The translations under genes and the position numbers were made by a program. The notes under the pieces were generated by a model, which saw only the letters and a program-made list of their open reading frames with translations, searched no databases and was not told the origin of the DNA. This document shows, in pieces, positions 1 through 64,000 of a stretch of 64,000 nucleotides of DNA (its first letter is position 1; each line of letters begins with the position of its first letter). The stretch comes from Octopus vulgaris (Eukaryota): positions 24,800,001 to 24,864,000 of the forward strand of contig OX597832.1 in assembly GCA_951406725.2 (NCBI GenBank). The letters run 5' to 3'.

Positions 1-179
1 GAGAGTGCTGTATGAACATTTAATGTGGTTTTAGAGTCAAGTTTTGACTGCTATTTCCAGCGTGGTGGTGTCTCTTAGATACCTTAAATTATAATTTTAA
101 AATAATTATTACCTCTGAAAGGTTTTTATTCCCATGCTGGCCACCTGATAAGATCGGTATTTTAAATATAGATCTCAAT

Positions 180-232
<53 letters not shown>

Positions 233-233
<1 letters not shown>

Positions 234-410
234 GACGGGCTTCTTCCAGTTTCCATCTGACAAGTACACTCACAAGGCTTTGGTTGGTCTGAGGCTATAG
301 TAGAAGATACTTGCCCAAAGTACCACGCAGTAGAAAATATGTGGATGGGAAGCATGTGAACCCGGGACCATGTGGCTGGGAAGCAAAGCCATGTCTGCGC
401 CTATCCCAAA
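233..410 (-). mobile_element. tRNA-derived SINE family A, 5' half
   Basis: Reverse complement matches the family A head seen at 40543 and 47638 (GGCTGTGTGG...GGTTCAGTCCC...TTGGGCAAGTGTCTTCTACTATAGCC); abuts (TA)n. Confidence 0.75.
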
Positions 411-727
411 TCTATCTTAAATGTTACCCCGAATCAAAGACAGGAAGAATAGCTAATTCCATTCTCCGTAGTCGCACGGAATCTCATTATTCCGCAACCT
501 CGCCAAGGAAGTGACAGGTTAAATGCTGCTTTTTTAAATATCGCTAAATACATTCTATGAAATGTTGTTGTTGCCATGTGTTATTGGAATTCCCAATGAA
601 TAGAAGACGAAAATATTGGCACGAAACTGTTTTTTTCCTTATCGAGTTACTGATTTCAATGCAAGAAATATTTATCTGTATATGCAGTGCCATAAACGCC
701 TTCTTCCTGTCCGTCACAAACGTTTGC

Positions 728-857
728 TGAGCCCATGGGAATCGAACCCGCTGCTTCTTACGAACATTAAACATACAACCATTACACCGGGACTGTTGGT
801 GTAGTGGTTGTATATTTATCGTCCGTGAGAAAAGTGGGTTCGATTCCCATAGTCTCA
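728..857. other. Head-to-head inverted pair of degenerate tRNA-like (Pol III A/B box) sequences
   Basis: 728-788 (minus) and 798-857 (plus) both read GGTGTARTGGTT...GGGTTCGATTCCCAT; about 82% identical by hand alignment; 9-bp spacer. Confidence 0.7.
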
Positions 858-994
858 ATATATATATTTTCGATTTTGTATATAAATGAAGATATTTCCC
901 CCGTCTGGCTTATATTATATATATTATATTATATTATATTATATATTATTATATTATATTATATTATATTATATTATATTATATTATATATATA

Positions 995-1140
995 ACAATT
1001 GCAGCGTGGAAGGTGTTTGTAAGCCATTTAAGAAACACACAAAAGCCGTTCGATTCACTTCAGCATTTAAGTTTAATTTGTCAAAATATTTTCGTCTCTT
1101 TAAGACCGCGACCTGTTCACTGACAAAAAAATCTGTGCTG
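995..1140 (-). mobile_element. Penelope-like element terminal fragment
   Basis: Minus strand CAGTGAACAGGTCGCGGTC...GACGAAAATATTTTGAC is the same family as the arms of the 28091-28237 fold-back. Confidence 0.45.
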
Positions 1141-1609
1141 CATATTTATATATATGACTAGTTCCCTTCAGGTTCTGGCTACTAAATACACTATGAATGC
1201 CTTGGTCAGCACAAAGCTGTCGCAGAAAATATTTGCCCAAGATGGCAAGCAGTGGGATTCAATCATATAGCCGGGAAGCAGAATTCATAACACATAACGA
1301 CTTCCACGTGAAATTTACATAAGCGTTTTAATTTTTTTGTTTGGACATTTCATAGAGTGATGTTACTTTGGTGTAGTTGTTAGACCAGTCATACATTTTA
1401 CAGCAGACTCAGCGTTCTAATCATGCATGGGTTATTACATTTTCCGTTTTCTTACATGCTACCCACTATATATATGTATATATCCCAGCCTATATATATA
1501 TATATATATATATACTCCACCATATATTATTATAATCATTAGGGAATATTACTTCCAAGTACACAGGAAATAGACATTCAAATTAAATGTACTTAAATGA
1601 ACATCTCTC

Positions 1610-1865
1610 AATTTTAGAGACAGAACCACCTTCAACTCAATCAACGCTGAAAGGTTTTATACCCGACCACTCCATAAAATGTTAAAAATTAAATCTTATA
1701 CTAACTGTATCTATTCTGAGTCCTGTATTTTCCGTTTATAAGACTACATGTGTTTCAGGATTCAGGATAGATATAGTTAGTATACGATTTACTTTTTAAC
1801 ATTTTATGGAATGGTGAGTATAAAACCTTTCAGTGTTGAATTGAGGTGGTTTTGTCTCTGAAATT
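1610..1865. repeat. Fold-back inverted repeat (about 110-bp arms, 30-bp loop)
   Basis: 1610-1725 is the imperfect reverse complement of 1756-1865; the loop carries GAAACACATGTA on the minus strand. Confidence 0.85.
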
Positions 1866-1888
1866 ACTTTTATATATACTCCACCATA

Positions 1889-1952
<64 letters not shown>

Positions 1953-1953
<1 letters not shown>

Positions 1954-2139
1954 GCCATGATATATCTTTAGCCACTACACACATTCTTTTCTCTTCTTGT
2001 TTCTTTCTATGTTCCTTACTGTAAAAGAGCGTAGGCTCGAAACGTAAAATACTTTTTCTATTCCTGAGCATTTTACTAATACATCTGTTTTGTTTTGTAC
2101 ACCACCTGTCTTCGTCTTTTGATTTTTCGTAAACTCTCC

Positions 2140-2141
<2 letters not shown>
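1953..2141 (+). mobile_element. Penelope-like terminal repeat with degenerate hammerhead-like motif
   Basis: GAGC-GTAG-GCTC-GAAACG hairpin-plus-core motif; related copies at 40397-40525 (minus) and 51541-51725. Confidence 0.55.
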
Positions 2142-2183
<42 letters not shown>

Positions 2184-2368
2184 GTGTGTGTGTTTGTGAT
2201 ATTTATGACATACTAAGGCAGAATGCTAACATAGTCGCTATGTCGGCAAATATCGTATAAGCGGGCAGCAACCTGATATTGAAAGCAAACATGTATTATT
2301 AAAGACAAAATAATCCGTAAAATAGACAGGGTTAATAATGACATTACCGTAAATTTTATATTCAGTAT

Positions 2369-2700
2369 TTAATACGTCGTACGTAATTCATTTAGCTTCA
2401 ATAAATCAATTCCTCTTTTCACATTTCTCTTGCAGTTTACAGCTCCCTGTTGTCTCTGACCTTTGCATAATCGATATTCTTCCAAAACCTCACGACGCTC
2501 TGCTGCGGAATCCTTTTTATCAATGGAAATTGATGAGATGCCTAAAGACACGAAGGAATTTCATGATGTCGTCAGTCTTTCTAAAGAACCTTTGATAATT
2601 CTGGAATTCTATATTCTTATATTTCAAGTGAATGCCATCGATTGGAATGACATCATTGGTGATATTCTTGATATTTTTCTTCAAAACGTTTAATGAAAGA
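2369..2700 (-). pseudogene. Frameshifted ORF remnant, probably transposon-derived
   Basis: Two adjacent minus-strand open frames join into about 110 aa (LKKNIKNITNDVIPIDGIHLKY...FRHLINF/DKKDSAAERREVLEEYRLCKG...); family not recognised. Confidence 0.3.
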
Positions 2701-3762
2701 CTTTATGGATTTTGGATTTAGAGAAGTATTATTACAGAGGGCAACATTTCTATGCTTTATATTTTTTAAAAGTCACACATATGTTGCAGCTGCTACAAAA
2801 CTTTTAATTAGGCGATCTGAAGAAAACAGTGGAGAGACGGAATTTTTTTCTTGCAGAGTTTCGTCTCGATAATTAAGCGTGTATGTAGCTCCTTAGGTTC
2901 TGAGGTTAAAGAACGCCGAGAGCGACTTTGATTTCCATCCTATAGTAATTGATAGAATAAGTACCAGTTTAAAAAAGTTTTACATATTTGAACGTTTCCA
3001 GCCACTGAAACATGTTTTCTCAGAGAATTTTGCTGCAAACCTACGCAAGGAGACAGGGGAAAAAAATTTTAAATTCCGTAGAAGTAGCTATAAAATTAGT
3101 TACTAAACATCGAAGGGATGTTTAATAACTAATTTTATAGGGTCCATCCGAATAAATTAATAATCAAAGGGGGTCCATGTATACAATATATATATGAGAT
3201 CCAATCGGTTTGAGCAAGAACGAGAGGGTCGGATAATATTCACAGTCTCAGTTGATGGCTATTGGGAATTCAGCTAAAAAGTTTAAAGACAGTTGCTTCT
3301 CATGGTACCCTTCATCCTCCTCTCAGAAATTTCTAAGCTTGTATCAGTAAGTAAATCTATAACCAACTCCTAAGTATGTAACTAAACAGTAACCAACCCT
3401 ATAAGTCATATAAGAAATATTCCCTACAGTCTTCCATAGTGTAATATGAAAGTGAAAGCTTAATAACCACTTTCATTGAAGCTAAATATGGGAAGAATTA
3501 AGCACTAACTACAAAATTAAGCTACAACAAAGAAACACTTGTATCTATGTACATCGGAATCGGTAATAATAGTAAACCTACAATAACTAAATGATTTATT
3601 AAATAGCGACCAATATTTAAGTTACCAGTTAATAATACACTTACCAGTCTTCCATAGTTACTACTATGAAAATAAATGAAAGTTTTATATTCAATTATAT
3701 TAAATTAAAACACGATTTAATTTAATTTCATGAATAATATAATAATTATGAGTGAAATACAT

Positions 3763-3893
<131 letters not shown>

Positions 3894-4606
3894 CAGCAAA
3901 ACAATTAAGATTCAAATGAATTCAAATGAATATGGTACTTAACTTAGATGCACCAGAATTCTTTATGGTATTAACCATGAAAATATGTGGGGTAATTATA
4001 ACCAAGAAAAAAGCAACAAGAATGGATCAGTAATTTAGTACAATTGTTTCATACTAAGAACATTTGATTTAAAGCTGCAAATATTACAGCAAATATAATG
4101 TCATGTATTCATTAGCTAAATCACATATATGTTTTCCAAACATCCTAGAGAGTGTAAATATCCTTATGAAGTATTCAGAGTGAGTTCTATGAATTTGAAG
4201 TAAGGTAATAAGCAGACTTTATATGTTTTCCAACAATGCACAGTTTAAAAAAAAATTTTTAAATGATTATTAACTTCTCAGAGGAGGTAAATCCAACCAT
4301 AAAGGTGTTAATATAAATTCCAGGAAACATGAGGAAAGGTGTTGTTAACACACTGGTTCAGTTCACATCTAACTGTTGCAGACAGAATTTAGTAGTAGTA
4401 AGAAATATAGCGAGGTAGGTTTAGCCATAATGTCCTTTATTTATATATATATACGCATATATATATATATATAGAATTAGAAAAAAACCACCTTTATCAA
4501 CTCAAAATGAACAATTAAATTACACCATCTAGAAAATTACATATAATAGAAAAATTAAATTTAAAATAACAATAAATGTTTGGATTTTATTCCCTCAAAT
4601 AATAAT

Positions 4607-4669
<63 letters not shown>

Positions 4670-4982
4670 TATATACTCGGGGCAATTGACATCGTTGACT
4701 TCGAAATTATTTCTGGTGCCTCGAAATTTTCCTGTTATTTGCTTCTCTCGTCAATGTCGCTTTTATTCATGATTATGCCCAATATTTTTATTATTGAAAT
4801 AGTTTTGTCGTTCATTGCTTTGCAAGAATTTCGAAATTTGATTTATGCAAAAATGGAAATGAATGGATAAATAAATGAAAGAAAATCAAAACAAAACAAA
4901 GCAACCAACAAAATAATACAACCGCGAAAATAATATCTAACCCAAACAAAAAAGATCATTACGCAATAACCACGAAGAATAT

Positions 4983-5059
<77 letters not shown>

Positions 5060-5078
5060 ATATATGTATATATATGTA

Positions 5079-5125
<47 letters not shown>

Positions 5126-5156
5126 GAATATATATATATATGTATATATATGTATG

Positions 5157-5198
<42 letters not shown>

Positions 5199-5777
5199 CA
5201 CATTCTATCTATACATTCAGGCACTGACACACATAGGTGTGCGCACATACACACATGTTACTATATATATATATATGTATTTTTGGGAAAATGAAATCGC
5301 ACATTTTAAAGTGATATGCCGATAGATAACTCGAAGATATCCAAGATATGAATACAACGACCAGTATAAACCAGTGTGTCGCCAAAATGAATAAATACGA
5401 TGAACGCAACAAGACAATCGTCATGAAAAAATATAGCATAAAATATGCGTGGGATATGAATGAAATAAAAATAATAACGAAATTGACCAAGAAATTAATA
5501 TTGGAAATTCGAATAGGAAAAAAAAAAAGAAAATGAAACGAACGTAACATATATTAAAAAGCAATGATCTATACACACTGCCAATTTTGCACTAACATAT
5601 ACATACATGCATACATAGATACGTACATACATACATACATACATTTATATATACATGTCTACTTTGTGTAATGTCTAAATACCCAGTGAGGCTGACTTAC
5701 TACTAGGCTAAAAGTCGGCTCAATCTCTTGTGGGTACATACATACAAATATATACATACATATGGGTGCATACATAC

Positions 5778-5824
<47 letters not shown>

Positions 5825-6543
5825 CGTGTGTGTGTATGTGTGTGTGTGTGTATTAACTATCTATCTGTCTATCAATCAATCAATCTCTCTCCATTTCCCT
5901 CATACACACACACGTACAAGAGCACACACTCATACACACATATATATGTACATACATACACAGCCTGGGGTATGATTTTTAACTGCATCAGTTAGTAGTA
6001 CCCTGGTACATTCAAGGTATTTAGGAGTGTGGTACCACCTCTTAGCCACTGTTGTTCCCAGCTGAACGCTAACTGGGAGTAACAGCATGTGTTAGTGTCC
6101 GTCCTATGGGTAATTAGCATGTGAGCCACTGGATCACTTAGTTCTCGTTAGAAGCACGTTTTAGAGAAGGTAAACTTGTATTAAAAAGAAAATTAAAAAC
6201 CTGTTTCTGGTCGCTTCAGCCTCTGTTTTTGCCTCTGGTTTTATAGTTGATGGTCCTCAAACGCGGGATCAATGCTGTTCAACACTTTACCAACTCAAAG
6301 TAAATTCATACACTTCTTGGACTCTCGGAACCTTTTGCATGGAACCACAGAGATTCGGAAGCGATCTTCCTCGGTCACGAGTTGACTTCCACAATAGACA
6401 CGCATGTATACATACAACCACATATGTATATGTGTGTGTTTGTCCCTGTCTCTCTCTCTCTCTGTCTCCCTGTCTCTCTTTTTGTTCCGCGTGTCTCCTC
6501 TTCACTCTGTTCCAGAGAGAAGAGGATACACGAGGGACAAAAA

Positions 6544-6586
6544 CTCATTGAAGAGGTCACAAAATGTGTGACGAAAGAAGCCTGAG
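6544..6586 (+). ncRNA. Degenerate hammerhead-like motif
   Basis: CTCA-TTGAAGA-G-GTCAC/GTGAC-GAAA...TGAG: stems I and II intact, C3 and U16.1 mutated. Confidence 0.4.
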
Positions 6587-7212
6587 ATATAAACTATTAA
6601 TAATAAAGCTAAAGTGAAGTTCAAATAAACAGTGCGTGTGTTTATTGGCATAAAAATGACCGTCCCTAAATATGTGCGTGCGTGTGTGTATGTGTGTATG
6701 CGCGTACGTGTGTTAACACATGTCAATATACTTACTATATCCATACGTATATTTCCGTGATATTTCCAATTCGGAGTATTTATTTCTCATTTTAAAATAC
6801 ATTCATAATCAAATCTAGGAGATACGTCTCAAACAAACTCACCACTATTTGGATATCACCATATTTTGATTTAATTCCCTTTCGATATCACTTTAGATAA
6901 ATATTCAAATATTCTTTTTAAATCGACATTTGCAAATTTAACATGATATTTTTTCCTCCAATGAATTTGAAATTTTAATGTCTGATTTCATCGTTGCATT
7001 GAAAATGCTGAAATTTTTACATATAAAATTACATATAAACTAAATATTTGTTGTTCTAAAAATTTTTCAATTTTCTTGTGATATTACATGGAATAAATAA
7101 TCTCGCTAAAATGTCCCTCTCTATTAAAAGGTTAAGGATGAGCAAGTAAAGCCAAGAATCATGATTCTATATCATACTATTTCTATATTACAACATGAAA
7201 TAAATTCTAATA

Positions 7213-7268
7213 GGTATCATTTAAACATTTTCAACTGGTTCACAGCTGAGTCTTCATCAGTGATAACT
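7213..7268 (-). ncRNA. Degenerate hammerhead-like motif (Penelope-type terminus)
   Basis: Minus strand CTGATGA-A-GACT...AGTT-GAAAATGTTT with flanking TTATCA/TGATAC pairing. Confidence 0.45.
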
Positions 7269-7597
7269 TGGCCGATAATATGTTCAAATGAGGGCAGCAG
7301 TCTTGCAGTATCGTTAAAGTATCAGATAAAATATTTTACAGTAGTTCTCCTGGCTCTTTACATTCTGAGTTCGAATTTCACTGGCGTCAAATTCGCTTTC
7401 GTTGAATTCTGTTCCAGAGGTCGGCGTCATCGTCTAATCGCTTCCCTTTCAAGTAGCAAGCATTCTCCTTCAATTACAAAGAATCACCAATCCGAAACAG
7501 GTAAAATACGAATCAGAGCTGCACCGGATATTTTACTTCCCGATATCTAAAAGTAATTCGCCTTAAATCAAAAATAGCAAATCAATTCATTATTCTT

Positions 7598-8392
7598 TTC
7601 TGCTCTAGGCACAAGGCCCGAAATTTTGGGGGAGGGGACCAGTCGATTAGATTGACCCCAGTATGCAGCTGGTAATTAATTTATCGATTCCGAATGGATG
7701 AAAGGCAAAGTCGACCTCGGCAGAACTTGAACTCAGAGCATAAAGACAGACGCTAAGCATTTCGTCCGGCGTGCTAACGTTTCTGCCAGCTCCCTGCCTA
7801 AGTCAATTCATTATTCTTGTTCACTCTAGGCATAAGGCTCGAACTTTGCGGGAGGGGATCAGTCGATTAGATGGACCCTAGTACGCAACTGGTAATTAAT
7901 TCATCGACGCCAAAACGATGAATCGCAAAGTCGACTTCGGCGGAACTTGAACCCAGAGCGTAAAGATCGACACTAAGCATTTCGACTGCCCACAGGGGGC
8001 TACACACAGAGGGGACAAACACGGACAGACAAACGGATTGAGTCGATTATATCGACCCCAGTGCGTAACTGGTACTTATTTAATCGACCCCAAAAGGATG
8101 AAAGGCAAAGTCGACCTCGGCGGAATTTGAACACAGAACGTAGCCTCAGACAAAATACCTATTTCAACTTCCCACAACAAGGAGCTAAACACAGAGAGGA
8201 TAAACAAGGACAGACAGACGGATTAAGTCGATTATATTGAACCGTAGTGCGTAACTGGTACTCAATATATCGATCCCGAAAGGTTGCAAGGCAAAGTCGA
8301 CCTCGGTGGAATTTGAACTCAGAACGTAACGGCAGAAGAAAAACCGCTAAGCATTTTGGCCGGTGTGCTAACGTTTCTGCCAGCTCACCGGG
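7598..8392 (-). mobile_element. Cluster of four SINE family B units (nested/tandem)
   Basis: Repeated GTCGACCTCGGCGGAATTTGAACTCAG core; first unit flanked by a 16-bp duplication TCAATTCATTATTCTT (7582-7597 and 7803-7818). Confidence 0.85.
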
Positions 8393-9031
8393 TCCTTCTC
8401 GAGACGACTAGCGCAGACTATAAGGCTTCCAAAGAGAACTCTGCTTTACGCACGGCCTACTGAGTGCTGCAGCAAACCAATAGTTTTGTAACATTCAAAG
8501 TTTCGTCTTTGCTTTCCTCATTTTTAAAACCAAACATACTAATGTCCAATCTCCGACAGGATACTACATTCTTACTAAATAAATATCGCAATGCAATTTC
8601 TTTCTCCGCCTGCGACTTCTGTCTCTCCCGTTCTATCGTTGGACATGATAATGTCTGTTAGAGTGAACACGTTGGCTAAGTTTTATGGATGTACAACTAA
8701 AGTTTATGCGAATTTACATTCGTATCTCTAAGTGAGATTTGAAATGACGGTTGTTATCACCTATTAAGTTATCGCTAGGTAATTATGGATCAATGTCGAC
8801 AAACCTATAAATTGTAAACGAAATCAAATTCGATTTTAGAGATCTGGTACCATTTTGATTGATAGACACATACCTATACACACACGAACAAACACGCACA
8901 CCCTCCGATTTATACTCATAGGCTTGTGCATTTATGTATATATAGTATACATAAAATCCTATACACACATAATTGTGTATAAATATAAATATAAATATGT
9001 ATGTATAAATAAATATATATATATATACATC

Positions 9032-9142
<111 letters not shown>

Positions 9143-9202
9143 TTGCTATTATGTTAATCTGCCATTCATATATACGTATATACATATATATTTATAAACA
9201 TG

Positions 9203-9286
<84 letters not shown>

Positions 9287-9739
9287 CTGTAGTACAACGA
9301 CGTAGCGGTATTTGTATAATAGCAAGACTTCATGGTGATCACCCACTACTTAGAAATTAGAGACTTTCTATTATAGTGCCTATGTGTGTGTATGTGAGCG
9401 TGTGTCCGTATATATATACATATATATATATATATATACACTCATGCACACACATTGCATTCGCTAACTTAATACAAAAGAAAAGACAAGAAGACAACAA
9501 AAGCCAAAAGAGAGACACACAGCAGTGCAGCGTTTCACAAATGAACCGTGGCGTAAACGTAGTTGAGAGTTGTAATGTGAAGTGAGTTCATTTCCTTTTA
9601 AACAAGTCATTCAGTGTTGGATAATAATAGGATATTCTAGTTGAACAAGAAACAATATAAACAGTTAGGCTGACATTAATTTGTTTGTTATCGGACTTAA
9701 CTAACCCTTCGCTTCGATTCTTCTACCATTGTTCACAAC

Positions 9740-9794
<55 letters not shown>

Positions 9795-9811
9795 TAACAT
9801 AGACATATATT

Positions 9812-9852
<41 letters not shown>

Positions 9853-9868
9853 ATCTATCGTTCTATCA

Positions 9869-9922
<54 letters not shown>

Positions 9923-9989
9923 GTCTATATGTCTATATATATATGTGTGTATATATATATATATTATATATATATATATATTTATATAT

Positions 9990-10036
<47 letters not shown>

Positions 10037-10345
10037 ATATATAAATATTTATATATATCATTTGTATGTGTGTGTACATATGTATAAACCTTTAACTTAG
10101 ATATCAACTTACAAATTTGGTGTAAATTTTCTTAACTAATTTCTCTCGATCTCATTTATTTTTTACGTCTGTGTGTGTTTGTGTTTTGCGCGTGCGCATG
10201 TGTCTGTCTGTCTGTCACTATACTAATCTATCTCACTTTCAGACTCATTAATTTTTTTTATTTAATTCTCCTCTTTATCATGGTCTTATATCTTTCTCGT
10301 CGATATTTATGTCTGATCGTACCAGAAGACAACGAGTAAAACAAC

Positions 10346-10414
10346 TGCGCAGGCGCACGCACATACTATAGTAGTTAAGTCTATAGTTAGTATGTAGCTG
10401 CGGCACGATGGCGG
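10346..10414. promoter_or_regulatory. Candidate promoter (NRF1-type motif plus ATGGCG YY1-like core)
   Basis: TGCGCAGGCGCA at 10346-10357 and GATGGCGG at 10407-10414 in a locally CpG-richer unique stretch. Confidence 0.3.
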
Positions 10415-10540
10415 GGATCATCATAACGAGGTTCTGTCACTGTAGCAATACTAATAAGCCATCATATGATAGTTGATGACAATGATGATGATAATGATAA
10501 TATATATATATGTATGCATGTCTATGTGTGCGTGTATCAG

Positions 10541-10602
10541 ACTTTGGCTGATGAGAAATCAGGCACCTTTTTGACGCTAAATTTCGAAACCGGTACCAGG
10601 TT
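10541..10602 (+). ncRNA. Minimal type-I hammerhead ribozyme, canonical core, palindromic stem III
   Basis: TTGG-CTGATGA-GAAAT(loop)ATTTC-GAAA-CCGG-T-A-CCAG: all conserved core bases present, stem I 4+ bp, stem II 5 bp with G10.1-C11.1, stem III ACCGGT; predicted cleavage after 10595. Confidence 0.75.
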
Positions 10603-11235
10603 GACCAGCATTTACTTGTTCTGACTCATTTGAGATAAGACATTATTATTGTTCACTGATATGTTTTCCTATCTTGTCTGTAATAGATTTGTGACTTTTC
10701 GGTGGTACAGAAGTATTTTTTGACTTCTATCATTAGCGATACAGGTACTCATATAGTACCCTTGTGTACATATCTAATATTGTATGTATATATTTTATTA
10801 ATTTGCCTTACGGCTGATAATTCGCTTATCACTTGTGATGGTATTTTAATAATAACATCCCTATATATATATATATATATATATAAAACCCAAACAATTC
10901 ACAAGATTCACCAGAACTATTCGAACAGACACCAACCAAAAGTCATCATAGTTGCTCCCATTGGAACACAAGGTAAAACCTAAAATGAATTCCTCGCTTT
11001 TTCAAGAACATGAATTTTTTATATTGAATGCATATCACCACTATGAACTACTACATCATACTCTTTAAACATAAAGCATGGACTCGCTTCACTATATATG
11101 AATTTTTTATTATATTTGTTTTTTTTGATTTTTCCAGTTTCAGCTAATGAGCTGTGGCCATGCTGGGGCACAGCCATTATATATGAATTTTTTATATTTG
11201 ATAGCATGAACTATCTTTTTTACATATAATTTTTT

Positions 11236-11272
11236 TTGATAAGGTTCGTCATTTCAAGAACCGAAACATGTT
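11236..11272 (+). ncRNA. Degenerate hammerhead-like motif
   Basis: TTGATAA-GGTTC(loop)GAACC-GAAACATGT-T; 5-bp stem II and ACATGT palindrome kept, C3 and G8 mutated. Confidence 0.5.
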
Positions 11273-11377
11273 ATATAAATAATGTATATATAAAAATTAA
11301 AAATTTGTCTAATATAGCAGCATTTTCAAACTTCATTTTTTACAAATATATACCCACTCGTATACGAGCTAATCTTA

Positions 11378-11458
<81 letters not shown>

Positions 11459-11665
11459 AATACACATATATGCATGTATGTATACATATATATATGTCTA
11501 TACATATATAAATGAGCTTTTACATCTAGATACACACTGTTATATACATACACACTTACACTACGCACACAAATCAACGACATTTCACATACTTAAACAC
11601 TGAAGAATGTCTATGCCGTAACTAAACCCTCAAGTGGGACACAAAACTAAATTTTTTAAAGTGAT

Positions 11666-11761
11666 ATGGCTGCGTCTCTCACCTGTGCATGTCTGCTAGT
11701 GCTCAATCTCACATCACTCTATTCCACCCCTTCTGCATCACCTTACCTGTATGTAATTCAG
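11666..11761 (+). CDS. Candidate first coding exon with signal-peptide-like N-terminus (MAASLTCACLLVLNLTSLYSTPSASPYLYVIQ)
   Basis: Acceptor TTTTTTAAAG at 11661, ATG at 11666, hydrophobic core, donor CAG|GTAGGA; no homology recognised. Confidence 0.3.
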
Positions 11762-11903
11762 GTAGGAGCTGATTTGGATCAAATAATGTAATGGTTTTTA
11801 CATGTCTTGTTACCTATATCTAAATCTATTTAATCCATCGTCACTTGGTCTTTAAGTAATCAGATATAATTGAAGTAGAAACAAAAATCGATTATTTTTC
11901 TAG

Positions 11904-11950
11904 GTACGAATCAACACCTGCCTTATCGATTTACGATTGAAATCAAAGGG
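11904..11950 (+). CDS. Candidate second exon (VRINTCLIDLRLKSK)
   Basis: Acceptor ATTATTTTTCTAG, donor GGG|GTAAGC, in phase with 11666-11761 across a 142-nt intron. Confidence 0.25.
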
Positions 11951-12385
11951 GTAAGCGCAAACCTACCCGAAACTCATGAAATCATAATAGGAACTGTTCG
12001 ACAGAAATTGGCAGCTAAACCCAGACACTCGCAAACAAAATCTGAAAATCAGTGTTTGATTTTTATCGTTTTTATACTCATAAAATATTGTTGCTGGGGC
12101 AGAAGACAAATGAGAGAAAACTAAGTGCATCGCATGCACTCCTTTATACGTATGTATACACACACACACACATTTATATGTATGTATGTATGTATTTCGA
12201 CACTTTGAGAAATAGGAGGGAAGCAACTGTAATTATATTTAGAAACGGACCGATTAATAATTAAAGGTCATTTCAGACAGATTCAGTGAACTGTTATGTT
12301 CCTCATTTTGCTTCTTACTCTGAAGCTGAAGTCAAATAATGGAGTAGGCATCTAATTTGAAATAGCGATGGTAGTTCTAAAAGTT

Positions 12386-12389
12386 ATTA

Positions 12390-12451
<62 letters not shown>

Positions 12452-12471
12452 ATTATTATTATTATTATCAT

Positions 12472-12551
<80 letters not shown>

Positions 12552-12554
12552 AAT

Positions 12555-12585
<31 letters not shown>

Positions 12586-12586
12586 C

Positions 12587-12646
<60 letters not shown>

Positions 12647-12676
12647 TATTATTATTAATGATAATAATAATAATAA

Positions 12677-12728
<52 letters not shown>
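12386..12728. repeat. (ATT)n followed by (AAT)n microsatellite (self-complementary)
   Basis: Direct reading; polarity switches at about 12658. Confidence 0.95.
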
Positions 12729-12764
12729 CCTTTCTACTATAGGCATAATGACAATAACTATAAC

Positions 12765-12930
12765 AATTATTCCAAACGTAATTGGTGCAATTGGCACACA
12801 TCCCAATTACTTCCCAAATGACTGAAAGAAGTTGGAAATGAAACTCGCGTCGTTGTCGTCCTGCTTAAATTTACCATGTCACATTCTGCAAGAATCCGAG
12901 GGAAGATCCTGCAGATTTGAGGAGCCTTCT
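12765..12930 (+). mobile_element. R4/Dong-like (RLE) non-LTR retrotransposon 3' remnant
   Basis: Translates IIPNVIGAIGT...(LP)CHILQES, resembling the IPVVIGALG...ARILRK C-terminus seen at 55677-55860; downstream of (AAT)n. Confidence 0.5.
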
Positions 12931-13009
12931 CACCAAACATCAAAATAAAATACCTGCTGACTATATTAGCATGTACTAGCGTAATAATAACGGTCTCCGA
13001 TTTTAGGAC

Positions 13010-13190
13010 GCCATTCGTAAGTTTTTGAGGGGAGGGACGAAGCAGACGACGTCCCGAAGAACTTGAATGACATTTGTTTATATGAAGGATGAATGTTAAA
13101 TTCGACCTCGGCAGAAATTTGAACTCGGAATGAAAAAGCGGTCGAAACGTGTCCAAGCATTTTGTAGACGCGCAAACGATTCTGCCAGCA
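13010..13190 (-). mobile_element. SINE family B, degenerate
   Basis: TTCGACCTCGGCAGAAATTTGAACTCGG...GATTCTGCCAGC. Confidence 0.7.
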
Positions 13191-13204
13191 TATTGCGTTT
13201 TGTA

Positions 13205-13390
13205 TGACTTTTTGTCTGCGGCCATGCTGGAGCCACGCCTTTAGTCGAACAAATCGACCCCAGGACTTATTCTTTGTAAGCCTAGTACTTATTCTATCGG
13301 TTTCTTTTGCCGAACCGCTAAGTTTCAGGGACGTAAACATACCAGCATCTGTAGTGAAGTGATGGCAGGCGGACAAACACAGACACACAT
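13205..13390 (-). mobile_element. SINE family A, 3' half
   Basis: GCGGCCATGCTGGAG...ATCGACCCCAGGACTTATTCTTTGTAAGCCTAGTAC. Confidence 0.8.
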
Positions 13391-13484
13391 ACATATATGT
13401 ATACACATACATGCACGCACCCACACACACACATATATATCAATAAATATATATATGTGCATATATATATACATGCATTATATA

Positions 13485-13530
<46 letters not shown>

Positions 13531-13697
13531 ATATATAAAGACCGAGAGAGAGAGAGAGACGTGTATATATATCTATATAAGTATGTGTATATTTATATAT
13601 ATATATACGTTAGTATATATGAGTGTGTGTGTATATATACAAATCACGTATATGTGCACACACACAAACATGCACACACACACACACATATATATAC

Positions 13698-14560
13698 ACT
13701 AGGCTGAGCTAAATATTTTTCATACTTTAAGCTTTGATTAGTAGTCCAAAGAAACCTCATAGGAAATACATTTATTCATCAATATATATCTCATCGTATT
13801 CTGTTTACTGTTGCTATCGTTTCGCCAAAATCTCAATACAACTCTATTCCGGTTCAAAAATCTTACTGCATTCGTTTTCAACCAGATCCAAATTTTAGAA
13901 CCTCCGTCTGTGTAGGAAAAAATTATAATCTGATGGTGCAGGTCCTGTACTGTCGGTAGGATGCGACAACATCTCCAGTTCCTCACGTTCCTCTTGTTTG
14001 TGATTGGTCACAGGGTTTGCCTGTGTGCTGGTGCATTATCAGGCTGTAGGATTTCGTGTCTTTGATTGGCCAATACCGGTTGGCGGGATTTCAAAGCATC
14101 ACAACGTCGCTGCAGTTGCTGAGCATAAAAGTTAGCACTCAAAGCGTAACCATCTGGGACACGCCCAAAATTCAACTTCAACAGAATCTGATTTTGGTAC
14201 TGAGTTCAGTTCCTCCATATCAACTTAAACTTTCGTATCTTTCGAAGTCGATAAAACAGAGATGGAGTCTAGAAGACTACATGTGAATTATTAACATGTT
14301 GGGTAGCATCCGTTCAGTTAGGTTTATCAGCTCACTATTATCTGGCGACAATTGCTACCATTGCACTAGCACCTGAGCCGGGGTGTGTCCGCTTTACTTT
14401 TCTCCTGGACAATATCGACGGGCGTGGATAAGCATTTTATATATTTCCACAACAAATCTTGTCCAGTCATGCTCGCGAGTGAGATTGGTGGCGACATCAA
14501 TTCTACCTTCGCTAGAATACTGACAAAAATCAGACAGTACTATTATAATTGTAAAGAACT
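13698..14560 (-). mobile_element. Mariner (DD34D-type) transposon, decayed transposase
   Basis: Minus strand translates ANFYAQQLQRRCDALKSRQPVLANQRHEILQPDNAPAH and LEMLSHPTDSTGPAPSDYNFF...IYIDE*, matching mariner HDNARPH and HPPYSPDLAPSDYHLF motifs; TIR-like end next to TA at about 13698. Confidence 0.85.
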
Positions 14561-14647
14561 TTTCCCACTCTAAATTTTGACGTGTATGAGTATGTGTGTA
14601 TGCATATATATGTGTAGGTGCCTGTTTGTATACCTATACATACGCAC

Positions 14648-14712
<65 letters not shown>

Positions 14713-14790
14713 GCAAACATACATATATATATATATATATATGTGTGTCTCTCTCTCTCACTCCCTCTTTCTGAATATATATATAGGCGC

Positions 14791-14840
<50 letters not shown>

Positions 14841-14903
14841 TAAATGTGTAGGTATGAGTTCATGAAAAAGATGCTGAAACTATCAATGTGTATGTATATG
14901 TAC

Positions 14904-14939
<36 letters not shown>

Positions 14940-15116
14940 ATAATCATGTAAGTTTATTTATTATATATGCGTTTATGTATGTGTATACACACATACACAC
15001 ACATATATATATATACATATATACCTGGTCTGCACACAAATAAATACACATAAATATATATATATGTATATATATATATATACACACACACATATATATA
15101 TAGAAATATAGATATG

Positions 15117-15172
<56 letters not shown>

Positions 15173-15597
15173 ATGTAATTTGTCGAAATTTGGAGGCTAA
15201 TAGAAAACAAATGCTAGATGTGGACAGTAGAGTGTTACAATTTCCTCCGTAACACCTCCCCCTACTTAACTTCATCTCATCCTCCTCCTCCCCATCCTCT
15301 CATTTTCACGTATTCTTCGTCTCGCTTTTCTAACGTTAACAAACGACAAAAAGAGAAATAAATAAATAAATAAAAAATAAATAAATAAATAAACGAGATA
15401 CAAAACAAAAAACAAAAGCAAAACGAAGAATCAAAAACAATCAGAAACTGCGTTATCTTTGAAGCGTAAAGACGGTGATTGGGCATCGGATCAATCATTC
15501 TGCTTCATCGATCTGCGAAAGGATGTCAGAGCGAGATCGTCAGCTTAATAGAATTGTGACCACGACTGATAAATAAATACAAGTTCTATAAGATTCT

Positions 15598-15610
15598 ACT
15601 ACTACTACTA

Positions 15611-15708
<98 letters not shown>

Positions 15709-15732
15709 ACTACTACTACTATTACTGCTACT
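15598..15732. repeat. (TAC)n/(TGC)n compound microsatellite
   Basis: Direct reading. Confidence 0.95.
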
Positions 15733-15967
15733 ATAGTTGTAAATTGTTTGTATCTGTAGCTTTTGGTTTCAGTAACTGTATAGTAAATATACTAGATCAT
15801 CAATGGTCAACCTTCTTTTGTACACGCCTTTTCTCACTGTGAGAAGGCGTGTGCATACATTGATGCATACATCCATCTCTATGTATGTATGTATGTATGT
15901 ATGTATGTATGTATGTATGTATGTATGTATGTATGTATGTATATATATATGCATACATACATATATA

Positions 15968-16090
15968 CTTTATTTAAAAGCAGCAGAAAATTCAACACCT
16001 GTTACTCTGAGTTTCACGTTCCCGTTCGTCGGACAACGTGAAACTCAGAGTAACAGGTTTTGTTGAATTTTCTGCAGCTTTTAAATAAAG
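15968..16090. repeat. Near-perfect fold-back hairpin (about 55-bp arms), Penelope-like inverted terminus
   Basis: CTTTATTTAAAAGC.GCAGAAAATTCAACA..CCTGTTACTCTGAGTTTCACGTT and its reverse complement flank a 14-nt loop. Confidence 0.9.
15998..16036 (-). ncRNA. Minimal type-I hammerhead ribozyme, U4C variant
   Basis: Minus strand TTGT-CCGACGA-ACG-GGAA-CGT-GAAA-CTC-A-GAG-T-A-ACAG: stem I 4 bp, stem II 3 bp plus GNRA loop, near-palindromic stem III ACTCAGAGT; predicted cleavage between 16003 and 16002. Confidence 0.65.
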
Positions 16091-16653
16091 CATATTACTC
16101 TACCACTGGTATTTGAGTACTCTTTTTTCCACCTTGTTTCACATTTCTGTGTTTACTCCGGTGTACATACATACATATATAAATATAAATACACATACGT
16201 ATATGTATGTATATGTGTGTGTGTGTGCTTGTGTGTGTATAAATGTGTGCATGTATATTATATATACAACAGTAAGGAAAAGTATGATAATAATTCTCAC
16301 TTGCCCAAGGTGCCACGCAGTGGTACTGAACCCGGAACCATATGGTTCGTAAGCAAGCCAAACTTACGCCTTTGAAAATGTTCTATTAAAGAGGAATCGT
16401 TAGTTTTCATGCGTTTCATGCGTTTCATATTAAAGATTATCGAAGTTAGCTTTCAAAGAACGCGAATTTTCCATGGATCTTTTCGTAAAGGAACATTTTT
16501 TAGCCTTTGGTGTGAGGGGAAAAACGTTTTTGTAAAAGTGTAGATAATGATATTTCAGTTAAACGAAAACTATTCGGTTAAACGAAAAGTTGAACCATAC
16601 GATGTTTCGTATTTTCTTCATCCTTCGCTATCAACTTTAGTTGGTATTTTTTT

Positions 16654-17042
16654 AGTGGAGGCGCAATGGCCCAGTGGTTAGGGCAGCGGACTCGCGGTCA
16701 TAGGATCGCGGTTTCGATTTCCAGACCGGGCGTTGTGAGTGTTTATTGAGCGAAAACACCTAAAGCTCCACGAGGCTCCGGCAGGGGATGGTGGTGATCC
16801 CTGCTGTACTCTTTCACCATAACTTTCTCTCACTCTTACTTCCTGTTTCTGTTGTACCTGTATCTCAAAGGGCCGCCCTTGTCACTCTCTGTGTCACGCT
16901 GAATATCCCCGAGAACTACGTTAAGGGTACACGTGTCTGTGGAGTGCTCAGCCACTTACACGTTAATTTCACGAGCAGGCTGTTCCGTTGATTCGGATCA
17001 ACCGGAACCCTCGTCGTCGTAACCGACGGAGTGCTTCCATCC
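16654..17042 (+). mobile_element. Full-length tRNA-derived SINE (family C) with target-site duplication
   Basis: A box TGGCCCAGTGG and B-box-like GGTTTCGATTTCC; 14-bp TSD AGTTGGTATTTTTT at 16639-16652 and 17043-17056. Confidence 0.9.
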
Positions 17043-17544
17043 AGTTGGTATTTTTTACTTAGCTTCTTCAAAAATCCGTTTCATACTAATTCATTATTAA
17101 AATAGGTTACTATAACACATCACTATAGTACGTTGAAACATCTACTAATGTTGATTCATGGGAGAGAATGCTGGAAAAATATAAGGAAATAATTTCAACA
17201 AGGCCGTCTAAGATGTAGTAGTGCTGAGATTCTTCGCCTTTTCAGAATGAGTTGTGAACGTTATTTAGGTTAAGAGTAATCTTGGTCTCGCCGCTTTTAT
17301 AACATTTTATCTTTAATAATCATATGCTAATAGGTTTTTTTTTTGGTTCACCTGACGATACCTACATCCATCAATTGTAACTATTCATTTTCTTGTGATT
17401 GGTATTTTAATGCATTTTTTTCTTTTTTACCTCGTGTCGTGGTTTGTGATGCTGTTCTGAGCGAGGATAATAGCACTAACGCTTGTCTCAATATATACAT
17501 GCACGGTTGAGTATATCTGTAAATCTATTATTTCTCTTGCTACA

Positions 17545-17617
<73 letters not shown>

Positions 17618-17696
17618 ACATACACACACACACACACAAACACACACTCACTTACACAGACACATACACACATATATACACACACACAAATGCACC

Positions 17697-18118
17697 TGGA
17701 GTGGCTGTGTGGTAAGTAGGTCTAGTCCCAGCGCGCAGCAACTTGAGCAAGTGTCTTCTACTATAGCCTCGAGTCGACCAAAACCTTGTGACTGGATTTG
17801 GTAGACGGAAACTGAAAGAAGCCCGTCGTATATATATATGTCTGTGTGTGTGTGTGTGTGTGTCTGTGTGTCTGTGTGTGTTTGTGTCTGTGTTTGTTCC
17901 ACCAACATCCCTTGACAACCGATGCTGGTGTGTTTACGTCCCCGTAACTTGCGGTTCGGCAAAAGAGACCGATAGAATAAGTACTAGGCTTTCAAAGAAT
18001 GAGTCCTGGGGTCGATTTGCTCGCCTAAAGGCGGTGCTCCAGCATGGCCACACTCAAATGACTGAAACAAGTAAAAGAGTAAAAGAGAGAGTAAAGAGTA
18101 AAGAGTAAAGAGTAACGT
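17697..18118 (+). mobile_element. SINE family A, near full length (head partly deleted), internal (TG)n
   Basis: GGAGTGGCTGTGTGGTAAG...GAAACAAGTAAAAGAG tail repeats. Confidence 0.85.
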
Positions 18119-18392
18119 ATATAAAAGTAGGACTAAATGTTAATCTGACGAACCGCCACTCAGATTTACAGAAATATACATTTTTTGTAATCTGTCACAA
18201 ATATTACTTTAGGTGCAGCTTGGTGGGAAATGGAGAGGTAAGAAACAATTGTGAGAGAAATTAGTGTTTTGCTCAATTCATTCTTCGTCTACAGCCTTAA
18301 CTTATTATTTACTCAACGAAATACATTCTAGAAATAATATATTTCTAAATCTCTCAGAGAGATTTATTCAGTTGCAGCACGATAAAGTGATA

Positions 18393-18521
18393 GCATGTTG
18401 TCAACTTAATGTGAGAGTCCTATAAAAAGGAACTGTGAAGTCCAACAGGTAACGGTGTTTCCTAGGGCTAAACAACAGTAGCATTCTTCCCTTTTATGGG
18501 ACTGTCATATTGACACCATGC
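18393..18521. repeat. Degenerate inverted repeat (about 38-bp arms)
   Basis: GCATG.TGTCAA...TGA.AGTCC.ATAAAA.GG versus its reverse complement at 18487-18521. Confidence 0.55.
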
Positions 18522-19498
18522 GGAATACGTTCCAGTTTTTCTGTCCACCCTTGAGTTACTGCACCGGCGAGTTTGTTATTTATTTAAGTCTGTGTATGAA
18601 AGTGGAGGTAGCCGGTAGGGGTTCGTGTCGAGTGCTGTATAAAAAATGTTCCGAGTTCTTAATAAGTTCAAATTTACACTACACACACACTCACAAACAC
18701 ACACACACACACACGCACACATACACACACAAACACACACACACACACACACATACACACACAAACACACACACACACATACACACACATACATACACAC
18801 ACACATACATATATGTATATATATATATATATATATATAATGTATTCAAACATATGCGCACATGTCAGCACAAACACGCACACACTCATATGAATACACA
18901 CAGACGCGCACACGCTCACGCACACACACACATTTAAACACACAGACGCACACACACAATCACACATACACATACACAAACACATATATATACACATATA
19001 TGTATATATATAATATATTCAAACATATACGCACATGCAAGCATGCACACGCACACACTAATATGGATACACACACGCGCACACGCTCACCCACGCACAC
19101 AAACAAGGACACATAGACACACACACACACACGCACACACACGCACATATATATACACATATACATATGTCTGAGGTATTCGTTGGTTCTTCAGTCACAT
19201 AAGTTCATCAAACCTTTGATATTTCAGAAGAAAGAGACAGGAGGGGAGAGAGGAACAGAGAGAGAGAGAGAGAGAGAGGGAAAGAGAAAGAGAGAGAGAG
19301 AGAGAGAGAAACATAGAGGGAGAAAGGGAGAGAAAGGGAGAGAAAGAGGGTTAACACAGAGACTAACTGACAGTGAACAAGTTTAACCTTTCACTATCTT
19401 TACCGACTATTAGCAGCCATTCAAAGTTTACATTTCATTCTTTGTATGTGTCTTTGATGATTGATACCACACACACACACACACACACACACTCTCAC

Positions 19499-19561
<63 letters not shown>

Positions 19562-19633
19562 CATACATCCATGCATACAAATTATCAATATATTTTATTC
19601 TCAATATCACCACAACCGTTTTATTATTACTGC

Positions 19634-19711
<78 letters not shown>

Positions 19712-19776
19712 TGCGTGTTTGTGTGATTGTATGTGTGTGTGTGTGATATATATATCTGTGTGTATACATATATATG

Positions 19777-19810
<34 letters not shown>

Positions 19811-19842
19811 CATATATATATACATATGTATATATATGTATG

Positions 19843-19873
<31 letters not shown>

Positions 19874-19895
19874 CTATGTATATTTATATGTACAC

Positions 19896-19970
<75 letters not shown>

Positions 19971-20440
19971 TACTCATATATATATACGTGCACACACACC
20001 GAAATAGATACATATACATATATATGTATATACACATAAACCCCGTGGAAAAATTTCTTTAATATGGCTTCTAACGGTTCTGGTTCATATGTATTCCGTA
20101 ACAGGTCATTTATGTCTTACAATCTCTAATCTTATATCTTCCAATCATCTGATATTATGCATTTTACGTTTAGTATCTTTCGTACAGGATGTCTTTGCCT
20201 TCTTTTGAAATACTTGTAGCTATATCACTTATGTATTTAATGTTTTACGTTGATATACTGATAACTTTTTGCTTCACTTGCTGTCATTGCTATCGATGGA
20301 TCGTAAATATTCATGTTCTTTGTATTCGAGATATTTGTGATGGCGGATATTTTGAGGCATTAGAGCTGACGTTTTTGTAGTTGTGTAAGTTGCTTAACTA
20401 GTATCGCCGTTGTGTTTGTGATCAATACTAGCAATATGAT

Positions 20441-20512
<72 letters not shown>

Positions 20513-21299
20513 CATATACATAGACATATATGTATACATATAAATATGTATATATATACATATATATGTGTGTATATATACATATGTATATATACACACA
20601 ATATATATATATATATACATATATATACGTATTTATATATATATAAATGTATATATGTATATAAATATGTATATATATATATATATGTACACGCACACAC
20701 ACATATATTTAATATATGTATGTGTATATATATGTGTATGCATATATATATATATATTTATGTATATGTACACGCACACATATATTTATATATATATGCA
20801 AATACATATATGTATGTATATATATATATGTATATGTATACATATAAATATGTATACATATACATTTATGCATATATACATGTATATATATATATATGTG
20901 TATATATACATATGTATATTATATTATATATATACATACACGCACACACATACACACACACACACACATATATATATATAGTTAAGGTATAAAGCTCGCC
21001 CCCCTGTGTTATCCAGTGGTAGTATTATACATAGTTCCAAGCCTTGCGTTTGGGCATCTGTCGTGTGTCGATTGATAACTAAGAAGATTGGAGTCAGGCT
21101 TAATATAAGGCGAATATATTTGCCTTTTCCCTTATTATTGACTAATAACGTAAACGCCTGCAGTGCATCGCCTAATCAGCAGTTTATTGCGGTGACTAAT
21201 GTCATTGAATCTGTAACACCGGAAGGATGACTGGTAACGCCATCTCTACACCTTAGAACGAAATGCAGTTAAATACATCTGGATAAACCTGTTATAGAG

Positions 21300-21900
21300 A
21301 CCTTGCACATCATATTAAACATTTATTTAAACGACTGTACATAATACATAACATATGTATCGGACACATCGTAAGGGCAAAGGAAACAGCTTTTATGGGG
21401 AAAAAATCTATATAAGTTCTCAGTTCAGTAGATAAGCAGCCATATCACTCCGCCACCATCACGTCTCCGTATTTTAACCCTTTGCCTGTCCCCTGCACGT
21501 GATCCACAAAACATATTTCTCTGGTGTTCATATGATGCATATTCCCGTGCATGTCCACTATATCTTCCTCTGAAGATTTCTCCTGCTGTCCTTTCAAACC
21601 TTTGCGAGTTTCTCCTCCTATTCCTTTCTGTCTTCTGTTTATCGCACGCGATACATAGAACACATTTCCCTGGTGCACATCCATAATATATCATACATTA
21701 ATTCTATTTGTTCAACCAAAAATGTTGCTTGGGACTAATAAAAAGATATCTTTTTTTTTTCGCTCAAAACGTATGAAAAAGGTTAGCTAAAAGAGAACTG
21801 TTTCTTCATTCTGAATTATTCGAATACTTATATCGGATACTTCGTAAGCTCTAATGGAAAGGGCTTTCATTGGGAGAAAACCTATATAAGTTCTCAGTTT
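21300..21900 (-). mobile_element. Possible decayed Tc1/IS630-like transposase with a 70-bp duplicated segment
   Basis: Minus strand ...HAREY...RRRDGGGVIW...ELRTYIDFF resembles Tc1 RRQxGGGxVMxW and xxTYxDFL; direct repeat at 21357-21425 and 21831-21899. Confidence 0.35.
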
Positions 21901-22487
21901 CTTATTTCTTTACTACCCACAAGGGGCTAAACACAGAGGAGACAAACAAGGACAGACAAAGGAATTAAGTCGATTACATCGACCCCAGTGCGTAACTGGT
22001 ACTTATTGAAACGACCCCCAAAGGATGAAAGGTAAAGTCGACCGCTAAGCATTTCGCCCGGCGTGCTAACGTTTCTGCCAGCCCACCGCCTTTATATTCT
22101 TTTCTACTCTAGGCACAAGGCTCGAAATTTTGGAGGAGGAGGCCAGTCGAGTAGATCAATCACTGTGCCTATCTGGTACTTAATTTATCGACCCTCAAAG
22201 GATGAAAGGTAAAATTGACCTCAGGGGAAGTTTCACTCAGAACGTAGCAGCAGACGAAATATCTATTTCTTTACTACCCACAAGGGGCTAAACACAGAGA
22301 GGACAAACAAGGACAGACAAACGGATTAAGTCGATTACATCGACCCCTGTGCGCAACTGGTACTTAATTTATCGACCCCGAAAGGATGAAAGGCAAAGTC
22401 GACCTCGGCGGAATTTGAACTCAGACCTTAACGGCAGACGAAATACGGCCACGCATATCGCCTGGCGTGCTAACGATTCTGCCAGCT
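21901..22487 (-). mobile_element. SINE family B trimer with two tail types
   Basis: Three cores; tail-to-body junction GAAATA|GATATTTCG at about 22260. Confidence 0.85.
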
Positions 22488-22582
22488 CGTCTCGTGTTTT
22501 TTGTATCGTCTATCTGGAGGTTTTGTTGTCCCTTTTTGTATCATCTAGTTGTTCGGATGTTTTGCGTTCTTGTCCCATTTTG

Positions 22583-22637
<55 letters not shown>

Positions 22638-22772
22638 AATGAGGTAATCAGATCGGATGGTTCATATTTATAGATATTTATTTATATATTACATTTTTTA
22701 CATATATATCATATCATTCAGATCATATCATTCGGATTAGCGCTTTCTCCCAATCCAGTGGGGTTTTCAAAT

Positions 22773-22825
<53 letters not shown>

Positions 22826-22828
<3 letters not shown>

Positions 22829-23240
22829 TATATATCCAACGGTCTTCTTTCAGTTTCAGTCTAAAATCCCCTCACAAGGTTTTGGCCGGCTCGAGGCTAT
22901 AGTAGAATACACTTGTCCAAGGTGCCACGCAGTAGGACTGAACACGGAACTATGTGGTTGGGAGGCAAGCTTCTTACCACACAGCAACGCCTACGCCTAT
23001 ATATATATGCATGCATTTATGTATGTATGTATATATGTATGTATATGTGTATGTCTGTGTGTCTGTGTCTATATTCAGCCCCACCAACGGTTGACAACCG
23101 TTGGTGGTGTGTTTACTTTCTCGTAACCAAGTTGTTCATCTAGGTTCAAAAGAAAGTCATGGGGTCGATTTGTTCGACTAAAACCCTTCAAAGCGATGCC
23201 CCAGCATGGCCGCTGCCAAACGGCTGAAAGAAGTAAAAGG
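22826..23240. mobile_element. SINE family A halves in opposite orientation
   Basis: 5' half on minus (22826-23000), 3' half on plus (23050-23240), joined through TA/TG microsatellite. Confidence 0.7.
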
Positions 23241-23730
23241 AAAAATATTTTTTAGACAAATACATATATAAAAAATACAAAATACAAATATATATTTGTG
23301 TTTATATATGTGGCTATATATCAATGCAGTTGTCTGTGTATGTATGCATGTAAGAATATATATTTTTTTCAGTATGGCAGATGTTACAACCAAATATATT
23401 TGGCCAAACCCGGTATATATTTTCGTTCCAAAGAGTAAACAACGTCACGTGGTACGAGAAGCAAAGAAAAAAAGAGAGTTGAAGATATAAATACGCATAA
23501 AAATACAAGTACAGACTTATACAGCACATAAACACACAGGAAGACGCAGACACAACGGGTACACATACGCACGCAACAGCACTCAAGACGTGTAAATATA
23601 CACTGACAAACATTTTTTACATACATAAATATATTATACAAACACACACGCGTGCACACACACACACGCACACATGTATATATACACACATTAACACACA
23701 GACACATGTATATATATATTCACATATCTG

Positions 23731-23771
<41 letters not shown>

Positions 23772-23970
23772 TATATATACACGATATATATGTATATATA
23801 TATATATACATACGTATATATATATATATATATATATACAGATGTGTGTATATATAAATACATATATGTATAATATATTCATGTAATATATAAGTATATA
23901 CATATATATTCTATCCTGTAACACACATATATATAATACATACATGCATACATATATATATACATACATA

Positions 23971-24007
<37 letters not shown>

Positions 24008-24109
24008 TATCCTGTAATATATTTACTTTCATGAAAAATGTTATACGTATATATTATATAAATGTATAAGCATGTATCCATACATATATGTGTGTGTTTG
24101 TTCATATAA

Positions 24110-24155
<46 letters not shown>

Positions 24156-24421
24156 GTGTGTGTAATAGTACACCTATTACATCGCTGTTAGTTCAAAATT
24201 AAGGTTATCATTTGGTTTGTAATAGAAGATTATAAAATATTTTCTTGGTATGTATATTTTGGGAAAGATTACACTCATAGATAGGCAACGTATCGATTTG
24301 CGTTACAATGTTGATTTTTTCCATATTCATTCTACCTATTTCTTTTCGGGGTATCATCGTATTCTTTATTAATTGAAAGATACTCCGAAGCCTATCAGTT
24401 ACATCCCGTGCATACACACGT

Positions 24422-24490
<69 letters not shown>

Positions 24491-24549
24491 CAAACTGACA
24501 GACACACATACACCTACAGTGGTACATACCAAAATATTGCTATATATAC

Positions 24550-24720
24550 GAGGAGTGATCAATAAGCATTCGGATTGTTGCCATACTAACGAAGGTAAAG
24601 CACGCAGATTGAAGCCGTTTGGCAAAGACTTACCTTGAACTGTGCTGAGCATGCGCACTAAGTTTTAACATTCTAGCTCACGGACACTTATTCATACGGA
24701 CACTTAAATCCCCTTATACA
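24550..24720 (+). mobile_element. Internally deleted mariner-like element (MITE)
   Basis: TA-CGAGGAGTGATCAATAAG mariner-type left end; partial complementary right end CGGACACTTATTCATAC. Confidence 0.5.
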
Positions 24721-24731
24721 TACATATATAC

Positions 24732-24774
<43 letters not shown>

Positions 24775-24857
24775 TAATGCAATACAAAGTATTGCCTTCC
24801 AGTAAAAAGTAGCCAGTAAATATCGGTACTTAGTTGTGCCATTTATTTACTAATTTG

Positions 24858-24921
<64 letters not shown>

Positions 24922-25103
24922 GACAGGCGCATATCACTGGGTGTGAGATTCATTGTTTTCTGTCACACAAAATGCGCTTTTTGTCTCGTTGCAACATTTT
25001 TCCTCGTTTGATTCCGGTTTGCCAACTTCAAATATATTTCAAAATATAAACTTCGTATCGCAGATATTTTGAAATCTCGTTTGTTTCTCTCTGTAAATTC
25101 CAG

Positions 25104-25159
25104 CGGCGATGATTCTGTGGTATACAACTGAATCGAGGCTTTTAGTCATAAACGTACAA
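25104..25159 (+). CDS. Candidate exon (AMILWYTTESRLLVINVQ)
   Basis: Pyrimidine tract plus CAG acceptor, donor CAA|GTGAGT; the downstream intron would be only 44 nt. Confidence 0.25.
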
Positions 25160-25203
25160 GTGAGTCAGTAGCAAGATATGTTTTGCAACGTCTTTCTTTG
25201 CAG

Positions 25204-25359
25204 TTAAATAACCATCAGTATGACAGGGAACTCTCTATCATTAAGCAGCACCGTGTTCAGAAACTAATATTGCGCTGTTTCCTTCGAAATAATACCCTCA
25301 AAATTGGCTGTCAAAATTTCATTGATGATCAGTTTACTACAGGTGACAGCTGCTTACGG
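25204..25359 (+). CDS. Candidate internal exon (LNNHQYDRELSIIKQHRVQKLILRCFLRNNTLKIGCQNFIDDQFTTGDSCLR)
   Basis: Acceptor TCTTTCTTTGCAG, donor CGG|GTGAGC, 156 nt, only frame 0 open; product unrecognised. Confidence 0.4.
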
Positions 25360-25449
25360 GTGAGCCGAATGTAAAGAAGGAAAGGAAAACTTAGACTTGG
25401 ATTTTTGGTCCTGGAAAGTTATTGTTTGCTCTAAATACTAAATGACAGA

Positions 25450-26212
25450 TACACACACACCTGCAAGCACACACACACACCTGCAAGCACACACACACCT
25501 GCAATAACACACACGTCTGCAAGCACACACACACATGCAAGAACACACACATCTGCAAGAACACACACACACCTGCAAGCACACACACAAACCTGCAAGA
25601 ACACCCATACACCTGCAAGAACACACACACACCTGCAAGAACACAGACACCTGCAAGAACACACACGCCTGCAAGCACACACACACCTGCAAGAATACAC
25701 ACGCCTGTAAGCACACACACACCTGCAAGCACACACACACCTGCAAGAACACACACACCTGCAAGAACACACACATCTGCAAGAACACACACATCTGCAA
25801 GAACACACACACACCTGCAAGCACACACACAAACCTGCAAGAACACCCACACACCTGCAAGAACACACACACACCTGCAAGAATACACACGCCTGTAAGC
25901 ACACACACACCTGCAAGAACACACACATCTGCAATAACACACACACACCTGCAAGCACACACACACACCTGCAAGCACACACACACCTGCAAGCACACAC
26001 ACACTCCTGCGAGCACACACACACCTGCAAGCACACACACACACCTGCAAGAACACGCACACCTGCAAGAACACACACACACACCTGCAAGAACACACAC
26101 ACGCCTGCAAGAACACACACACACCTGCAAGAACACGCACACACCTGCAAGAACATACACACACACCTGCAAGAACACACGCACCTGCAAGAACACACAC
26201 ACCTGCAAGCAC
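25450..26212. repeat. Minisatellite, unit (CA)n-CCTGCAAG(A/C), about 17-21 bp, roughly 40 copies
   Basis: Direct reading; variant units (CCTGTAAG, TCTGCAAT, ATCTGCAAG) recur. Confidence 0.95.
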
Positions 26213-26428
26213 AGACTCACACACACGCACACACACACACATACACACACACACACGCACACACACACGCGTGCGTTTATAGTGTGATGGTTTTGTATGT
26301 CTTCTATATTTTAAAAAAGAAAACATCAACTTCTACGCTGCTTATGACAGCCGTCCATTCAGAACTGCTCTCGCCCACACGTTCCGTTGCTATCTCGTTA
26401 AAGCGATCGGAAATTAGTTTCCTTCTAG

Positions 26429-26491
26429 GTTACTGACGACAGATTCCATATTACACACATCCTAAGAACTCTGGTTCTGCTCAAATGTTAG
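26429..26491 (+). CDS. Candidate terminal exon (VTDDRFHITHILRTLVLLKC*)
   Basis: Acceptor TTTCCTTCTAG; in phase 0 with 25204-25359. Confidence 0.2.
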   Translation, partial: VTDDRFHITHILRTLVLLKC

Positions 26492-27000
26492 TAATATCTC
26501 ACGTATTCTTCCATCTTTTGATTTCGGCCTTTTTTTTTCCGCTGCAAATTTACTTAACTTTAGAAACTCTGTAAAACCGAATTTGTATTGTTATCATGCT
26601 ACAATCTCTCTTTACTCGAAGAAAATCGTAGAGTAAAATGTTGTTTTGCATCGTTTAAATTATGTTCAGTGAGAACCATGAATCATCTCAGGAAATGACA
26701 AACAAGTGAAAGAACGAAATTCTAAGAAATATGCTTAAAGAGAGAACTATAGTAGGCATGGTGCGAAATAAATATCGCAGTGTTGGAATATCGTAGTGTT
26801 GTGAAAGAGTGACAGTTGTCGGGGTTTTACAAATGTGTGTCATAATCTACGACTTGCATTTATTTTAGAAAAATGCTTAAACGATAAATTTTCGAAAAAT
26901 ATGGTCGTCGAAGATCGCTCGATGTATTGTGACATAAGAGGAGAATAAAGAAGTCATGAAGAAAACGTTTTATAAAGCAAAGAATCTATTCATAATTTAC

Positions 27001-27417
27001 TCTTTTACTCTTTTACTTGTTTCAGTCATTTGACTGCGGCCATGCTGGAGCACCGCCTTTAGTCGAGCAAATCTACCCCAAGACTTATTCTTTGTAATCC
27101 CAGTACTTATTCTATCGGTCACTTTTAACCGAACCGCTAAGTTACGGGGACGTAAACACACCAGCATCGGTTGTCAAACGATGTTGGGGGGGGGGGGGCA
27201 AACATACACACACAAACACACACACGCACATATATACATATACATATATACGAAGGGGTTCATTCAGTTTCCGTCTACCAAATCTAGTTACAAGGTTTTG
27301 GTCGGCCCGTGGCTGTAGTACAAGACACTCGCCCAAGTTGCCACGCTGTGTGACTGAACCTGGAATTATGTGGTTGGTAAGCAAGTTACTTACCACACAG
27401 CCACTCCTGCGCCTATA
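27001..27417 (-). mobile_element. SINE family A, full length
   Basis: Complete head, internal (CA)/(TA) tract and CTCTTTTA tail. Confidence 0.9.
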
Positions 27418-28090
27418 TTTGATAATTCCTGGATATCGCTAGGGACATAGTGATCTCTGGTTTATAATTGTTTGTTAATTAGTTTTCCACTGTATATAGT
27501 TGATTAACTTGAAGTATATTAGTAATTGATAAACTATTAATTCTCTTTTCACATTATAAAAAGATCTGAGCAATATTTTTTTATCCATCCGTCCATCCAC
27601 CCATTCACCCAACCATCCATTTACTTCCCCCACCATTCCTGAGAGGGCCGGTAGGGGTAGAAACCCCAGGTCAATTTCTGATGGGACCCGCCATTAGGTT
27701 CTATCAGACCCAACCATAATTATACTTTTCCGCTGGATTCCAAAGCATGACGAACAAACAGTATGGATATTACTTGACCATCTCGTTGTTTGTCTCCCTC
27801 AGATCTCCTACCATTTCACTCTTCTTATAGAATCCGTCTTGCGATTTTCCCGGTCACATTTTAATTACATGTCTGTCGCTATGAGCATTTCAATAAATTG
27901 CAAGATTTCAGAAACAGAAATATAGCAAATCCAGGAGTATTTCTTATGCCAAATTCATTATTGTATAACATATTTATCATCTCAAAGGAGTACTTGTCTG
28001 TCTAGTGATTTGATCTAAGACTGAGTTTTGAAACCAACTTCCACCACGGAATATTTATTTCACAACCTAAAAACATATAAATTCAGTTAA

Positions 28091-28237
28091 ATTCAGATTT
28101 CACTTCAGATATCAAACGTTTCGTCATGACCCTGCGACCTGGTCACTCAGCCAAAGTCCTACTGAGTCAGTGACATAGCCACAGTGGTGCGACGAAACCT
28201 TTGACACCTTAAAATATAAATGAAAAGTGAATTGAAT
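28091..28237. repeat. Fold-back of two Penelope-like termini with hammerhead-like half cores on both strands
   Basis: Both strands read CTGAGT...GAC-GAAAC.TTTGA; arms also share ATTCA..TTCACTT. Confidence 0.6.
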
Positions 28238-28404
28238 AGACATAATTATTTTATATATAGTCAAATACTTTCGCACCCAAAGGTATTGTGTTCTTGACTA
28301 TTTCAAAATTATTTATTTTAATACCTATTCCAAGTACAGGCTACGAATTATCGTTAGAGTGAAATAACACTAGATTGACAAACTTTTAGTAGGAACGCGA
28401 ATAT

Positions 28405-28610
28405 TTTCTCTACTATTGCTACAAGGCAGGATATTTTGGAGGACGGGGCTAGTCGATTGTTTTAACTGGTAGTTAATACATCGACACCAAAAGGATGAAA
28501 GGCAAAGTCGACCTTGGTGAGATTTGAACTGAGAACATAAATACGGACGAAATGCTGCTAAGGGTTTTGACCGGAATCAGAAATGATTCTGCCAAGTAAC
28601 CGCTTTAGCA
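28405..28610 (-). mobile_element. SINE family B, degenerate
   Basis: AAAGGATGAAAGGCAAAGTCGACCTTGGTGAGATTTGAAC. Confidence 0.75.
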
Positions 28611-29237
28611 GGCACCCTTATATGCTCAAAAATCACATATACCTATGTGCGAATAAGAAAGATATTGGAGAAATTATTTGCCCTTAAATTAGACGTGTGT
28701 ATGACGATTAATGCGTAAGCGGGTGTTAACGAATCTCAGCATTTAATAGTATATCTTCTTGCCCGAACTGGAAAAAAACCCATATTAGTAATGTTTGAAC
28801 CCTGGATATAAAGTGAGGCAAATATACACACGACATTTTCTTCGACGCTTTTATCTAATCTGCTAAATTGAATCACAACCATTAACAACATTAACAACAT
28901 TAACAACACCAAACGATTTATAATAAAACGGTTTAACATAAACCAGGCTAATATAATTACCACGAATATTCTAGGATTACTCTACAAGTTAAGATGCTTT
29001 TAGAATAACACAATAAAAGTAGTTTAGTCAATACAATGAAACACTATACAGCGATGATTTGCTTAACTAAGTTTTTATTGTGGTTAAACTGGATGAGAAA
29101 AATGATACATTAGTAATGTTATCAACGATACGAGAGACATCAATGAAAACAGAAGGGGTAAAAAAAAATCTGTTTGTTAAAATAACAATCCATTTAGCTG
29201 TATTGTCTAGTCGATGTCGTTTATGGCATATGATACG

Positions 29238-29268
<31 letters not shown>

Positions 29269-29332
29269 TACATGAATACATATATGTATATCCATACACA
29301 TACATATGTAGATACGAACATACTTGCATATA

Positions 29333-29399
<67 letters not shown>

Positions 29400-29718
29400 A
29401 CATACATATGCATATATATGCATATAGATACATACAGATGTAGACTAAAACATACGTATTTATATGTATGTATCTATATCTATATCTATCTATCTATCAA
29501 ATTATATAGTATTGAATACGATGATACGAGATACACTGAATGAGTTACAAAGCGTATACCTTTAAACGTATGTATGCATATGTATATTAATAAGTATGTA
29601 TATATGGTATTTGTGTACCTGCATACATACATAGATACATACATATATGTGTATATATATATATAATAATAATATTAGGGAGTATATAATAGTTGCCTAA
29701 TAGTGGTTTTATCTCTAA

Positions 29719-29792
<74 letters not shown>

Positions 29793-30332
29793 ATATGTAT
29801 ACCGTGAATGTGTGGGTGTAGGTGTGAGTCTCTTGTATATAAGTATATACGTGTGTGTGTGCCCCTGCGTACGTATACCACAGAGAAAGGGAGAAAGAGA
29901 AAGGGAGTTAGTGAAAGGGGTTGGGAATTCCAACGTTTAAAGTATTGATCTAATCCTCTGTAATTTGGCAAACAAATTGCCTGATTGGAACGTATCATTC
30001 TCCTTTGACACAAAACCGCATTGCTTCTTTCGCCTTGCGGATGCTTTTCATTTTATGATGAATAATTCGTATACAGCAGCTCTTTGTAGTAGCAATTCTT
30101 GGGATCCTATTTATTGTGAGGACCCGAGTAGCGACACAAAGATGCAGATATTCAGGGAGTATCCTATTTAGGGACACATGTTCGCATGTCTATACTGTTA
30201 TATTTCAGGTTCCTAATTCGCTTGTTTAAATGATTATAGACACTTGATGTAATCCAATATATTTAGGAATTCTTTGGCAGGTTCACGTGATTCTACTTAC
30301 CACTCGCACATACATATGCAAACGCAAAACAT

Positions 30333-30435
<103 letters not shown>

Positions 30436-31323
30436 ACAAAGTGGAGTTGTAGGGTACCGCACGAGTGGAATTATATACGAAAGAAGGTTTGAAAATGCAA
30501 TTTAAAATATGTTTATTTACTTTACCGGTTTCACTCTTTGGAAAAAGATTGTCAAAAGTAACATGTAGAAGTTTGGTTGCGTTAATTATTGGTTGTTACA
30601 AAATGCTACATTACATATATACAGTCTTTGGTAACAAGAACATGTTAAGGACATAAAAAAGTTTAACAATTTCCTTAAAATATTGGGCACAAAATATTAC
30701 AACATAATCATTCTATATATATATATATAATAGCGTACATTTAAAGACAAGAGAAAACTGTCTTGAACAGGCAACTTCAATATAATGAAATCCCATCGAA
30801 ACTATTTCTGTTTTTAGGAATTATTTTTCTTTCACTGAAGGAATGGTTTGCAGTCTGGAAGAATATAAACATGCTTGCACATCTTTAACAATTTATTTTC
30901 ATAGAAATTCGAAATCTTGGTAAATATCAGGATCTCTTTGATATCCGTATAATTTTTTAGAACTTTCTGAGTTCGGGTGGATTATATATTCTTTTATTAG
31001 TGTGTTACGTAAATTGTGTTACCAAAAATTGAAACATATGTAAGATAAAATAAGGGAAGCCTATATGTCTTCTTTATTCATATTCTCTTTATATTATATT
31101 ATAGCCTTCCTCAGACTCCACCGGTTCTCGAGTGATCACAAAGACATTGGGACTTTAATACAATTGACACCAAAAGGAAAAAAAGCTGAACATTAAAATT
31201 GCCGCGCACCGAGCGCATCTATCATTACTTATGTATGTATGTATTTATGTATGTATGTATGTATACATATACGTAAGTATGTATTAATATATATATATAT
31301 ATATATGTATATGTATATGTGTA

Positions 31324-31356
<33 letters not shown>

Positions 31357-31477
31357 GTATTGTGTATATATCTGTATCTATATCTATATCTATCTATAAA
31401 TATATATATATATATATATACATACACGAATATCTATGAAAATATATATGTATATGTATGTAGTAAATGTACGTATG

Positions 31478-31508
<31 letters not shown>

Positions 31509-32189
31509 ATGTGTGTATAGATGTATGTGAGTATGTATGTGTGGCTTTGTGTGTGTTTATACATACTCAGACACTACATTTTATGTTAATAGTTGTGTAA
31601 ACGCAGTGCATTATCGCACTATTTGTTATAGCAAACTTCGAATAAAAAGCGACAAAAACAACCCTACCATACAACACAAATAAAAACAACAAACCAAACG
31701 TCAAACAACAGAAAAACGAAATAAACTCCAACAAGAACAGCAACAGAACGATAAATTTTCGAAAGTATGCCACGAGTCGCTAAAAAGAAAATTAATAAAC
31801 AAATACAAAAATTACAAATTTAATATAATAAAGAATAAACAAAAATAAACAATAGACAATACGTTTCAAAATGTGGCCAAGATTTCTAATGGCGAATCTA
31901 GGTGGTATAAACTTGGAATATTTCACGCAGTCCTATTAAAAATGGGGCTTTTTGATTGTGATGGTAATGGTGATGATAAACGTGTTGTTGGTCGTGGGTG
32001 GTAGTGCTGGTGGTGGTGGTGGTTGTGGTGGTGGTGGTGGTGGTGGTAGTGGGGTTGATACTTGTGGATGTTGTGACGGTTTTTGGCACCATTCCAAAAT
32101 ATGTCTTAAGTCTTCATGCTATCATTAGATTAAAAGTCGATGCAAACAGTAAATCAACAAAGAAATGCGTATATATATATATATATGTT

Positions 32190-32265
<76 letters not shown>

Positions 32266-32275
32266 ATATATATAT

Positions 32276-32321
<46 letters not shown>

Positions 32322-32345
32322 ATATATATATATACACATATATAT

Positions 32346-32376
<31 letters not shown>

Positions 32377-32415
32377 AATATATACATATATACACATATA
32401 TATGTATGTGAATAT

Positions 32416-33200
32416 ATAGTGATACCTCACAGCACGAGTTTAATTCGTTCCATGACCGAGCTCGTTTTACGATTTACTTGTTTTACAGATCAATTTTCCT
32501 CATTGAAATTAACAGAAATATCATTAATCCGTTCCCTCGAAACTGCTTCAAAAATAATTTGTTATAGGTTTTAAAACAGAAAAGGTGTAGTTACGAGTAA
32601 AATGAAAATTATAGAAAAGAGAAAGCAAAACAAATCATTAAACTGGTTTTCTTAACTAATATGAAGCAGAAACAGTAAATCATACTTATTTCTTTACTAC
32701 CCACAAGGGGCTAAACACAGAGGGGACAAACAAGGACAGACAAACGGATTAAGTCGATTACATCGATCTCAGTGCGTAACTGGTACTTATTTAATCGACT
32801 CCGAAAGGATTAAAGGCAAAGTCGACCTCTATGGAATTTGAACTCAGAACGTAACGGCAGACGAAATACCTGTTTCTTTATTACCCACAAGGGGCTAAAC
32901 ACAGAGGGGACAAACAAGGACAGACATAGGTATTAAGTCGATTACATCGACCCCAGTGCGTAACTGGTACTTATTTAATCGACCCCGAAAGGATTAAAGG
33001 CAAAGTCGACCTCGGTGGAATTTGAACTCAGAACGTAACGGCAGACGAAATACCGCTAAGCATTTCGCCCGGCGTGCTAACGATTCTGCCAGCTCGCCAT
33101 AGTAAACCATACTACAAGACACTTTATTCAACAAAAGCAATAACAATATTTAACTAACAAAAGGGAAGCAGTAATTGAAGTAGATGGTGAATATGCTCCA
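32416..33200 (+). mobile_element. Tigger/pogo-like MITE remnant interrupted by a SINE dimer
   Basis: TA-...GTGATACCTC...CGAGTTTAATTCGTTCC left end recalled as Tigger-type; right end not seen. Confidence 0.4.
32687..33100 (-). mobile_element. SINE family B head-to-tail dimer inserted as one unit
   Basis: Single 13-bp TSD AGTAAAYCATACT (32674-32686 and 33101-33113) flanks a full unit plus a 5'-truncated unit. Confidence 0.85.
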
Positions 33201-33632
33201 GAATAATCATTTAAAGACGTTTTTGTCACATTTTGTTATAGTTTGTGTTGATAAAAATTTATTTAAAAAAACCGCAATTATTATGCACCAGCCTACCTCT
33301 AATCATTTACTAAGTATAACAATCATCTTTGTTTTTCATCATTCGTTAACCATCAAAACATACCCTCACACACCACACCCAGATACCTTGATTTCGTACG
33401 TAATTGAGATTATGTACAAGGTGAATCTAAAAAACAATGTAAATAATAAAAGATATAAGAATAAAAAGATTTTGTTCTTGTAATAGAGACCCATATGATG
33501 CACAGCGAATGTTTGCTTCCTTTGACATAATTAGACAATAGGTATAGTGGTGTAATTGAAATAATTTGTAATGAATATCTCTTCAGGATATGGAAATTTA
33601 TGTGAACGAATAATTTAAGCTCGAAGTATAAT

Positions 33633-33857
<225 letters not shown>

Positions 33858-35134
33858 AATTTATCTGTTTAGCCAAATTTTGATATATATATATTATATT
33901 TATATATACATACATACATACACATATCTTATATACATACATATATATATTATATAAACATACACATATATTATATATATACATATATATACACACACAT
34001 ACATATATACAGATATACACACACACATACATATATATATATACATACAAAAAGAGAGCTATAGATGGATAGATAGATAGTGAGAGAGAGAGGGGAGAGA
34101 GAAAGAGAGGTAGATAGATGCAATATATATGGGCCTGTATAAATACGTATATATACGATTTAGATTTATCGCATGAAATATAACACGCGGGCGTATATCT
34201 ACGCACACATATATCTTTGTGTAACTGTGTGTCTAAGTGTATTTATACCTCTATATTGGTGTATTTCAGTTACACAAATGAAACATCGAATTGGGCGTTA
34301 GAACGAACGTAAGAGATAACGAATTAGTCTAAACTAGCAAATAGCTGCATCACAGAGAGCGAATATGCCTTTACCAATGTCAAAAGGTAGAACATTACTT
34401 ATCCAAATTGCCTAAGTTCGACAGACCACTGGTGTGTGACGTTAGTTGACCGATGACCGTTAGATGCGGCCCGACCACGGTACAAGAACTGGTCAATGAA
34501 TGGGCATAGAGAAAAGGAACGTTATAAAAGATGTAGTCGTATAGTATGATTGCATCGATCATGATTTATCCGAATAAAAATCGATAGTTTTCTGACGTTA
34601 TATGTAGCTTGGTATCTCACAAACATTCAGTCATTATCTAAGTTAGGAAGTAAAATATACCCATATATATACGCAAATATTTATGCATAGAAGCTATATA
34701 TATATATATACATATGAACATATATATATATAGATATATACATATACATCCATATATATATACACAAACATATTTATTGCTAGATTACATAATTCAGTAG
34801 TATAGTACGTATGTTGAGGCTTGTGTGTGTATATAAGTCAAGAGATCGAAGGCAGCACACATGCATGCAACTATGAATGGCCAAGGAAATTATTACATTC
34901 ATATGTGGGAGACATATATTTATATTTATATTATAGTACACGTATATCTATATACGTAACATGCACACACACAGACACACACACACACATATATATATAT
35001 ATACACAGATATATATATATGTATATACACGCACACACACACACACACATATATACATATATATATATACATATATATATATACATATACATATATATAT
35101 ATATACACACACACAACACACACATATACACACA

Positions 35135-35234
<100 letters not shown>

Positions 35235-36103
35235 CATCAAATGTTCCCATGTGCACATTTCGGTATTCTTATTAAAATACACGCTCGTATCAAAACGTAT
35301 GATGAATAACATTAAATGCCGGAGACTTCTGAAAATCTATCAAAATGTAAGGTTTATAGGAACTACATTCAATCAGGATGAGTCAATGTCTCCCATCACT
35401 AAACACACACGCACACATATACACACACAGACACACAGTGTCTTAGGCATACATCTGTACCCCGACGCTCATAATCGCCCAATAGAAAGACAACAGTCGG
35501 AAGTAAAAGAGAGAAAAACAAAGAGAGAGAAAGACAGAGAGCAAAAGGGTTGTGGAGAGAGAGAATGAGAGAGAGAGGTAGAATAAGGTTCGATAATCAG
35601 AAAGACAGTGAATTATGTAAAAAATTTTGCTAAGATTCCAAAAACGAAGCCATGTGATATGATTAACAATGATATTCCTTAATGCAAATATCAGGGTATG
35701 TAAGGGAGAATACATTACGTAAAAAAGAAACTAGAGAAAATATGTCGGCGTAGTAAATGAATTAAGGCAGTTACGGGGAGAAGGTGGAGTTGTATAAATG
35801 CATGTGTTTGGAGGAATTTGATTGTCTGACCTCGGTGTGTGAAGGGAATGATGAACATCTATCTCTCTATCAATCAGGGCAAGGAGGCATCTGTGAGATT
35901 CTCTCTAAATGTATGTATGTATGTATATGTATGTGTGTGTATACACGTGTAGGTGTGTATAAATATATATATTATATATGTATATATATATATACATACA
36001 TACATACATATATGTGGATCTATATGTATGTATGTATGTATGCATGTATGTATGTATGTATGTATGTATCTATCTATCTATCTATCTATATATATATATT
36101 TCC

Positions 36104-36134
<31 letters not shown>

Positions 36135-36296
36135 GAGAGAGAGAGAGAGACGTGGCTAGATAGATGGATAAATTTATAAAGCGATATATGTATACTGATA
36201 CGTACATATCTATGTGTATATATGCATACATATATATATATACATATGCATGTATTTGTGTGTGTATTTGTATGTAGACATGCGTGAATAGTAACA

Positions 36297-36367
<71 letters not shown>

Positions 36368-36572
36368 CTAGGCACATACACGCACGAATGCCTTCTCTCG
36401 GGTTCTAAATGAGGTTACCTGTAAGACGAATGATCAAAGGCAGCAATAAAATAGACAAATAAACTGACCTCTAGATTTACCTGTGCACCTCATTTGCTCA
36501 GACACATGTGCAAGCAAACATAATGGGGTATATTACGGCATATTCATGCATATATATGCATACATGCATAAT

Positions 36573-36642
<70 letters not shown>

Positions 36643-36662
36643 TAAAATATAAATATATATAT

Positions 36663-36741
<79 letters not shown>

Positions 36742-36923
36742 TATATATATATGTATGTATATATATATAACAACTAATGTAGGATACATTTTTTTTCCGA
36801 AAATTTTTTTTATCAATGGCCAGCTTATCAAAAAATACCTTTAAAGGTTAAATTTATAAATAACTTACAAAATAAGGGCAAAAGAAAGGCATTAGAATTT
36901 TTCTTTTGCCCTTATTTTGTAAG

Positions 36924-36984
<61 letters not shown>

Positions 36985-36999
36985 TGTATGTATGTATAT

Positions 37000-37400
37000 G
37001 CTCCCAACTCTGGTCACCTCACAATACGAAATTAAGTTCGGAACTCGAAGCAGTCCAACGAAGCTACCCAAAGACAATGGTCTGAATGCAACGTACCAGC
37101 TACTGGAGAAGGCTGAAAGAATTAAAACTCTTCTCCCTAGAAAGAAGGCGGGAAGTGAATTACGTCTTCTAAATCCTGGAAGGCCTTGTACCAAATTTTT
37201 GCATTGAGAGTTACAGAAATAGCAGAACGGGGTGCCTCTGCATAGTGTCAAAGGTCCCAGCACCTCCATCAAAATACAGGACCAGATACTGCAACAATTT
37301 GGGTTTGAAGGGCCCACAGCTCTGCAATGTTCTTCCAAAATGCCTGAGGGAACTGCATGGTGTGGATGCAGGTGTCTTCAAAACAAAACCAATTCTTCTC
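37000..37400 (+). mobile_element. CR1-clade LINE, RT C-terminal fragment
   Basis: QLWSPH...ELEAVQR...YWRRLKELKLFSLERRR...ILEGLVPN...GPQL.NVLPK.LREL...VFKTK, typical of the CR1/L2-group ORF2 3' end. Confidence 0.85.
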
Positions 37401-38040
37401 CACAGGAAGTAACTGAAATTGACCTTGAAACAAGTATATCTTGAATGCATAAATTGCTTTTGACATCCACCTTGCATGTCTCACAGCTCCTGATGTAGGA
37501 GACGATATCCCGTTCTTTGGAATGCCGCCAAGAAAGATCATCGTTAACTCCAACAATTCTCGGTAATCATTTCGCTGTTGTTTCTGTTAGAAAGGTGGCA
37601 TTCAAGAAATCCTAGAATGGTAGAGTGGACATCGTCAGGCGCTTCATTGCAACCAGTTATATAAACCTTCTTGTTGAGTTTTGTCCAGGTTTATCTAAAT
37701 CTTTTGAAAAACGCCATGTCTGAACCAGAAGTTGCACCCGTCAGTGAATCGAAACAGATCCTAAAATCTAACTAAAAAATTTGATGACGGCAAGGGAAGC
37801 ACAACAGGTCGCGATTGAACAATTTTTCTAGATTTGTACAGGCACCATTTACCTGTTGCTTGTTGTCGTACCATAGCCAAGTGTCTGTATTCTGTCGGCT
37901 ATACCCAACTTCTCCACTGCTTGGTAAACAGCCATGGCTTGCTGTACTCCTGAAGATGTTGGAATTTCAGGGAAAGCCAATAATTGCTCCTTGCCTTGAA
38001 GAGTTACTATTATTGCCAATCTATCAGCCGTTTCAACGCC
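37400..38040 (-). mobile_element. hAT-related (hATm-type) transposase pseudogene
   Basis: [14 protein letters not shown]...TTTSN...NGACTNLE...RDLLCFPCRH...RNDYRELLEL..IFLGG...HARWMSKAIYAFKIYLF, with stops and frameshifts; subfamily name from recall. Confidence 0.8.
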
Positions 38041-38042
38041 TG

Positions 38043-38133
<91 letters not shown>

Positions 38134-38137
38134 CTGT

Positions 38138-38235
<98 letters not shown>

Positions 38236-38240
38236 GTCTG

Positions 38241-38339
<99 letters not shown>

Positions 38340-38342
38340 CTA
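38041..38342. repeat. (TCTA)n array with (TC)n insert
   Basis: Direct reading. Confidence 0.95.
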
Positions 38343-39069
38343 TACAAACGTACATACACATTCATAAATGCTTAAACACATACATGCTTGCGTGCCTGTG
38401 TGCGTATTTCAGCTGAAGTAGCAGTTATCTACGAATGTAACTTGATGTTTAGCTGTAAATTTGAAAGCAAAGCACTTACATCACACAAGTGCCATTTCGA
38501 CTATTTACCCACAATTTCAGAATTTGGCCAACGGCCAATAGGTTGCCATAGTCCTCAGTCACTTTCTTTCCTTCCTTCCTTCCTATTAATTTTTCTTGAC
38601 ATATAAGTCTCATTAATCATATTAATTGACTCCGACCCCATTACGACATTCATCGATTGGACATCGTTAGTTACCTCCTAGTTCTTTACTTTTCCCTGGC
38701 ATCTTTCCAGATTTTTATTTTTTCGATGTTCTTTTCCATCTTGCTTTCGCCATCGTGGTTTGCTTTGAATATATGCAAACTATATTTGTTATGTCTAAAT
38801 GTCTGATGATGTGTTCTAGCTTACGTAAATTTTCCTGTGGTACACGACTGTGTAGATATCGTATCATTGTTTTATTGTCATGTAGTATAAATTTTATTGT
38901 AAACGTCTAATTCAAAATTGTTCGTGGCGGATATTTACTTATCTTGACGTAATATCAACAAAATTTTAATTAACTGTCTCTGTAAACATATTTTTCTATG
39001 TATACATTCATTCATAGGTATAATCTCAACACACCCATGTATAGACTTATATACATAATCACACCTACG

Positions 39070-39125
<56 letters not shown>

Positions 39126-39156
39126 CTATGTATATATATATATATATATATGTATG

Positions 39157-39189
<33 letters not shown>

Positions 39190-39212
39190 ATATATATGTA
39201 TGTATGTATATG

Positions 39213-39291
<79 letters not shown>

Positions 39292-39307
39292 TATATACTG
39301 TATAATC

Positions 39308-40296
39308 TTCAGTTCAGAAAGATGAAGAGATGAAGAGACATGCTGTTATTGTGGTTATAAAGGCTGAGCATAGCGATTTAGCAATATCTCGGTTTTTAAA
39401 ATTTTCCAGTTCTTTCGTCTACAAAGCTTGTAAGGTTGTAAGAAGCTAGAGACTGTAGTTGGAAACGTATCAAAAGCATAAGAAGCATTCTAAATGAAAT
39501 CATCAGTTATCCAGCAAGTTCAACAGAGCATTGATAATACTTCTAGAAAGTCCATGAGGTCAATTACAAAAGATTTCCATGTGTCAGAAGGAACAGCTAG
39601 AAATGTTGTCCACGAAGACATCAGATATAAATCTTATATGATGAAGAAATATATCCGAAAAAGTAAAAGAATATCACTACGCTATATCTAAAAGGTTCTT
39701 AAACAAACTGCAAAATCCAGCAGAAGAAGGTTTGATTTGGTTTTTCTCAAACAAGAAAAACTGCGATCAAGATCAAAAAGTTAACAAGAAATGACAGAGT
39801 GTATGCATAATGTTTGGAACTTCTGGAGTTCCAAGTGTTATGCATACAAAATTTCCTGCAACTGTCATGGTTTTAGGGGTTGTCAGCAATGAAGGACATG
39901 TAATGCCTCCTTACTTCTTTCCACAAAACCTTCAGAGTTAACTCTACCGCCTACATTGAGGCTCTGGAAATATATATTAAGCCCTGGTTAGACAGTGTAT
40001 GGACTATCACACATGACTCTCGTAACACAGGAATGGATGATGACAATTTTCATAATCACATAACCCCTAACATCTGGCCTCGTAATTCTCCAGATCTCAC
40101 TCCATTGGACTATTACATGTGGAGTGTTGTTGAGAGAGAGGTCAATGAAGTGCCCATAATATTCAAAGATTCTTTGAAAGCTATCATAGTCAGAGTAATA
40201 TCCAAAATAAACGAGAACCACTTGATTCGAGCATGTAGATGATTTAGATCTCATATAGAAGCAGTTGTTGAAATTGAAGGTGGCTTTATTGAATAA
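39308..40296 (+). mobile_element. maT/DD37D (Tc1/mariner superfamily) transposase pseudogene
   Basis: MHTKFPATVMVLGVVSNEGHVMPP...NIWPRNSPDLTPLDYYMWSVVERE...EAVVEIEGGFIE*; multiple frameshifts. Confidence 0.9.
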
Positions 40297-40396
40297 CATT
40301 ACTGAAAGGAAAGTTTATATTTATCCTCAAAGAATTTTTGATAAATAATGCTATCTGTTATTATATTTATATTTTATAATATATATATATATATAA

Positions 40397-40525
40397 CCGG
40401 AAGGTTTACGAAAGTAAACAAAAGACGAAGACAGTTGGAGTACAAACAAACAATTGTATTAGTATGGCACTTGGGAATAGAAATAAAACAAGTCTTTTAC
40501 GTTTCGAGCCTACGCTCTTCGACTA
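40397..40525 (-). mobile_element. Penelope-like terminal repeat (same family as 1953-2141)
   Basis: Minus strand CGAAGAGCGTAGGCTCGAAACGTAAAAGAC. Confidence 0.55.
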
Positions 40526-40542
40526 TATTTATATATATAACA

Positions 40543-40922
40543 GATGTGGCTGTGTGGTAAGTAGCTTGCTTACCAACTACATGGTTCCGGGTTCAGTCCC
40601 ACTGCGTGGCACCTTGGGCAAGTGTCTTCTACTATAGCCTCGGGTCTACCAAAGCCTTGTGAGTGGATTTGGTAGACGGAAACTGAAAGAATCCCGTCGT
40701 ATAGATGTATATGTATGTGTATATGTTTGTGTCTGTGTTTGTCTCCCCAAGATCGCCTGAGAACCGATGCTGGTGTGTTTACTTCCCCGTAACTTATCGG
40801 TTCGACAAAAGAGACCAGTAGAATAAGTAGTAGACTTACAAAGAATGACTCGATTTGCACGACTAAAGGCGTTGCTCCAGCATGGAAAACAAACATTCAA
40901 AATAACTGAAACAAGTAAAAGA
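40543..40922 (+). mobile_element. SINE family A, full length
   Basis: A box TGGCTGTGTGG, B box GGTTCAGTCCC, internal microsatellite, AAGTAAAAGAG end. Confidence 0.9.
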
Positions 40923-40986
<64 letters not shown>

Positions 40987-41130
40987 TCTTATCTACATAT
41001 CGACACGCACAGACTGAACCCGGAACCATGTGCTTGGTAAGCAAGCTACCTACCACAGAGCCACTATGTGTGTATATATATATATGCATATGTGTTTATA
41101 TATAATCTTATAAATATATATATATATATA

Positions 41131-41646
41131 TATTATATTGAGGGTACTACTATTCGTAGATACCAACACGCTAAGAGGGACCAATGCGGTCAAAACTACT
41201 AAAAATAAACAAAATTTTACCGAATGCAAAACTTCAAAACACGTCATGTTAAAAAAAGAATTCAGTTACATATCACATGTGATTTCGCATTTAATGCAGA
41301 ATATGCATTTCATGTTCATCAGTGCAACAAACTCAAGAAATATAAGAGAAAACATAACATTACAAGCTCGATAGCCAACCGTAGAATTCGTCGTAGCATG
41401 TACGAATGTTTATCTTTACATATCTATGAAAATGGCGGGCTTATTCGCAATGCATTTCGGTATTAAATTGTCTAGTCGGAATAAAAATTCAGTATTGAAC
41501 TATTCCGGTGAAAAATATAAATTAACAATTGAGGATAAAATCTTTAAAAGAAATTATCAGTAGTCAGCGTGAAAAACCTCGTAAGAGAAAAAATCCGTAA
41601 ATTCTTCCTCTTTGAAAATATTCATTTATATTATATTGAGGGTACT

Positions 41647-41707
<61 letters not shown>

Positions 41708-41803
41708 TATTATATTGAGGGTACTACTATTCGTAGATACCAACACGCTAAGAGGGACCAATGCGGTCAAAACTACTAAAAATAAACAAAATTTTACCGA
41801 ATG
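41131..41803 (+). mobile_element. Direct-repeat-flanked element, possibly a truncated Penelope-like element (GIY-YIG-like remnant)
   Basis: Identical 96-bp repeats at 41131-41226 and 41708-41803; the interior reads QNFKTR...H...HQCNK...RIRRSMYECLSLHIY, loosely like the PLE endonuclease C-terminus. Confidence 0.4.
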
Positions 41804-42755
41804 TATATATATAATCTTATATATACACGAAAACCCAAGTATCATAGGGGGCCGAAATGGCAGCAGGTGGATTAAAATGTGGGAAGTAATTTCTAATCAG
41901 AATTCAAATCAAGATTATTGTCAAAGTTTCTGATTAAAGGCAGGTTTCATATGTTGCATGGAAATGGGACCGTGTAGGGTGTTAGGAAAATTCTACTGGA
42001 AAACGGGGAACGAAATAAAAATCTTCACTAGGCCTACATTTATGGATGCAGATATGGAATCAAACATGGCCAGCAAAGGTATGGCAAAACATAAGCTAAG
42101 AGTTAAAGTGAGTTAGTTTAGTATACTACGTTGAATATAGATATGAATATCCTGGCTGTAGGTGTTGGTTAAGAGAATCAAACTAATACTGCCTGACAAC
42201 ATCTATAGAATATGTAAGTTTTTTCTCTAATTACTGTCGAGAAATATTTCTACAACTGAGATGATAACTATTGTGGAGTAATTGATATTTTTGATTGGTT
42301 ACTGTGTGATGGAGTCAGAATGACAGAAAATCGGGAAAAGAAAGAAAAAGGGAGAGAGGGAGTGAGAGACAGACAGACAGAAAAGGGGGGAGGGAGGAGA
42401 TAGGAGAAGGAATGACAGCAGAACGAAAGAGAGAAAGAGAAAGAGAAAGAGAAAAAAGGGAAAAAGAGGGAGAGATAGAACTAGATATATTTCTGCTGAG
42501 AGACTGATCCATGTAGACAAATAGGACAGATATATGAATAAATAAATATATATATAAATACGTAAAGACACATATAGATATATGAACATATAATTATACA
42601 CATTTATGCAGATATATGTAGGCATGTATATACATATATATTTGTGCATATATACATACATACGTATACATGTATATATATATATATATATAATTTTTAT
42701 CTTATATTAAACTTTTTATACTTTTTGATAGTTATATATATTTAATAAAATAAAA

Positions 42756-42815
<60 letters not shown>

Positions 42816-42959
42816 TTATAAATATAAATTAATAATTTTAAATTTTTAACTTTAAATTCAAATTATTTAAATTTTGAAATTTATATTTTATATATTTTGT
42901 ATTTTATATGAATTAATTTTTATTTCTATGTTTTGGTTTATGTTTTTCACTGTTTGATT

Positions 42960-43070
42960 TGCCTAATAGTGGTTTTATCTCTAATTTAATTGATATATAT
43001 ATATATAAATATATATATTTACGCTCACGAATAAAGCTTTAACGTTTCAGGCCTAAGTTCTTCCGTATTA
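42960..43070 (-). mobile_element. Penelope-like terminus with degenerate hammerhead-like motif
   Basis: Minus strand CGGAAGA...GAAACGTT...AGCGTA; the GCCTAATAGTGGTTTTATCTCTAATTTAAT end also occurs at 29695. Confidence 0.45.
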
Positions 43071-43132
43071 TGTTTGTGTGTGTGTGAGTGTATAAATATA
43101 TGTATGTATGTTTGTATGTGTGTATGTGTGTA

Positions 43133-43450
43133 TGAAGGTGCGTGGCTCAGTTGTTTGGGGCATTCGGATCGTAAGGTCGTGAGTTCAATTCCCGGCGGCG
43201 TACTGTGTCCTAGAGCAAGACACTTTATTTCATATTGCTCCTGTCCACTCAACTGGCAGAAATGAGTAGTACCTGTATTTCAAAGGGTCAGCCTTGTCAC
43301 ACTCTGTGTCACGCTGAATCTCCCCGAGAACTACGTTAAGGGTACACGTGTTTGTGGAGTGCTCAGCCACTTGCACGTTAATTTCACAAGCAAGTTGTTC
43401 CGTTGATCGTATCAGCTGGGACCGTCGTCGTCGCAACCGACGGAGTTCTC
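43133..43450 (+). mobile_element. tRNA-derived SINE with CORE-like domain and family-C 3' tail
   Basis: TGTGTCCTAGAGCAAGACACTTTATTTC CORE-like block; the 3' 170 bp nearly match 16855-17040. Confidence 0.8.
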
Positions 43451-43593
43451 CTAACTATGTGTGTGTATGAGATAGAAATTACTAAAGAGTGAGTGAGAGA
43501 GGGACAGAGAGAAGTAGAGGGAAATAGGGAAGAATTTTGATGCAATTAGCTGTATGTTAATGATATAACACCACAGTAAGGAAGAGAGAAATG

Positions 43594-43683
<90 letters not shown>

Positions 43684-44534
43684 TGCTGAAAGAAAAGACA
43701 AAGGATGCCAGAAGAACGCAAATACAGATATGAATGAACAATGAATATTTCCTAAGCGTCTCGTTCTAATCTACTTCGACAATTTCGTCTGTCCCCCAGG
43801 GAAAGTACCTACGTTCTGTTAGTCGCTTGCTGAAAGCATCACACTAATAACTAGCATTCATAGCTAGAAGAAGTTTGGTGTATATTATATTATATATTTT
43901 CACGGCCTCACATCACATTAATTTTCCGTCCAGAAGTCAATTGTTATTATTTGCTTTCAGGGAAGAGATTTATTAAACCAATACGACGTTTAGTCTTTAG
44001 TTTAGCTTATTAAGTTTCACAAAGTCAGCTTTGGCTAATTATCAGTTATGTTCCTGGTGTGGCAGTGTAACTGTATGTGTGAATCTTGTGTTTGAGTGTG
44101 TTTATGTGTACATATGTGTCTGTGTTTGTGCGCGTGTACTTTTATAGGAATTTAGTGTTTGACTTGGTTTAAGTTCCTACGTATCGATATATATTAACAT
44201 GCATACATGCATGGACACGCGCGCTCACGTGCATATATAGAGGTATTTGCGCGTATATTTGGGTATGTATACATGACAATGTATACATTTTATGTGTGTA
44301 TATGTATGAATAATTATACATATACACACACATGAAATATGTAAATGTTGCGCTATATGTAGATATATGCATTAACATATATATATATATGTGTGTGTGC
44401 ATGTGTGTGTGTGTGTGTGTGTATACATACATATATATATATATATATCTATGTGTGTATGTATATATATATACACATATATATGTATATGTGTATATAT
44501 ATATATGCATATATCTACGCACACATATACATAC

Positions 44535-44566
<32 letters not shown>

Positions 44567-44724
44567 GTGTGTATATATATATATATTTATATATGTATGT
44601 GTGTGTATGTATGTATGTATGTATGTATATATATACATATAGGTATAGATGTTGGGCCAAAAGTCATGCGCCAACACATTTGACATTTTACCTCTATTAC
44701 GTCATTATTATTGTTAAAGGAGCC

Positions 44725-44905
44725 GAGTTGGCAAAGGCAACGAGCTAGCAGAATTGTTAGCACGCTGGGCGAAAAGCTTAGCCATATATCGTCTGCCTCT
44801 ATGATCTGAGTTCCACGGAGGTCGACTTTGCTTTTCATCCTTTTGGGTTCGACAAAATAAGTAACTGGGATCGATGTAACCAATTAGTCCCCTTCCCAAA
44901 CATTT
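44725..44905 (+). mobile_element. SINE family B
   Basis: GAGCTAGCAGAATTGTTAGCACG...GAGGTCGACTTTGC. Confidence 0.8.
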
Positions 44906-45134
44906 CAGGTCTTGTGCAGTGGGACTGAACCCGGAACCGTGTGGTTGGTAAGCAAGCTACTTACCACACAGCCACTTCTGCGCCTTATGTTTATTATATT
45001 TTTGAAAAATATTGTAGAAAAATGTTGTAGATCGGGCGACTTCGTAGAGATTAGGTGTTTTACTTGTTTTACAAATTCAGTATTACTGGTTCAAGGGTCT
45101 TAGAATTAACCATTTAATATTTGCAGCGTGATTA

Positions 45135-45450
45135 AAGCAGTGAGATGACAGAATCGTTAGCACGCCGGGCGAAATGCGTAGCCGTATTTCGCCTGCCGCT
45201 ACGTTCTGAGTTCAAATTCCGCCGAGGTCGACTTTGCCTTTCATCCTTTCGGGTTCGATAAATTAAGTACCAGTTACGCACTGGAGTCAATGTAATCGAC
45301 TTAATCCCTTTGTCTGTCCTTGTTTGTCCCCTCATTGTTTAGCCCCTTGCGGGCAATAAAGAAATAAGAATCGTTAGCACACCAGGCAAAATGCTCAGCG
45401 GCATTTCATTTGTCCCTAAGTTCAAATTCCGCCAAGGTTAACTTTGCCTG
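45135..45450 (+). mobile_element. SINE family B dimer (second unit truncated)
   Basis: Tail AAAGAAATAAG joined to AATCGTTAGCAC of a second head. Confidence 0.8.
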
Positions 45451-46972
45451 TTATGGATATTTCTTAGTTTTAGTGTTCGACATTTTTATTAATCTGTGTT
45501 TGCTTTTCTACACCTCTTCAGATTTCTTTCAATGTGAGAAAATTAAGCTGCTCTTGTTACATCCTAAAGCGAAGTCTGATTGGGCAATTAAACTGTGGAT
45601 TTCATTATTTGTAATGTTCATTTAACATCATAAATAACCATATCGGAGTTAAATAGAGTGTCTATGAGTGTCAATATTAAGGGTTATTTACCTTTATTCT
45701 AAGGCTAAGCAAGCGCGCAACGCAGATCAAAATGCTTTCGCTTATTATCATCAATTGAAGTATCGCCTTTTCTGTTGCCCGTTGGATCTGTAACAACGAG
45801 ATAAATGTAGATGTTCAATAGAAAAAAAATGAGATGTCGGTAAGTGTAATAAAATTTTTATTTAATTATAAAAGGGCGCTCAAAACGTATAATTAATTGA
45901 TAATATGCAAAGACTGGGGAAATATTATATGGCTGAGAGACGTTCGAGAGTCAGAGAAATCGTTTCGCGAGGTTTGTACTGATTCCAAATTCTTGCCGAG
46001 GTCAACTTTGCCCTTCAACCTTTGATGATCGATAGGAAAATGTTCTAATTCATGGACAGCGGATAAAGAAAACTTCCTGTACCGTGGGATCTGAGCTCAA
46101 AGCCCATCGAGGTTGATAACAAAATAAGAACATTCTAAGATGTTCGGACCCGATGTTTTTCCCTGGTGTTTTAGGTTCTTAATTTTGTTACTTGAAATCT
46201 GTTTACGGTCTAGTTGCGGCGTAGACTTAGTCCGTCACCCGGTTTAACATCACCACATGGTACCTTCAGCATGGTCCACTCTATAGCACTCAATCGACCC
46301 AGGTCTCTTCTTTGAGGATACTCTCATTCCTCCCTTGCCCAAGCTCAGAGGCCTTGTGACGGGTCAAGAATTATTCTCCTCTTTTGAATAAACCAAAACT
46401 TAAAAAAGCTCTATGCAACTACATTTATGGAAGCCCACAGAGTACCATTTGAGGAAATCTGGCTACTGTTTCTAACTGGTTGAATTACCACGCAAGTCTT
46501 TCTGATCAGCCAATATCAGAAAGCATTAACCTAATATTATGAAACGGTGAATACTTTTCGGGTCTATTCAGATCCTAATCTTTACTCACAGAATCAATGC
46601 AAAACATATACCAAACAACTTTAGAAAACATGCCAAATGAATAACGAACGTCTGGGTTATAGTGAATCTTTGTATAACTGGGAAAATTTCCTTTGGAACT
46701 TGTATGTGTTGAACTGCAGCAGAAGGAAATCATGGAACTTTCCCGCTTTGTATCTTATGTATATCATTTTCGAGTAAGCTCGATCAATTGTTACAAATTC
46801 CCCAAAAAAACTTTGCTTTCATAATCGTTCATTCATTTCTACAGAAGTTCAACCGCTGATATAGTGATATAGATGTATATCTTAGTATTATATAAGAAAA
46901 TATTTCCTATAGACAAGCGAACACACACACACGCACACACACATACATACATACATACATAGATAGATACAA

Positions 46973-47017
<45 letters not shown>

Positions 47018-47637
47018 TATACATACATATATGTACATATATATATACTTAAACACATAGATACACACATATACATACATATACACACATGCACACACAC
47101 ACACATATATCCAAACGCACAGATACACACATATACATACATGCACACATACATACACACACACGCACACACAATCACACACACGCACATATTCAAACGC
47201 ATAGATACACGCCCATATACATACAGGCACACACAGATATTTATATACATACTTTTACAAGCACGAACCCGCAAGAAAATCTTTGACTGAGACCTTATGT
47301 TGTTGGGGCCGGTGAATACTTTCTAACTTTTTGTCCTCACGTTTTGCGTTCAGGTTTCAAATTCCGCTGCAGTCAGCTTCACCTTCTATTTTTCGCGATC
47401 AACTGAAAAACCACTACTCGTGATTTCTCCTTTGATATTACCAAACCCCAGGAGAGCGAAATGCGTTTGTCGTTCTCAGTGGGTAGAGCAGCGTCTGTGT
47501 GTTCGCCTCGTTCCAAATCTATGGAGAAATTTTATCAATGACAGCTCAAAAGCTTAATGACTCGTAGTTTTTTTTTAGGAGCGGAAGGATACTCCATCAT
47601 ATTTCTGCAACCCCTGTATTTTTCTGAGATGGCTTTA

Positions 47638-48030
47638 GTTTCAGTCATTTGACTGTGGCCATGCTGGAGCACCGCCTTTAGTCGAGCAAATCGACCCCAG
47701 GACTTATTCTTTGTAAGCCTTGTACTTATTCTATCGGTATGTTTTGCCGAACCGCTAAGTTACGGGAACGTAGACACACCAGCATCGGTTGTCAAGCGAT
47801 GTTGTGGGGACAGACAGACAGACACACACGCACACACACATATACATACATACATATACCTTTATACGACAGGCTTCTTTCAGTTTCTGTGTACCAAATC
47901 CACTCACAAGGTATTGGTCGGCCCGAGGCTATAGTAGAAGACACTTGCCCAAGGTGCTACGCAGTGGGGCTGAACCTGGAACCATGTGGTTGGTTAGCAA
48001 GTTACATAACACACAGCCACTCCTACGCCT
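47638..48030 (-). mobile_element. SINE family A, full length
   Basis: Complete match to 27001-27417. Confidence 0.9.
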
Positions 48031-48345
48031 ATAAATTAATGTACCTGGTTCTGGATTTCATTATCGTCAATGATAACCGAGAAGAGTTGAAGTACTAATG
48101 AAGAGATCAAAGACTTGAAGAACCCACTTGAATTACGGTAGTAGTAAAGGTAGAGAAAGCAGAGATCTACTAATTATATATATTAATGCGTATTTTAGAG
48201 GCAGGACATATATTCTTGCTGGTAAGTGTATTTGAGTGTGTATTTGTTTGCTTCTGTTTGCGTGTGCGTGTGTATTTGTTTGTTTGTGTATGTGTGTGCG
48301 TGCGTTTGTGTGTTTTACAATTTCATTGCCCTTATCAAACGTTCA

Positions 48346-48383
48346 CAGATGAAGGTGGTTTATGCTGAGACATTAGCTAATGG
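48346..48383 (+). ncRNA. Degenerate hammerhead-like motif
   Basis: CAGATGA-AGG...GCT-GAGAC followed by the perfect palindrome CATTAGCTAATG. Confidence 0.35.
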
Positions 48384-48724
48384 CAATCATTTTTATTGCA
48401 TCATAAATGTCACAAAAACAAGTAAACATATTTTACTGGAGCGTAATCTCTGCAATAATTTCAAAGAGTGGCATAAGATGCAACAGTTTTTTTTAAATTA
48501 TCGGTTACAAATTAAAGGTTCAATAACCATTGACCAAACCAGGAGGGATAAACAAATATTTCGTTTACCGATTTCTATATTGGAACAAGTATTTTCAGCA
48601 TAATTCAGAGTATCCGAATTATTCGTCACTGAAGAGATCAAATCATGCCGAAACAACGTGTCTATCATATGCACGTATGTAAAATACACACACACACAAA
48701 CACACACATATCTATAATTTTGGG

Positions 48725-48923
48725 GTGGGGTGATGAGTCGATTACATCGACACCAGTGTACATCTGGTATTTATTTCATCGACCTCGAAAGGATAAAAGG
48801 CACAGTTGACCTCAGGGGAATTTGAACTCAGAATGTAGCGACGCTAAGCATTTCGTCCAGCGTGTTAACAACTCTGCCAGCTTGCCGCCTTGAATTTGCA
48901 GCAACAGCAACAACAATAACAGC

Positions 48924-48963
<40 letters not shown>

Positions 48964-48995
48964 GCAACAACAACAACAACAACAACAAAAACAAC

Positions 48996-49029
<34 letters not shown>

Positions 49030-49277
49030 AATAGCAATAATAATAGTAATGGTTTAAAATTTTGCCACACGGTCAGAATTCGTGGGGAAGTGATGAGTCG
49101 CTTACATCGACCCCAGTGCGTAACTGGTACTTATTTAATCGACCCCGAAAGGATGAAAGGCAAAATCGACCTCGGCAGAATTTGAACTCAGAACGTAGTG
49201 ACGGTCGAAATATCGCTAAGCATCTATCAGCTCGCCTACAGCAACAACAACAACAACAGCAACAACAACAGCAACAA

Positions 49278-49311
<34 letters not shown>

Positions 49312-49335
49312 AATAATAATAATAATAATAATAGT
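48725..49335 (-). mobile_element. Two SINE family B copies interleaved with (CAA)n/(TAA)n tracts
   Basis: Cores at 48725-48890 and 49060-49237, each head adjoining a trinucleotide repeat. Confidence 0.85.
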
Positions 49336-49975
49336 ATATTATTAATATCTTTTTCGTAATGGTAATCATCATAGGGTTGAGAGTGTCAGAATTTTCAGTG
49401 CGTCGGACAAAATGCTAAACGGTTTGTCCACTGTCTCTTTATTTTAGGATTTTCCGGAATGGTTTACATCGATTTTCATCCTTTCGAGTTAGCTCAATAA
49501 GATACCTGGGTTCAATGTAATCAACTCGTTCCCTCCCCTCAAATATGTTGGTCTTGTACCGAAAGTAGAGAAGAAATATTATTTATAACCATTACAACTA
49601 TTGTAAAAGGAATTGTAAACACAATGCCGTTACAGATTGCATAGTTACCATTTTTTTTTTGTCGCCATTCAGTATTTATTGTGAGTCTGTATATATTTTA
49701 AAAATATTTCTGTCATAAATTATATCGACACACGGAAAATGTAAGAATTTCAAAAAATTTACTCGTTTTTACATTCATATTTCAACTTTTTTTTTTGATA
49801 CAGAGAGGGATATAAAATATCCGCTTTCTACAAATATGTATGTCTGCATGCAAGTGCGTGCACACACAGTCACACGCATACACACACACACGCACACACA
49901 CATGCACACACACATGCACACACGCAACATGTATACTTCAATCTTCTCCATTCAAAGTTCTCTGTTGATAACCGA

Positions 49976-50097
49976 TTGACTCAACTCTTTGGTACTCTGA
50001 GTTTCAAGCCTGTCGCTAGTCTTCGGCCATTGAATTACTCAGGGGCCGCAGACAAGCGACATGCTTGTAAATCGGTGTACCAATGAGTTTGAATCAA
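49976..50097. repeat. Imperfect 122-bp hairpin made of two inverted hammerhead-like motifs
   Basis: Arms 49976-50028 and 50044-50097, about 80% complementary; minus strand TGG-CCGAAGA-C-TAGC/GCTT-GAAACTCAGAGT-A-CCA. Confidence 0.7.
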
Positions 50098-50487
50098 GCT
50101 GTTTTGATCCATACATGTAATTCCCAGTAAATGTGTTGACCGCCGTTCTTTCGTTTGTACATTAATCGTATATATATATATATATATAGATATGTACATA
50201 TATTTTTTGCCCTCCCCCAAACGATTGTAATAATATTTATATAATAGTTATTGGGCTTAACTGAAACAGCTGTAACGTACTATGTTTGATTTTTGCTGAT
50301 AGTAAAACTTTGTGTTTGTTATGGTAGTTGTGACTTTAAGAGTCCCTCCTAGCGTGAGGCATTTATGTATAGTAATGTCCTTAATATAAATAAATACATT
50401 TAAATGGAATAATTAATAAATGTTTCCCTTATGGGGGTTTTCACGCTAGCTTCTTGATAATTTCTTATAAAGATTTCATCCTCTTTT

Positions 50488-50568
<81 letters not shown>

Positions 50569-50621
50569 AGCATATATATATATATACATAATGTATATAT
50601 ATATACATATATATATATATT

Positions 50622-50717
50622 GTGACGTATTTTTGCCATTTCAATATGGCTAACCCCTAAGGGTGGATGCTACTGTAGTTTTTAGTTAGCCATATTGAAA
50701 TGGCAAAAATACGTCAC
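50622..50717. repeat. Perfect 33-bp-arm inverted repeat
   Basis: GTGACGTATTTTTGCCATTTCAATATGGCTAAC and its exact reverse complement, 30-bp loop. Confidence 0.9.
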
Positions 50718-50762
50718 GATGTGTTACCGCTATTGTATATAACTCACTTTGATATTTATCAT

Positions 50763-50807
<45 letters not shown>

Positions 50808-51368
50808 ACGTGTATGTATATCTAATTATACAACTATACAATTATGTAAATCTATTGTGTCTTGGAAAATACATTATAACCATCTAAAACGAACACATGT
50901 ACTATTCGATAGATTTTGTTCTGTTTTCCATCAAGATTTCTTACTAAGGCGCGTGTCAACGAAACTTCGTCTTACGTATACAACCTGGTCATTAAAGCTA
51001 TTCTCAAGCTACACTAAAACTTTTATCGGCGACTGCATCATACATTGACAACGAAATGTCTTGACACATAATATAATATACAATACTATAATGTAATACT
51101 TCTGAAGTGAATATAACAGCAGATAACTTTGTCGTTTAAATGGCTGACATAAAGTTACCGTGATGGAATAGTCTTGGTTGTAAGACATGACTTCAATTCA
51201 CGTCACTTGACAAGCAAAATACAATTTTGAAATGCGAATATGTATAGTTGTTTTGATATTTCGTAATGTGTAGTGATATGCGGTCAGTAATTAGGGAAAT
51301 TTCTTTTTGCCTCTGTCTGTAAACTATTTTCATTCTACGTAGCAGATGTATGCCTGTGTGTCTGTCTG

Positions 51369-51448
<80 letters not shown>

Positions 51449-51880
51449 CACAAATATGTCTTTATGTGTTTCTGTAACTATTTCTAAGTTCGAGTTGCAT
51501 GTGTGTGTACGTGTGTGTGTTTGTATATATATATATGTACAAACATTCGCCATGATTGATCGCTAGCCACTAAACCATTTTATATTTTCTCTGTTTATTT
51601 CTGTGTTACTTTCTATTGAAGAGCTTACACTATCTCACTTCCAGAGCGTTAAACTTATACATCTCTTTGTTGTTTGCACACCCGTCTTCGTCATTTGCTT
51701 TGTTTGTTTTTGTAAATTCCAACCATATATATATATAGATATATGCGTGTGTGTGTGTGTATATATACGTACATATATGCATACATGCATACATAACCAC
51801 TACGTTCCGAGGTCGTAAAAACATCAACACTGGTTTTCAAGCGGTGGAAGGTGGGTGTCATATGCACAAAGACACAAATA

Positions 51881-51911
<31 letters not shown>

Positions 51912-52340
51912 CGCATATATATATATACACATACTACGAAGTCAAGTTAGGGGTTGTGGATCCAACCCAATAAGGGATAATACTTATCCAATATACTCTT
52001 GGTATAATGCCCAAATTATTAATACACAAGTGTTTTTAATTGCGATGCAATAAACTTAATGTTGTAAATGGGTGAAGGTAAAGAAATATTTGACCATTAA
52101 TTTACATCACAAATAAGAAAATGGAGAAACACATAAGTTGGTTTATCAGCTTTAGGATATTAGAATGTTGACTTATTTAATTATCAAAACTAAAACCATA
52201 ATAACATACATATATACAGTATAAAATTCAATGCATATAAGATAAGAATACAAGTAGTTATTAAGAAAAATAATATAAATTATTTAAAATCATTAAAATC
52301 ACTTACAGCTGTTTCAGCCTATGGAAAAAAAGTAATATGT

Positions 52341-52417
<77 letters not shown>

Positions 52418-53979
52418 GAGATAAAGAGACATAGAGAGATAGAGTAAGCGGTATGTCTTCAATAGCTGCTTCATCTCGGTTACTGGAGAGTTGGCTTGCT
52501 CAAAGAATTTGGAATAGGTGTATCTTTAAATCTTCATAAAACTATATAACCGCTATTCCAAAGCTTCTCTTTCCGTCGCAGGTTTTATATCATTCTCTTG
52601 TTCTTAGTTTCTTATTTTTTCTCCCCCCACCACACGCACAATATTTTCCTTCTTCCTCACCATTTTCATTTACGCACTCTACTTCATCACATTCTCTATT
52701 TTCCTCTCTCTATCGCTCTGCCTGTCTGCCTGTTTGTCTATCTCCGACTTTTTCCTCCTCTCTCGCTTTGGCGATCTGATCTTTCGTCTCTACTGGTTTC
52801 CCTGTGCCTCTCACCATCTGTATTTATGCATAGATAGACGGAAAAATTGAAACAATACTTAAAAAAACACGTACAAGCACACACACACACACACACATAC
52901 ACACACGCACACACACATGCATCCGTGCACTAACACTTATACCCGCTTACATACACACACACGCGCGCGCGCGCGGATAAAAGAAGCACACTCGTGCTCT
53001 CATCTTTCAATTCTCACCCTTTTCCTCTTTCTTTCTGTTAGAAATTTATTCACAATTTTCTTAAGTTCCTTCCTTTCATTCATTCAGTAATTTATTTATT
53101 TAGTTTTCCCTTTGCTCGTTTCTATGTGTGTATTTATGTATGTGTTGTGTGTGTGTGAGTGCGTGTGTATATGTATGTATGAATTGTATGAATGTATGTA
53201 TATATATATATATGTGCGTGTGCGTGTCTACCTCTCTTTTTCCGTGTCTATCTACTTGTATGTATGTATGTATGTATGTGTATGTATGCGTGTGTATGTA
53301 TGTAAGCAGGCATGTATGTGTATGTATGCATGTGTCTATAGATGTATGTACTTAAGTATGTATGTATGTATGTATCTATCTATCTATCCATTCATCCATT
53401 ATCTGTCTTTTTAACTCTCTATCTCTAAACCCATTCGTATATGTATTTATTTATTAGTATATCTATCTAATCATTTCTCTATGTCTGCCATCCTTCAATC
53501 CATACTTATAGTTGAAGTAAAAATATACCTTGAAATATTGTGTGATGGAAGCAAGAACACTTTGAAAACTGCTTGCAGGAATACTTTGAAAATCTCGGAT
53601 CAAAAAGCTCCTTTTTCGGAAACCGGCAACGATGGCGCAGCTCTGGGTTGCGCAGGAGTAGACATGTGATACAATCTGCTGTATTCAAAGAATCAATTAG
53701 TTATGTCAAAATGTCTCCGATGACGTAAACTGTACAGGTCACGTGCCCATTTCTCCTGCAATAATCTGTTGACTTAATGATTTATTGATAGTTGCAGGTC
53801 ACAATGATATGGTAAAAGTATGAGCGCATACATCCACACATACAGACACACACACACACGCATACATACGCACACACATACACACACACGCACACACACA
53901 CAAAAGTACACGTATGTACTTGTGTGTGTGTGTTTATATGTATATATATATATATATATGAAGATAATTATATAATTTC

Positions 53980-54285
53980 AGGAGTGGTTGTGTGGTATTT
54001 AGCTTGCTTACCAAGCACATGATTCCGGGTTCAGTCCCACTGCATGGAACCTTGAGTAAGTGCCTTCTACTATAGCCTCGGGTCAACCAAAACCTTGTGA
54101 GTGGATTTGGTAGACGGAAACTGAAAGAAGCCTTTTGTATATATGTATATATTTATTTATGTGTGTGTATATGTTTGTCCCCCCGACCCCCAACATCGCT
54201 TTGCAACCGATGCTGGTGTATTTGCGTCACCGTAACATAGCAGTTCTGCAAAAGAAACTGATAGAATAAGTACAAGGCTTACAAA
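53980..54285 (+). mobile_element. SINE family A, 3'-truncated
   Basis: GGAGTGGTTGTGTGG...GGGTTCAGTCCCAC...ATAGAATAAGTACAAGGC. Confidence 0.85.
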
Positions 54286-54297
54286 GCCTTTATATAT

Positions 54298-54997
<700 letters not shown>

Positions 54998-55402
54998 CAC
55001 AAAAAAATTAGTTACACGGAGCAGTGAGGATACACTCGTGTGCTCTGTAACGTAGAAAGGCCTTTCGCTGTGAAAATAATCTCGTGAAAAATTTGACCTC
55101 TCAAACAACATGTGAAACCACAATGAACAACTGATGACATAATCGGATGGTGCGTTACGCGTTTCTGCGATGCTTAGTATCGTATGCGACGAACCCCGAA
55201 ATCGTCGTTTAAAGTAATATCAGCTCTCTAATTCTATATATAACAGCAAACATTAAAATTACTTGCATACATAAATCTCTGTCAAGCTCTCTGCTATTAA
55301 TTAACTATTTGACAGCACCGCAAATTAAGTACTGTTTAGTTGATAATTTTGGCTTTGGGAGTTAAATAATCCACTCTGCCCTCCTCCTCCTCCTCCTCCT
55401 CC

Positions 55403-55495
<93 letters not shown>

Positions 55496-55496
55496 T

Positions 55497-55858
55497 ATGT
55501 TTGACGTTTGCTTTATATTTGTACAAGTTGGCTCCAAGTCTCACCCAGAGACCTCAAGAGACAACAGGTTGGAAGTTCGTGATGTTGTTATGCCTAGTGT
55601 GCCATATACTTGGTTTTGTATTTAGTATTGTACTAGTGAATGTAAAAAAAAAAAATGTTTGTTTTAAAAATTGAGATTACATAGAAAGTATTTTGCGTAG
55701 GATATGAGCAGTTCCCATGAGCACTATCTTTTGAATTTCTGCCATGTTTGGGTTTCCTGGTATCTGAGTTAGGTAGCAATCAGCCCCTTTTGCTATCATT
55801 CCCAGGGCACCTATGACAACAGGTATTGTTTTAGTCGTGCTATCATTCCCAGGGCACC

Positions 55859-55860
<2 letters not shown>
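55497..55860 (-). mobile_element. 5'-truncated R4/Dong-like non-LTR retrotransposon inside a (TAA)n repeat
   Basis: TIPVVIGALGMIAKGADCYLTQIPGNPNMAEIQKIVLMGTAHILRKILSM* is the RLE-clade C-terminus; (AAT)n on both sides in element orientation. Confidence 0.8.
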
Positions 55861-55927
<67 letters not shown>

Positions 55928-55938
55928 CATCATCATCA

Positions 55939-56120
55939 AGGCTGCGAGCTGGCAGAATCGTTAGCACGTTGGGTGAAATGCTTAGCGGTATGTCAGCCAT
56001 TCTCATATTCTGAGCTCATATTCTTACGAGGTCGACTTTACCTTTCAGTTTTTCGGGGTCGATAAATTAAGTAACAGTGAAACACTGGGGTCGATGTAAT
56101 CGACTAGTCTCCCTCCCCCA
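55939..56120 (+). mobile_element. SINE family B
   Basis: GGCTGCGAGCTGGCAGAATCGTTAGCACG...GAGGTCGACTTTA, directly after (ATT)n(CAT)n. Confidence 0.8.
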
Positions 56121-56134
56121 AAAGATTATTTATT

Positions 56135-57263
56135 TCACACACGATACTGAAATTATATAGACTTTATCACATTTCTATGAAATTTGACATCAGAAAGATG
56201 TCAGTGACCCACAAAACCATTCTCTTTTGAAGACATAAGGATTGCATGTAGGGTACGAACTCACTTTTCGCAAACATGGTAATGCTTGCGAACGCATCTT
56301 TCTGAAAACCATGATGCATGTGCAAAACGCTGACTCATCTTTATATATAAAAGTGAAGTTGCCTGTCTGTCTCCTACGATTTAGATCCCTAACTACTCCC
56401 ACATTTTGCGGTGCAGTTTAACCAAAACCGGGTATCTTATAGTCGTGATTCATATCGAGCCCTTCTGGGTATTAGCGCGCGTCTACGATGAGTCTACGAT
56501 TTTAAAAAAATTACCATCATTTTTTCCCATTTTTAATGCATTTGTTTCGCTATTATATAAGGGAAGTAACTCTCTAAAAATGTCTACGATGAGTCAACGA
56601 TTTAAAAAAAAATTACCATCATTTTTTCCCCATTTTTAATGCATTTTTTGCTATTTTTTGGCTATAACTCTCTAAAAATGCTTATATAGTTATTTCCCTT
56701 ACAAACCCGAGCAACGCCGGGCGATACTGCTAGTTGGATATAAAAGGCACCCAAATTTACCAGCCTGTCATTCGTTTCCTGAATGCAGTAAGCATGCCGA
56801 GACTTACATGAAATCAGAAGGAGCAAGTCATTGGATGTATCCATGCTGGTCAACGTCCATAGGTCATTGCTAATGACTTGAATTACACTATTCAGACAAT
56901 AGAGCGGCTGCGGGAACTATACAATGCTACAAACAGAATGGAAGATCGTCCACGCGGTGGCCGACCGTGGGTCATAACGACACGTCAAGATCGTCACCTG
57001 CACTGACAACATTTTCAGGACCGATTCCGAACGGCAACGGAATCGGCAAGGCAGACCCATTTGTGCTGAGACCGTTCGCTAAGGTCTTTCAATCTGTCTT
57101 GTCGACGTCCGGCTAAGGGCTCCATCCTCACAGATCGTCATTGATTCAATACAAACGCGTTGAGGGCAATAAAATTAATTATCTTGTGAATTTTTGAAAA
57201 ACGCCCATCCTCTCAGCTTTACCCTGTATTTAGTATGTGTGCGACGTTCCTTTTGCGGTTCAG

Positions 57264-57266
<3 letters not shown>
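56135..57266 (+). mobile_element. Internally deleted Tc1-like transposon (N-terminal HTH remnant from ATG 56794)
   Basis: MPRLT*NQKEQVIG...EDRPRGGRP.V.TTRQDR...DRFRTA...RRPAKGSILTDRH; right end CCTTTTGCGGTTCAG-TA-like; left end uncertain. Confidence 0.75.
56338..56733 (+). mobile_element. Non-autonomous Helitron
   Basis: 5' TC, 3' CTAG preceded by the hairpin CCCG-AGCAACGC-CGGG, inserted between A and T without TSD; internal duplication of about 65 bp. Confidence 0.9.
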
Positions 57267-57322
<56 letters not shown>

Positions 57323-57330
57323 AGGTTTGT

Positions 57331-57397
57331 CTAAATAACTGACGAGATGCCGGATCAGTTTTCCACCCCGACATCCGAAACTCGGAATTTAATTATG
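57331..57397 (+). ncRNA. Hammerhead-like motif, near-intact core
   Basis: CTGACGA-GATG.CGG(loop)CCG.CATC-C-GAAACTCGGAAT-T; G16.2 mutated relative to the ACTC-N-GAGT stem III. Confidence 0.5.
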
Positions 57398-57518
57398 GCA
57401 ACCGAATACTTGTCACATATATTACAGATAAATTCCTCTATTTACATAATATAAAGGTCTCATTCATTCTTTTGTTGTCTTACCATTTCTATCAATATAT
57501 ATATATATATGTATGTGA

Positions 57519-57567
<49 letters not shown>

Positions 57568-57629
57568 TTAATCCAAACAAGAAAGCACAAAAAACACAAC
57601 AACGCGAGGACGTGGAACAAATGTAGTAT

Positions 57630-57700
57630 TATTGGACGCTCAGGAAAGAAGGAAAGAAGGAGGGCATAACGTTTCGAGCGGAGCTCTTCGTCGGAAACAT
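57630..57700 (-). ncRNA. Hammerhead-like motif, U4C variant with extra A after A9
   Basis: Minus strand CCGACGA-A-GAGC-TCC-GCTC-GAAACGTT...AGCGTC; stem III ACGTT/AGCGT, stem I poor. Confidence 0.5.
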
Positions 57701-57745
57701 AGGAGAAGGAAAGATCCAGAGAAGGGAAGACAGAGGAAATAAATC

Positions 57746-57834
<89 letters not shown>

Positions 57835-58574
57835 ATATATATTTATTTATTTATGCAAACATGTACATGTATATGCGTATGTGTGTGTATATATACATAC
57901 ATAGATAATAGAGATCTGTGTGTGTGTGTGTGTGTGATGTATACACAGATGCATGTACGCTTGTATGTATGTAGTATTTTATTTCAGTGTATAGTACAAA
58001 CTCAAGCGGACAACCACAAGTTTGTCGGAGTGTAACTGAGCAGAAATCCAAACATATTTGTACCGAGGCGCTGGCTGCATAAACACTGTTTTCGAAGACA
58101 GCTAAACAGACAACAATATCTTGGTGGGGGTAGAGAAACAGAGAGAGACACACACAAAGACATCTGAAGAGTAGAAAGCAGAACTTAACAAGAATCTATT
58201 GATCTACTTCTTTATGTGAACAATAGCTACAAGACAGACGTGTGTAGGCGAAGACCAAAAATACGATGAATCTGAAGAGTTGTGGAACATCTAATCTGGT
58301 CTACTTCACACTCATCAGATGTTGCTTATAATTAACAAAAGAAATGTATGTCTAAATCTTTGGACGGGTTTCGTTAGCTTATTACGAGTGTGCTGTGTGT
58401 ATATGTATGCGTGAAGGTATGTGTGTGCGTCGTTGTAGTTTTGTGCATCTGTGTACAGGTGTCGTATTGGATCTGTGGTTGTATATCCGTTCAGATGTGT
58501 TGATATCATGGCCGTCTCTGTGTACACGTGATTAGATAATGGCGAGGAGTTATTGCAATATTCACTGCGAGCAA

Positions 58575-58850
58575 AGATTGCGCGTATGTATGTATGTATG
58601 TATGTATGTATGTATGTATGTATGTATGTATGTATGTATGTATGTATTAATATATGTATGTATGTATGTATGCTTGTATGCTTGTATGTATGTATGTATG
58701 TATGTATGTATGTATGTATGTATGCTTGTATGTATGTATGTATGTATGTATGTATGTATGCATGTATGTATATCTCTCTGTCTGTCTGTCTGTATGTATG
58801 TATGTATGTATGTATGTATGTATGTATGTAGGTAGGTAGGTAGGTATGCA
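58575..58850. repeat. (TATG)n array
   Basis: Direct reading. Confidence 0.95.
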
Positions 58851-59169
58851 TGTATGTATCTATTTGTCTGTCTGTCAGTCTATCTATCTATCTATCTATG
58901 TTTCTCTGTATCTATATATATATATATATACACACAGGTGTATATATATGTATATATGTCCATGTTATGTGTATACACACATATTTATGCGCACGCATAC
59001 ACACACACAAGCACACACAAGCACACACATACACACACACATATACATACGTATGCAGCATATGCATATGTATACACATACATATATAAATATGCATACG
59101 TATATATACATATATGTATAGATACACGCACACACATATATTTATATACATATATACATATGTATACAT

Positions 59170-59212
<43 letters not shown>

Positions 59213-59783
59213 TAGATAGATATCTATACATATACATATATACACATATATATACATATATGTGCGTCTTCATAGATGTTTATGTGTGATTGTAATAACT
59301 TGCCTTTATGTCTGTATAGAAACGTATGTTGAAGTTAGTAGGAGTGGGTATACATGCAAATATCTAGATAAATACGTATACCTATATGTTCTGTGTGTAT
59401 ACAGGCATCAAAACAGCTTGCTTACATTCGTGTTTTCATCAATACATGTCTATATATAAATCTGTAGACAACTTTTTTTTATGTAGATGTCAATATGTGC
59501 GAATGTTTGTAAGTATATCTTTGTGGTGTATGTGTGCGGAAAATTAGATGTGCGCACGCACAAAGACACTGACACACACACACGCACACACTCGCGGGAC
59601 CTTGGGAAAGTTTGTTTATGTGTGTACCTGTGTATTTGTAGGATGAATGCTAAGCTTACCTTAATCTCTATCGATTGCCTATGTGTGTTTAAATGATACT
59701 GGATTAATAACGGTTTGTTCTTTCTCACTGTTGTCCCATACACAGTCATGTATTGAACGTACACTCACATACACACAACACAC

Positions 59784-59822
<39 letters not shown>

Positions 59823-60134
59823 ACACACATACACAAACACACACATATAAATACACACACATACGCACATACACTCTAACACACAGACATGCACGCACAC
59901 ACAGACACACAGAAAGACGCACAAACACACACACTTGCTCATACACACTCTAGCACAAATATGCGCACATATTCACACATTCACAAATATGGACATATGT
60001 ACATTCTCACATATATAGATTACTTACTGCAAAGAGCGACACTTTCATGTAGAGTCTAACACAATACTCTTTCACATGCTCACAAACACAGTCAAATACA
60101 CATTTAGTTACACGCACACACAATAAAACCTACC

Positions 60135-60176
<42 letters not shown>

Positions 60177-60374
60177 CAGGTACGTAGCAAAGCATGCACG
60201 CTTGCACACACGCATACACAATCACGCATACACAAGGACAAGCACAAACAAGCGGCATGCACGGACCATATAATGTTACACCTCATCAGAGGCTTTCAGT
60301 GTCGAAAGACCTGGAAATAGTTGCTCTTGTTGTTTTATTGTGTTTAACTGATGGTCACCTCTGATCACATTTGT

Positions 60375-60550
60375 TTTTTGATCCTTCCCGAGGTACGATT
60401 GGCTCATAAAGGCCGGTTTCCCGGTTTCTTGGGCGTATAGGTTTCTCACCTGGTCGGTACGCCGGGCCGTCGCAGGTGAGCTGCGAGATGCAGGAGGAAA
60501 GAGTGAGAGAAAATTGTGGTGAAAAAGTCAGCAGAAGTTCGTCATTACCT
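60375..60550 (-). mobile_element. 5'-truncated copy of SINE type D
   Basis: Matches 61795-61960. Confidence 0.8.
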
Positions 60551-60552
60551 TA

Positions 60553-60583
<31 letters not shown>

Positions 60584-60599
60584 GTAGTAGTAGTAGTAT

Positions 60600-60940
60600 T
60601 GAAGGCGCATGGCTCAGTGGTTAGAGCGTCGAGCTTACGATCGTGAAGTTGTGAGCTCGAATCCCGGACCGGGCTGCGTGTTGTGTTCTTGAGCAAGGCA
60701 CTTTATTTCAGGTTGCTCCAGTTCACTCAGCTGTAGAAATGAGTTGCGACGTCACTGGTGCCAAGCTGTATTGGCCCCTTTGCCTTTCCCTTAGATAACA
60801 CTGGTGGCGTGGAGAGGGGAGGCTGCTATGCATGGGCGACTGCTGGTCTTCCATAAACAACCTCGCCCGGACTTGTGTCTAGGAGGGTAACTTTCTAGGT
60901 GCAATCCCATGGTCTGTGTCGTGACCGACGGGGGTCTCCG
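60600..60940 (+). mobile_element. tRNA-derived SINE with CORE-like domain and a third tail type
   Basis: TGGCTCAGTGG A box, GCTCGAATCCC B box, TTGAGCAAGGCACTTTATTTC CORE-like block; tail ends GACCGACGGGGGTCTC. Confidence 0.8.
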
Positions 60941-60974
60941 ATTATTGCTATTGCTATAATAATCCTTTCTAAGC

Positions 60975-61190
60975 CAGCAAGCTGGCAGAATTGTGAGCGC
61001 TCCGGGCAAAATATTTAGCGCTATTTCGCCCGTTGCTACCCTGTGATCTCAAATTCTGCCGAGGTCGACTTTGCTTTTCATCATTTCAGGGTCGATAAAT
61101 TAAGAACCAGCTGAACGCTGGGATCGATGTATTCGACTTAAGCTCTCCTCCGAAATTGTTGGCCTTGTGACAAAATTTGAAAAACCAATA
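60975..61190 (+). mobile_element. SINE family B
   Basis: AGCTGGCAGAATTGTGAGC...GCCGAGGTCGACTTTGC. Confidence 0.8.
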
Positions 61191-61789
61191 TTTGCAAGAA
61201 GATGATATGCAAAAGAAAAAAAAAAGGATTTGAAGACGAATGACATTAATTACTAGAACAACACTAAAATTCATAAAATAATTCAGAATGTGGAGAAATT
61301 TTATATATTATTACTTCTTCCTTATGAAGCTGATTTTAATTAATATATTATCTCAATAAATTATCTCAGAATTTCTGTAGAATCTCTGAATATAACAGCT
61401 TCTATTAAATGATAACTGTTCAGTTTATTTTGAAAAATGCTTTGGAGAAATGATGTAATATATTATCTAAAGAGATAACCCACAGATTAATACGTGTATT
61501 TACTACAAATACTTGTGTAAAATAAGACGAAGATTAAATTACGTGGTTTATCACTGAGACACACGCATATACACACACGTAAAATGCATATGCATTTATT
61601 CAAACATGCACAAACACATACAAATCTATATATTTAAAATACACGGAAAATCTGAATAATTTTGTGTGTATATTTGCATTTATATATACATATACCAATG
61701 TGTGTGCTTTTACATACATACATACATGCGCGCACACACACATACGTACATATTTCAGTTTACACTCACATACATGTATATATATATAT

Positions 61790-62091
61790 GTTTGTTCCTT
61801 CCCGAGCCATGACTGTGTCATAAGGGCCGGTTTCCCGGATTCCTTGGTGTATAGATTCCCAGCCTGGACTGGACGCCGGTCCGTCGCAGGTGAGCTGCAA
61901 GATGCAGGAGGAAAGAGTGAGAGAAAGTTGTGGCGAAAGAGTCAGCAGAAGTTCGCCATTACCTTCTGCCAGAGCCGCGTGGAGCTTAGGTGTTTCGCTC
62001 ATAAACACACACATCGCTCGGTCTGAGATTTGAACCCACGATCCCTCAACCGCGAGTCCGCTGCTCTAACCACTAGACCATGTACCTCCAC
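61790..62091 (-). mobile_element. Full-length SINE type D (family-C head, V-domain-like block, own tail)
   Basis: Head GGTTAGAGCAGCGGACTCGCGG as at 16654; CTGCGACGGACCGGCGTCCAGTCCAGG resembles V-SINE body sequence (recall). Confidence 0.8.
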
Positions 62092-63020
62092 TATATATAT
62101 ATATATGTGTGAGTATATGTATATTTATAAATATGTACTCACATGTATATATACGTATACATATATATATGTATACATTTAAAATGTGTATTTGTGCACG
62201 CATTATATATGCATATGAACTTATGTATATGTATATATTTGTGTTTTATTTGCGTTCGTATTTGTGTGTGTGCGTGTGTGTTTGTAAGATAAGAAAAATG
62301 CTAAAAAAATAGAAAGGTTTTGAGGAATTTTGTTGAGGAATAGATAATACATGAAGCAAAAAAAAAAACAGTTAACAGGTTGGGCAAATTAAGCAACGGC
62401 AAACACTCTCCCTGTCGTTTAATTGGTCATAATGACACCCACTCGAATGAAGGAATGCAGTTAATGTCATAAGCCTTGAGGGAACTCGATATCCCAATGC
62501 ACATATTCATAAATGGTCTGCTCGATCAGGGCCGATGTGTTGCTAATGAAAAACAACAAGAACATCGACAACAACGACTCATAGATCGCAAATTCTTCCT
62601 CTTCTCCTCCTAACCAATTTTATATCCCCGATTTAGCATCGTGTCCCTTTGTCTTCTGGGATGATATCAACAAATAAGTAATAATGAAAAATCGTTACCG
62701 GTTCCTCGGAATCGTTTGGTGCACATTTCTTGGTCAACATTTCTTAATATCTTTCCGGAGCTACTTTCGTTTCCTGACAGAAATGGTTTTTACTGACAAC
62801 CGCAATCACCAACGAAGGAAAAAAAAACCAGGATAGATTGTAAAGGAACTTGACACTTTATATTAATATATATTGGAAATATATTTTTGATAAGGATATA
62901 TTCGAATTATATATTTATAATTCCGACAGCTAGGATAATTTAGTGCGATGGATTTGTTTCTTTCAGTTTGTATATATTTGGAGCCTGTATATGTGTGTAG
63001 TTGAGTGTGTATCCTGTATC

Positions 63021-63420
<400 letters not shown>

Positions 63421-63904
63421 AGGTACACTCATGTCAACTTTATTACAACTTATAATTTCGTCCACATAATTTGGCATTGGCAGGTCACCAGTGGAACAGG
63501 GCCATCTTAAATCAGTTTTCTATTTTCTTAAACGGAGATCTATCGCCCAATAGTTAGCAAATGCTGCCAACCTGATCCATCACTTAGTACACAGGTGACT
63601 ATTCTGTGGACCACATTATCTTGAAAAAGCTTCCAGCCCTGTAGAAATGATTTCAAAAGTTAAAGTACCTGTCATATTTTTAATACACAGAATATTGGAA
63701 TGGGATGTTTTCGAAAAATCAATTTAGCAACAGACCCAAACTTTCTACAGACTAACAGTTGAAAATTAGCCGGAGGTGGTCATTATTGAAATACAATTAT
63801 ATAGCGAAATCTGATATATATTATCCTATCACAATAGGGCGCTTCCTTGTGATTTCATATAGAATATATTATTTACCACTAACATTCAGCTTTTTTAACA
63901 CAAC

Positions 63905-63939
<35 letters not shown>

Positions 63940-64000
63940 GTCGCTTGACTGACCGTTACCTCCAAAAGTTTCTTTTTATTCTCTGTTTATTTTCTCTGCT

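What the first reader, a model, noticed from the sequence alone, without database searches (positions are those of the whole stretch)
10541..10602. Fully canonical solitary hammerhead ribozyme
Every conserved core position is present (CUGAUGA, GAAA, U16.1-A17), with a G-C-closed 5-bp stem II, a 4-7-bp stem I and the self-complementary stem III ACCGGU. It is the best candidate in the window for an active self-cleaving RNA. By analogy with PLE hammerheads it should need a partner copy (dimer) for efficient cleavage.
Basis: partly seen in the sequence, partly recalled or inferred. Interest (0 to 1): 0.75.

Follow-up and report, generated by a model that had tools for sequence, protein, structure and literature searches.

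The report
Truncated hammerhead copy in a retroelement
The hammerhead-ribozyme motif is real, but it is one worn, 5'-truncated copy of a roughly 240-copy, 444-bp non-coding mobile repeat of a known type (retrozyme / Penelope-like), so this copy is probably inactive.

Summary
The motif at 10541-10602 is exactly as described: CUGAUGA, GAAA, ACCGGU and GUA with cleavage predicted at 10595/10596. A descriptor of this kind is expected 0.013 times per shuffled window.

It is not solitary. It is the 5' end of a dispersed repeat (window 10538-10885) ending in a hairpin plus (TA)n. The genome holds 125 exact and 236 near-exact copies of its hammerhead 3' half.

The repeat unit is 444-446 bp, non-coding and 35% GC. 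Insertions reach about 1.65 units, sit in (TA)n, have variable 5' ends and often carry direct or inverted partial copies upstream. This is the insertion signature of Penelope-like elements.

Full-length copies encode a much better type I hammerhead: a two-part helix I (5 + 5 bp), a two-part helix II (5 + 6 bp), and a helix III of one pair capped by the palindromic loop CCGG. The fold z-score is -3.9.

The window copy lacks the 5' arm of distal helix I and has two mismatches in distal helix II. It pairs 16 of 22 stem positions and scores 77 bits against 94-106 for full copies. No partner hammerhead lies nearby.

Verdict: a decaying copy of a hammerhead-bearing, retrozyme-like non-autonomous retroelement, and a new member of a known kind. 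The autonomous partner was not found, and cleavage is untested.

The parts
10538..10861 (+). 5'-truncated copy of the 444-446-bp hammerhead-bearing repeat: hammerhead, body and 3' hairpin
   Evidence: Genome matches begin at window 10538-10541 and run to about 10885. The copy is 96.6% identical to the consensus of 20 other copies. BLAST to the L041 copy covers 10540-10879.
10541..10547 (+). Helix I, proximal 5' arm (ACUUUGG)
   Evidence: The consensus continues upstream with GCUGGCGG, which is absent here.
10548..10554 (+). Core box CUGAUGA (C3-A9)
   Evidence: The box is intact in 52 of 63 full-length family copies.
10555..10585 (+). Helix II: proximal GAAAU/AUUUC (5 bp), a 2x2 internal loop, and distal GGCACC/GACGCU, which has 2 mismatches here against 6 bp in the majority consensus
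10586..10595 (+). GAAA, then helix III (A15.1-U16.1 capped by the palindromic loop CCGG), then A17. Predicted cleavage is 3' of 10595.
   Evidence: These columns are invariant in A2, though 80 of its 101 rows were chosen by this very 21-mer.
10596..10609 (+). Helix I 3' arm: proximal CCAGGUU, internal loop GA, and distal CCAGC, which has no partner in this copy
10837..10861 (+). 3'-terminal hairpin GAUGGUA-loop-UA(A)CAUC followed by CC, the fixed 3' end of insertions. The consensus 3' arm is UACCAUC; the window copy has one mismatch at 10855.
10862..10885 (+). (TA)12 tail / target microsatellite
   Evidence: Nearly all copies end in (TA)n.
10500..10537 (+). 5' flank: TA/TG-type microsatellite (target side)

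Best explanation
Window 10538-10885 is a 5'-truncated, slightly decayed insertion of a short, non-coding retroelement with a 444-446-bp unit. Each unit carries one type I hammerhead ribozyme.

Shown:
- The family exists, with about 240 hammerhead-bearing copies that are 94-98% identical to the consensus.
- The unit runs hammerhead, about 290-nt body, terminal hairpin, CC(TA)n. In insertions longer than one unit, the sequence continues through a linker of about 110 nt into the next hammerhead.
- 3' ends are fixed. 5' ends vary, often with direct or inverted partial copies. Copies lie in (TA)n.
- Full copies encode a complete hammerhead with two-part helices I and II and a one-pair helix III capped by a palindromic tetraloop.

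Inferred:
- The element is copied by target-primed reverse transcription, most likely by the RT-GIY-YIG protein of one of the genome's abundant Penelope-like elements. Priming would be on nicked (TA)n DNA, next to the terminal hairpin.
- Templates longer than one unit come from multimeric or read-through transcripts, or from circularised monomers.
- In such transcripts two hammerheads pair through ACCGGU/ACCGGU into a double hammerhead and cut after GUA. That releases 444-nt monomers that a tRNA ligase could circularise, which is the retrozyme pathway.

The window copy lacks half of distal helix I, has a damaged distal helix II and has no partner in cis. It is most likely catalytically dead or very weak, and has no function of its own.
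For: Family and boundaries.

Unit and tandem junctions. In L041 two hammerheads lie 444 bp apart.

Non-coding and low GC: the longest open frame is 66 aa or less even when read around the unit, and GC is 34.9%. There is no tRNA-like head.

Consensus hammerhead fold: MFE -31.3 kcal/mol, z = -3.90, 0 of 200 shuffles as good, and the MFE keeps helices I and II.

Pairing in 63 full-length copies:
- 91.7% of pair cells are paired.
- Helix I pair 13-66 appears as UA 42 / UG 13 / CG 6.
- The covariation score is 0.100 against 0.091 in shuffles (3 of 500 shuffles reach it).
- 32 of 63 copies keep the core, helix I and proximal helix II intact.

Window copy damage: 16 of 22 stem pairs, 76.9 bits against 94-106 on a family covariance model, and the energies.

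Dimer helix III: -10.3 kcal/mol as an isolated duplex, and present in the cofold MFE.

PLE context:
- At least 150 scored GIY-YIG hits out of 5955 candidates, at least 16 with an intact 781-aa RT+EN frame.
- The 3' end of that PLE also stops at (TA)n.
- A fragment of that PLE family lies directly 3' of the element in the window.

Literature:
- PLE partial tandems, inverted 5' copies, (TA)n targets and hammerheads in pLTRs (PMC8557442).
- Palindromic helix III and dimer cleavage (PMC4209133; PMC7229834).
- Internal RT initiation and AT-rich target cleavage (PMC11167929).
- Animal retrozymes proposed as non-autonomous PLE derivatives (bioRxiv 10.64898/2026.07.22.740005).
Against: - No Rfam hammerhead model scores the family, even for full-length copies.
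- Covariation is weak, as expected for a family only about 3-4% diverged, and partly reflects subfamily structure.
- The commonest subfamily carries an A.C mismatch in distal helix II (33-43 unpaired in 31 of 62 distinct copies). That helix is therefore not strictly needed.
- Nearest-neighbour folding favours an alternative pairing that involves the core in monomers, and a CUGAU/AUCAG hairpin in the dimer.
- No autonomous partner was found. The 781-aa PLE's 3' region is unrelated. None of 12 GIY-YIG loci carries this hammerhead or the terminal motif.
- No insertion starts at the cleavage site, so the genome gives no footprint of cleavage in vivo.
- Arrays of two or more full units are rare: one direct pair among the first 100 places listed.
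- Cleavage, transcription and circular RNA could not be tested.
Confidence: 0.78

Rival explanations
1. A free-standing, active hammerhead ribozyme at this locus. It would process a local transcript, perhaps as a dimer with another copy.
For: All core positions and the proximal helices are present. The motif is far from chance for one window.
Against: It is a copy of a transposable element with a (TA)n tail and a truncated 5' end. Distal helix I is lost and distal helix II is damaged. The MFE fold is not hammerhead-like, with z = -0.06. No second ACCGGU hammerhead lies in the 64-kb window. The neighbouring hammerhead-like motif has the palindrome ACAUGU, which cannot pair with ACCGGU. No coding exon is nearby.
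Confidence: 0.07
2. The hammerhead-like sequence of the family is a chance or vestigial resemblance with no catalytic role. The repeat is an ordinary SINE-like element mobilised by a LINE. The conserved stretch would serve as a promoter or RT-recognition signal; TTCGAAACC resembles a Pol III B box.
For: Rfam models do not match. Core columns are not clearly more conserved than their neighbours among copies (2.7% against 5.1% non-majority bases). No cleavage-site 5' ends were found. 5' truncation and inversions also occur with LINEs. The B-box resemblance is visible in the sequence.
Against: The consensus meets every core position. It also has two long helices in the right places and the palindromic helix III typical of metazoan type I hammerheads, with z = -3.9. 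Helix I changes keep pairing along the path U-A, U-G, C-G. No tRNA-like or other small-RNA head is present. Equal decay of the core in dead copies is expected under neutrality and says nothing about master copies. The same genome holds other canonical hammerheads near (TA)n ends and near PLE ORFs.
Confidence: 0.1
3. The repeat is not a separate non-autonomous element but the pseudo-LTR of an autonomous Penelope-like element. Its ORF-bearing copies were not sampled, and most genomic copies would be 5'-truncated or solo pLTR-like remnants.
For: Hammerheads of PLEs lie in pLTRs, and most genomic PLE hammerheads are isolated remnants (PMC4209133). The insertion style is PLE-like.
Against: Where more than one unit is present, the next unit follows directly after 444-446 bp with no ORF between. 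The longest frame is 66 aa or less. None of 12 PLE ORF loci carries the hammerhead or the end motif.
Confidence: 0.05

Closest known systems
Animal non-LTR retrozymes (Cervera & de la Pena 2020, PMC7229834). Examples are the axolotl HHR_Amex1 repeats and newt satellite 2.
   Same: Short (about 170-450 bp), AT-rich, non-coding repeat with one type I hammerhead per unit. Helix III is a single pair capped by a palindromic tetraloop, which implies dimeric cleavage. Units can follow one another head to tail.
   Different: Here insertions are mostly no more than 1.65 units, not long arrays. They have a fixed 3' end at a hairpin plus (TA)n. Helix II is long and two-part (5 + 6 bp), and helix I is two-part. 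Circular RNA and cleavage are untested.
Minimal hammerheads in the pLTRs of Penelope-like elements (Cervera & de la Pena 2014, PMC4209133; Craig et al. 2021, PMC8557442)
   Same: Palindromic, minimal helix III. Partial-tandem and inverted 5' copies. (TA)n target preference. Mostly isolated, truncated copies in the genome.
   Different: The unit has no RT/GIY-YIG ORF. Helices I and II are long rather than minimal. The core is the canonical C3-G8, whereas the PLE tails seen in this genome (L051, L012, window 11236-11272) show the U3-A8 variant. No sequence similarity to the sampled PLE was found.
Schistosoma Sm-alpha SINE-like hammerhead repeat (Rfam Hammerhead_1, RF00163)
   Same: A dispersed short retroposon carrying a type I hammerhead with an internal loop in helix I.
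   Different: RF00163 does not score this family. No tRNA-like Pol III head was detected. That Sm-alpha has such a head is from memory, not checked here.

Membership tests
Hammerhead ribozyme, type I | Conserved core: C3 U4 G5 A6 N7 G8 A9, G12 A13 A14, A15.1-U16.1, H17 | tested here: met
   Window 10548-10554, 10586-10589 and 10594-10595. The family consensus is identical.
Hammerhead ribozyme, type I | Three helices around the core, with helices II and III closed and helix I open | tested here: met
   Helices I and II are present, in full in the consensus and only in their proximal parts in the window copy. Helix III is 1 bp plus the CCGG loop, the minimal metazoan form.
Hammerhead ribozyme, type I | Score at or above the Rfam gathering threshold (RF00163 or other hammerhead models) | tested here: not met
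   No hammerhead hit at gathering score or at E<=10 for the window copy or a full-length copy. RF00163 does find other hammerheads in this genome. The 31-nt helix II is the likely cause; this is an inference.
Hammerhead ribozyme, type I | Base-pair covariation supporting the helices | tested here: inconclusive
   91.7% of cells are paired. The covariation score is 0.100 against 0.091 (3 of 500 shuffles). Four pairs change on both sides against 3.8 in shuffles. The family is young and its copies are related.
Hammerhead ribozyme, type I | Mg2+-dependent self-cleavage 3' of H17 | not testable with these tools
   Needs transcription and cleavage assays. No genomic footprint of cleavage-site ends was found.
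Non-LTR retrozyme | Short, non-coding, AT-rich unit with one type I hammerhead | tested here: met
   Unit of 444 bp, GC 34.9%, longest frame 66 aa or less. One hammerhead per unit.
Non-LTR retrozyme | Head-to-tail tandem repeats, from dimers to multimers | tested here: inconclusive
   Partial dimers are common. One locus has two hammerheads 444 bp apart among the first 100 places listed. No longer array was seen.
Non-LTR retrozyme | Expression as linear and circular monomer RNA | not testable with these tools
   No transcriptome is available here.
Penelope-like element (autonomous) | ORF with RT and GIY-YIG endonuclease between pLTRs | tested here: not met
   No ORF lies in or between units. 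The PLE ORF loci sampled lack this hammerhead and end motif.
Penelope-like element insertion signature (used as evidence for the mobilising machinery) | Partial tandem or inverted 5'-truncated copies, microsatellite (TA)n target, fixed 3' end | tested here: met
   The definition is from PMC8557442 and PMC11167929.
tRNA-derived SINE | tRNA-like 5' head with Pol III A and B boxes | tested here: not met
   ARAGORN finds nothing in three loci holding full units. There are no tRNA, 5S or 7SL Rfam hits. Only a B-box-like TTCGAAACC, which is part of the hammerhead core.

The most novel reading that the evidence does not exclude
The family is a young retrozyme-like element, about 3-4% diverged and possibly still mobile. 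It lies in a lineage where hammerhead retroelements have not been described; from its size, chromosome number and composition the 2.8-Gb, AT-rich genome looks cephalopod-like, which is unverified. Its type I hammerhead has an unusually long, two-part helix II and a two-part helix I, and escapes the Rfam models. It would cut as a double hammerhead and yield 444-nt circular RNAs copied by a Penelope-like RT that starts at the terminal hairpin.
Probability: 0.35. Interest if true: 0.5.

Novelty: new member of a known kind. Interest (0 to 1): 0.33.

Why it matters
The work shows that a perfect-looking isolated hammerhead is a relic of a transposable element, and that the functional unit has to be read from the family rather than from one locus.

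If the family's ribozyme is active, it adds a hammerhead-bearing, retrozyme-like element with an atypical helix II to the known range. It would tie that element to (TA)n-targeting Penelope-type insertion. It would also flag a class of hammerheads that the standard Rfam models miss.

None of this changes the current understanding of hammerheads or retrozymes.

Tried and rejected
- Rfam on the whole window, on 460 nt around the motif and on a full-length copy gave no hammerhead. I put this down to the long helix II rather than to absence of the fold.
- tRNA or SINE head: none.
- Coding potential of the unit and of the window: none.
- Autonomous partner, tested three ways. I compared the unit with the 3' region of the abundant 781-aa PLE and found no similarity. 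I looked for CUGAUGA..GAAAC and for the terminal motif TACCATCCCTATAT in 12 GIY-YIG loci and found none. I searched those loci with a family covariance model and found only an unrelated hammerhead in L053.
- Footprint of in vivo cleavage, meaning insertions that start at C1.1: 0 of 178 copies by pattern, and none among 20 inspected copies.
- Selection on the core among copies: 2.7% against 5.1% non-majority bases, too little to claim.
- Species identity could not be established. No tool names G000 and the window has no usable gene. 'Cephalopod-like' rests only on genome size, about 30 large contigs, composition, and a paper on octopus repeats that mentions PLEs but no ribozymes.
- No cross-species comparison was possible, because the public collections on hand are prokaryotic, viral or metagenomic.

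Full report
**1. The observation**

The sequence at 10541-10602 reads ACUUUGG-CUGAUGA-GAAAU-(21 nt)-AUUUC-GAAA-CCGG-U-A-CCAGGUU. Every core position of a hammerhead is present. Helix II is closed by G10.1-C11.1. Helix I has five contiguous pairs, two of them G-U, then a mismatch and an A-U pair. Helix III is the single pair A15.1-U16.1 around the loop CCGG, which gives the palindrome ACCGGU.

A descriptor I wrote finds this as the only canonical-core match on either strand of the window. It requires CUGANGA, helix II of at least 4 bp, GAAA, 2-12 nt, U, H and helix I of at least 4 bp. In 300 dinucleotide-preserving shuffles of the window it matches 0.013 times per window. With both helices at least 5 bp it matches 0 times in 300.

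Two results go the other way:
- No Rfam hammerhead model matches at gathering score over the window, or at E<=10 over 460 nt.
- The 62-nt stretch folds no better than its shuffles (MFE -10.8 kcal/mol, z = -0.06), and the fold is not hammerhead-like.

**2. It is not solitary**

The window lies in a 2.8-Gb genome of 227 contigs. A 120-nt query around the motif finds 43 matches at 91-96% identity, all starting at window 10538-10541. A 1200-nt query shows that the repeat covers window 10540-10885, and many loci carry a second, partial copy just upstream, either direct or inverted. The 21-mer CTAAATTTCGAAACCGGTACC, which is the hammerhead 3' half, occurs 125 times exactly and 236 times with up to two mismatches. 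The reversed control occurs 0 and 2 times.

**3. Anatomy of the family**

Aligning the window copy with 20 others shows that the window copy is 5'-truncated. The consensus continues upstream as ...GAGAATGTTAGTAGTTATTTAGCTGGCGG|ACTTTGG.... Copies end at ...GATGGTATTTTAATAATACCATCCC(TA)n, that is, a 7-bp hairpin, CC, then a TA microsatellite.

In loci with more than one unit, the sequence after CCATCCCTATAT runs through a linker of about 110 nt into the next hammerhead (L025 and L039). One locus, L041, has two hammerheads 444 bp apart, about 1.65 units in all.

Other properties of the unit:
- It is 444 bp with 34.9% GC, and has no open frame above 66 aa even when read around the unit.
- It has no tRNA-like head.
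- 5' ends vary. Some are plain truncations next to (TA)n or (TG)n, and some carry inverted snap-back pieces.
- Copies are 94-98% identical to the consensus. The window copy is 96.6% identical, with 11 substitutions and 9 gap columns.

**4. The family hammerhead**

The majority consensus is GCUGGCGGACUUUGG-CUGAUGA-GAAAU-CA-GGCGCC-UAUUU-GGCGCU-AA-AUUUC-GAAA-CCGG-U-A-CCAGGUU-GA-CCAGC. Its features are:
- a two-part helix I: 5 bp plus A-U proximal, an internal loop, then 5 bp distal (GCUGG/CCAGC);
- a two-part helix II: 5 bp, a 2x2 loop, then 6 bp;
- the minimal palindromic helix III.

It folds at -31.3 kcal/mol with z = -3.90, and 0 of 200 shuffles do as well. The MFE keeps helices I and II.

In 63 full-length, indel-free copies (A3), 91.7% of pair cells are paired. 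Variation in proximal helix I follows the path U-A, U-G, C-G (pair 13-66: UA 42, UG 13, CG 6). The covariation score is slightly above shuffles (0.100 against 0.091, reached by 3 of 500 shuffles), but pairs with changes on both sides are not in excess (4 against 3.8). This is weak support, as expected for a family this young.

The commonest subfamily has an A.C mismatch in distal helix II, so that helix is dispensable for amplification. CUGAUGA is intact in 52 of 63 copies. The core, helix I and proximal helix II are all intact in 32 of 63. Core columns are not clearly better kept than their neighbours (2.7% against 5.1% non-majority bases), which is consistent with neutral decay after insertion.

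Rfam still does not score a full-length copy. RF00163 does find other hammerheads in this genome: 8 at or above the gathering score, some with helix II inserts that bring the match to about 108 nt. The long helix II is the likely reason for the miss; this is an inference.

**5. The window copy**

Compared with full copies, the window copy:
- lacks the 5' arm of distal helix I (upstream it reads GUGUAUCAG in place of GCUGGCGG);
- has GGCACC/GACGCU in distal helix II, which gives two mismatches;
- pairs 16 of 22 stem positions, against 18-22 in full copies;
- has a native hammerhead secondary structure of +2.9 kcal/mol against an MFE of -15.3, where full-length subfamily types give -12.7 to -15.4 and keep both helices in the MFE;
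- scores 76.9 bits on a covariance model built from A3, where full copies score 94-106.

The window holds no second copy of the family and no other canonical hammerhead.

**6. How it most likely works**

Published work bears on this architecture:
- Metazoan type I hammerheads with helix III of 1-2 bp capped by a palindromic loop cleave poorly alone and well as double hammerheads in tandem transcripts (PMC4209133; PMC7229834).
- Such hammerheads sit in non-LTR retrozymes that give circular RNAs after cleavage and ligation by a tRNA ligase.
- Penelope-like elements insert as partial tandems, often with an inverted 5'-truncated copy. They prefer (TA)n in some clades and carry hammerheads in their pLTRs (PMC8557442).
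- A PLE protein cleaves AT-rich DNA and starts reverse transcription at an internal stem-loop. Hammerhead cleavage was not needed for insertion in vitro (PMC11167929).
- A 2026 preprint argues that animal retrozymes are non-autonomous PLE derivatives.

The family matches this picture in its unit, its helix III, its insertion architecture and its (TA)n sites. The palindrome gives a 6-bp intermolecular helix of -10.3 kcal/mol that appears in the cofold MFE.

The genome holds very many PLE copies: 5955 GIY-YIG candidates, of which 150 were scored, and at least 16 have an intact 781-aa RT+EN frame. That PLE also ends at (TA)n.

I therefore infer mobilisation by a PLE-type RT primed on (TA)n next to the terminal hairpin, and ribozyme processing of multimeric transcripts. 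These steps are inferred, not shown.

**7. What speaks against or remains open**

- The partner was not identified.
- No insertion begins at the cleavage site. None of 178 copies has an A/T-only hexamer in front of C1.1. About ten of 20 further copies are truncated inside the hammerhead at scattered positions, and none at C1.1. The templates that were inserted therefore carried an uncut or religated hammerhead.
- Long arrays were not seen.
- A LINE partner cannot be excluded.
- Activity, transcription and circular RNA are untested.

**8. Comparison and verdict**

The element works like an animal non-LTR retrozyme or a PLE-associated hammerhead repeat. It meets the sequence-level criteria for a type I hammerhead and for a retrozyme unit. 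It fails the Rfam score and is not an autonomous PLE.

It is a new member of a known kind. The specific locus flagged is a decaying, truncated copy with no evident function.

Confidence is 0.78 for the overall reading. By step:
- about 0.65 that intact family hammerheads cleave, at least as dimers;
- about 0.6 for a PLE partner;
- about 0.85 that the window copy is inactive as a monomer.

Noticed in passing
window 10884-11352 (+), with (TA)n at about 11386-11450: Directly 3' of the element's (TA)12 tail lies a 5'-truncated copy of the 3' (pLTR-like) region of an abundant Penelope-like element. It is 76-85% identical to the region downstream of a 781-aa RT+GIY-YIG ORF in L051, and it also ends in (TA)n.
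   Followed up: partly
window 11236-11272 (+): A second hammerhead-like motif lies inside that PLE fragment. It has the U3-A8 core variant: UUGAUAA, GGUUC-10 nt-GAACC, GAAA, the palindrome ACAUGU, then U. Helix II is 5 bp but helix I is only 1 contiguous pair. L051 carries the same motif with a G.U pair at 10.1-11.1. Not validated as a ribozyme.
   Followed up: partly
G000 genome-wide, e.g. L051 (C16:20838796) and L056: The genome has a very abundant PLE family. There are 5955 GIY-YIG candidates, of which 150 were scored, all above the Pfam cut-off. At least 16 have exactly a 781-aa open frame (RT, a CX2-5CxxC linker, and GIY-YIG), which suggests recent activity.
   Followed up: partly
L013:1501-1608, L012:1501-1608(-), L016, L053:451-536(+) and 127-212(-): Other canonical type I hammerhead families occur in the same genome. 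They have about 50-70 nt inserted in helix II, and helix III of 2 bp capped by the palindromic loop GAUC. The L053 pair is inverted, lies about 35 nt from a (TA)n end and is within 1.5 kb of a GIY-YIG ORF.
   Followed up: partly
L012:1221-1260(-) and L018:1501-1600: Minimal hammerhead-like motifs sit next to (TA)n. One is UUGAAAA-AGUC-UCAAU-GACU-GAAACCGGUA. The other is an inverted pair of about 42-nt motifs. They look like PLE tails from other families.
   Followed up: no
L065, L082, L130, L141 (5' junctions of family copies): Some copies have palindromic snap-back junctions, in which an inverted piece of the hammerhead region is joined to the direct copy. This suggests template switching or hairpin priming at second-strand synthesis.
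   Followed up: no
window 28083-28165 (-): A weak match to the family covariance model (13 bits, E about 0.7). It shares ACTTTGGCTGA and CGAAAC with the family, but its core has an extra base (CUGAGUGA) and positions 10.1/11.1 cannot pair. It is not a hammerhead as it stands.
   Followed up: partly
window 25391-26436 (both strands) and throughout: The window has no convincing coding ORF and is packed with microsatellites such as (TA)n, (CA)n and (ATAG)n. At about 25.4-26.4 kb, long open frames with repeated peptides on both strands and a strong GC skew (-0.23) indicate a degenerate tandem repeat.
   Followed up: no
L025:760-822 (-): A sub-threshold Rfam match to TeloSII_ncR33 (15.4 bits, gathering score 105). 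It rests on the reverse complement of UUUGGCUGAUGAGAA and is almost certainly chance.
   Followed up: no
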